A DNA stretch of 33,683 nt from Candidatus Brocadiia bacterium. Its GTDB lineage: Bacteria > Planctomycetota > Brocadiia > SM23-32. The stretch is taken from positions 1-33,683 of the forward strand of contig JBKHIT010000057.1 in NCBI GenBank assembly GCA_046538485.1. The letters are read 5' to 3'. Below are positions 1 to 33,683 of the stretch, piece by piece; the first letter of the stretch is position 1, and every line of letters begins with the position of its first letter. The notes under the pieces are model-generated. The model was not told the origin of the DNA and did no database searches. It saw nothing but the letters and a program-made list of their open reading frames with translations. The translations under genes and the position numbers were made by a program.

Positions 1-373
1 CGGACTGGACTTCAGCCGGAGGCTGGAGTTCAGAACGCGGTCCATAAACCAACGGTCCCGCGCCGGTGGAGGCAACGGATTAACAAACATTTCGGATTTG
101 AGTTCAGTAGCCGGGCCTGCGAGTGCGAAGTCCGATAACCACGGCACAGGGCGCGGCGGGGACGGGCCAACGTGGTTTACTGAATACTTACCTGACCACG
201 GATTTTTCCATGATGATTTGTACACACCCTGTACTGAGTGTTTTTTCAAACAAACGGCAGGAATTCACCCTGTCGGGAGCACTCTCCGGGAGCGTACGCT
301 TGAAATATCCGGATTAGAGCCGGCGCACAACCTGTATGATCAAAATCGCAGGCGCGAGCTCTGAGCCACGTGC

Positions 374-401
374 TTGACACCCCGAGCGGTGGCGTTACAA
401 T
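374..401 (+). promoter_or_regulatory. sigma70-type promoter of the mtnP operon
   Basis: TTGACA (374-379), 16-nt spacer, TACAAT (396-401), about 45 nt upstream of the mtnP start. Confidence 0.65.
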
Positions 402-444
402 ACGGTTTATTCTCTACTGGCTTTCCCCGATCATGGAAACAGGC

Positions 445-1305
445 ATGAGCGAGAAACGCATAGGAGTCATTGGCGGAAGCGGTTTATATGAAATGGAAGG
501 GATTGAGTCTCGCGAAGAGGTTCAAGTTGAGACCCCTTTCGGCGCTCCATCCGACAGCTACAGCATCTGCAAGATCGCCGGCCATGAGGTGGTTTTCCTA
601 CCGCGGCACGGTCAGGGGCATTGTCTCATGCCCAGCGAATTGCATTTCCGCGCCAACATTTACGGGATGAAGAAACTGGGCGTTGAACGGATTATTTCCA
701 TATCGGCTGTGGGAAGCATGAAAGAGCACATAGCTCCCCGGGATATTGTATTTCCCGACCAGTTTCTTGATCGCACGCGGCGGCGCGTCGACACGTTTTT
801 CGGGGATGGCGTTGTCGCCCACATCAGCTTCTCTGATCCCGTATGCACTGAGTTGAGCGGATTTCTCAGCGAGATCGCGGAGGATGTCGGCGCAACAGTT
901 CATCGCGGTGGGACTTATGTGTGTATTGAAGGGCCGGCTTTCTCAACCCGCGCTGAGTCAGAACTGTATCGATCATGGGGCGTTGATGTAATTGGGATGA
1001 CCAATTATCAGGAAGCCAAACTCGCACGGGAAGCCGAGATATGTTACGCTACTATGGCCTGCGTGACGGACTATGATTGCTGGTATGAAGGTGAGGAAGC
1101 AGTGACTGTGGAAATGCTTCTGGAGAATCTTCAAAAAAACAGCGCGATGTCCCAACAGATCATTAAGGATGCCGTGGAACAGTTCCCCACGGAAAGGACA
1201 TGTGAGTGCGGGAGTGCGCTTGAGAATGCGATTCTGACGGCGCCCGACGACATACCGGAGGAAACGCGACGTAAGCTGGACGTCATACTGCAAAAGTATA
1301 TATAA
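445..1305 (+). CDS. mtnP: S-methyl-5'-thioadenosine phosphorylase
   Basis: IGVIGGSG, FLPRHG, ANIYGMKKLG, SAVGSM, EGPAFSTRAES, IGMT, EAKLAREAEICY and TDYDCW motifs. Start placed at ATG 445 (alternative ATG 433) because the promoter lies inside the ORF-track extension. Confidence 0.95.
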   Translation: MSEKRIGVIGGSGLYEMEGIESREEVQVETPFGAPSDSYSICKIAGHEVVFLPRHGQGHCLMPSELHFRANIYGMKKLGVERIISISAVGSMKEHIAPRDIVFPDQFLDRTRRRVDTFFGDGVVAHISFSDPVCTELSGFLSEIAEDVGATVHRGGTYVCIEGPAFSTRAESELYRSWGVDVIGMTNYQEAKLAREAEICYATMACVTDYDCWYEGEEAVTVEMLLENLQKNSAMSQQIIKDAVEQFPTERTCECGSALENAILTAPDDIPEETRRKLDVILQKYI

Positions 1306-1355
1306 TGTTTCTGTAATAGGCTCAACAAAAAAGCTTTTATGAGGGAAGCGTAAAC

Positions 1356-1901
1356 ATGGCCAACGACGAACAGGTTGTTGTCAAATGTGACAATTGCGGG
1401 GCTAAGCTCAAAACGCAGAAGAAAAATATTGGGCGCAGAGCCCGTTGCCCGAAGTGTGGAAGTGTGATAAAGCTCGACAAAGGCAAAGGCGGCGTTCCAA
1501 CCGCGAGTGTCGAGACAGCTGTTGAGAGCAGCGATATTGAAGGGCAAGAGGATGCTCTTCTGCATATCACGCGACAAAATGATGTGATGATCGTGAACTT
1601 CAGCACGTCCCGAATACTCGATCACAGTAACGTCCAGCAGCTCGGGGATGAAATCGACGCGCTGGTGGAAAACCACAATATCCAGAAAATCGTTGTTAAT
1701 TTCGAGAAAATTCACTACATGAGCAGCGCCGTGATGGGGAAATTGGTCAGCCTGTATAAAACCCTGGATGCAGCCGGAGGGGAACTGCGGCTTTGCAATA
1801 TATCCGACAGCATTTATGAAATATTCGAAATTATGCGCTTCGATGAATTGTTCGATATTTGTGATACCGAAGACGATGCCGTTATAGAACTCATGGATTG
1901 A
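1356..1901 (+). CDS. Anti-sigma-factor antagonist (STAS domain) with N-terminal zinc ribbon
   Basis: N-terminal CDNC...CPKC; C-terminal SpoIIAA/RsbV-like STAS with IVVNFEKIHYMSSAVMGKL (equivalent of DSSGLG), GGELRLCNI, IYEIFEIMRF. Confidence 0.85.
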   Translation: MANDEQVVVKCDNCGAKLKTQKKNIGRRARCPKCGSVIKLDKGKGGVPTASVETAVESSDIEGQEDALLHITRQNDVMIVNFSTSRILDHSNVQQLGDEIDALVENHNIQKIVVNFEKIHYMSSAVMGKLVSLYKTLDAAGGELRLCNISDSIYEIFEIMRFDELFDICDTEDDAVIELMD

Positions 1902-1902
1902 G

Positions 1903-2835
1903 ATGGCGGCTTCCTCCTCCAACGACAAGCAGAACTTCACGACCTTTGCCTGGCAGGGTATCACTCTGACCGTTCCCGAAGAATGGAGTGTCATCGTAAC
2001 ACGAGGAGATTATGATTCGGGGTATGTAGCTCTCGCCGACGAATCGCAGATGCGGCTTCAGTTGAAGTGGGACGAGGCAGAAAAGAACGCGGACCCTTCC
2101 GGCGCTGCCACCCGTTACATCCGCGAATTACGCAAGAACGCCAAAAAAGAAAAAAACGAGATTACGGTCAATCGCCAGCTCAATCTTGCAAACATCCGCG
2201 GTAAAAAAATCGAGTGCTACGAATGGGTCAGCGCCAATCGTGGGATCGGGATGGTGAGCATCTGTCAGAAATGCCGGCGCGTCGTCCATGTCGCGGTGCT
2301 GGGTGATCGTGATGAATCGATGAGAAACCTTTCGCGAACCGTCTTCGCCTCATTGTCCGATCACCCGGAAAACGGCGAGATGTTGTGGAAATTCTACGAT
2401 GTTGAATTTTACAGTCCGGGAGGTTGGCGCCTTCACTACCCCGAGCTCAAAACCGGATGTATTCGAATGCCTTTCCGGAAAAAACGGGAAGAACTGGAAT
2501 TTATTCGGGTCAGTCTGGCTCAAATTCTGCTCTCTGAAAGTTCACTGTCCGAGTGGTTTCGCGATTTTTTTGAGTCCGAGTTGAAGCGAAAGAGTTGTAC
2601 GACGCGCGAAACTCAGGTGAAACGGCACGAGGCCATAGAAGCTGAAATTCGACCGTGGCTTTTATTTGATCCCCTGCGCCTCATCGGCAAAGGTAAACGA
2701 ACGCGCGTGAAATGCTGGCACTGCCCGGAAAGCAATCGAATCATGCTGGTGCACTATTCAGGCCGTGGTGGCCCGGAGGTCGATAAACTGCTTGATTTCA
2801 CTGTGGAAACCATGAAGTGCTGCGAGAATGCGTGA
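1903..2835 (+). CDS. Hypothetical protein with apparent internal two-fold repeat
   Basis: 310-aa ORF starting 1 nt after the STAS stop; halves start FAWQGITLTVPEEW and WKFYDVEFYSPGGW and end in CQKCRR and CPESNR. Confidence 0.8.
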   Translation: MAASSSNDKQNFTTFAWQGITLTVPEEWSVIVTRGDYDSGYVALADESQMRLQLKWDEAEKNADPSGAATRYIRELRKNAKKEKNEITVNRQLNLANIRGKKIECYEWVSANRGIGMVSICQKCRRVVHVAVLGDRDESMRNLSRTVFASLSDHPENGEMLWKFYDVEFYSPGGWRLHYPELKTGCIRMPFRKKREELEFIRVSLAQILLSESSLSEWFRDFFESELKRKSCTTRETQVKRHEAIEAEIRPWLLFDPLRLIGKGKRTRVKCWHCPESNRIMLVHYSGRGGPEVDKLLDFTVETMKCCENA

Positions 2836-2865
2836 GAAACGAACCGACGGAGAATCAAAAATATT

Positions 2866-3282
2866 ATGGGTCTTTTGAGCCATTTTTTCGGGAAAAAAGA
2901 TGATGAAATGCCCGAGCTGGATCGGGAACAATCCATGCAGGCCGTTCCCGTCCTAAATCAAATGATAAGCGTGGAATATAACGCGGATGAAAACGTCGTA
3001 TTGAACATTCCACGCAAGCGCACAAGTATGATGCGCATAATAGGTAATTTCTTCAACATACCCCCATATAAACAGATCGAACTTGACGAACTCGGCACTT
3101 ACGTTGTAGAACTATGTGACGGAGAACACACGGTTGAACAAATTGTGGAAGAGTTTGCCGGGCATTTTAAGCTCAACCATCGGGAAGCGGAAGTTTCAAT
3201 GGTTGCTTACATGAAGAAACTCGGCAAACGCGGGATCATAGGTTTTGCCGTGCCAAAAGAAGACGAGGACGAAAATAGTTAA
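2866..3282 (+). CDS. PqqD family / RiPP recognition element (RRE) protein
   Basis: IELDELGTYVVELCDGEHTVEQIVEEFAGHF...YMKKLGKRGII matches the PqqD winged-helix pattern. Confidence 0.8.
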   Translation: MGLLSHFFGKKDDEMPELDREQSMQAVPVLNQMISVEYNADENVVLNIPRKRTSMMRIIGNFFNIPPYKQIELDELGTYVVELCDGEHTVEQIVEEFAGHFKLNHREAEVSMVAYMKKLGKRGIIGFAVPKEDEDENS

Positions 3283-3320
3283 TAACTCGCACAGCCTTGC
3301 TCCGCACAGGAGATGAGCCG

Positions 3321-4709
3321 TTGGCCAAGAGAAAAAGCATTGTGGACAGCTCCCGGGACGCCGGGATCGGGCGTCAGATCGTCCTGCCGCTTCGCAAATC
3401 TATCGAAATTGCATGGAAGAGCATACGCATTCGTATCTGGCGCTCGCTCATCACCACAAGTGGAATTGTGCTGGCGATCGCTTTCCTGATGTCCGTTTGG
3501 GTTTCCAGCGGGATCACGGCGACTCTCCAAAAAGTACCGGAAGAATCGCCCGATTATATGGTGATCCAACAAGCTCTTCAGCAACGAGCGATTGCTGAAC
3601 AAAACATAACGGTCCGTGTGGGAATCCTCCAAAGCACAGGTGAGGAGTCAACAAAGCAGGCCTCATTGTCCGCCCTTCTGCGAGATTCCTTGCAAACTCG
3701 CCAGGCGTTCCGTCCCCTCCTTATCAACGATTTGAAATCGCTGCAACGTGCCCTTAATCCGCCTGAGGGCGAAGCAGCGATCGGCGCACTTGTCATCCTC
3801 TCTTTCCCCGCAGATCTGGCCTCGAAGAAATCGGTCGATTTGCTGGAGTCTTTCGTGCAGGAGGGAGGGACGATGCTGATCGTCGGCGGAGGTCAGCTAT
3901 GGCCAGATGAAAGCCCCGAAGAAGTAAAATCGAAATTTGCTTCTTTGCTACCGGCGAAAACAGATCAACAGACGTTCGAAATCAATCCGAAGGCCATCAA
4001 CTCGCACGACTCGATGGAAAACGTAGCGTGGGATCAGCATCCCATTGCCAGTTATATCAAAGCCACACCGAAAAAAAACGCCCAAAAAATGGCCAGTATG
4101 AAGCAAAATGGCCTTCTCTGGATGCAGCCCCGCGGCGATGGAAACGTTTTCTGGTCCGCTATTCAGGGAGAAGCATTAGCCGAACCGGAAATCATTACAT
4201 GGTATCAAAGAAGTGGTATTGTACCGAGTTCACTGCAATGGGGGCTGCGCGCCCAACTGCGTGGCGGGACCATGGCGAAACGGAACCTCTGGCTCGTCAG
4301 TCTCAGCCTTCTCGTCTGTATCGTCGGTATTACCAATGCCATGCTTATGAGCGTAACAGAACGTTTCCGAGAAATCGGAACGATGAAATGTCTTGGTGCG
4401 CTGGATAGTTTTGTCGTCAGACTGTTCTTAATCGAATCCTCATTTCAGGGAGCCGTTGGTTCTATAGCCGGAGCCATCATCGGACTCACGCTCGCGCTGG
4501 TAAGGGGGCTTTTCTCTTTCCACGTGCAGGACCCGGCAACCGGGAAATCTTACTGGTTGCTGATCAGACACTTCCCGGGCACGCAGATACTTTTCTGGGT
4601 GGGTATTTCGGTAGTCGTCGGTGTGATCCTCAGCGTTGTCGCTGCAATTTATCCGGCGTACCGCGCAGCGAAGATGGAGCCGGTCGAAGCAATGAGAACA
4701 GAAGCATAA
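3321..4709 (+). CDS. ABC transporter permease, FtsX/MacB family
   Basis: RSLITTSGIVLAIAFL TM1, large extracytoplasmic domain, then FtsX signature GITNAMLMSVTERFREIGTMKCLGA...FLIES...YPAYRAAKMEPVEAMR. TTG 3321 follows an AGGAGA RBS (ORF track starts at 3297). Confidence 0.9.
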   Translation: MAKRKSIVDSSRDAGIGRQIVLPLRKSIEIAWKSIRIRIWRSLITTSGIVLAIAFLMSVWVSSGITATLQKVPEESPDYMVIQQALQQRAIAEQNITVRVGILQSTGEESTKQASLSALLRDSLQTRQAFRPLLINDLKSLQRALNPPEGEAAIGALVILSFPADLASKKSVDLLESFVQEGGTMLIVGGGQLWPDESPEEVKSKFASLLPAKTDQQTFEINPKAINSHDSMENVAWDQHPIASYIKATPKKNAQKMASMKQNGLLWMQPRGDGNVFWSAIQGEALAEPEIITWYQRSGIVPSSLQWGLRAQLRGGTMAKRNLWLVSLSLLVCIVGITNAMLMSVTERFREIGTMKCLGALDSFVVRLFLIESSFQGAVGSIAGAIIGLTLALVRGLFSFHVQDPATGKSYWLLIRHFPGTQILFWVGISVVVGVILSVVAAIYPAYRAAKMEPVEAMRTEA

Positions 4710-4765
4710 ATTCTCTTTTTCATTACGTTCTGCATGAAGACAAACAAAATTAGCAGGAGATAACA

Positions 4766-5644
4766 GTGGCCCAGGCAACTCAACCCGAAACAGACGTCCA
4801 AACCGTCGTCCGCACCAAAGACGTCAAAAAAGTCTACCGGATGGGAAAAGTTAAGGTCCCCGCTCTCAAAGGTGTGACACTGGACATCCAAACCGGTGAG
4901 TACATCAGTATTATGGGTCCCAGCGGCAGCGGCAAAACCACTTTATTTAATATGATCGGGGGACTTGACAAACCAACCGATGGGTATGTGTACATTGACG
5001 AAGTGGATGTCGCACAACTGGACCCCTATGAACTTGCCTGGCTGAGGTGCCGAAAAATCGGTTACATCTTCCAGACCTTTAACCTTATCGGTGTGATGTC
5101 CGCTCTCGAAAACGTGACTCTTCCCATGACATTCGCCGGCATGACCACCGATGAAGCACGTGACAAAGGTATGGATCTGCTCGAAAAGGTCGGCCTGGCT
5201 GAAAGATATGGCCACAAACCTTTCGAGCTGTCCGGTGGACAGCAACAACGTGTGGCGATCGCTCGGGCCATGGCCAACTCGCCCAGCATCATTCTTGCCG
5301 ACGAGCCAACCGGCAACCTGGACCTCGCCACAGGTAAGGAAATCATCGCCCTGCTCAGTGACATGAACACCGAAGAAGGCGTCACGGTCATCACCGCCAC
5401 ACACGATATTAAAATGCTCAGTGCCTCCGATCGAATCGTCTGGATACGCGACGGCATGCTTGATAAAATCGAACGGAGAGAAGATCTTGATATTGAAGTC
5501 GGTAGCGTAGGAGGCGACGCTGAAGGTGGAATCGAAGCCAGTCTCCGTGCCGGCGAAGCCGGAGTCCCCGGAACCGCCTCTCCCGAATCACAAGGAAGAG
5601 CGCCAGGGGAACAAGAAGAACAGGAAGAAGAAGAAGAGGGATGA
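4766..5644 (+). CDS. ABC transporter ATP-binding protein, LolD/MacB type
   Basis: Walker [57 protein letters not shown] before GTG; acidic low-complexity C-terminal tail. Confidence 0.95.
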
Positions 5645-5652
5645 AGCCATCC

Positions 5653-5678
5653 GGCGTGATCGTCTTCAAAATCACGCC
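5653..5678. terminator. Possible hairpin terminator after the ABC operon
   Basis: GGCGTGAT (5653-5660) and ATCACGCC (5671-5678) form an 8-bp inverted repeat; no good U-tract on the + strand. Confidence 0.3.
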
Positions 5679-5748
5679 ATAAAACCTGCCGAAACCCGTA
5701 TAAATCCCCAGTTTTGCCAACCGCAATAAATCACTGAGGTCGTATAAG

Positions 5749-6003
5749 ATGCCCGATCTCCATGTCTCCGGAGAAAAACCCCTGGTCGATGCTCATTGCC
5801 ACATCGGGCCCTCCCCCTCAGGGAATCTCAAAATCGGTCGGCTTATAAAACAAATGGGACAGAACTCGGTCTCACTCGCCCTCGTAAGCCCCGCCCGAGC
5901 CGATGATGCCATTGCCATCGCCAATGCAAACAATACCATCCGAAGCCGTCCCTTTCGTTTACAGCCAGAATATCTGCTCGGTTCTTTGCGACTGCGGAAT
6001 TAA
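5749..6003 (+). pseudogene. Truncated amidohydrolase-family gene (N-terminal fragment)
   Basis: LVDAHCHIG metal-binding HxH motif and the following helix/strand pattern, but only 84 aa; nadC ends 77 nt later, leaving no room for the rest of the barrel. Confidence 0.6.
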
Positions 6004-6079
6004 CATCCCCGCCTGAACCAATCCGCCTTTCGCCTCTTCCGCTTTCCCCCTTTTGCCTCGGACCTCCCTTATGGCTAAT

Positions 6080-6964
6080 TCACGGTGTTTGAGTGACAAT
6101 GTTGGCTGAAATATCAAGAGCCGGAGCACTGTGAGTAAGCTCTCCCACCGAAATGCGGTCCGCGCCAGCCTCGGCGTAAGATCCCGCAGTGGCAAGTGTA
6201 ATCGCCCCGCTTGCCTCCAGAAGCGGACGCTTATCCACTTTACAAATTTCGTTAACGATCTGACGCGCTTTCTCAAACTGCTCTGGAGACATATTATCGA
6301 GGAGGATATAATCCGGCTCAGCTTCAAGAACCTCCCGGAGCTCCTGCAGGTTTTCTACTTCCACTTCCACCGGCAGATCATCAATCATACTTTTCAAGTC
6401 CCGCACAATATCTCCGAGATTGTTCCTTATCCCGGAACTTGTCTCATCGCAACGCATACGGATGTGATTGTCTTTGATTAAAACCATGTCGTGAAGCCCC
6501 ATACGATGGTTCGTACCGCCCCCACATCGAACCGCATATTTGTGTAGATGCCGCCAGCCCGGTGTTGTCTTCCTTGTATCGAGGATTTTTGCTCCCGTTC
6601 CCTCGATAGCATCGACATAGCGACGTGTGAGAGTTGCCACGCCGCTGAGCCGCTGGAGAAAATTCAGCACAGTTCTCTCCAGTTGCAATATGGCACGTGC
6701 TTTGCCCGTCAGGCCGCAGACGGATGTACCAGCATTGACCAGGTCGCCGTCCTCCTGATATTTTTCCAGGACAAGCTCGGCATCGTAGATGTTACAGAGC
6801 CGGCGTGCCAGATCCAACCCGCAAATCACCCCGTCTTCTTTGCAAACGAACGAAGCGGTTGCCGTGGCAGATTTGGGGACAAGCGAATTAGTCGTAATAT
6901 CGTCCCGGCAATGGTCCTCTTCCACAGCAGCGCTAATAAGATCGTCAAATTGCGCCCAATCCAT
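6080..6964 (-). CDS. nadC: Nicotinate-nucleotide pyrophosphorylase (carboxylating), quinolinate phosphoribosyltransferase
   Basis: ERTVLNFLQRLSGVAT, DTRKTTPG, NHRMGL.DMVLIKDNH, EVEVE, LLDNM, EASG, ISVGELTHS; ATG 6964 follows an AGGAGAGG RBS. Confidence 0.95.
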   Translation of the reverse strand: MDWAQFDDLISAAVEEDHCRDDITTNSLVPKSATATASFVCKEDGVICGLDLARRLCNIYDAELVLEKYQEDGDLVNAGTSVCGLTGKARAILQLERTVLNFLQRLSGVATLTRRYVDAIEGTGAKILDTRKTTPGWRHLHKYAVRCGGGTNHRMGLHDMVLIKDNHIRMRCDETSSGIRNNLGDIVRDLKSMIDDLPVEVEVENLQELREVLEAEPDYILLDNMSPEQFEKARQIVNEICKVDKRPLLEASGAITLATAGSYAEAGADRISVGELTHSAPALDISANIVTQTP

Positions 6965-6994
6965 ATGGCCTCTCCTTTCACGGCAGCAGAGGTC

Positions 6995-7022
6995 ATTATA
7001 CACACTGGGTGCCCAGGTCCAA
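6995..7022 (-). promoter_or_regulatory. Putative sigma70 promoter of nadC
   Basis: Minus strand TTGGAC, 16-nt spacer, TATAAT. Confidence 0.45.
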
Positions 7023-7188
7023 ATGCCCTTTTCGAAAAGCTTTCGCCGTGACAAATTTTTCCGCGCAACGCGATGTTTGACCGTGACAAAGTTTAAGACT
7101 ACCCTATACGTTTTACCGATTTCTCATAAGCACGGGAAAGCTGAATTCAAAAAAAGAGTTAACTTCCTCGGGCACAAAATCAGGGAGA

Positions 7189-9204
7189 ATGCCAGGTATG
7201 GATCGCCGGAAAACCACACTTTCTGACGGGCTTGAAGTCGATTTAATAACGACCCAGACGTTGATTATCGGTTCCGGAGCTGCTGCTTTGAACTGCGCCG
7301 AACACCTCCACGAGTTGGACACAAACGATGTTGTTATAGCAACCGATGAGCTGGGTGGAGGCACTTCAAACAATTCGGGATCGGATAAACAGACGTACTA
7401 CAAGATCGGCATCTTCGGCGATGTCGCCGACAGTCCTATTGAGTTCGCACATAGTCTCTACGACGGGGGGATGATGCACGGCGACCTGGCGTATGTTGAG
7501 GCCCTGGGAAGCGCTCCGGAGTTCTTCCATCTCGTCAGAAACGGAGTTAAGTTTCCCTATAACCGCTATGGGGCATACGTGGGTTACAAAACTGACAACG
7601 ACCCGCGCCAGCGGGCCACCAGCGCAGGTCCTCGGACCTCAATGCAGATGTTCGAACGCTCCCTGGAAAACGTTCGCCAAAACGACACGCCTGTTCTTGA
7701 TAAACATGAGGTCGTAGCGCTTCTAACAACCGGGGAAGATGAAGAAAAGCGGATAACAGGCGCCGTCGCTCTGAACCTCGATGAACTCGGGGCCAGATCA
7801 CACGGGATCGTGCTTTTTAACTGTCAAAACGTCGTCCTGGCAACCGGGGGCCCGGGAGAAATGTACGAAACGAGTGTTTATCCACGCGGGCAAATCGGCA
7901 ACCATGGACTGGCTTTAGAAAAAGGTGCGATTGCCAACAACCTCGGTGAATCCCAGTATGGTCTGGCAAGTACTAATTTTCGATGGAACCTCAGCGGGAC
8001 ATACCAACAGGTAATCCCCTGCTACTATTCCACAGCTCCGGGTGGTGGAAATCCACACTATTTTCTCAACGATTATTATCCAAACATGAAACAGGTGGCC
8101 TCGAATATTTTTCTTAAAGGGTACCAATGGCCCTTTGACGCCGAACGTCTCCAGAATTTCGGATCGAGCATTATCGATTACGCGGTCTTTAAAGAACGGA
8201 TGGCGGGACGGCAGGTGTGGATGGATTTTACACGGAATCCGGTGCCGACAGATGACATGGAGGAATTTTCACTCGAGTGCCTCACTGACGAAGCAAGGCA
8301 GTACCTTGACAGATCGGGGGCCACACAACCGACACCGATTATGCGGCTTCAGTACATGAATCCGCTTGCGATTGAAATATACAAAGACAACGGTATCGAT
8401 CTTTCCAACGAACCTATTCCGGTTGCCGTCTGTGCACAACACAACAATGGCGGGCTCAGAGGAAATATTTGGTGGGAATCGAATATAAAACACCTTTTCC
8501 CCATCGGCGAGATCAACGGAACGCACGGGATTCGGCCGGGTGGTAGCGCTTTAAACAGCGGCCAGGTGGGCGGTCGAAGAGCGGCCCAATACATCAATAA
8601 TGTTTACGACAGCGAACCTGTCTCACCCTCTGATTTCCTCACATTATGCAAAGAGCAAATTTCAGAAGAACGCTCAAACATTGACAGGTATCTCAGCGCC
8701 AGCCCGGACGCTTCCACGAACGAGCAGATTCGAACGCAAATCCAAAAAACCATGAGTCGACACGGAGCTTTCTTGCGAAAACGGGGAGATGTGGAAGATG
8801 CTCTGAACGACGCCAGAGATCTTTGGGAAAAAATATGTAAAACCGGTATCCGCCTCGATTCCAAAAATGACCTCAATCTCGCTTTCCAGAACGAGCACCT
8901 GTGTCTCACACACATTGCGTTCCTCGAAACGATTCGATCATATATTGAGAGAGGCGGTGGAAGCCGGGGTGGATATTTGATCGCCGATCCGGATGCAGAA
9001 CTTCAGGTTAACAGCCAAAAAGGCTCCGAACTCCCGCATCGCCCCGAAAATGAAGAGTTGGGGGAAGAAATCCTCGAAACCGTTCTTGTGAACGCTGAAT
9101 TTCGTGTGAAGCCAGTTCAGGTCCGCCCTCTCCCCCAGGATGAATCCTGGTACGAAACAACGTGGCGGGCCTGGCGCGACGGAGAGATCTTCCGCAAATC
9201 CTGA
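7189..9204 (+). CDS. FAD-dependent oxidoreductase, SdhA/FrdA/NadB superfamily (FAD_binding_2), non-canonical
   Basis: IIGSGAAAL Rossmann motif, VLATGG, QHNNGGL, FPIGEI..THGIRPGGSAL, C-terminal helical domain with GSRGG; start at 7189 or 7198. Confidence 0.85.
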   Translation: MPGMDRRKTTLSDGLEVDLITTQTLIIGSGAAALNCAEHLHELDTNDVVIATDELGGGTSNNSGSDKQTYYKIGIFGDVADSPIEFAHSLYDGGMMHGDLAYVEALGSAPEFFHLVRNGVKFPYNRYGAYVGYKTDNDPRQRATSAGPRTSMQMFERSLENVRQNDTPVLDKHEVVALLTTGEDEEKRITGAVALNLDELGARSHGIVLFNCQNVVLATGGPGEMYETSVYPRGQIGNHGLALEKGAIANNLGESQYGLASTNFRWNLSGTYQQVIPCYYSTAPGGGNPHYFLNDYYPNMKQVASNIFLKGYQWPFDAERLQNFGSSIIDYAVFKERMAGRQVWMDFTRNPVPTDDMEEFSLECLTDEARQYLDRSGATQPTPIMRLQYMNPLAIEIYKDNGIDLSNEPIPVAVCAQHNNGGLRGNIWWESNIKHLFPIGEINGTHGIRPGGSALNSGQVGGRRAAQYINNVYDSEPVSPSDFLTLCKEQISEERSNIDRYLSASPDASTNEQIRTQIQKTMSRHGAFLRKRGDVEDALNDARDLWEKICKTGIRLDSKNDLNLAFQNEHLCLTHIAFLETIRSYIERGGGSRGGYLIADPDAELQVNSQKGSELPHRPENEELGEEILETVLVNAEFRVKPVQVRPLPQDESWYETTWRAWRDGEIFRKS

Positions 9205-9272
9205 TAACACCCACGAATTTATCTGCTTCTCCCGGTTTGCTTTCAGTGGACAATGAGATCTGCGTTCCTTGT

Positions 9273-10205
9273 TCACGCCATGGCACTGTATCGATTTGGC
9301 CCAGGCTGGTAGTCACGAGGAGCGATCATCCGAACACGGCCGGGCTCGCACCAGACTTCGATCGGAAGCGTGCCGCCCAGATCCCCATCCACCTGCCAGG
9401 GAACATCATCGCGCGGTGATTGCACGCTGAATCGTTTGCCCCGAGTATATCGAGCGGATCGGCAGGCGTGGAGACATCGAAGCAGAGCCGCCAGAGCGGG
9501 ATTCCAGATTTCCGCAGGCCCACCAATCTGCGTCACCATAGCATCAAACTCACCGTCTTGGGGGTAGGCCGCAGGAGTAAGCTGGATAGGGCCACCATAG
9601 CTGCGCACATTGCCGATACACACCACATTTCCCCGCTGCGTCAGCGCCTGCCCATCCACCCGGACGCTGATATCCCATTTTGGTAATTGAAACGCCTGTC
9701 GGAACAGAAAAGGGATGTAATGAAAGAGGGTCAAATTGCCGCCACGTTTGCGGTGAACGAGATCGACTATATGTGCATCCAAGCCGGCGCCAAACACAGA
9801 AATGAAACGGCGATCACCGGCATAGCCGAGATCGCAGGAAACGATCTTTCCATTCAGCAACGTCTGGACCGCAAGAGCCGGACTCCGGGGGATTCCGAGT
9901 TCTTTTGCGAGAACATTGCCAGTTCCTGCCGGTATGATTCCAAGCGCAGAAGCATCCAGATCGGTCCCATTCAGCACCTCGTTGAAAGTACCATCGCCCC
10001 CAAAGCACAGAATTGCTCCACCGCAGCATTCACTCGCAGCCCGTCGAGCGTCGCCTTTCTTCTCCGTCGTAAACACATCGACATGTACGCCGACTCTTTT
10101 GAGCAATTCGGCGACCTTGTCCAGATGACGTTCGACTTTCCCCCGCCCGCTGATAGGATTTGCAACCAGCAGGATGCGTTCGACTGTGCGAACGATGCCC
10201 GGCAT
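9273..10205 (-). CDS. Diacylglycerol kinase family lipid kinase (YegS/DgkB-like)
   Basis: NPISG, GGDGT.NEV.NG, IPAGTGNVLA, GAGLDA, GNVRSYGG, QVDGD. Confidence 0.9.
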   Translation of the reverse strand: MPGIVRTVERILLVANPISGRGKVERHLDKVAELLKRVGVHVDVFTTEKKGDARRAASECCGGAILCFGGDGTFNEVLNGTDLDASALGIIPAGTGNVLAKELGIPRSPALAVQTLLNGKIVSCDLGYAGDRRFISVFGAGLDAHIVDLVHRKRGGNLTLFHYIPFLFRQAFQLPKWDISVRVDGQALTQRGNVVCIGNVRSYGGPIQLTPAAYPQDGEFDAMVTQIGGPAEIWNPALAALLRCLHACRSARYTRGKRFSVQSPRDDVPWQVDGDLGGTLPIEVWCEPGRVRMIAPRDYQPGPNRYSAMA

Positions 10206-10290
10206 CGAAAAACTCCATTCATTTTATTGAGCTGCTTCAGAGAACGACAGGCCGAACGGCATTTGTCCTTGAGCAGAGCAATTGGCCGAA

Positions 10291-11838
10291 TTACTCCCAT
10301 TCAATAGTACTCGGTGGTTTTGAAGAGATGTCGTAGACCACTCGATTTACACCTCGAACCTGGTTGATAATCCGGTTCGAGATCCGGGCCAATAAATCAT
10401 CCGGGAGGCGCGACCAATCCGCCGTCATAAAATCTCGGCTATCCACCACACGCACTGCGATAACATTTTCATAGGTGCGTTCATCGCCCATCACGCCAAC
10501 GGTCTGCAGCGGGAGCAAGACGGCGAATGCCTGTCCGACCCGGTCGTAGTATCCCGCTGCTGTAAGCTCATCCAGTGCGATCTCGTCCGCTGCCCTCAGG
10601 ATTTTCAAGCGTTTTTCAGTAACTTCTCCGATGATTCGCACGGCCAGCCCGGGGCCCGGGAACGGATGGCGCCAGACAACGTCATGGGGCAACCCAAGAG
10701 TTTCACCAACTTTGCGGACTTCGTCTTTGAAAAGGAAGCGAAAAGGTTCGATCAGCTCAAAACCGAGTTCTGCTGGTAAACCGCCCACATTATGGTGTGT
10801 TTTGATTACAGCAGCCGGACCGGTACAGGTTCCCGCACTTTCAATTACATCCGGATACAATGTGCCCTGAGCAAGATAACTGACGTCCTTGATATCGGCG
10901 GCCGCATCCTTGAATATCTCGATGAATGTATGGCCGATAATGCGGCGCTTTTCCTCAGGTTCTTCGACACCAGCCAGACGCGACAGAAACTTCCGGGACG
11001 CGTCAACCCGCCGGAGATTAATGTGGAAATTTTCCCGGAATCGTTTTTCGACCTGCTGGGCTTCGTTTGCACGCATGACTCCATTATCAACAAAAATACA
11101 TATAAGGTTATCGCAAATAGCGCGGTGCAAAAGCACGGCAGCTACTGAGCTGTCGACACCTCCCGAAAGCCCGAGGACGACGCGCTGCTTTCCAACTTCT
11201 TCACGAATTTCCCCGACCGTGCGTTCAATAAAACTGGTCATCTCCCAGCTGCCTTCACACCCACAAATACCATACAGAAAATTATGCAGTATTTGGGCTC
11301 CCGCCGGTGTATGCGTCACTTCCGGATGAAACTGGATCCCCCAGAATTGTCCGTCACGATCACGTACAGCGGCATGGGGGCAGGTATCGGTTTTTGCCAG
11401 AGTCTCAAAATGATCCGGAAGCTTATCGACCTGATCTCCGTGGCTCATCCATACAGTCAGCTCGTCTCCGAGCCCATCAAAAAGATCGGAATGATCCTGT
11501 ACGGAAATTTCCCGCCGACCATATTCACGGCTACCGGCGGGCGTAACCTCGCCACCGAGAGCCACAGAGCCAAGTTGCAGTCCATAGCAGATGCCCAGAA
11601 TAGGAATGCCCATTTGGAAAATCTTTTCGTCACACCGCGGGGCATTCTCCGCATAGGCGCTCGCTGGACCTCCACTGAGAATAAGGCCTTTCACATTATG
11701 CCGGGATATCTCCTCGGCCGATATATCGTGAGCCACGACTTCACTATAGACCATCTCTTCGCGAACTCGACGGGCGATAAGACGGGCATATTGCGCCCCA
11801 AAATCCAGAACAAACACCATTTCTTGCTGCCTTTTCAC
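10291..11838 (-). CDS. guaA: GMP synthase (glutamine-hydrolysing)
   Basis: [72 protein letters not shown]. Confidence 0.98.
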
Positions 11839-11875
11839 CTTAGGCCATTTCTTTAGCTAAGTGCTGACAAACCAT

Positions 11876-11904
11876 ATTATAGTCGGCAGAGAACATCCCA
11901 TCAA
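11876..11904 (-). promoter_or_regulatory. Putative sigma70 promoter of guaA
   Basis: Minus strand TTGATG, 17-nt spacer, TATAAT, about 40 nt upstream of the start. Confidence 0.55.
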
Positions 11905-12304
11905 AACGCCCCGCTCTCGTCTGCCTGTTTTGAGGAATTTTATGCTCCGTAACGAGACCTCCCCGCATTTCGCAAAGGGACAAGCTTTTTTAGCCAGAAG
12001 CTTCAAAGGCGCTCAGTGCCGAATATGCGCGGGAGGCAAGCACAGGAGTGTTTTTACAGTTCTCGTGCCGCCCTCAAAGCATATGCAGTGTTGGATACCG
12101 TGAATTGGGTCAATCGACCGATTTTTTAACGGCGGCCCGGAAGGCTTTAAAAACGGCGATCGCGCACCCATATCCGTCCTCAGCGCTCTTTCGGAAGGGT
12201 GTTAAAGACGGGAACTTCAAAATTGCCCCTGTTTTCCCTTATTTTACTTGGCGGCGCTCAAACGCAGTTAACAGAAATTTCAGTTTTTTCGGATTTCAGG
12301 TACG

Positions 12305-12721
12305 ATGGCCAAGAAAAAGAAGGCTCCGCTTTATCGTCGGATTCGGTACAAACGCAACATTGAGAAGTACGTCATTCTCCCGACCTGTTTGCTTGTACTG
12401 GAAATCTTCGAGGAATTCGTTTGCTACAAAGCGGAAATCATAAACAATCCGTATTTGCGCACGTTGATTTTGCTGTTGATGTTTTTCTGCGGTTTCAGTC
12501 TCGTTAATCTGGTTTTCGCCCCCCTAATTAATAAAGCTATCGAACACCTTTATTACGGTGGACGGAAGAGTGCCGGCCCCCTCGGAGAGATCATTTCTCT
12601 CGCAGTCGTGTACACCGCTTTATTCTACGTTTACTACCTTATTTACAGCACAGAAGCTGGTGTTGAACAGCTTCTGCCCCAATCGCTGCACAATGGAGAG
12701 GCTTTTCTGAGCGGTCTCTAA
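12305..12721 (+). CDS. Hypothetical small membrane protein (about 3 TM helices)
   Basis: Basic N-terminus followed by three hydrophobic segments; fills the gap between guaA and the AsmA-like gene. Confidence 0.7.
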   Translation: MAKKKKAPLYRRIRYKRNIEKYVILPTCLLVLEIFEEFVCYKAEIINNPYLRTLILLLMFFCGFSLVNLVFAPLINKAIEHLYYGGRKSAGPLGEIISLAVVYTALFYVYYLIYSTEAGVEQLLPQSLHNGEAFLSGL

Positions 12722-12811
12722 CCCGGGACATTTCACGACTTTAAGGGAACAATTATTATTCGGTTTTGCTTCGTGTAATATCCACGGGAGAGAGTGACAC
12801 GAGTCCAGAAA

Positions 12812-12971
12812 TAAGCGTATTCGGTGCTCCGTGATCAGTAAGCGGCTTTCAGGCAACAGGTTACGACAATGGAAACGAAAAGCGCCCCTTCATTTCAAGT
12901 GAAAACACTGATCCATTGAAATCGCCTTCAGACATTCTTTTTTACCGATTACTGATCACTGATTACCCGCT
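12812..12971. repeat. Inverted arrays of degenerate heptamer repeats between convergent genes
   Basis: + strand ATTCGGT GCTCCGT GATCAGT AAGCGGC TTTCAGG CAACAGG; facing array ACCGATT ACTGATC ACTGATT ACCCGCT; GTGATCAGTAA (12831-12841) is the exact reverse complement of 12949-12959. Confidence 0.55.
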
Positions 12972-12981
12972 TGTTTTGGGA

Positions 12982-13791
12982 CTATTCGCCGCCCTCCTCA
13001 TCCCCCTTTTCCCCTCCCTTAAGAATTTCATTCACTCCCTCTTTAATATTTTCCTTCACTTCATCGCCGACTTTACCTTCTGTGGAATCCTTGAGAATTT
13101 CTCCCGCTCCCTTAATCAGGGGCCCCAAACTATCGGAAATCCTCTCCACTTCCCTCTTCGGCAATTCTTTTCTGGCTTTCCCGCTGATTTTCTCGTATAC
13201 CTCGACAATCAGTTTCAAAAATAGGTCTGTGGGGGGGAGACCGCCATCCCCGCCTGCTGAGAGGTCAGTGATCTCGATATTGGGCAGGGCAAATTCTGAC
13301 GACACCCCGCCGGGAAGGCCGGCCATTTTCACCGTTCCATCTTCAAACGCCACGCGCTCTATACGAATACGTTTCTTCGATTTCTCTTCATCCTTTTTGC
13401 TCTCCAAACGCCTGGCCAAAACCTGCCAATTCGTTTTGCCGTCCTTTATCTCGACGGTCATTTCGGCATCATCCACAAGTACTTCATTAATCAAAAGTTC
13501 CTTGCCCCGAAACGAACCGAGTTTCACATCCATTTTAGCATGCCCTATCTCAAGCATTTCTTTCGCTTCGAATTTTTTCGGGCTGCCGAGTTCCAATCCA
13601 TACAGGTCGATCGTCCCCCCGAAGACGGATACATCGGCCTTGTCCACACGGGTCTCGACGCCCAAGATATGAGAGCCTCCCTTCTCGATTGCCATTTTGA
13701 AGATTTTATCGAGATTAAAAAATAAAACCACGCCGGCGATAATTAAGATTAGAAAAAGAATAACGCCAGGGAAAACAATCTTTTTCAGCAT
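12982..13791 (-). CDS. Membrane-anchored AsmA-like protein
   Basis: N-terminal TM anchor, then KMAIEKGGSHILGVETRVDKADVSVFGGTIDLYGL...LLINEVLVD...DGKTNW beta-rich pattern typical of AsmA N-terminal regions. Confidence 0.7.
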   Translation of the reverse strand: MLKKIVFPGVILFLILIIAGVVLFFNLDKIFKMAIEKGGSHILGVETRVDKADVSVFGGTIDLYGLELGSPKKFEAKEMLEIGHAKMDVKLGSFRGKELLINEVLVDDAEMTVEIKDGKTNWQVLARRLESKKDEEKSKKRIRIERVAFEDGTVKMAGLPGGVSSEFALPNIEITDLSAGGDGGLPPTDLFLKLIVEVYEKISGKARKELPKREVERISDSLGPLIKGAGEILKDSTEGKVGDEVKENIKEGVNEILKGGEKGDEEGGE

Positions 13792-13908
13792 TTTAGAGTT
13801 CCTTCACTGCCCGGGGCTGAGGTTACAGCTAATTGTGACCCGCCATTCGGCGGACAGATTTAAAATTTGCATGAAAACGTCCGGCCCCCCTCAACAGTAA
13901 AACTGAAC

Positions 13909-14283
13909 TTACTGGTTTTTTTGCTCATGAGCTTTTTCAGCATTTTCCTGCAATTCAGGGTGCTTAACCGCCCCAAAAACGAGAGAGCTTTTCCCGAGAC
14001 GTAGCACGTCTTTGTGGAAAATCGGCGAACGACCGTCCACTCTTTCCTCATTAATATGGGTCCCATGAGTGCTCTCAACATCCTGAACCATCCATACACC
14101 ATCAACCTGATGAATAAGCGCATGTGAGCGTGAGACTGACTGATCATTCAGTGTGATTTCGTTGTCAGCATCCCGGCCAATTGTATACGCCTGCCCGGAT
14201 TTCAGCAGCCAACGCTTTCCCTTACTTTCCCCCCGCAAAATAACGAGTTGATGGAATTTTTGGTCCTGACCCTCATCTGCCAT
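13909..14283 (-). CDS. Stand-alone FHA domain protein
   Basis: TIGR, SVSRSHA, DVESTHGT.IN, DVLRLG FHA signature. Confidence 0.9.
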   Translation of the reverse strand: MADEGQDQKFHQLVILRGESKGKRWLLKSGQAYTIGRDADNEITLNDQSVSRSHALIHQVDGVWMVQDVESTHGTHINEERVDGRSPIFHKDVLRLGKSSLVFGAVKHPELQENAEKAHEQKNQ

Positions 14284-14381
14284 CTTTTCTCATCCTCCCA
14301 AAAACCCTTTTCTCCTGTTAGCAAGTCTTTCCTCGAATAAACAGTGCACCCAACAGCGAGAAACCTCATCAGACCACTATA

Positions 14382-14409
14382 ACTATAACAACCTTTGCGC
14401 CAATTTCAA
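14382..14409 (-). promoter_or_regulatory. Putative sigma70 promoter of the FHA gene
   Basis: Minus strand TTGAAA, 16-nt spacer ending in TGT, TATAGT (extended -10). Confidence 0.45.
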
Positions 14410-14471
14410 GGGGCATTACGAGATCAGGCACAGGCGATCAAAAGGAAGAACCCGATTATACTCTGCGCCTG

Positions 14472-15437
14472 TCAATCCGATTCTTCATTTCGGGCCCTTG
14501 TGACGGTCATTAAATTTTCCAATTTTTCCTGCGCGATCCGTTCGATTGCCCCATCCGCACGCAAAACCCATCCTTTCTGATCCATACCCTTATCCTTTTG
14601 CAATATGCAGACAGCTATTTCTGTTCTCTCGCAGCCTTTTGATCCCCGGTCGCACAACATACAGGAAATGTTTTTGTCTTTTGAGGACGAGTAGTGCAGG
14701 GATTCCTTATCCAAATATTCCGCAAAAAGGTCCTGCAAATTCTTGGGATAACAGGCGTGTTGAGATCTGTACACTTCGATTGCCTGCTGGATTTTTCTCA
14801 GGTTTTCTTTGCAGAAGATCTGGCCGCCTCGCACAGCTCCCCGGGCACCCAAAGGGCCAGCATTTAACCAACCTGCGATCGGGGCCAGCACAACAACACT
14901 CACACAGAGGACCGCTCCTCTGTGACCGCTCGAGCGTATTAACCCCATCCCAAGAACCGCTATAGCAACAGCCAGAACAGCGGCGGACCAGTGCCACAGA
15001 GCAAACGGGACAACCAGAGCACTTGCAACGGGGAGCGGGTGAACACCCTCCCATTCCAGCAGAGCCATTAGATTCCCCAAAATCGGAATGTGGAAAGCGG
15101 CCGGCGCTTTATCCTGCCGACTTTCGTTCACAGTTACCAACAATTTACATACACCGATGTCAACAAAATCGCCGTCCTTGAGCTCAGCACGCCGTACTTT
15201 TTTCCCATTGACCAGCATGCCATTGTGAGAGCCAAGATCTTCGACAACACACCCTGTATTTTCGTTCTTAAATCGCAGATGACGACGCGAAACGGACTTC
15301 TCAGGAACTCTTATATCGCAACCTTTAGCCCGCCCCACAATAACACCTTCACTTGGAATACGAACGCGCCGATCTCCCATTTCCGGCCCCATAACATCGA
15401 GCCAGCATTCCGTTTCACTATTTTTTGCTTGCCCCAT
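14472..15437 (-). CDS. FHA domain membrane protein with C-terminal pseudopilin-like domain
   Basis: IVGR, SVSRRH, DLGSHNG FHA motifs; hydrophobic central region; C-terminal CKENLRKIQQAIEVY...YPKNLQDL. ATG 15437 follows GGGAG (ORF track starts at TTG 15455). Confidence 0.8.
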   Translation of the reverse strand: MGQAKNSETECWLDVMGPEMGDRRVRIPSEGVIVGRAKGCDIRVPEKSVSRRHLRFKNENTGCVVEDLGSHNGMLVNGKKVRRAELKDGDFVDIGVCKLLVTVNESRQDKAPAAFHIPILGNLMALLEWEGVHPLPVASALVVPFALWHWSAAVLAVAIAVLGMGLIRSSGHRGAVLCVSVVVLAPIAGWLNAGPLGARGAVRGGQIFCKENLRKIQQAIEVYRSQHACYPKNLQDLFAEYLDKESLHYSSSKDKNISCMLCDRGSKGCERTEIAVCILQKDKGMDQKGWVLRADGAIERIAQEKLENLMTVTRARNEESD

Positions 15438-15466
15438 GTACAAGCTCCCAGACAACGAGTCATTTC

Positions 15467-16318
15467 CTATCGAAGTCCACGACTCTTTCTGAGCATAAAA
15501 AGTTTCGTTTCCACAATGCGGGCCGAACCAAATCGCTTGGAGGAATCTTTCGCTAACGCCCTCATAATCAGTGATTCAAATTCTTCAGAGCAGTATATAC
15601 CTTTCTTAGAAGGTGGTATAGGTTCAACATTGAGACTCCTCGTCATTCTCGTCGTTCGAGCTGCGCCCGCAAACAATTTCTTCCCTACCACCATTTCATA
15701 AAAAAGCACTCCCAAAGAATAAACGTCCCCCCTGTATGAAGCCCTGCCGTCTTTGATCATCTCAGGCGCCATGTAACTGGGAGTTCCAACACGATCTTTG
15801 GGCAATCTGGCTCCCATTGGCGCTGTCAGGCCAAAATCAATCAACTTCGGCTCGTTGTTACCATCGAGCAAAATATTGTCAAGGCATATATCCCGGTGGA
15901 CGAATCGTCGCTCGTGGAGTTCTGCAACGGCAGAAACGATTCGGCTCGCCAGCTTGATAAGTTCATTTTCATGAATCCTGTGCCGGCAGGGCTCAAGATG
16001 ATTGGTGAGTTTAGACTCCAAAAGCTCCATGGCCACCCACTCGGGTTTATCACCGCTATGATCGATACAGTTCACGATATTAGGATGAGCAAAACTTTCC
16101 AGAAGACGCCCCTCCCAGGGAATACCAGTGCGTTCTGTCATCCTGGATGCAAATTGTTTGCCTTTTTCGGTCAGAGCTTTAACGGCCAAAGTCTTCCCCG
16201 AATCCTCATTGTGAGCCCTGTAGACCCGCGAGAAAGGTCCGTCATAAATCAATTCATCGAATCCATACCCCGCAACCCCTTTTGTGTCTGCACCTATTTC
16301 TCTTAACCACCTGAACAT
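15467..16318 (-). CDS. Hanks-type serine/threonine protein kinase (catalytic domain only)
   Basis: AVK, HPNIV, AME, HRDICLDNIL, LIDFG, GTPSYMAPE, GDVYSLGV. Confidence 0.93.
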   Translation of the reverse strand: MFRWLREIGADTKGVAGYGFDELIYDGPFSRVYRAHNEDSGKTLAVKALTEKGKQFASRMTERTGIPWEGRLLESFAHPNIVNCIDHSGDKPEWVAMELLESKLTNHLEPCRHRIHENELIKLASRIVSAVAELHERRFVHRDICLDNILLDGNNEPKLIDFGLTAPMGARLPKDRVGTPSYMAPEMIKDGRASYRGDVYSLGVLFYEMVVGKKLFAGAARTTRMTRSLNVEPIPPSKKGIYCSEEFESLIMRALAKDSSKRFGSARIVETKLFMLRKSRGLR

Positions 16319-16602
16319 CTACCTTTTCTTCCCTTCCACCAGCATTTCGGGGGCGTTCCGACGACAGATGTAAAGATTTCAATCGCGGTCAGGTTACAAT
16401 CTTAAGATCGCACAGTCTCAGTCTTCTCCAGAGTCTCAATGCCCGCACCGCTTTTGGGGAATCTACAAAAGTTTTGTCTTACAAAACCCCCACACGGAAT
16501 GTATTTGATACCTGCGTGAGCACCGGCCCTCTTTCTCTCCCCCCGCCATATATAGGCCAAAGCTTCCAAACAAACTTAAACTTAAATACTCCTTTTCCCA
16601 TT

Positions 16603-16630
16603 ATCTTACCATCTCGCACCGACTTGTCAA
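16603..16630 (-). promoter_or_regulatory. Putative sigma70 promoter upstream of the kinase
   Basis: Minus strand TTGACA, 16-nt spacer ending in TGG, TAAGAT (extended -10). Confidence 0.5.
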
Positions 16631-16646
16631 ATTAGATCTAATTAAA

Positions 16647-17513
16647 AAGGAATTTGCGCTGTGGGTCATTTTCCCGTTTGACAACGCTGGACTGACTTGT
16701 GATTGCCGGCGACTCCCGAACAGAGCCGGGCGCAAATTCCTTAATTTTCCTTCGGAAAGGACTCAGCACCATTGGCCAGCGAAACTCCGCCGTTTTCTTA
16801 CACACCTCTCCCGCGAGAATGCACAATGGCGGCTCTTTTGCGCGGCGTTGTTCCCGCCTCGCTACGCTGCCCCTATCAGGCTCCGTAATGTTGGGCCCCT
16901 CTTGTCCTCCTCGCCGGCACCCTCGCTCCGGCTTTCCCGCACTCGTCCCAGTGCCATCGCAAGCATCACTATCAGCGCCAGACTGCAGCGGCTTCGCATC
17001 TTTTTTAGGCCTCGGATATAGTGATTCTCGAATCCAAAGGATACATCCACCCGACTGTTCACTCGCTCCACCGAAGTGCGTTTGTTGTAAAGTCGCTCGA
17101 ATTTTAGGCTCGTGCGAGCTACGGGCAAAAACGTGCGCCGGTCCCGCTCCCGCTCCACCCGCACCACGCGCCCGTACTGGCTGCAGCCACTGCACCGCTC
17201 GTAGCTTGCGCACTCCAAACCGTAAACGGCCGCCAGGTGCCGGCCGATTCCCTGCAAAACAGTCCTCGATCTGGTATACTGGCCATTATGCGCTCCTTCC
17301 TTTCTGTGATAAGTGTAACTCTTGTGCGAGACGTATTTTACCACAGTCGGATGGGACGCACACTTTCATTTGGGGGGTCTGGGGTAAAAATCGGCGCGCT
17401 GCGGTCCAACACTGCGCTCAGCGCCGCTGAGAGCACGTTTTTGGGGTAAAGAGTTTTTCTGCCTCCCGTTAAACCCCCGCTGCCAAAAGACTTCCAATCA
17501 GCGCAAATGGCTC
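16647..17513 (-). mobile_element. Internally deleted, non-autonomous insertion sequence (IS4-superfamily DDE, IS5/IS1182-like)
   Basis: Imperfect terminal inverted repeats AAGGAATTTGCGCTG (16647-16661) and CAGCGCAAATGGCTC (17499-17513), 12/15 match; flanked by the direct repeat AATTAAA at 16640-16646 and 17514-17520; contains transposase remnants. Confidence 0.8.
16862..17286 (-). pseudogene. Transposase remnant (extreme N-terminus joined out of frame to the C-terminus)
   Basis: AAGGAG RBS and ATG 17286 give MASIPDRGLF; a different frame gives RTFLPVARTSLKFERLYNKRTSVERVNSRVD..FGFENHYIRGLKKM containing the Y-x2-R-x3-E motif; the DD part of the catalytic core is missing. Confidence 0.8.
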
Positions 17514-17566
17514 AATTAAATGCCCTGTCCCAAAAGGTTTCTGACTTTGCAAAAAATCATCCCGCA

Positions 17567-19822
17567 TTAATTATCTTCGTGCCAGCGCATCGTCGAAGGA
17601 TCGAACTTATAGGCCTTGTCTTTGCCCTTCTGCGGCTCAAGCACGACTCTTACTGTTCCGTTTTTTGAAGTCGAGACTGTTTTGGCGGGCATTTCGAGAT
17701 TTTCGACATCCGGTGCATAGCGGTTCCAGGACTCCATTTTGCGGTCCCACGCAATGACACCGTGATTTGTGGCAGCCCATACCTTCCGCGGTCCAAACGC
17801 CACGTTGTTCACAGCAAGATTGTCGAATCCGAAAAGACCCGGAAATCTCTTTACAGTGCGTTCACGTGCGTTTGCCAACACCATAGCACCTTCGTCTATA
17901 CACCAGCTCAAGTGGTGGGCGTAAGGATCCTGCTTTTTCCATTCGGCGCTGTTCAAGGCTTTCACCTTTTTTACGAAATCAGCTTTGGAATTCACCGGGT
18001 TCGTTAAACTCCGCCGCCGTTGCGCTCTTTCAAATTTTAGCGCAAGTTTCGGATGTTTTTCATCCCCTTCCACTTTCCATTCCTTAAACCCCCCATGCCA
18101 TCCCCTGCGATAACCCCGGACCCACCCCGTAACTTTATACGTCGCCCCTGGAACCATCCCTTTCACCTCATACACTCCCTTTCTTTTTTTTACCAGCATA
18201 CGAGAATTCAAGCGTAATCGTTGCCGTCCCCCCTCAGCGCTCATGACCCCGTAAATACGCCCATCCACAGGCTCCTCCTCCATATTTGTCATTACGATCT
18301 TTCCGCTTTTCGCAGGTAGCAGTTTCCCGACCTCCATTTTTCCGTCTTGCGCCGGCAAAACTGTATCGAAAATTCCCGCCGCGTTTTTCTCGGGGTTAAA
18401 AACATATGCCAGAACCCGTGTGCCAGGAGTTAGCTCGGGAACTATAACAGCGCCCCGGCTATCGGTCTGGCCAGCGAAATGTCGTCTCCTATCCTCAATC
18501 TCCAACATAACGTCAGCCCCGACCGCAGGGTCTCCACTCGGCAACTGAAAAGCCATCTCATCCGTTATCTCCTTTTCCAGCTCAAGTTCGATGACGAATT
18601 CGTCTGCGATTTTGCTGAAATCCACCGTCTCCGTAAATTGGTCTTTCAACTGGTATCCAGGCGGAGGATGAAGAACACTCACTCGCGTTTGCTCGCCTCT
18701 TTTGGGGAGCCGGAAAAAACAGCGTCCGCCTTTATCCGTCACTCGTCGCACAAATATCATACGTGTTGATTTCTCTTGACCTTCCAAAAAGACCCCGACC
18801 CTGGCTCCCACACCAACGAGCACATTCCCGACGGGCTGACTGGTTCTTGTGTTGACAACTTTTAGTTTCACCAATCGCCCGGCGTCCATATTCATATTTA
18901 TTGTCTCATTTGCGTCGCCATTTTCCTTGCTCCTTCGATTAAACTTGATTATTGCAGGCACGACTTTGGGGATGCGCGAGGAATCCCTCAACGCCGACAT
19001 CACCAGCCGCGTGGCGCCAAAATGCAGTTCCCCTTTTTCGTCACTCACGTGCCATCCCCGTCGCCAGCCGCCGAGATTACTCAACACCAATCGCTCCACC
19101 GGTTTACCCTCGCACCTCGCAACGATATCAACCGAATGTCCCTTAAAAGCGCGCATTTTTACCGTCACGTGCCCGTCACCTTCCCGTCCTCCCGATGCCG
19201 GCCAGGCCAAAAGTCCTTTTTTCTCGCCGATCACGCGCAGTGCTCCCGGGGGAACATTATTGATAACACATCGGCCATCCTGCCCCGTGGTGGCTTCGTA
19301 AAGCAATTCCAGCGGCGGGCATCTTCTTAGACTCTGCAACAACCTGCCACGGGGAACCCAGTCTTCCACTCCGACGGGTCGCACTTTAACACCACCAACA
19401 GGTTCCTCATTCTTCCACGAGAGGACCATGCAGGTGAGCTTTCGCCCTTTATCAAGTTCCAGTCGTAAATTGTCACGCCTGCTCGGCATGATTTCAGTGA
19501 ACGAACAGCTGTAACCCGGTTTTGTAGCAACGACCACATGGCGCAGAACTGGAACTTTTCCCATCAAAATCGATGGACGCTCGGTGGCCTCCCATTGAAG
19601 CTTGAACTCGCCATCGTCGGCGCAGTATGTTTCCCCCATCTTCCGGGTGCCAAAACCCGTATCATCGTGGATATAATAAACGCTGACTTCCGCTTTTGCT
19701 GCGGGTTTGCCGTCCGGCAAGAATACTCTTCCCTTTGCTCCTTTCTGTTTGGCCTGCACGGGAATTAAACCCATCAGCAGTATCATGTAGATCAGCAATC
19801 GCAAGCGTCCTGGAAACCCCAT
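17567..19822 (-). CDS. Large exported protein with repeated carboxypeptidase-regulatory-like (prealbumin-type beta-sandwich) domains
   Basis: AGGAGG RBS and ATG 19822; signal peptide ending VQA; recurring GRV..PDGKP, EPVGGVKV, TGQDGRC, TDKGGRC, TDSRG motifs. Confidence 0.75.
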   Translation of the reverse strand: MGFPGRLRLLIYMILLMGLIPVQAKQKGAKGRVFLPDGKPAAKAEVSVYYIHDDTGFGTRKMGETYCADDGEFKLQWEATERPSILMGKVPVLRHVVVATKPGYSCSFTEIMPSRRDNLRLELDKGRKLTCMVLSWKNEEPVGGVKVRPVGVEDWVPRGRLLQSLRRCPPLELLYEATTGQDGRCVINNVPPGALRVIGEKKGLLAWPASGGREGDGHVTVKMRAFKGHSVDIVARCEGKPVERLVLSNLGGWRRGWHVSDEKGELHFGATRLVMSALRDSSRIPKVVPAIIKFNRRSKENGDANETINMNMDAGRLVKLKVVNTRTSQPVGNVLVGVGARVGVFLEGQEKSTRMIFVRRVTDKGGRCFFRLPKRGEQTRVSVLHPPPGYQLKDQFTETVDFSKIADEFVIELELEKEITDEMAFQLPSGDPAVGADVMLEIEDRRRHFAGQTDSRGAVIVPELTPGTRVLAYVFNPEKNAAGIFDTVLPAQDGKMEVGKLLPAKSGKIVMTNMEEEPVDGRIYGVMSAEGGRQRLRLNSRMLVKKRKGVYEVKGMVPGATYKVTGWVRGYRRGWHGGFKEWKVEGDEKHPKLALKFERAQRRRSLTNPVNSKADFVKKVKALNSAEWKKQDPYAHHLSWCIDEGAMVLANARERTVKRFPGLFGFDNLAVNNVAFGPRKVWAATNHGVIAWDRKMESWNRYAPDVENLEMPAKTVSTSKNGTVRVVLEPQKGKDKAYKFDPSTMRWHEDN

Positions 19823-19866
19823 TTTGATCCTCCTGTACTTTATTTTAGTCCAGAATGCCTTCAGAG

Positions 19867-20928
19867 TTACATCCACTTTTTCTTCTTGAAATACATTACC
19901 ATTAATCCTGCCATTAAAGCCATCAGAATCAGCACGGCAGGATACCCATATGACCAATCCAATTCGGGCATGTTTTTAAAATTCATACCGTAGACTCCAG
20001 CGACGAAAGTGAGGGGGATAAAAACCGTGGCAATGATCGTCAAGACTTTCATAACTTCGTTCATCCGATTGCTTACGGTCGTCATGTAAAGATCCATCAG
20101 CCCGGAAATCATGTCCCGAAAGCTTTCGACGGTTTCGATCAACTGCACACAGTGGTCGTAGACATCGCGGAAATAAACTCTGGTGGATTCGCTGATCAGT
20201 TCACACTCGTTCCGATCCAGACTGTTGAGAGCTTCCCGCAATGGCCATATGGACTTCCGTAGCACGATCAGGTCGCGCTTGTGAGATTGTATACGCTGCA
20301 ATATTCTCGGATTCGCGTCTTCGATGACCTCTTCTTCCATTTCCTCAATTCGATGGGCTTTCCGCTCAAGAACCAAGAAATATCCGTCGACAATTCGATC
20401 GATCAAGGCATACAAAAGATAATCGCTTCCCGCGGCTCGAATTCGGCCCTTCTGCTGGCGTATCCTTTCCCGCACCGGATCGAAAACGTCCCCTTTTTCT
20501 TCCTCGAAAGAAATCACCGTCTGTCCGGTCAGAATGAAACTCACCTGTTTTACCTGGAGTTCATCGTCGTGCTGTTTGTGCCAGAGCATGTTCAGCCGTA
20601 CGTAAAGATAATCTTCGTAATCTTCGCTCTTAGGCCGCTCCCCCGTGCTGATAATATCCTCCTGTACAAGAGGATGTATGCCAAAGACCTCGCTCAGTTC
20701 AGCCACCTGGGCGGGATCGGCGACACTGTCGATATTGATCCATGTAATCGACTCACTATCCTTGTATTGGGCACAGTCAGACGACGATCCGGCTTCCTTT
20801 TCCTCGAATTTTTCTGCCGTGTAATCAAGAACAGAAACTAGCCCGGGGGTCCCGCGTACAGAACGCGCTTGCTCTCCTATACCCGGTGGCTCTCCTGGAG
20901 ACTCAATCTGTCGGCGAGGCAACCGCAT
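19867..20928 (-). CDS. corA: Magnesium/cobalt transporter CorA
   Basis: WINI, FGIHPLVQEDI, RPK.E.Y, NRMNEVMKVLT, FIPLTFVAGVYGMNF..MPEL (GMN motif), two C-terminal TM helices. Confidence 0.96.
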   Translation of the reverse strand: MRLPRRQIESPGEPPGIGEQARSVRGTPGLVSVLDYTAEKFEEKEAGSSSDCAQYKDSESITWINIDSVADPAQVAELSEVFGIHPLVQEDIISTGERPKSEDYEDYLYVRLNMLWHKQHDDELQVKQVSFILTGQTVISFEEEKGDVFDPVRERIRQQKGRIRAAGSDYLLYALIDRIVDGYFLVLERKAHRIEEMEEEVIEDANPRILQRIQSHKRDLIVLRKSIWPLREALNSLDRNECELISESTRVYFRDVYDHCVQLIETVESFRDMISGLMDLYMTTVSNRMNEVMKVLTIIATVFIPLTFVAGVYGMNFKNMPELDWSYGYPAVLILMALMAGLMVMYFKKKKWM

Positions 20929-20968
20929 TTACACCTCTCCCATGTGCTTTTTGTCCTGAACTTCTTCC

Positions 20969-20997
20969 ATAATCGCAGCTACTATGCAGACTGTCAA
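20969..20997 (-). promoter_or_regulatory. Putative sigma70 promoter of corA
   Basis: Minus strand TTGACA, 17-nt spacer ending in TGC, GATTAT. Confidence 0.4.
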
Positions 20998-21092
20998 CTT
21001 TACGCACCCGACAAAAAGTCTTTTTCAGATTGAAGATGAGCTCAATACCCTCTATTATTCCCAATCCTTTGCCATTCATTTGGAGGCGCAAA

Positions 21093-21761
21093 ATGACCGG
21101 CAATGACGTGGAAACATTAGCAACCGAAGCCGTAATCTTCGATCTTGACGGTGTTCTGGTCTCGACCGATGAATTTCACTACCAGAGCTGGCAACGCCTT
21201 GCCGACGAAGAAGGTATAGCCTTTGACCGCGAGTTCAACGAACGTTTCAGAGGGGTAAGTCGAATGCAGTGCCTGGCCATGCTTCTTGAAAACACCGACA
21301 AGAATTATGACGAAGAGGAAAAACAGGAACTCGCGGACCGCAAAAATGGCTATTATCGGGCGATGATTCAAGACATAACATCTGAAGATATGCTTCCTGG
21401 AGCGGCTGGAACACTCGACGGACTGGATCGCAGGAACATTAAAATTGCAGTCGCATCCGGATCAAAAAACGCTCCGTTTATCGTCGAACGCATCGATATT
21501 TCCGACAAAATACAGGCCCTTGTCTCTGGACTTGATATCACCCGCAGCAAACCCGACCCTCAGGTTTTTCTTATGGCCGCCGAGCGTCTGAGTATCGCCC
21601 CCGAAAAATGTGTCGTTGTGGAAGACGCCAGGACGGGAGTCGAGGCCGCCCGCAATGCCGGCATGCGTGTGCTTGGCATTGCTTCTGAGCCCTTTGAAAA
21701 AGCCGATCGCACTGTCGAATCGCTGGCTAAAATTTCCGTCGAGCAATTGCTGTCACTTTGA
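21093..21761 (+). CDS. pgmB: Beta-phosphoglucomutase (HAD superfamily)
   Basis: IFDLDGV, H..SW, FNERFRGVSR, LADRKN.YY, VASGSKNA, KPDPQVF, VEDA; GGAGG RBS before ATG 21093. Confidence 0.88.
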   Translation: MTGNDVETLATEAVIFDLDGVLVSTDEFHYQSWQRLADEEGIAFDREFNERFRGVSRMQCLAMLLENTDKNYDEEEKQELADRKNGYYRAMIQDITSEDMLPGAAGTLDGLDRRNIKIAVASGSKNAPFIVERIDISDKIQALVSGLDITRSKPDPQVFLMAAERLSIAPEKCVVVEDARTGVEAARNAGMRVLGIASEPFEKADRTVESLAKISVEQLLSL

Positions 21762-21765
21762 GGGA

Positions 21766-23016
21766 TCAGGCCTTTCGCTCTTTCTCGATCTTTTCCTGAT
21801 ATCCGCTCGTGTCGTATCCCACGACAGGGTCAAGCGGAAGACCTTTCTCCATCCGGCCCATACGCACGATCGGACGGACATCCGTGAGAAAAGCATCGAG
21901 AAAGACGCGATTTGAACCGATGATATCTTGTTCCATCCTCGCCGATTTCAACTCTTCCGGGTCCAGAAGCAACGATTTGGCGTAGGAAATCTGCAGGGAG
22001 TCGATGGTGTGGAGGACAGCTCTGATACGATTTTCCAACGAAGAACATTGATCGACCATATAGGCCCAATTGGCGTCAGGATCCTCATTCGTGACAACAT
22101 CGGCTTTCGCCAACTCGCAGAAAATTTCATACATCTTGACGTTCGGCTCAACAGCATGGTCGTCGTCTGCTGCATATCTGCTGTTGAAGTGGAAACCGGC
22201 TTTGACACCCATTCCGAGCAACCGAGACACAATCTGGGCCACATTCACGCCCCAGGCATGATGGCCCATATCGACAAGGACTCCGGCCTTCTCGCCCAAC
22301 CAGGCGGCAATATCACCGGCCACGCCGGCGTCAGATACAACTGTGGAGTATGTGCCGGGCTCAAACAACTTATACTCAATCAAGTGTTCAACGTTATCCG
22401 GAGCTTCATCGTACACTTCCCTGAGACCCGCCCGGACCAGATCCTCCTGATGCCATAGATCTCGCTGCCCCGGATATTGAGATCCGTCGGGCAACCAGTA
22501 TGTCACGAGGCCCTGTGCATATTTGTCGGCGATCTCACAGCTCACGTGGCAGTGGTCTATCAATAACCGGCGCACATCATCCAGCGGAGAACTCAAGCTA
22601 CCATGGTGGGTTCCCTCGAGAAAGAGTGTGGGATTCACAGCGCCAATATCGATACCCTGCTCGCGGGCATATTGTTGCAAACCAACAAAATGCTCAGGCT
22701 TGATCTCGCCAAACGGCACATCTTCCGGTTTATCCCAACCGACATGAATGGCCACACGCGGAGCCGCACCGGTCAACTCGTGCACAAAAGCCGCATCGCG
22801 TATTTTCGCCTGGCTGTCCGGTGCCGGAGCCGGTGGCATATAATCTCCGAAGCGTCCGCCGCCGAATTCCCCGAAAAGCCACGAAGGCACTTCCACCTGA
22901 AAACGTTTTACTTTTTCTTTGATATCCTCAACAGTCACATTTCGTTCGGACAGATCTTCGCCCAGTCGCTCATAATTCTTCTTGACCGTTTCTTCACTCA
23001 ATTTTCTCAAACTCAT
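21766..23016 (-). CDS. L-rhamnose isomerase-like sugar isomerase (RhaI type, xylose isomerase-like barrel)
   Basis: EVPSW...GGGRF, AIH.GWD, WLPDG.QYPGQ, EYKLFEP, DMGHH, HFNSRYAADDD, MVDQ. Confidence 0.85.
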   Translation of the reverse strand: MSLRKLSEETVKKNYERLGEDLSERNVTVEDIKEKVKRFQVEVPSWLFGEFGGGRFGDYMPPAPAPDSQAKIRDAAFVHELTGAAPRVAIHVGWDKPEDVPFGEIKPEHFVGLQQYAREQGIDIGAVNPTLFLEGTHHGSLSSPLDDVRRLLIDHCHVSCEIADKYAQGLVTYWLPDGSQYPGQRDLWHQEDLVRAGLREVYDEAPDNVEHLIEYKLFEPGTYSTVVSDAGVAGDIAAWLGEKAGVLVDMGHHAWGVNVAQIVSRLLGMGVKAGFHFNSRYAADDDHAVEPNVKMYEIFCELAKADVVTNEDPDANWAYMVDQCSSLENRIRAVLHTIDSLQISYAKSLLLDPEELKSARMEQDIIGSNRVFLDAFLTDVRPIVRMGRMEKGLPLDPVVGYDTSGYQEKIEKERKA

Positions 23017-23054
23017 GCTCCTTTCTTTCTCCTCTTCAGCGCTATAGCTCCGTC

Positions 23055-23083
23055 AGGATAGGCGCAAGAACCCGAAACGTCAA
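23055..23083 (-). promoter_or_regulatory. Putative sigma70 promoter of the rhamnose isomerase gene
   Basis: Minus strand TTGACG, 17-nt spacer, TATCCT. Confidence 0.55.
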
Positions 23084-23351
23084 GATGTTTTTTCATCTGT
23101 AAAAACCTGGCAAAAGCACCCGGATCGCTCGCGGCAAACGGAGCTGCATGCACCTCAAACACTGCCAATATAGCCTCGCAGATTTCGCATAATGCACTTT
23201 TTCCCGAGCATTCCTAAAGAATTTTTTGAGATTTTTCTGAAGCAACAATATTTGAAAACACCGTTTGATACCCGAAAACGACCTCTAAAAGCCCCTTTTC
23301 GGCGGGAACTCTGTTTTTGTCATAAAAAAGTAAAAAAATTCAAACAAATTC

Positions 23352-23380
23352 TTGACACTCGGTTTGTAGTAAGGTAGTGT
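23352..23380 (+). promoter_or_regulatory. Putative sigma70 promoter of the ABC exporter operon
   Basis: TTGACA, 17-nt spacer, TAGTGT, preceded by an A-tract-rich UP-element-like stretch (23323-23350). Confidence 0.55.
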
Positions 23381-23657
23381 GTACCGAAGATCGATGGTGG
23401 AAGAAATAATGTTTGGATTTCCGTTCGATTTTCAGAACGGACTGACAACCCACAGAAGGGAAACATGACGGTGGCCACGCAGTCCAGTGCGCGCCAGCTG
23501 TGCGTCACCTGAAATGGACACCACCTAATCCCTCCAGGACGATCGACCTGCGGTTTTCTATCGCAGCACTCCGCCGAAATTACCTAACCGGCTCGGGGTA
23601 TCTGTCTGTATTCTCTCGCAGCGAAACTACGCCACTGGGGTTTTTTCTCTTTTTACA

Positions 23658-26336
23658 ATGATTTCCAATACCAGAAATAACTGTCCAAATTCAGATAATC
23701 CCTCTGATATCCGTTATCAGATAGAATCGGATATGAATCTTGAGGGACAGTACGAAAAATGCGTCTTGAACGTAACTGATGATGCTATTTTCTCTGTATG
23801 CGAGTGCGGTGTCGAAGAAAAAGTCGCGCTTTCGAGTGTTGAGTACGTCGTTTGCGCAGAATATGTCGGCAACGGACGCCTCGAAGCCCATCTTAAAAGT
23901 GGACGGCAGGTGCCGTTAATCCGGTATTCAAAAACACTCTCCGACAAATACGAAAAAGCTGAGGACGAGATCAACAAGCTTCTTGGCCGAGAAATCACCC
24001 AGGATGAGCGTGAAAAACAGCACGAACAAGAAGGGCCCAGTGAGACAAAGCTTACTTACCGGTGTCCGAACTGCGGCTATCCCCTCAAACATCAAGGCGA
24101 CGTCTGCCCCAGATGCGTCGATGTTAAGTCGATGATCTGGCGTCTGGTCAAGTACCTCCGTCCATACTGGTTTGAGACAGCGGTCGGCTTGACTCTTGCG
24201 CTGATCCTGGCCACAAGCCAGCTGATTCCGGGATTACTCTTACAGCGAATGATTGACGGCCCGCTACGCCTCCCCTCAGTTCCAACAGTGATCGAAGAGA
24301 AAAAAGTCCGCGAGGGAACCCCCGAAAGCCAGTTTCTAAGCGAAAAGGTATACCGTAAAGCTCAGAAGCACCAGGTACCCGTAGAAGCACTGCACGGGAC
24401 AGGGACGCGGGGGTTGATAACCGGTTCAGACCTGAATGATTACCTTAAAAAATCGGACGTATTTGCAACGCCTGACGCCCAGGTTTTGGCTTATCGTAAC
24501 AAAATCCACCCGGAACAAATTTCAAAACGCAATGCCAACGGCAAGATCACAACAGATATTGTGCAGGCTTACCTGAACGACATTGAGAATCTTAACATCA
24601 CGCCGCTTGCCCGCACCTGGGCATTCCATACCGGGATGGATCTCAGCACCGTTGAAACGCCCGCCGACACCGGTTTGATCACAAAAGACGAGATTGTGAA
24701 TGCCGGGAAACCCGGGCGATTACAAATGGTGCTTCTGTTGGTGGGTGCCCTGCTGATCACCTTTCTGGTGCGTTCGCTTATCGTCTGGGGCCGGGGAAAT
24801 ATAATGGGATCCCTGGGTGCAAAACTTATGCATGATATCAGGACTCACCTTTACAGCGCTCTGCAACGATTAAGCCTTTCGTTCTACGACCGCGAGCATA
24901 CCGGCCGTATCATGTCGCGGGTAACAAAAGATGCGACAGTGCTGCGTAACTTTATCGTCCAGGGCCTGCAACGAATTGTCATCTACAGTTTAACACTCGT
25001 CGTGCTCGCTATTACCATGATTGGTTTTCACTGGAAACTCGCCTTGCTGACTTTGCTGCCCATGCCCCTGATGGCAATCGGGACTTATCTTTTCGCGCGG
25101 CGGGCTCGTAATCTCTATCGCCGGATACGTCGAAAAGGTGCCACTCTATTGAAAACTGTAAAGGAAACCGTATCGGGAGTGAGCATCGTCAAGGCCTTTG
25201 CACAGGAAGAACGCGAACTTGACACATTCCGCGAAAAGAACCGGGATCATCTGGATGCCACGGTTGAATCCGTAAAACTCAAAAGCTTGTTTCAGCCCGC
25301 CGTGATATTTCTCACGGCTGTCGGGACTTTGATCATCTACTCCTACGGCGGATACCTGGTCATCAAAGGCGGTCCCGACGGACTGACCGTTGGCGTGCTG
25401 GTGATGTTCAACGCTTTCATGGCCCAGTTCTACACCCCGGTCCGCCAGTTATCCCAGCTGACAGACATTTTCCAGCAGGCCGCCGTCTCGGCCGAGCGTA
25501 TTTTCAGCATCATTGATACGCCGTCGGAAGTCGCCGACTCCGAAAGCCCTTACGTTCCCGAAAAGATCGAAGGGCATGTTGTTCTGGACAATGTTGATTT
25601 CTCTTACGAAAAAGGAGAACGTGTCCTCAAAGATATTAATTTGGAAGTGAAACCGGGCGAAATCATCGGCCTGGTGGGCCAGACTGGCTCAGGGAAAAGC
25701 ACGATCGTCAAACTGCTTGCTCGTTTCTACGACCCTGAAAATGGCCGTATTATTCTCGATGGACATGATTTGCGGGAAATGCGGCTGAAATCGCTCCGGG
25801 AAAATATCGGAATGGTTTTGCAAGAAACCTTCCTGTTCACAGGAACGATTCGCGAAAATATCGCCTATGGGCGTCCCGAAGCCAGCAATCAAGAAATCAT
25901 TGAGGCCGCGCGGGCCGCAAACGCTCACGATTTTATCATGGATCTGCCGGACGCTTACGATACTTATACTGGCGAACGTGGTGTTGGATTGTCCGGAGGA
26001 GAAAAACAACGTGTTGCCATTGCAAGAGCCATTCTAAAAGATCCCGCTATCCTTATCCTGGATGAAGCCACTTCGGCTGTGGATACTGCCACCGAAGCCA
26101 TGATCCAGGATGCTCTGGATAATTTGATGGAGGGACGCACAACGTTTGCCATCGCCCACCGTCTTTCAACCCTTCAGAACGCCAACCGGTTGGTAGTTCT
26201 TGAAAACGGAGAAATTGCGGAGATGGGTACCCATGACGAATTGCTCGAGAAAGAAGACGGAATTTACCGTAACCTTGTTGAAATCCAGGATTTACTTTCT
26301 GGTTCCAAATCGCTGCAAAAAGAATCGGCAGCATAA
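23658..26336 (+). CDS. Fused ABC exporter (TMD plus NBD) with N-terminal extension, zinc ribbon and three inserted E3-binding-like repeats
   Basis: CPNC...CPRC before TM1; ABC_membrane motifs (LSLSFYD...TGRIMSR, VKAFAQE, SAERIF); NBD GQTGSGKS, LSGGEKQR, ILILDEATS, IAHRLST. Confidence 0.93.
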   Translation: MISNTRNNCPNSDNPSDIRYQIESDMNLEGQYEKCVLNVTDDAIFSVCECGVEEKVALSSVEYVVCAEYVGNGRLEAHLKSGRQVPLIRYSKTLSDKYEKAEDEINKLLGREITQDEREKQHEQEGPSETKLTYRCPNCGYPLKHQGDVCPRCVDVKSMIWRLVKYLRPYWFETAVGLTLALILATSQLIPGLLLQRMIDGPLRLPSVPTVIEEKKVREGTPESQFLSEKVYRKAQKHQVPVEALHGTGTRGLITGSDLNDYLKKSDVFATPDAQVLAYRNKIHPEQISKRNANGKITTDIVQAYLNDIENLNITPLARTWAFHTGMDLSTVETPADTGLITKDEIVNAGKPGRLQMVLLLVGALLITFLVRSLIVWGRGNIMGSLGAKLMHDIRTHLYSALQRLSLSFYDREHTGRIMSRVTKDATVLRNFIVQGLQRIVIYSLTLVVLAITMIGFHWKLALLTLLPMPLMAIGTYLFARRARNLYRRIRRKGATLLKTVKETVSGVSIVKAFAQEERELDTFREKNRDHLDATVESVKLKSLFQPAVIFLTAVGTLIIYSYGGYLVIKGGPDGLTVGVLVMFNAFMAQFYTPVRQLSQLTDIFQQAAVSAERIFSIIDTPSEVADSESPYVPEKIEGHVVLDNVDFSYEKGERVLKDINLEVKPGEIIGLVGQTGSGKSTIVKLLARFYDPENGRIILDGHDLREMRLKSLRENIGMVLQETFLFTGTIRENIAYGRPEASNQEIIEAARAANAHDFIMDLPDAYDTYTGERGVGLSGGEKQRVAIARAILKDPAILILDEATSAVDTATEAMIQDALDNLMEGRTTFAIAHRLSTLQNANRLVVLENGEIAEMGTHDELLEKEDGIYRNLVEIQDLLSGSKSLQKESAA

Positions 26337-26348
26337 AGGAGAAGAGCC

Positions 26349-26882
26349 ATGGCTACCACACTTGCCGGTAGCTTGATGTTGCAACAGAAGGAATATGAGG
26401 ATTTTTGCCCCAGAACCGACCGGGTAACCCTCCGGCGACCCGATGAGGGCAAAAATATATTGCTGAAAATTAACGATGAAACACACGAAATTGGACGGAT
26501 TGCCAGCGCCTTTCCGCTTTCATCCGCCATGGAAAACGTAGCATTCTTCACCACCGAAGGTGAAGAAATCGGAGTCATGAAAAAGGTGGAGAGACTCGAC
26601 CCCGAATCGTTCCGCATTCTTCGTGAGGAACTGGAGAAAGCATATTTCATGCCTGCCATTCTCGCGGTTGAGGACATTAACGAACATCTCGGCGTCGAGG
26701 AATGGGGAGTGCGCACCGATAAAGGTCAGCGAACCTTCCAGGTGCGAGACCCCCGCCGAAACGTCCGCAAAATCGGCGAAAGCCGAATTTTGATTAAGGA
26801 CGTTGATGGCAACCGCTACGAAGTTAAAGACTGGAAGCGGATGGACCGCACCAGCTTTTCATACCTGATGCAATATGTCTAA
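26349..26882 (+). CDS. DUF1854 family protein
   Basis: AFPLS...VAF...GEEIG...L..ES..IL.EEL..AYFMP.I..V......G..EW.V.TDKG.RTF...ILIKDVDGNRYE pattern; AAGGAG RBS; 12 nt after the exporter stop. Confidence 0.8.
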   Translation: MATTLAGSLMLQQKEYEDFCPRTDRVTLRRPDEGKNILLKINDETHEIGRIASAFPLSSAMENVAFFTTEGEEIGVMKKVERLDPESFRILREELEKAYFMPAILAVEDINEHLGVEEWGVRTDKGQRTFQVRDPRRNVRKIGESRILIKDVDGNRYEVKDWKRMDRTSFSYLMQYV

Positions 26883-26931
26883 TTTTCAATAATGTCCGTT
26901 TCACTTCAGCGGACCGTTCGGTTACAATCCC

Positions 26932-26960
26932 GCCCCGGGAGCTTTTTCCCGGGGCTTTTT
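26932..26960 (+). terminator. Rho-independent terminator of the exporter-DUF1854 operon
   Basis: Perfect 9-bp stem GCCCCGGGA / TCCCGGGGC, 6-nt loop, followed by TTTTT. Confidence 0.75.
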
Positions 26961-26983
26961 CCTTATAAGGGAGCCAACCAACT

Positions 26984-27637
26984 ATGCTGTACGATTTCCA
27001 TACACACACGTATATGTCGGATGGCGTTCTGGGATTTGCCGAACTTGCGCGACGCTGCCAGAAACTGGGCTACAACGGGCTCACCATCGCAGATCATTGT
27101 GATAGCGCCAATCTCGAAATAACCGTTAAACAAACAGTCTTGTTCTGCCAGAGAGCCTCCGGGCATTACGGCTCAATGATCCTTTTGCCCGGTTGCGAAA
27201 TAACCCATTCGCCGCCTGATCTGATTCCCTCCCTCGTCGAAAAGGCCCGCGAATTAGGGGCCAAAATGGTCCTCGTGCACGGCGAAACCATCGTCGAGCC
27301 TGTGATCCCGGGAACCAACAAGGCGGCCATTAAAGCCGGGGCTGACGTGCTGGCTCACCCCGGCCTTATCGAAACCGAAGACGCCGCTCTCGCCGCGGAA
27401 TCGGGAACGTTTCTCGAAATCAGCGGCCGCAAAGGACATTGCTACACGAACGGACATGTCGCCAAAATCGCTCGGGAAACGGGCACCTCAATATCATTTG
27501 GATCCGACGGACACCAACCCGGCGATTACCCGGCCCCGGAACAAGCCAACCGTATCTTGAAAGGTGCCGGACTCGACGACTCCGAGATCGAAACCATTTT
27601 CGCTTCAATGGCAAAAATCTTCGCTAAACAGCGGTAG
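26984..27637 (+). CDS. PHP domain phosphoesterase (histidinol-phosphatase-like)
   Basis: DFHTHT..SDG, IADH, GCEITH, VHGET, LAHPG, GSDGH. Confidence 0.88.
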   Translation: MLYDFHTHTYMSDGVLGFAELARRCQKLGYNGLTIADHCDSANLEITVKQTVLFCQRASGHYGSMILLPGCEITHSPPDLIPSLVEKARELGAKMVLVHGETIVEPVIPGTNKAAIKAGADVLAHPGLIETEDAALAAESGTFLEISGRKGHCYTNGHVAKIARETGTSISFGSDGHQPGDYPAPEQANRILKGAGLDDSEIETIFASMAKIFAKQR

Positions 27638-27758
27638 TCATCGGGGGACGGACTGTGGGTCCAAAATTACTGGTAGGCCACCCCTCCGATTGCCGTACCC
27701 AACACGATCCATTCATTCGCCGCTTAGATCCCACCCCTGACGCAATGATGATCCCGAC

Positions 27759-28886
27759 TTACCACTTACGGGTAGCCTGCTCGATGGCGAGAACAGAATA
27801 AGACGTCACCAATTCCGGGATTTGTTCCATCCACCGCCCATTTTCGTTGACCCAGGAACCGTTCTCTTTCTGAACTTTCAGCAGGTGGGAAACCAGCTCC
27901 TTCCGCCAATCGTGACGTTCACCTTTCGGGCTAACGATCACTTCTACATTGGCAGCATTCAGAGCTTTTGCCAGGGTCTGATAATAATAATAGAGCCCCT
28001 GTTGGCCGATCCCGGGATTCCTCTCGACCGTCCAGTGTTTGCTAACCCAATCCATGGCTGCCTTTACGCGGCGGTCATTCCGGTCCACACGCGCATAAAT
28101 CATACTTTTCAAGCCGGCGTAGGTCATACCCGCATAGGTCCGCAGCGTCCCATCGGGACGACGACCTGCTTTGCTTTCGTTCGGACGGTACACAAACCCC
28201 CCATCCTTCTTCTGACATTTTTGAAGGTAGACCAGTGCTTTATCAAAAGCCAGTTCTGTTCTGGTCTTTCCCGCACCATCTTCCGGTTTATCCTCCTCCA
28301 CCGCCTGCTGCAGAGCATGCACCGCCTCAAGTGCGAGCTGAGTATTCGACATATCTGCTCGATGCATCCCTTTGCCGGATTGATGTTTTTCATACCCCCA
28401 ACCACCGTACTGATTGTCTTTTGTGGTCATATCTTCACTCTCATCTACCTGCAGGTTAAGCAGATACTCTTTGGCTTTGCGGACCAATTTTTTGTCCTCC
28501 GGCTGCCCCGCTTCGATCAATGCCATTACGCAGATGCTGGTGGTATAATTAGCATAGTATTTTTCGTAGATTCCCCCGTTCGGACGGGCGTGTTTTCGAA
28601 TATATGCCAGAGCTTTCTGAACCGTCTCGCTTTCGGCCCCATATTCATCCATCCCGCCACCCATGATCGCCGTGACAATCAGCCCGGTAAACGCCGGATT
28701 ATCACGCCAGGAACCGTTTTCCTGCTGTTTATCTTCAAGGTACTGTAAGGCTCGCGCAATAGCGGCCTTACTCTCAAGCAAAAGCGATTTGTCACGTCGG
28801 GGTTTTGCCGGCTCTCCCCTCAAATTTCCACACAAAAGGCTACCAATGAATACAATTGCACAGATGACTGTTTTTTTCTGAGACAT
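27759..28886 (-). CDS. Exported prenyltransferase/squalene-cyclase-repeat protein
   Basis: Signal peptide; QW-like repeats QQENGSW, GGWGY, QKKDGGF, QKENGSW; ADMSNT; YYYY motif; ATG 28886 follows AGAAAGGA. Confidence 0.85.
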   Translation of the reverse strand: MSQKKTVICAIVFIGSLLCGNLRGEPAKPRRDKSLLLESKAAIARALQYLEDKQQENGSWRDNPAFTGLIVTAIMGGGMDEYGAESETVQKALAYIRKHARPNGGIYEKYYANYTTSICVMALIEAGQPEDKKLVRKAKEYLLNLQVDESEDMTTKDNQYGGWGYEKHQSGKGMHRADMSNTQLALEAVHALQQAVEEDKPEDGAGKTRTELAFDKALVYLQKCQKKDGGFVYRPNESKAGRRPDGTLRTYAGMTYAGLKSMIYARVDRNDRRVKAAMDWVSKHWTVERNPGIGQQGLYYYYQTLAKALNAANVEVIVSPKGERHDWRKELVSHLLKVQKENGSWVNENGRWMEQIPELVTSYSVLAIEQATRKW

Positions 28887-29015
28887 CGTGGGTCCTTTCT
28901 CCGTTCGCTCTATCAATTTATGCTTCGACTCAACCGATTAATCATCGGCCGTTATTATCCCCCCATAGGAGCATTCCGCCTGAGGAATTCATTGTACTTA
29001 GACAGGTCAACGGCT

Positions 29016-29840
29016 TCAATCCTCTTCACCCGTTTCGTCCCCCTCCGAATTGTTATCATGCTTTGCCGGCCCACCTTCTTTGTTGACAGCCTTCACAATA
29101 ATGGTAACGTCGGTTCCTTTTGATGGGCAGAGTTTTTGGTTGACAGCTCCCCATGTATCGTCATTTACCCTCTTCGTTGAAATCTCCAGAATTGCGAAGG
29201 GATCATAAAAAGTTGTAACAAGCGATCCCTCAACATCTGCACCGAACCTGCCTTTTACCCATCGGCTGCCGACGAAAACCCATTTGGTATCTTCAAGAGG
29301 CTTTTTCTCGTTGACGTCCCACAGTAATTTCTCGGCTCGTTTTTTGACCTTTTTCTTCTTATTCTTCCCCTCCTCCCATTCCACAAAGATTTCCACCATA
29401 TCGCCGGCCTGAGGTTCATTTTTCTCCTCGGTTTTTTCCTCTCCATAAAACCGCAGACCCGGGTTACGACCGGGTTTCAGATTGAGCAGAATAAGAGCCA
29501 CCTGTAGATAAATGGGTTTTATATCTGTTGTCAGCACACTTTCGTGAACCTTACCTTCTGTCAGGCAAAGCAACAGCTCAATTGGCCCCCCTTCGTCCAT
29601 ATTGACGCGCCCGGGAAACTGAACAGTCTTCTCCCGAGCGTGGATCCTCAGAGAACCGAGACGGTAGCGCCCGGGGCCGATTTTCTTGACTTTTGTCCGG
29701 ATGTCCTCCAGCGATTTTTTCGACTCAGAAGCACTTTTTTTCTCCGCAGCTTGCATACAAACCAGGCTGGCCAGAAGAGTAAGGCCTACAAAAATCGAAA
29801 TCAGGCTGACGTTAAATCGCCAGGGCTTTTTGTGTTTCAT
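29016..29840 (-). CDS. Exported YdjY-like protein
   Basis: Signal-peptide-like N-terminus; IELLLC..GKVHESVL, ALILLNLKPG, V.I.VEW, WVFVGS, P.KGT.V motifs. Confidence 0.7.
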   Translation of the reverse strand: MKHKKPWRFNVSLISIFVGLTLLASLVCMQAAEKKSASESKKSLEDIRTKVKKIGPGRYRLGSLRIHAREKTVQFPGRVNMDEGGPIELLLCLTEGKVHESVLTTDIKPIYLQVALILLNLKPGRNPGLRFYGEEKTEEKNEPQAGDMVEIFVEWEEGKNKKKKVKKRAEKLLWDVNEKKPLEDTKWVFVGSRWVKGRFGADVEGSLVTTFYDPFAILEISTKRVNDDTWGAVNQKLCPSKGTDVTIIVKAVNKEGGPAKHDNNSEGDETGEED

Positions 29841-29947
29841 TGAAGGCTCGTCCTCGTAGCCTTATTAGATTTTTCTATATCCATTACCTGGTATACGGCA
29901 TTATCAACCCGTTGTAAACACGAGATTTGTTCTGTTTCGAATAAAAT

Positions 29948-30016
29948 CTACCCGGCTGCCGTAGCTACCATACGGTGCAAACGGCAGGCCGGACAGGGTA
30001 GGTACGGCCTGCCGTT
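29948..30016. other. Intergenic structured element with overlapping inverted repeats
   Basis: AACGGCAGGCCG (29980-29991) and CGGCCTGCCGTT (30005-30016) form a perfect 12-bp inverted repeat; the first arm also pairs with CCGGCTGCCGT (29952-29962). Confidence 0.6.
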
Positions 30017-30044
30017 CGTCGCTATTTCACTCGTTTCACCAACC

Positions 30045-30842
30045 TCAGACCAAAAACTGCCCGATATAGCGTCGCGTCAGCAGCAGGCATTTTCGCCGCA
30101 GTGGGGGCTGACTCCATTTCGGGCCATGGGGCTCAACAGAAAGGTAGCCGTCATAATCGTGCTCGTAGAGAAATGCCATAATTTTGCCCCATTCGATGTC
30201 TCCCAGCCCCGCGGCCGGCTGAGATACCAGTTCGCCATCCATATACAGATGCTCTTTCACATGCATATGGTAGATTTGATCGCCGGCATCGCGGAGAATG
30301 GGCAGATAATCCTCACCACTGTGGCGGATATTGGCAGGATCGAGTTTTATGCCGACATCGGGAACTTGTTCCCAGATCCTCTGATAATCTTCCAGACCTT
30401 TGATAAAACTATTTCCGTGGACGGGATACAGCGCAATTTTAAGTCCCGCTTCGTCCGCTTTCTCCACATAGGGAGGCATGATTCGGCAGAATTCCTCTGT
30501 GTTTTCCTCGGGGGACGCATCGGGAATCTCGCCCGCCCCTGTTATCAGTATTTCCGTCCCCAGGATTTGCGCGTATTCAATGGCTCTATCAAGATGCCCG
30601 AGACTTTCCTCCCGCTCTTCGTTGGAACGCGCGATATGATTCCAGCCCCACAAACCAAGTGCACAGGCGGCCACGCCGTTGTCATCGAGAATTGCGCGCA
30701 TTTTTTTGACGGTATCTTCTGTTAAATCCTCAAAATTTTTCCAGTAATTATACTCAATTCCTTCGTAGCCGTTCGCGGCCGCAAACTGCGCGTCCTTTTT
30801 CACACCATCGAGGTCATTAACACCAATAAATCCCATCTTCAT
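30045..30842 (-). CDS. Sugar phosphate isomerase/epimerase family protein (AP_endonuc_2 barrel)
   Basis: GYEGIE, AIEYAQILG, LDPAN, IYHMHVKE, GLGDIEW, YDGYLSVE. Confidence 0.88.
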   Translation of the reverse strand: MKMGFIGVNDLDGVKKDAQFAAANGYEGIEYNYWKNFEDLTEDTVKKMRAILDDNGVAACALGLWGWNHIARSNEEREESLGHLDRAIEYAQILGTEILITGAGEIPDASPEENTEEFCRIMPPYVEKADEAGLKIALYPVHGNSFIKGLEDYQRIWEQVPDVGIKLDPANIRHSGEDYLPILRDAGDQIYHMHVKEHLYMDGELVSQPAAGLGDIEWGKIMAFLYEHDYDGYLSVEPHGPKWSQPPLRRKCLLLTRRYIGQFLV

Positions 30843-30884
30843 GTTTCAGCTCCGATCTTTCTTCTGAATTAAAGTTTGCCCAGA

Positions 30885-31931
30885 TTAATTGGACCCGTCC
30901 AATCGTATTTCACGGCCTTTTTCTCCACTTTCCAGAATCGCTTCCAGCATTTCCTGGACCATCATTCCGTGCCGAAGCGGCGCTTCGCATTCCTTTCCAT
31001 CCAGTATGCATTCGATGAAATGAGCCGCGATCATGTCCCAGCCGCTCGGGCCCTCAGGCAGATCCACGGATACATCCTGTGGCGCGTTGTGCACTGTGCG
31101 GTATACGGTAAGCGGTGTGAGTTGAGCCCCCGCCTCGTTCCCAAATATCTCAAGCTGCAGTTCGGGAGACTGATGGGAAGCCCAAAAACTCTCCACCTGA
31201 AGTGCACTTCCTCCCTCAAAACGGATAATTCCGCCGGCGTAATCGTCCACGTTGTACTGGGAGTAAACATCTTCGGATGGAGTGTTGAAATTCCAGTATC
31301 CTTTGCCTTTTGGCCCGAATTCCGCCCCGGCCACGCCGCTCACGCTGACCGGTTGCGGCGTGCCCATAATCCACCAGGCGGCATCCAGCACATGCACTCC
31401 CATATCACGGAAAGCTCCGCCACCTTCAGTGATAAAACCGAGATTCCATGCGGGAATACCGCTCCGCCGCACGCTGCGAGCTCGGGCATAATAAATGTCT
31501 CCGAACTCCCCCTCCTGTGCAAGCGCCCCGAGATAGCGTGTGGGCTGGCCAAAACGAGTGGAAAGCGACATCATATTCACTACTCCGGCCGACTCTGCAG
31601 TTTCAACCAGCTCTTCGGCCTCACTCAAATCCCCGGACAGAGGTTTTGTAATCAGCACGTGTTTGCCGTTACGCACCGCTTCGAGTGCCACCGGAACGTG
31701 GAGCTGGTTTGGGGTCCCCACAAATACAGCATCTACCTCCTCGCTCTGGCACATTTCGTGATAATCGGTAAAAGTATCCACCGGTTCAGGAAGCTCTTCC
31801 GCAAAAGCATCCATTTTCTCCTGCACCAGGTCGCACAGAGCGGTGACGCGCCCGCGGGCATTGTTTGCAATCGCCCTGCCATTAGGTTTGCCGATTCCCA
31901 TTCCAACAATACCGACTCTTACTTCTTCCAT
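30885..31931 (-). CDS. Gfo/Idh/MocA family oxidoreductase
   Basis: VGIVGMGIG, DAVFVGTPNQLH, GKHVLITKPL, GGGAFRDMGVHVLD; GGAG RBS before ATG 31931. Confidence 0.92.
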   Translation of the reverse strand: MEEVRVGIVGMGIGKPNGRAIANNARGRVTALCDLVQEKMDAFAEELPEPVDTFTDYHEMCQSEEVDAVFVGTPNQLHVPVALEAVRNGKHVLITKPLSGDLSEAEELVETAESAGVVNMMSLSTRFGQPTRYLGALAQEGEFGDIYYARARSVRRSGIPAWNLGFITEGGGAFRDMGVHVLDAAWWIMGTPQPVSVSGVAGAEFGPKGKGYWNFNTPSEDVYSQYNVDDYAGGIIRFEGGSALQVESFWASHQSPELQLEIFGNEAGAQLTPLTVYRTVHNAPQDVSVDLPEGPSGWDMIAAHFIECILDGKECEAPLRHGMMVQEMLEAILESGEKGREIRLDGSN

Positions 31932-32085
31932 AAAAACACTCCTTTCCCGCCCGAAAATCGTGGCTATTTTTCTTTGATTGCGAATGCGCCCCAAGAAGGT
32001 CAGACTGCCAGAAATCCGATTTGTCCTACCGCTCCGCAGAAAACGTTGCGGTTTCCGGCCGACGTGTTTTCACGGCCGCCGATCA

Positions 32086-33204
32086 TCACATACCAAACAT
32101 TTCTTCCTTCAAATCGAGGTAAAACAGATAATCATGCGGATCCACATTTGGGGGGCATCGGTGATCGCAGTGTGGGATAAATCCGCCGCGTTCCACGTAT
32201 GGAGCAAGCGATTCCAGATATTCCTTGATAGCATCTTTACCGGCCGCTAACTTCGTCTTATCAACACCGCCCATGATGCGCAGATCTTTACCATATTTAT
32301 CCAACGATTTGCCGGGATGACCGCATCCATTCACCTCCCACGGAAACATCGTATTCAAACCCGCCTCCATGAATCCGGGGATCATCGCACGCATGTCCCC
32401 ATCAGAATCTGTGTACCAGATGTCGACGCCATGCTCGTTTAGCTTCCGGCCTATCCGTTTGTATCGGGGCACGATAACGTTCTCAAAGAAATCCATCGAG
32501 ATAAGCGGGCCGTTATTGCAGGAAATATCCTCCCATCCGGATGCAAAATCGAAATCACAATGCGGAAGCAATTGATCAAGGGATTTTTCTACCAACAGGC
32601 AGCACGTCTCGACCATATCCTCAACCATGTCCGGATAATCGAAGACGGCATAGCACAGTCCCTCCAGAGTCAGCAGGTTCCTGATCCTGCCGATCATGGA
32701 TCCGCAACTGATCCCGAGCGGATAGTCGCGCTCCGGCGGGTGCGCTTCTTTCAAACGGGCGACATCGATGTCGCGCTCCGGGGCGTCGATTCGGAAGTGT
32801 TTAGCCTTGATTTCTGCCCAATCGGACGGATCCTCGATCTTCGAACCGGTGAAATGCGGGATAGTGCTGTGATCGTCCTTCGGCACTTCAGCCGTCAGTC
32901 CCTCCGCATTCTGAATGATTTTAACCCCCTCGGTCTCTTCAATAACCTTGTTCTCGAATCCCGGATACATCCAGGTGTTGCCACCGATCGAAACCATAGT
33001 ATCGAAACTCAGAGCCCGATTCGCCTCGCCGTTATTCGTTATCCCATTCTCGACGAACATCGGCCACTGATGAAAATTCTCCTCCCAGAAACCGAATTCC
33101 CGATTAAAACAACGGTCGACCGGTTCATAATGCATCTGGGCATTGAACCGCTCGCGGTCGGTCATCGTGCCTTCCCATTTGTCACGAAGTTTCGTTTCGG
33201 CCAA
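32086..33204 (-). CDS. Uroporphyrinogen decarboxylase (URO-D / MtaA-CmuA) family protein
   Basis: MTDRERF, WEDI....GPLIS, IVPRYKRI, DSDG, YGKDLRIMGGVDK, GGFIPHCDHRCPPNV; GGAGGAG RBS before TTG. Confidence 0.85.
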   Translation of the reverse strand: MAETKLRDKWEGTMTDRERFNAQMHYEPVDRCFNREFGFWEENFHQWPMFVENGITNNGEANRALSFDTMVSIGGNTWMYPGFENKVIEETEGVKIIQNAEGLTAEVPKDDHSTIPHFTGSKIEDPSDWAEIKAKHFRIDAPERDIDVARLKEAHPPERDYPLGISCGSMIGRIRNLLTLEGLCYAVFDYPDMVEDMVETCCLLVEKSLDQLLPHCDFDFASGWEDISCNNGPLISMDFFENVIVPRYKRIGRKLNEHGVDIWYTDSDGDMRAMIPGFMEAGLNTMFPWEVNGCGHPGKSLDKYGKDLRIMGGVDKTKLAAGKDAIKEYLESLAPYVERGGFIPHCDHRCPPNVDPHDYLFYLDLKEEMFGM

Positions 33205-33366
33205 TTCGGACTCCTCCCATTTTCTCTGGCGTCAGAATGCAAAAGCACCTTCTAAAGCAGCTTACCATACTCCGATCATCTGTCATGATCAAACCGAAAG
33301 AGTAATCGCCCACTGGAATTGCTTTTTCAACCGCATAGTCTTTCAGTCAGCTGGCGCGTAAACGCA

Positions 33367-33683
33367 CTATTTAATGCACAACTCGTTGGATCCGGGGGAG
33401 GCTTTCCATTGTAACGGATGGTCGGGTCTCACCTGAGAAAACCACTCATGTAACAACCCGTGATGGGACCGCCGCCGCTGCAATTCTGATGTAAGGAATT
33501 GGGCAGACCACCCTTCCAGAGCCCGCTCACGAAGCTGCCGTCGGGTCTCCGCAAAATCCGGATCGGTCCCAAGATCATACCACTCCCCCGGATCCTCCTC
33601 CAGATCGTAAAGTTGCGGTTCATACCCCTCGTAGTGAATAAATTTCCAGCGCCCACGCCTTATCATCCGTGCAGGCGGCAGAC
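33367..33683 (-). CDS. Sulfatase, C-terminal part (5' end outside the window)
   Basis: RMIRRGRWKFIHY....PQLYDLEEDPGEWYDL is a typical sulfatase C-terminal motif; the frame is open to the window edge. Confidence 0.8.
   Translation of the reverse strand, partial: LPPARMIRRGRWKFIHYEGYEPQLYDLEEDPGEWYDLGTDPDFAETRRQLRERALEGWSAQFLTSELQRRRSHHGLLHEWFSQVRPDHPLQWKASPGSNELCIK

Follow-up and report, generated by a model that had tools for sequence, protein, structure and literature searches.

The peripheral subunit-binding domain (PSBD) is a tiny, ultrafast-folding domain which, in the E2 and E3BP proteins, sits between the lipoyl and catalytic domains; its only known job is to dock E1 and E3 in the cytoplasm. 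In type VII ABC systems (MacB, FtsX, LolCDE), a large periplasmic domain between the first two transmembrane helices (TM1 and TM2) holds partners, the MacB/FtsX-type domains serving MacA or EnvC. In type IV exporters, the single described folded domain in extracellular loop 1 is that of BmrD: the structural report on B. subtilis BmrCD (PDB 7M33) places an extracellular domain between TM1 and TM2 of this subunit and describes it as capping the extracellular gate and moving with ATP (10.1101/2021.03.13.435271). Finally, an ABC transporter partnered with a DUF1854 protein is proposed, in the account of Price et al., to export an amino-acid polymer (Price et al., 10.1101/072470).

The window analyzed here, 33,683 nucleotides from Candidatus Brocadiia bacterium (an uncultured lineage of Planctomycetota; assembly GCA_046538485.1, contig JBKHIT010000057.1), encodes an ABC half-transporter of the type IV exporter class, P0001 (23658..26336, + strand; 892 aa), in which the TM1-TM2 loop is extended by an insert made of PSBDs. 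How does it compare with these systems? With the PSBD of E2/E3BP (PF02817; 3rnm_F, 1w85_I, 2eq9_C) the insert shares a fold of about 40 residues and detectable sequence homology, and its repeats follow one another at the same distance (43-44 aa) as the paired PSBDs of Planctomycetota E2 (41-47 aa); unlike the E2 domain, it lies in a transporter loop, is net acidic instead of basic, has no flexible Ala/Pro linkers and is predicted to be periplasmic. With BmrD it shares the site: both are folded domains in the TM1-TM2 loop of a type IV exporter, on the outer face (predicted in the case of the insert); the BmrD domain, as its report describes it, is mainly β-stranded, forms two subdomains and belongs to one subunit of a heterodimer, whereas the insert consists of three helical PSBD folds and should be present in each subunit of a homodimer. 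There is no homology between the two. Type VII systems differ in both their transmembrane fold (four helices) and their domain folds, and their likeness to the insert is functional only. An earlier note on this DNA knew of no described transporter with this architecture, and we found no published description of a triple-PSBD ABC exporter: the fold and its source are indeed new, but the site has a precedent in the β-rich TM1-TM2 domain of BmrD. The locus adds a second, unrelated example to BmrD, a rare reuse of the PSBD on what is predicted to be the outer side of a transporter. It is also a clean example of domain shuffling, and one that can be dated: a housekeeping docking module of the cytoplasm was copied from E2 to an apparently outward-facing loop, duplicated and re-surfaced.

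The exporter and its DUF1854-partnered family

P0001 carries, in this order, a PH-like domain, a four-cysteine zinc ribbon, TM1, the 148-aa insert, TM2-TM6 and a nucleotide-binding domain (NBD), all on the + strand. The cytoplasmic, N-terminal PH-like domain (23706..23990; aa ~17-111) is built of seven strands with a helix at the C-terminal end (AF2 pLDDT 83.8); all 50 matches listed by VIA-align are PH/PTB-type domains (Z 9.6-7.4), and a phmmer search of the PDB with the N-terminal 170 aa gave no meaningful match. The database version of P0001 begins at M26 and is 867 aa long. In the zinc ribbon (24054..24125), C136, C139, C150 and C153 are invariant across the family alignment, and every zinc-ribbon Pfam match falls under its cut-off. 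The chain combines ABC_membrane (PF00664, E 2.2e-45) with ABC_tran (PF00005, E 1.8e-36), the latter covering the NBD (25626..26075; aa 657-806). Only profile positions 38-274 of ABC_membrane align, to aa 356-595 (TM2-TM6; 24723..25442), because the insert splits TM1 off. None of the 25 Pfam matches listed, of 26 in all, belongs to a type VII (MacB/FtsX/LolCDE) periplasmic-domain family.

The partner gene, DUF1854 (26349..26882, + strand; PF08909, E 3.8e-34), lies 13 bases downstream. DUF1854 is found downstream in all seven of the related loci that hold this part of the DNA and upstream, not downstream, of the insert-free paralogues in the same bacterial family; phmmer against the PDB gave no meaningful match for the DUF1854 protein. 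The other recurring neighbors are a RhaA-like gene, an HAD hydrolase and one unassigned ORF; no conserved periplasmic partner gene was found near the related loci. P0001 and its partner share with the NF052233/NF052234 family the N-terminal module, the zinc ribbon, the transmembrane domain (TMD), the NBD and the adjoining DUF1854 gene, but both score below the cut-offs: 604.5 bits against the equivalog cut-off of 880 for NF052233, the cyanophycin metabolism-associated ABC transporter, and 86.7 against 150 for NF052234. P0001 further differs by its 148-aa insert and by the company it keeps: in its own genome, 88% complete, no cyanophycin synthetase was found, the best TIGR02068 match reaching 143.9 bits (cut-off 850) and covering the Mur-ligase-like part of the model only. 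The triple-PSBD exporters are a distinct subfamily of the little-understood DUF1854-partnered exporters, whose characterized relatives are linked to cyanophycin-synthetase-like genes, and P0001 would be of the homodimer type.

Insert carriers make up 9 of the 32 genomes of one Planctomycetota order, all within one family, and none of the 400 other Planctomycetota genomes sampled has the insert. Relatives without it are present in all 32 genomes of the order; in eight of the nine carriers, the P0001-type gene is the sole gene with this N-terminal module. The 79 loci retrieved from genome contigs with NBD-motif patterns are generic ABC exporters and lack the insert throughout.

Three abutting PSBD folds between TM1 and TM2

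The earlier note had placed an insert of about 150 aa between TM1 and TM2, and the measurements agree: hydropathy puts TM1 at aa ~171-199 (24168..24254), where it aligns with TM1 of the insert-free relative P0017, and TM2 at aa ~351-380, and the insert between them (24270..24713; aa 205-352) is 148 aa long. When P0001 is aligned with P0017 (765 aa), which in turn aligns to chain residues 2-576 of Sav1866 (E 2.3e-112), the insert falls exactly in the TM1-TM2 loop, which would be extracytoplasmic loop 1 of a Sav1866-type exporter. A short helix opens the insert and is followed by repeat 1 (R1; 24327..24461, aa 224-268), repeat 2 (R2; 24462..24590, aa 269-311), in which the G-x-G turn is degenerate in P0001, and repeat 3 (R3; 24591..24713, aa 312-352).

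The three repeats had been read from the letters at 24333-24704 (aa 226-349), with starts at F226, F269 and N313. These repeats, 43 and 44 aa apart, go beyond chance: in profile-profile comparisons (hhalign) of the repeat blocks of 15 homologues, R1 matches R2 with a probability of 97.3% and E 7e-11, and R3 is weakly similar to the others (P 6e-4 with R1, 2e-3 with R2). The proposed kinship to the PSBD also survives scrutiny. Scanned by itself, the insert reaches 29.3 bits (E 1e-6) against Pfam E3_binding (PF02817), above the gathering score of 23.7, while the whole of P0001 stays under it at 20.5 bits; the single stretch of P0001 that passes by itself is aa 235-259, in repeat 1. Thirteen of the 16 aligned family members match the profile at E ≤ 0.01 (best E 1.1e-27), and among the 14 database homologues, 9 have a precomputed PF02817 annotation. 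Other routes gave less: a six-frame PF02817 search of the genome lists two other places and not the insert, and phmmer against the PDB reaches E 0.23-1.1 at best. When the insert was searched against 1.84 billion representatives, the matches beyond its own family were five PSBD-bearing proteins and one repeat-protein false positive.

The predicted structure leads to the same fold. The AF2 model of the insert, built from a 15-row alignment (pLDDT 92.8, pTM 0.84), is all-helical, with seven helices and no strand of at least three residues; its pTM suggests that the three repeats pack compactly. Against 48,161 PDB representatives (VIA-align), the best ten matches are all E2/E3BP PSBDs, with the whole target chains covered by repeats 1 and 3 (Z 5.6-3.7, rmsd 1.0-2.7). 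Repeat 1 (model residues 26-69) superimposes on 3rnm_F over 43 of 43 residues (Z 5.6, rmsd 1.0) and repeat 3 (model residues 113-152) on 2eq9_C over 40 of 40 (Z 4.6, rmsd 1.4). Repeat 2 has no separate row in the fold searches and is supported by profile matches. All ten structural neighbors of the insert in the ESM Atlas carry PF02817; Foldseek against the PDB returned no match at E ≤ 0.001, with PSBD chains filling the low-rmsd rows. The Pfam score, the PDB matches, the repeat HMMs and the family-wide profile hits concur: the insert consists of three abutting PSBD (Pfam E3_binding) folds.

Descent from the E2 proteins

If the insert is made of PSBDs, where did they come from? In BLASTP, it matches the E2 of its own genome with 53 bits (E 3e-13), and repeats 2 and 3 are colinear with the tandem PSBDs of that protein, repeat 2 standing opposite the first. 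Planctomycetota E2 proteins carry such a PSBD pair with no linker between the domains. E2 PSBDs reach up to 45 bits with an HMM of R1, and known PSBDs up to 31.8 bits with one of R2; an HMM of R3 is choosier, scoring 9.7-29.7 bits on the second PSBD in 21 of 22 Planctomycetota E2 ORFs (5.8 in the 22nd) and no more than 7.9 bits on any other PSBD protein in the scan. In 21 of the 22 ORFs, the best R1 and R3 matches lie on neighboring domains at a distance of 41-47 aa; the 22nd is below the score threshold for this count. Calling the two domains types a and b by their best R1 and R3 matches makes the 22/22 assignments circular, and the informative parts of the comparison are the adjacency and order of the matches and the split of R2, whose best match is on type a in 17 ORFs and on type b in five.

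The insert derives from E2 PSBDs. In the arrangement that these matches indicate, repeats 2 and 3 correspond to the tandem pair, and repeat 1 is an additional copy: in type it matches the first E2 PSBD, as repeat 3 matches the second. The earlier note had proposed recruitment and triplication of a single docking module; the recruitment from E2 holds, but the triplication gives way to an existing tandem pair plus one extra copy. The probable course of events is that, in this one Planctomycetota family, an ancestor of the gene took a piece of an E2 gene with its linker-less PSBD pair into the TM1-TM2 loop, and that the first unit was duplicated after capture, giving the order type a, type a, type b. 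An E2 from a genome of another family scores higher against the insert than the own-genome E2 does (43 against 36 bits). The GC and GC3 contents of the insert equal those of the rest of the gene, and the insertion is therefore old. A recent capture from the own E2, which is not the best-scoring one, is not supported on these two grounds.

What has changed since then is the surface. The transporter repeats carry mean net charges of -2.5 (R1), -1.8 (R2) and -2.1 (R3), whereas in E2 proteins the first PSBD averages +2.9 and the second +0.8; the earlier note had remarked on the divergence of several basic residues. The basic face used for E1/E3 thus appears to be lost and the fold core kept; with net acidic charge as the proxy, binding of E1 or E3 by the insert is not expected. 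Of its 148 positions, 22 are at least 90% conserved, almost all of them hydrophobic, Gly or Ala core residues.

Location and possible roles of the insert

On which side of the membrane does the module lie? Because TM1 of a Sav1866-type fold runs from inside to outside, the homology-based topology predicts the periplasmic face; the charge of the loop is near neutral in P0001 and, for this reason, the positive-inside rule does not decide. There, the module would sit beside the substrate exit, one per subunit and two per transporter. When two copies of the insert were modeled as a complex, the score was 0.00 against a mark of 0.42, which gives no verdict on contact. Since the basic E1/E3 face appears lost and the surface is poorly conserved, we favor a compact cap or guide on the periplasmic side of the translocation exit. 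It would follow the ATP cycle in its movements and handle the substrate as it emerges, and it may double as a docking surface, though probably no longer for E1 or E3. This role, for which the extracellular domain of BmrD is the model, is a guess that we rate somewhat below an even chance. As for the reading as a whole, with its anatomy, E2 ancestry, periplasmic location and cap or guide role, the chances are about balanced; its anatomical and ancestral part is very probably right. Planctomycetota envelope biology is still debated, and the contacts of the module could reveal the cargo of these exporters; the PSBD itself may prove usable as an extracytoplasmic scaffold.

Could the three domains instead be a specific platform on which some other protein of the periplasm docks, for instance an adaptor, or an enzyme that modifies or polymerizes the exported product? 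PSBDs are protein-docking modules, the fold is kept in three copies, insert length is constant across the family, and type VII systems hold their partners with periplasmic domains in the same loop. On the other side, no conserved polar or charged surface residues were found in the insert apart from D258 and Q275, its net charge differs widely between members (from -18 to +3), and none of the recurring neighbors named above was recognized as a secreted protein. We consider a platform possible but doubtful. A narrower version, in which the PSBD trio tethers a periplasmic enzyme or adaptor over the exit so that the product, which may be an amino-acid polymer, is passed along or modified on emerging, is unlikely; if true, the "swinging-arm dock" of multienzyme complexes would have been reinvented in the Planctomycetota cell envelope.

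A third reading gives the insert no function: a fragment of E2 came to lie in a loop that tolerates insertions and stayed as a passenger, a stably folded bulge with no role. The insert is indeed the fastest-evolving part of the protein, two to five times faster than the rest, with 15% of its positions conserved (compared with 26% for the PH-like domain, 42% for the TMD and 66% for the NBD) and the highest dN/dS, 0.42 against 0.08-0.20 elsewhere in the gene, as measured in G410/G411, the one usable pair of seven (dS > 1.3 or undefined in the other six); and insert-free relatives do persist throughout the order. But this dN/dS is below 1, all 15 members keep 146-148 aa with no frameshift or decay, the duplication was fixed after capture, the AF2 fold is highly confident and the base composition marks the insertion as old. 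Such a passenger is improbable.

A cytoplasmic insert that goes on bringing E1/E3-like enzymes to the transporter would preserve the only known job of the PSBD, yet it is highly improbable: the six-helix, Sav1866-type domain that holds the insert in its TM1-TM2 loop belongs to a chain whose PH-like domain, zinc ribbon and NBD must be cytoplasmic, the basic face of the insert appears lost, and aa 205-352 contain no hydrophobic segment able to re-cross the membrane (no 19-aa window exceeds 0.36, against at least 1.3 for the TM segments). An origin of the architecture in faulty assembly or gene calling, for instance through a chimeric contig or an ORF fusion, is conceivable in a draft of 143 contigs with 4% contamination, but recurrence rules it out: the architecture is kept in five genera, in this genome and eight further ones of four other genera, and runs uninterrupted through 14 database proteins from several sources, and its flanks are syntenic.

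Gene and transporter anatomy

The triple-repeat insert falls inside P0001, an ABC exporter ORF at window positions 23658-26336 (+). Its start codon is ambiguous: the first ATG (23658) gives 892 aa, whereas the database copy starts from M26 (23733) and has 867 aa. An alignment of P0001 with 14 database homologues (863-902 aa) and P0017, a 765-aa insert-free relative, shows variable, unconserved N-terminal tails upstream of its conserved part. By Pfam, aa 356-595 match ABC_membrane (E 2.2e-45; aligned from profile position 38 onward only) and aa 657-806 match ABC_tran (E 1.8e-36); the nearest NCBIfam model, NF052233 “cyanophycin metabolism-associated ABC transporter,” scores 604.5 bits, under its cut-off of 880. 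Window 23706-24125 encodes a PH-like N-terminal domain (AlphaFold2 pLDDT 83.8; all 50 listed VIA-align structural matches are PH/PTB-type, Z 9.6-7.4) and, just before TM1, a zinc ribbon whose four cysteines are invariant in the alignment; both are features of the DUF1854-partnered ABC family, and no Pfam family reaches its cut-off on either one.

The earlier note had placed the insert between TM1 and TM2, and two observations agree. By hydropathy, TM1 spans about aa 171-199 and TM2 about aa 351-380, and the stretch separating them peaks at 0.36 versus at least 1.3 in TM segments; and aa ~205-352 are a clean insertion relative to P0017, in which the TM1-TM2 loop has only ~30 aa. The three repeats do lie in tandem, starting at F226, F269, and N313 (spacing 43 and 44 aa). 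P0017 matches Sav1866 (2hyd_A) over chain residues 2-576 (E 2.3e-112); thus, TM1 onward is a TMD of type IV fold, whose first extracytoplasmic loop contains the insert. The PH-like domain and ribbon before TM1 and the NBD after TM6, all cytoplasmic in kind, fit this placement; by the established topology of the Sav1866-type fold, the insert loop would face the periplasm.

Three PSBDs of E2 ancestry

What are the repeats? Their likeness to the PSBD (Pfam E3_binding, PF02817), proposed from sequence alone, is borne out. E3_binding scores 29.3 bits on aa 215-361 alone (E 1e-6; cut-off 23.7) and 20.5 bits on the whole of P0001, where only repeat 1 (aa 235-259) passes by itself. Thirteen of 16 aligned family members match at E <= 0.01 (best E 1.1e-27), and precomputed PF02817 is present in 9 of 14 database homologues; a six-frame PF02817 search of the window's own genome, G000, lists two other places and not the insert. 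Against the PDB, phmmer returns five chains, all E2 PSBDs (E 0.23-1.1). HMMER over 1.84 billion representatives finds 7 proteins at E <= 0.001: among them are the insert-bearing family member P0012 (E 4.4e-18) and five with 1-3 E3_binding domains by Pfam, including a complete E2 with three. One of the 7, a low-complexity repeat protein without E3_binding, is a false positive.

The structural check proposed earlier was AlphaFold plus Foldseek. The AlphaFold2 model (15-row family alignment) is confident, with a pLDDT of 92.8 and a pTM of 0.84, the latter suggesting that three linker-less 40-aa units may form one compact body; Foldseek finds nothing in the PDB at E <= 0.001, its low-rmsd rows nonetheless being filled by PSBD chains. 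In VIA-align against 48,161 PDB representatives, ranks 1-10 are all E2/E3BP PSBDs with whole chains aligned (rmsd 1.0-2.7; Z 5.6-3.7, modest because the PSBD is tiny), and they map to repeat 1 (model residues 26-69) or repeat 3 (113-152). PF02817 is present in each of the ten ESM Atlas structural neighbours. Repeat 2, which has no row of its own in the fold searches, is supported by profiles and alignment: it matches repeat 1 in hhalign (97.3%, E 7e-11), its family HMM scores up to 31.8 bits on known PSBDs, and it aligns colinearly with an E2 PSBD. Repeat 3 is weakly similar to repeats 1 and 2 (hhalign P 6e-4 and 2e-3).

The G000 E2 (482-aa ORF), the acyltransferase subunit of 2-oxoacid dehydrogenase, combines a lipoyl domain and an acyltransferase core with two E3_binding stretches. 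It matches the insert at 53 bits (E 3e-13), with repeats 2-3 colinear with its two abutting PSBDs; even the missing G-x-G turn of the second is shared. HMMs of the three repeats (R1-R3), built from 15 family members, were scanned against 22 Planctomycetota E2 ORFs. In 21 of 22, R1 and R3 match best on neighbouring domains spaced 41-47 aa, with the R1 type leading; the last ORF falls under the score threshold. The better R2 match is on the first domain (a) in 17 ORFs and on the second (b) in 5; the R1-on-a and R3-on-b counts of that tally are circular, a and b being defined by those very matches, whereas the adjacency and order of the two domains are informative. On the second domain, R3 reaches 9.7-29.7 bits in 21 ORFs and 5.8 bits in the 22nd, versus at most 7.9 bits on PSBDs of other scanned proteins. 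The simplest history is that a Planctomycetota-type tandem pair (a-b) was captured and a then duplicated, yielding a-a'-b. The proposed recruitment of a cytoplasmic docking fold therefore stands, now with E2 as the source, but its triplication is recast: a tandem pair plus a duplicated a, not one module tripled. The G000 E2 is not favoured as the donor, since an E2 in a genome of another family outscores it (43 vs 36 bits). Insert GC (0.509) and GC3 (0.568) equal those of the remaining gene (0.502, 0.547), which argues that the insertion is not recent.

Abutting, linker-less PSBDs at 41-47 aa spacing occur in E2 acyltransferases at 21 of 22 loci examined in the phylum (L083-L095 and L105-L112, besides the G000 E2 at L096:799-2244 (-), contig C143, whose second PSBD lacks the G-x-G turn).

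Distribution and gene neighbourhood

A six-frame search with the insert matches 14 of 401 genomes sampled across the phylum (E <= 1e-5), with an ABC-sized frame in G000 alone; in the remaining 13, the frames have 424-528 aa and are E2-like. Among all 32 genomes of the order, the insert is present in 9 including G000 (frames 894-946 aa, one cut by a contig end), and these carriers form one family of 5 genera. The N-terminal 200 aa find relatives in 32/32 genomes of the order: N-terminal module identity is 47-59% in carriers and at most 35% in the others, whose frames (mostly 730-930 aa) lack the insert. The insert-bearing gene is the sole gene with this module in 8/9 carriers. Absent from P0017 and confined to one family among the genomes searched, the insertion looks lineage-specific, as had been suspected.

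A DUF1854 gene (26349-26882, +; PF08909 E 3.8e-34; NF052234 86.7 bits vs cut-off 150) lies 13 bases downstream of P0001. Among eight carrier loci and the window, all 7 in which the relevant DNA is present have DUF1854 downstream of the ABC gene; in insert-free paralogues of the same bacterial family, it lies upstream in 14 of 21 loci examined (L122-L136 among those compared), an inverted order that marks the carriers as a distinct subfamily. A divergent RhaA-like gene is found upstream in 5/9 carrier loci. A 217-aa ORF after DUF1854 (26984-27637, +) recurs in 4/9; Pfam finds nothing in it at E <= 1e-5, and its His-rich N-terminal motif may resemble that of PHP-type phosphoesterases. Elsewhere in the window lie a CorA Mg2+ channel (19867-20928) and an FHA-domain protein (14472-16318, -) that adjoins a Ser/Thr protein kinase, all ordinary and unrelated to the insert.

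A candidate exit-side module

Type IV half-transporters act as dimers, so two triple-PSBD modules would be expected to flank the periplasmic exit. But what would they do there? [quoted passage not shown] The parent family has been proposed to export amino-acid polymers with DUF1854 as a subunit, on the basis of cofitness with cyanophycin-synthetase-like genes (10.1101/072470); cyanophycin synthetase itself is not found in the 88%-complete G000 (best 143.9 bits vs 850). Given the BmrD precedent and the proposed polymer export, we favour a role for the insert as an exit-side cap or guide, which may also dock something.

Mean net charge of the repeats is -2.5, -1.8, and -2.1, whereas the two E2 PSBDs average +2.9 and +0.8, and values for the insert as a whole run from -18 to +3 (-4 or lower in 11/15 members); the divergence of basic E3-docking residues noticed earlier thus extends to a net acidic character. 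Positions conserved at >= 90% make up 22/148 of the insert (15%), versus 26% of the PH-like domain, 42% of the TMD, and 66% of the NBD; nearly all 22 are core Phe, Ala, Gly, Leu, Ile, Val, and Tyr, plus D258 and Q275. Together, these features argue that the PSBD fold has been retained, with its basic face for gripping E1/E3 lost and its surface drifting. That the insert is instead a platform dedicated to docking a periplasmic partner, in keeping with the ancestry of the fold, is rather unlikely; no conserved secreted neighbour gene is seen among the eight carrier loci and the window. Less probable still is a tolerated passenger: insert length stays at 146-148 aa in 15/15 members, with cysteine almost absent, and dN/dS is below 1, although at 0.42 it exceeds the 0.08-0.20 found elsewhere in the gene, which would suit a passenger (genomes G410/G411, dS 0.16, the only readable pair of seven, the rest being saturated). 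A cytoplasmic insert, although the parent fold docks there, is highly improbable beside the Sav1866-type topology, and an assembly artefact, with nine carriers, is scarcely credible. An exit-side cap or guide remains the favoured role.

Proteins of this family come, in public databases, from Planctomycetota MAGs and bear only the name “ABC transporter transmembrane domain-containing protein.” The earlier note knew of no described transporter of this kind, and full-text searches, with most subscription journals outside their coverage, likewise found neither “peripheral subunit-binding” paired with “ABC transporter” nor “ABC exporter” with “E3-binding domain”; DUF1854 turned up in one paper. BmrD is a precedent for the place of insertion; what appears to be undescribed is the PSBD fold there, together with its origin in E2 and its predicted extracytoplasmic use. 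The triple-PSBD exporter is a neat, testable case of domain shuffling, limited to one uncultured family. PSBDs are reused elsewhere too: P0022 and P0023 are small stand-alone proteins (197-200 aa) with two or three PSBDs and acidic tails, and the ESM Atlas includes two further clusters, one of 60 E3-binding-domain proteins from Nucleocytoviricota and one in which E3_binding is fused to ribosomal protein L20.
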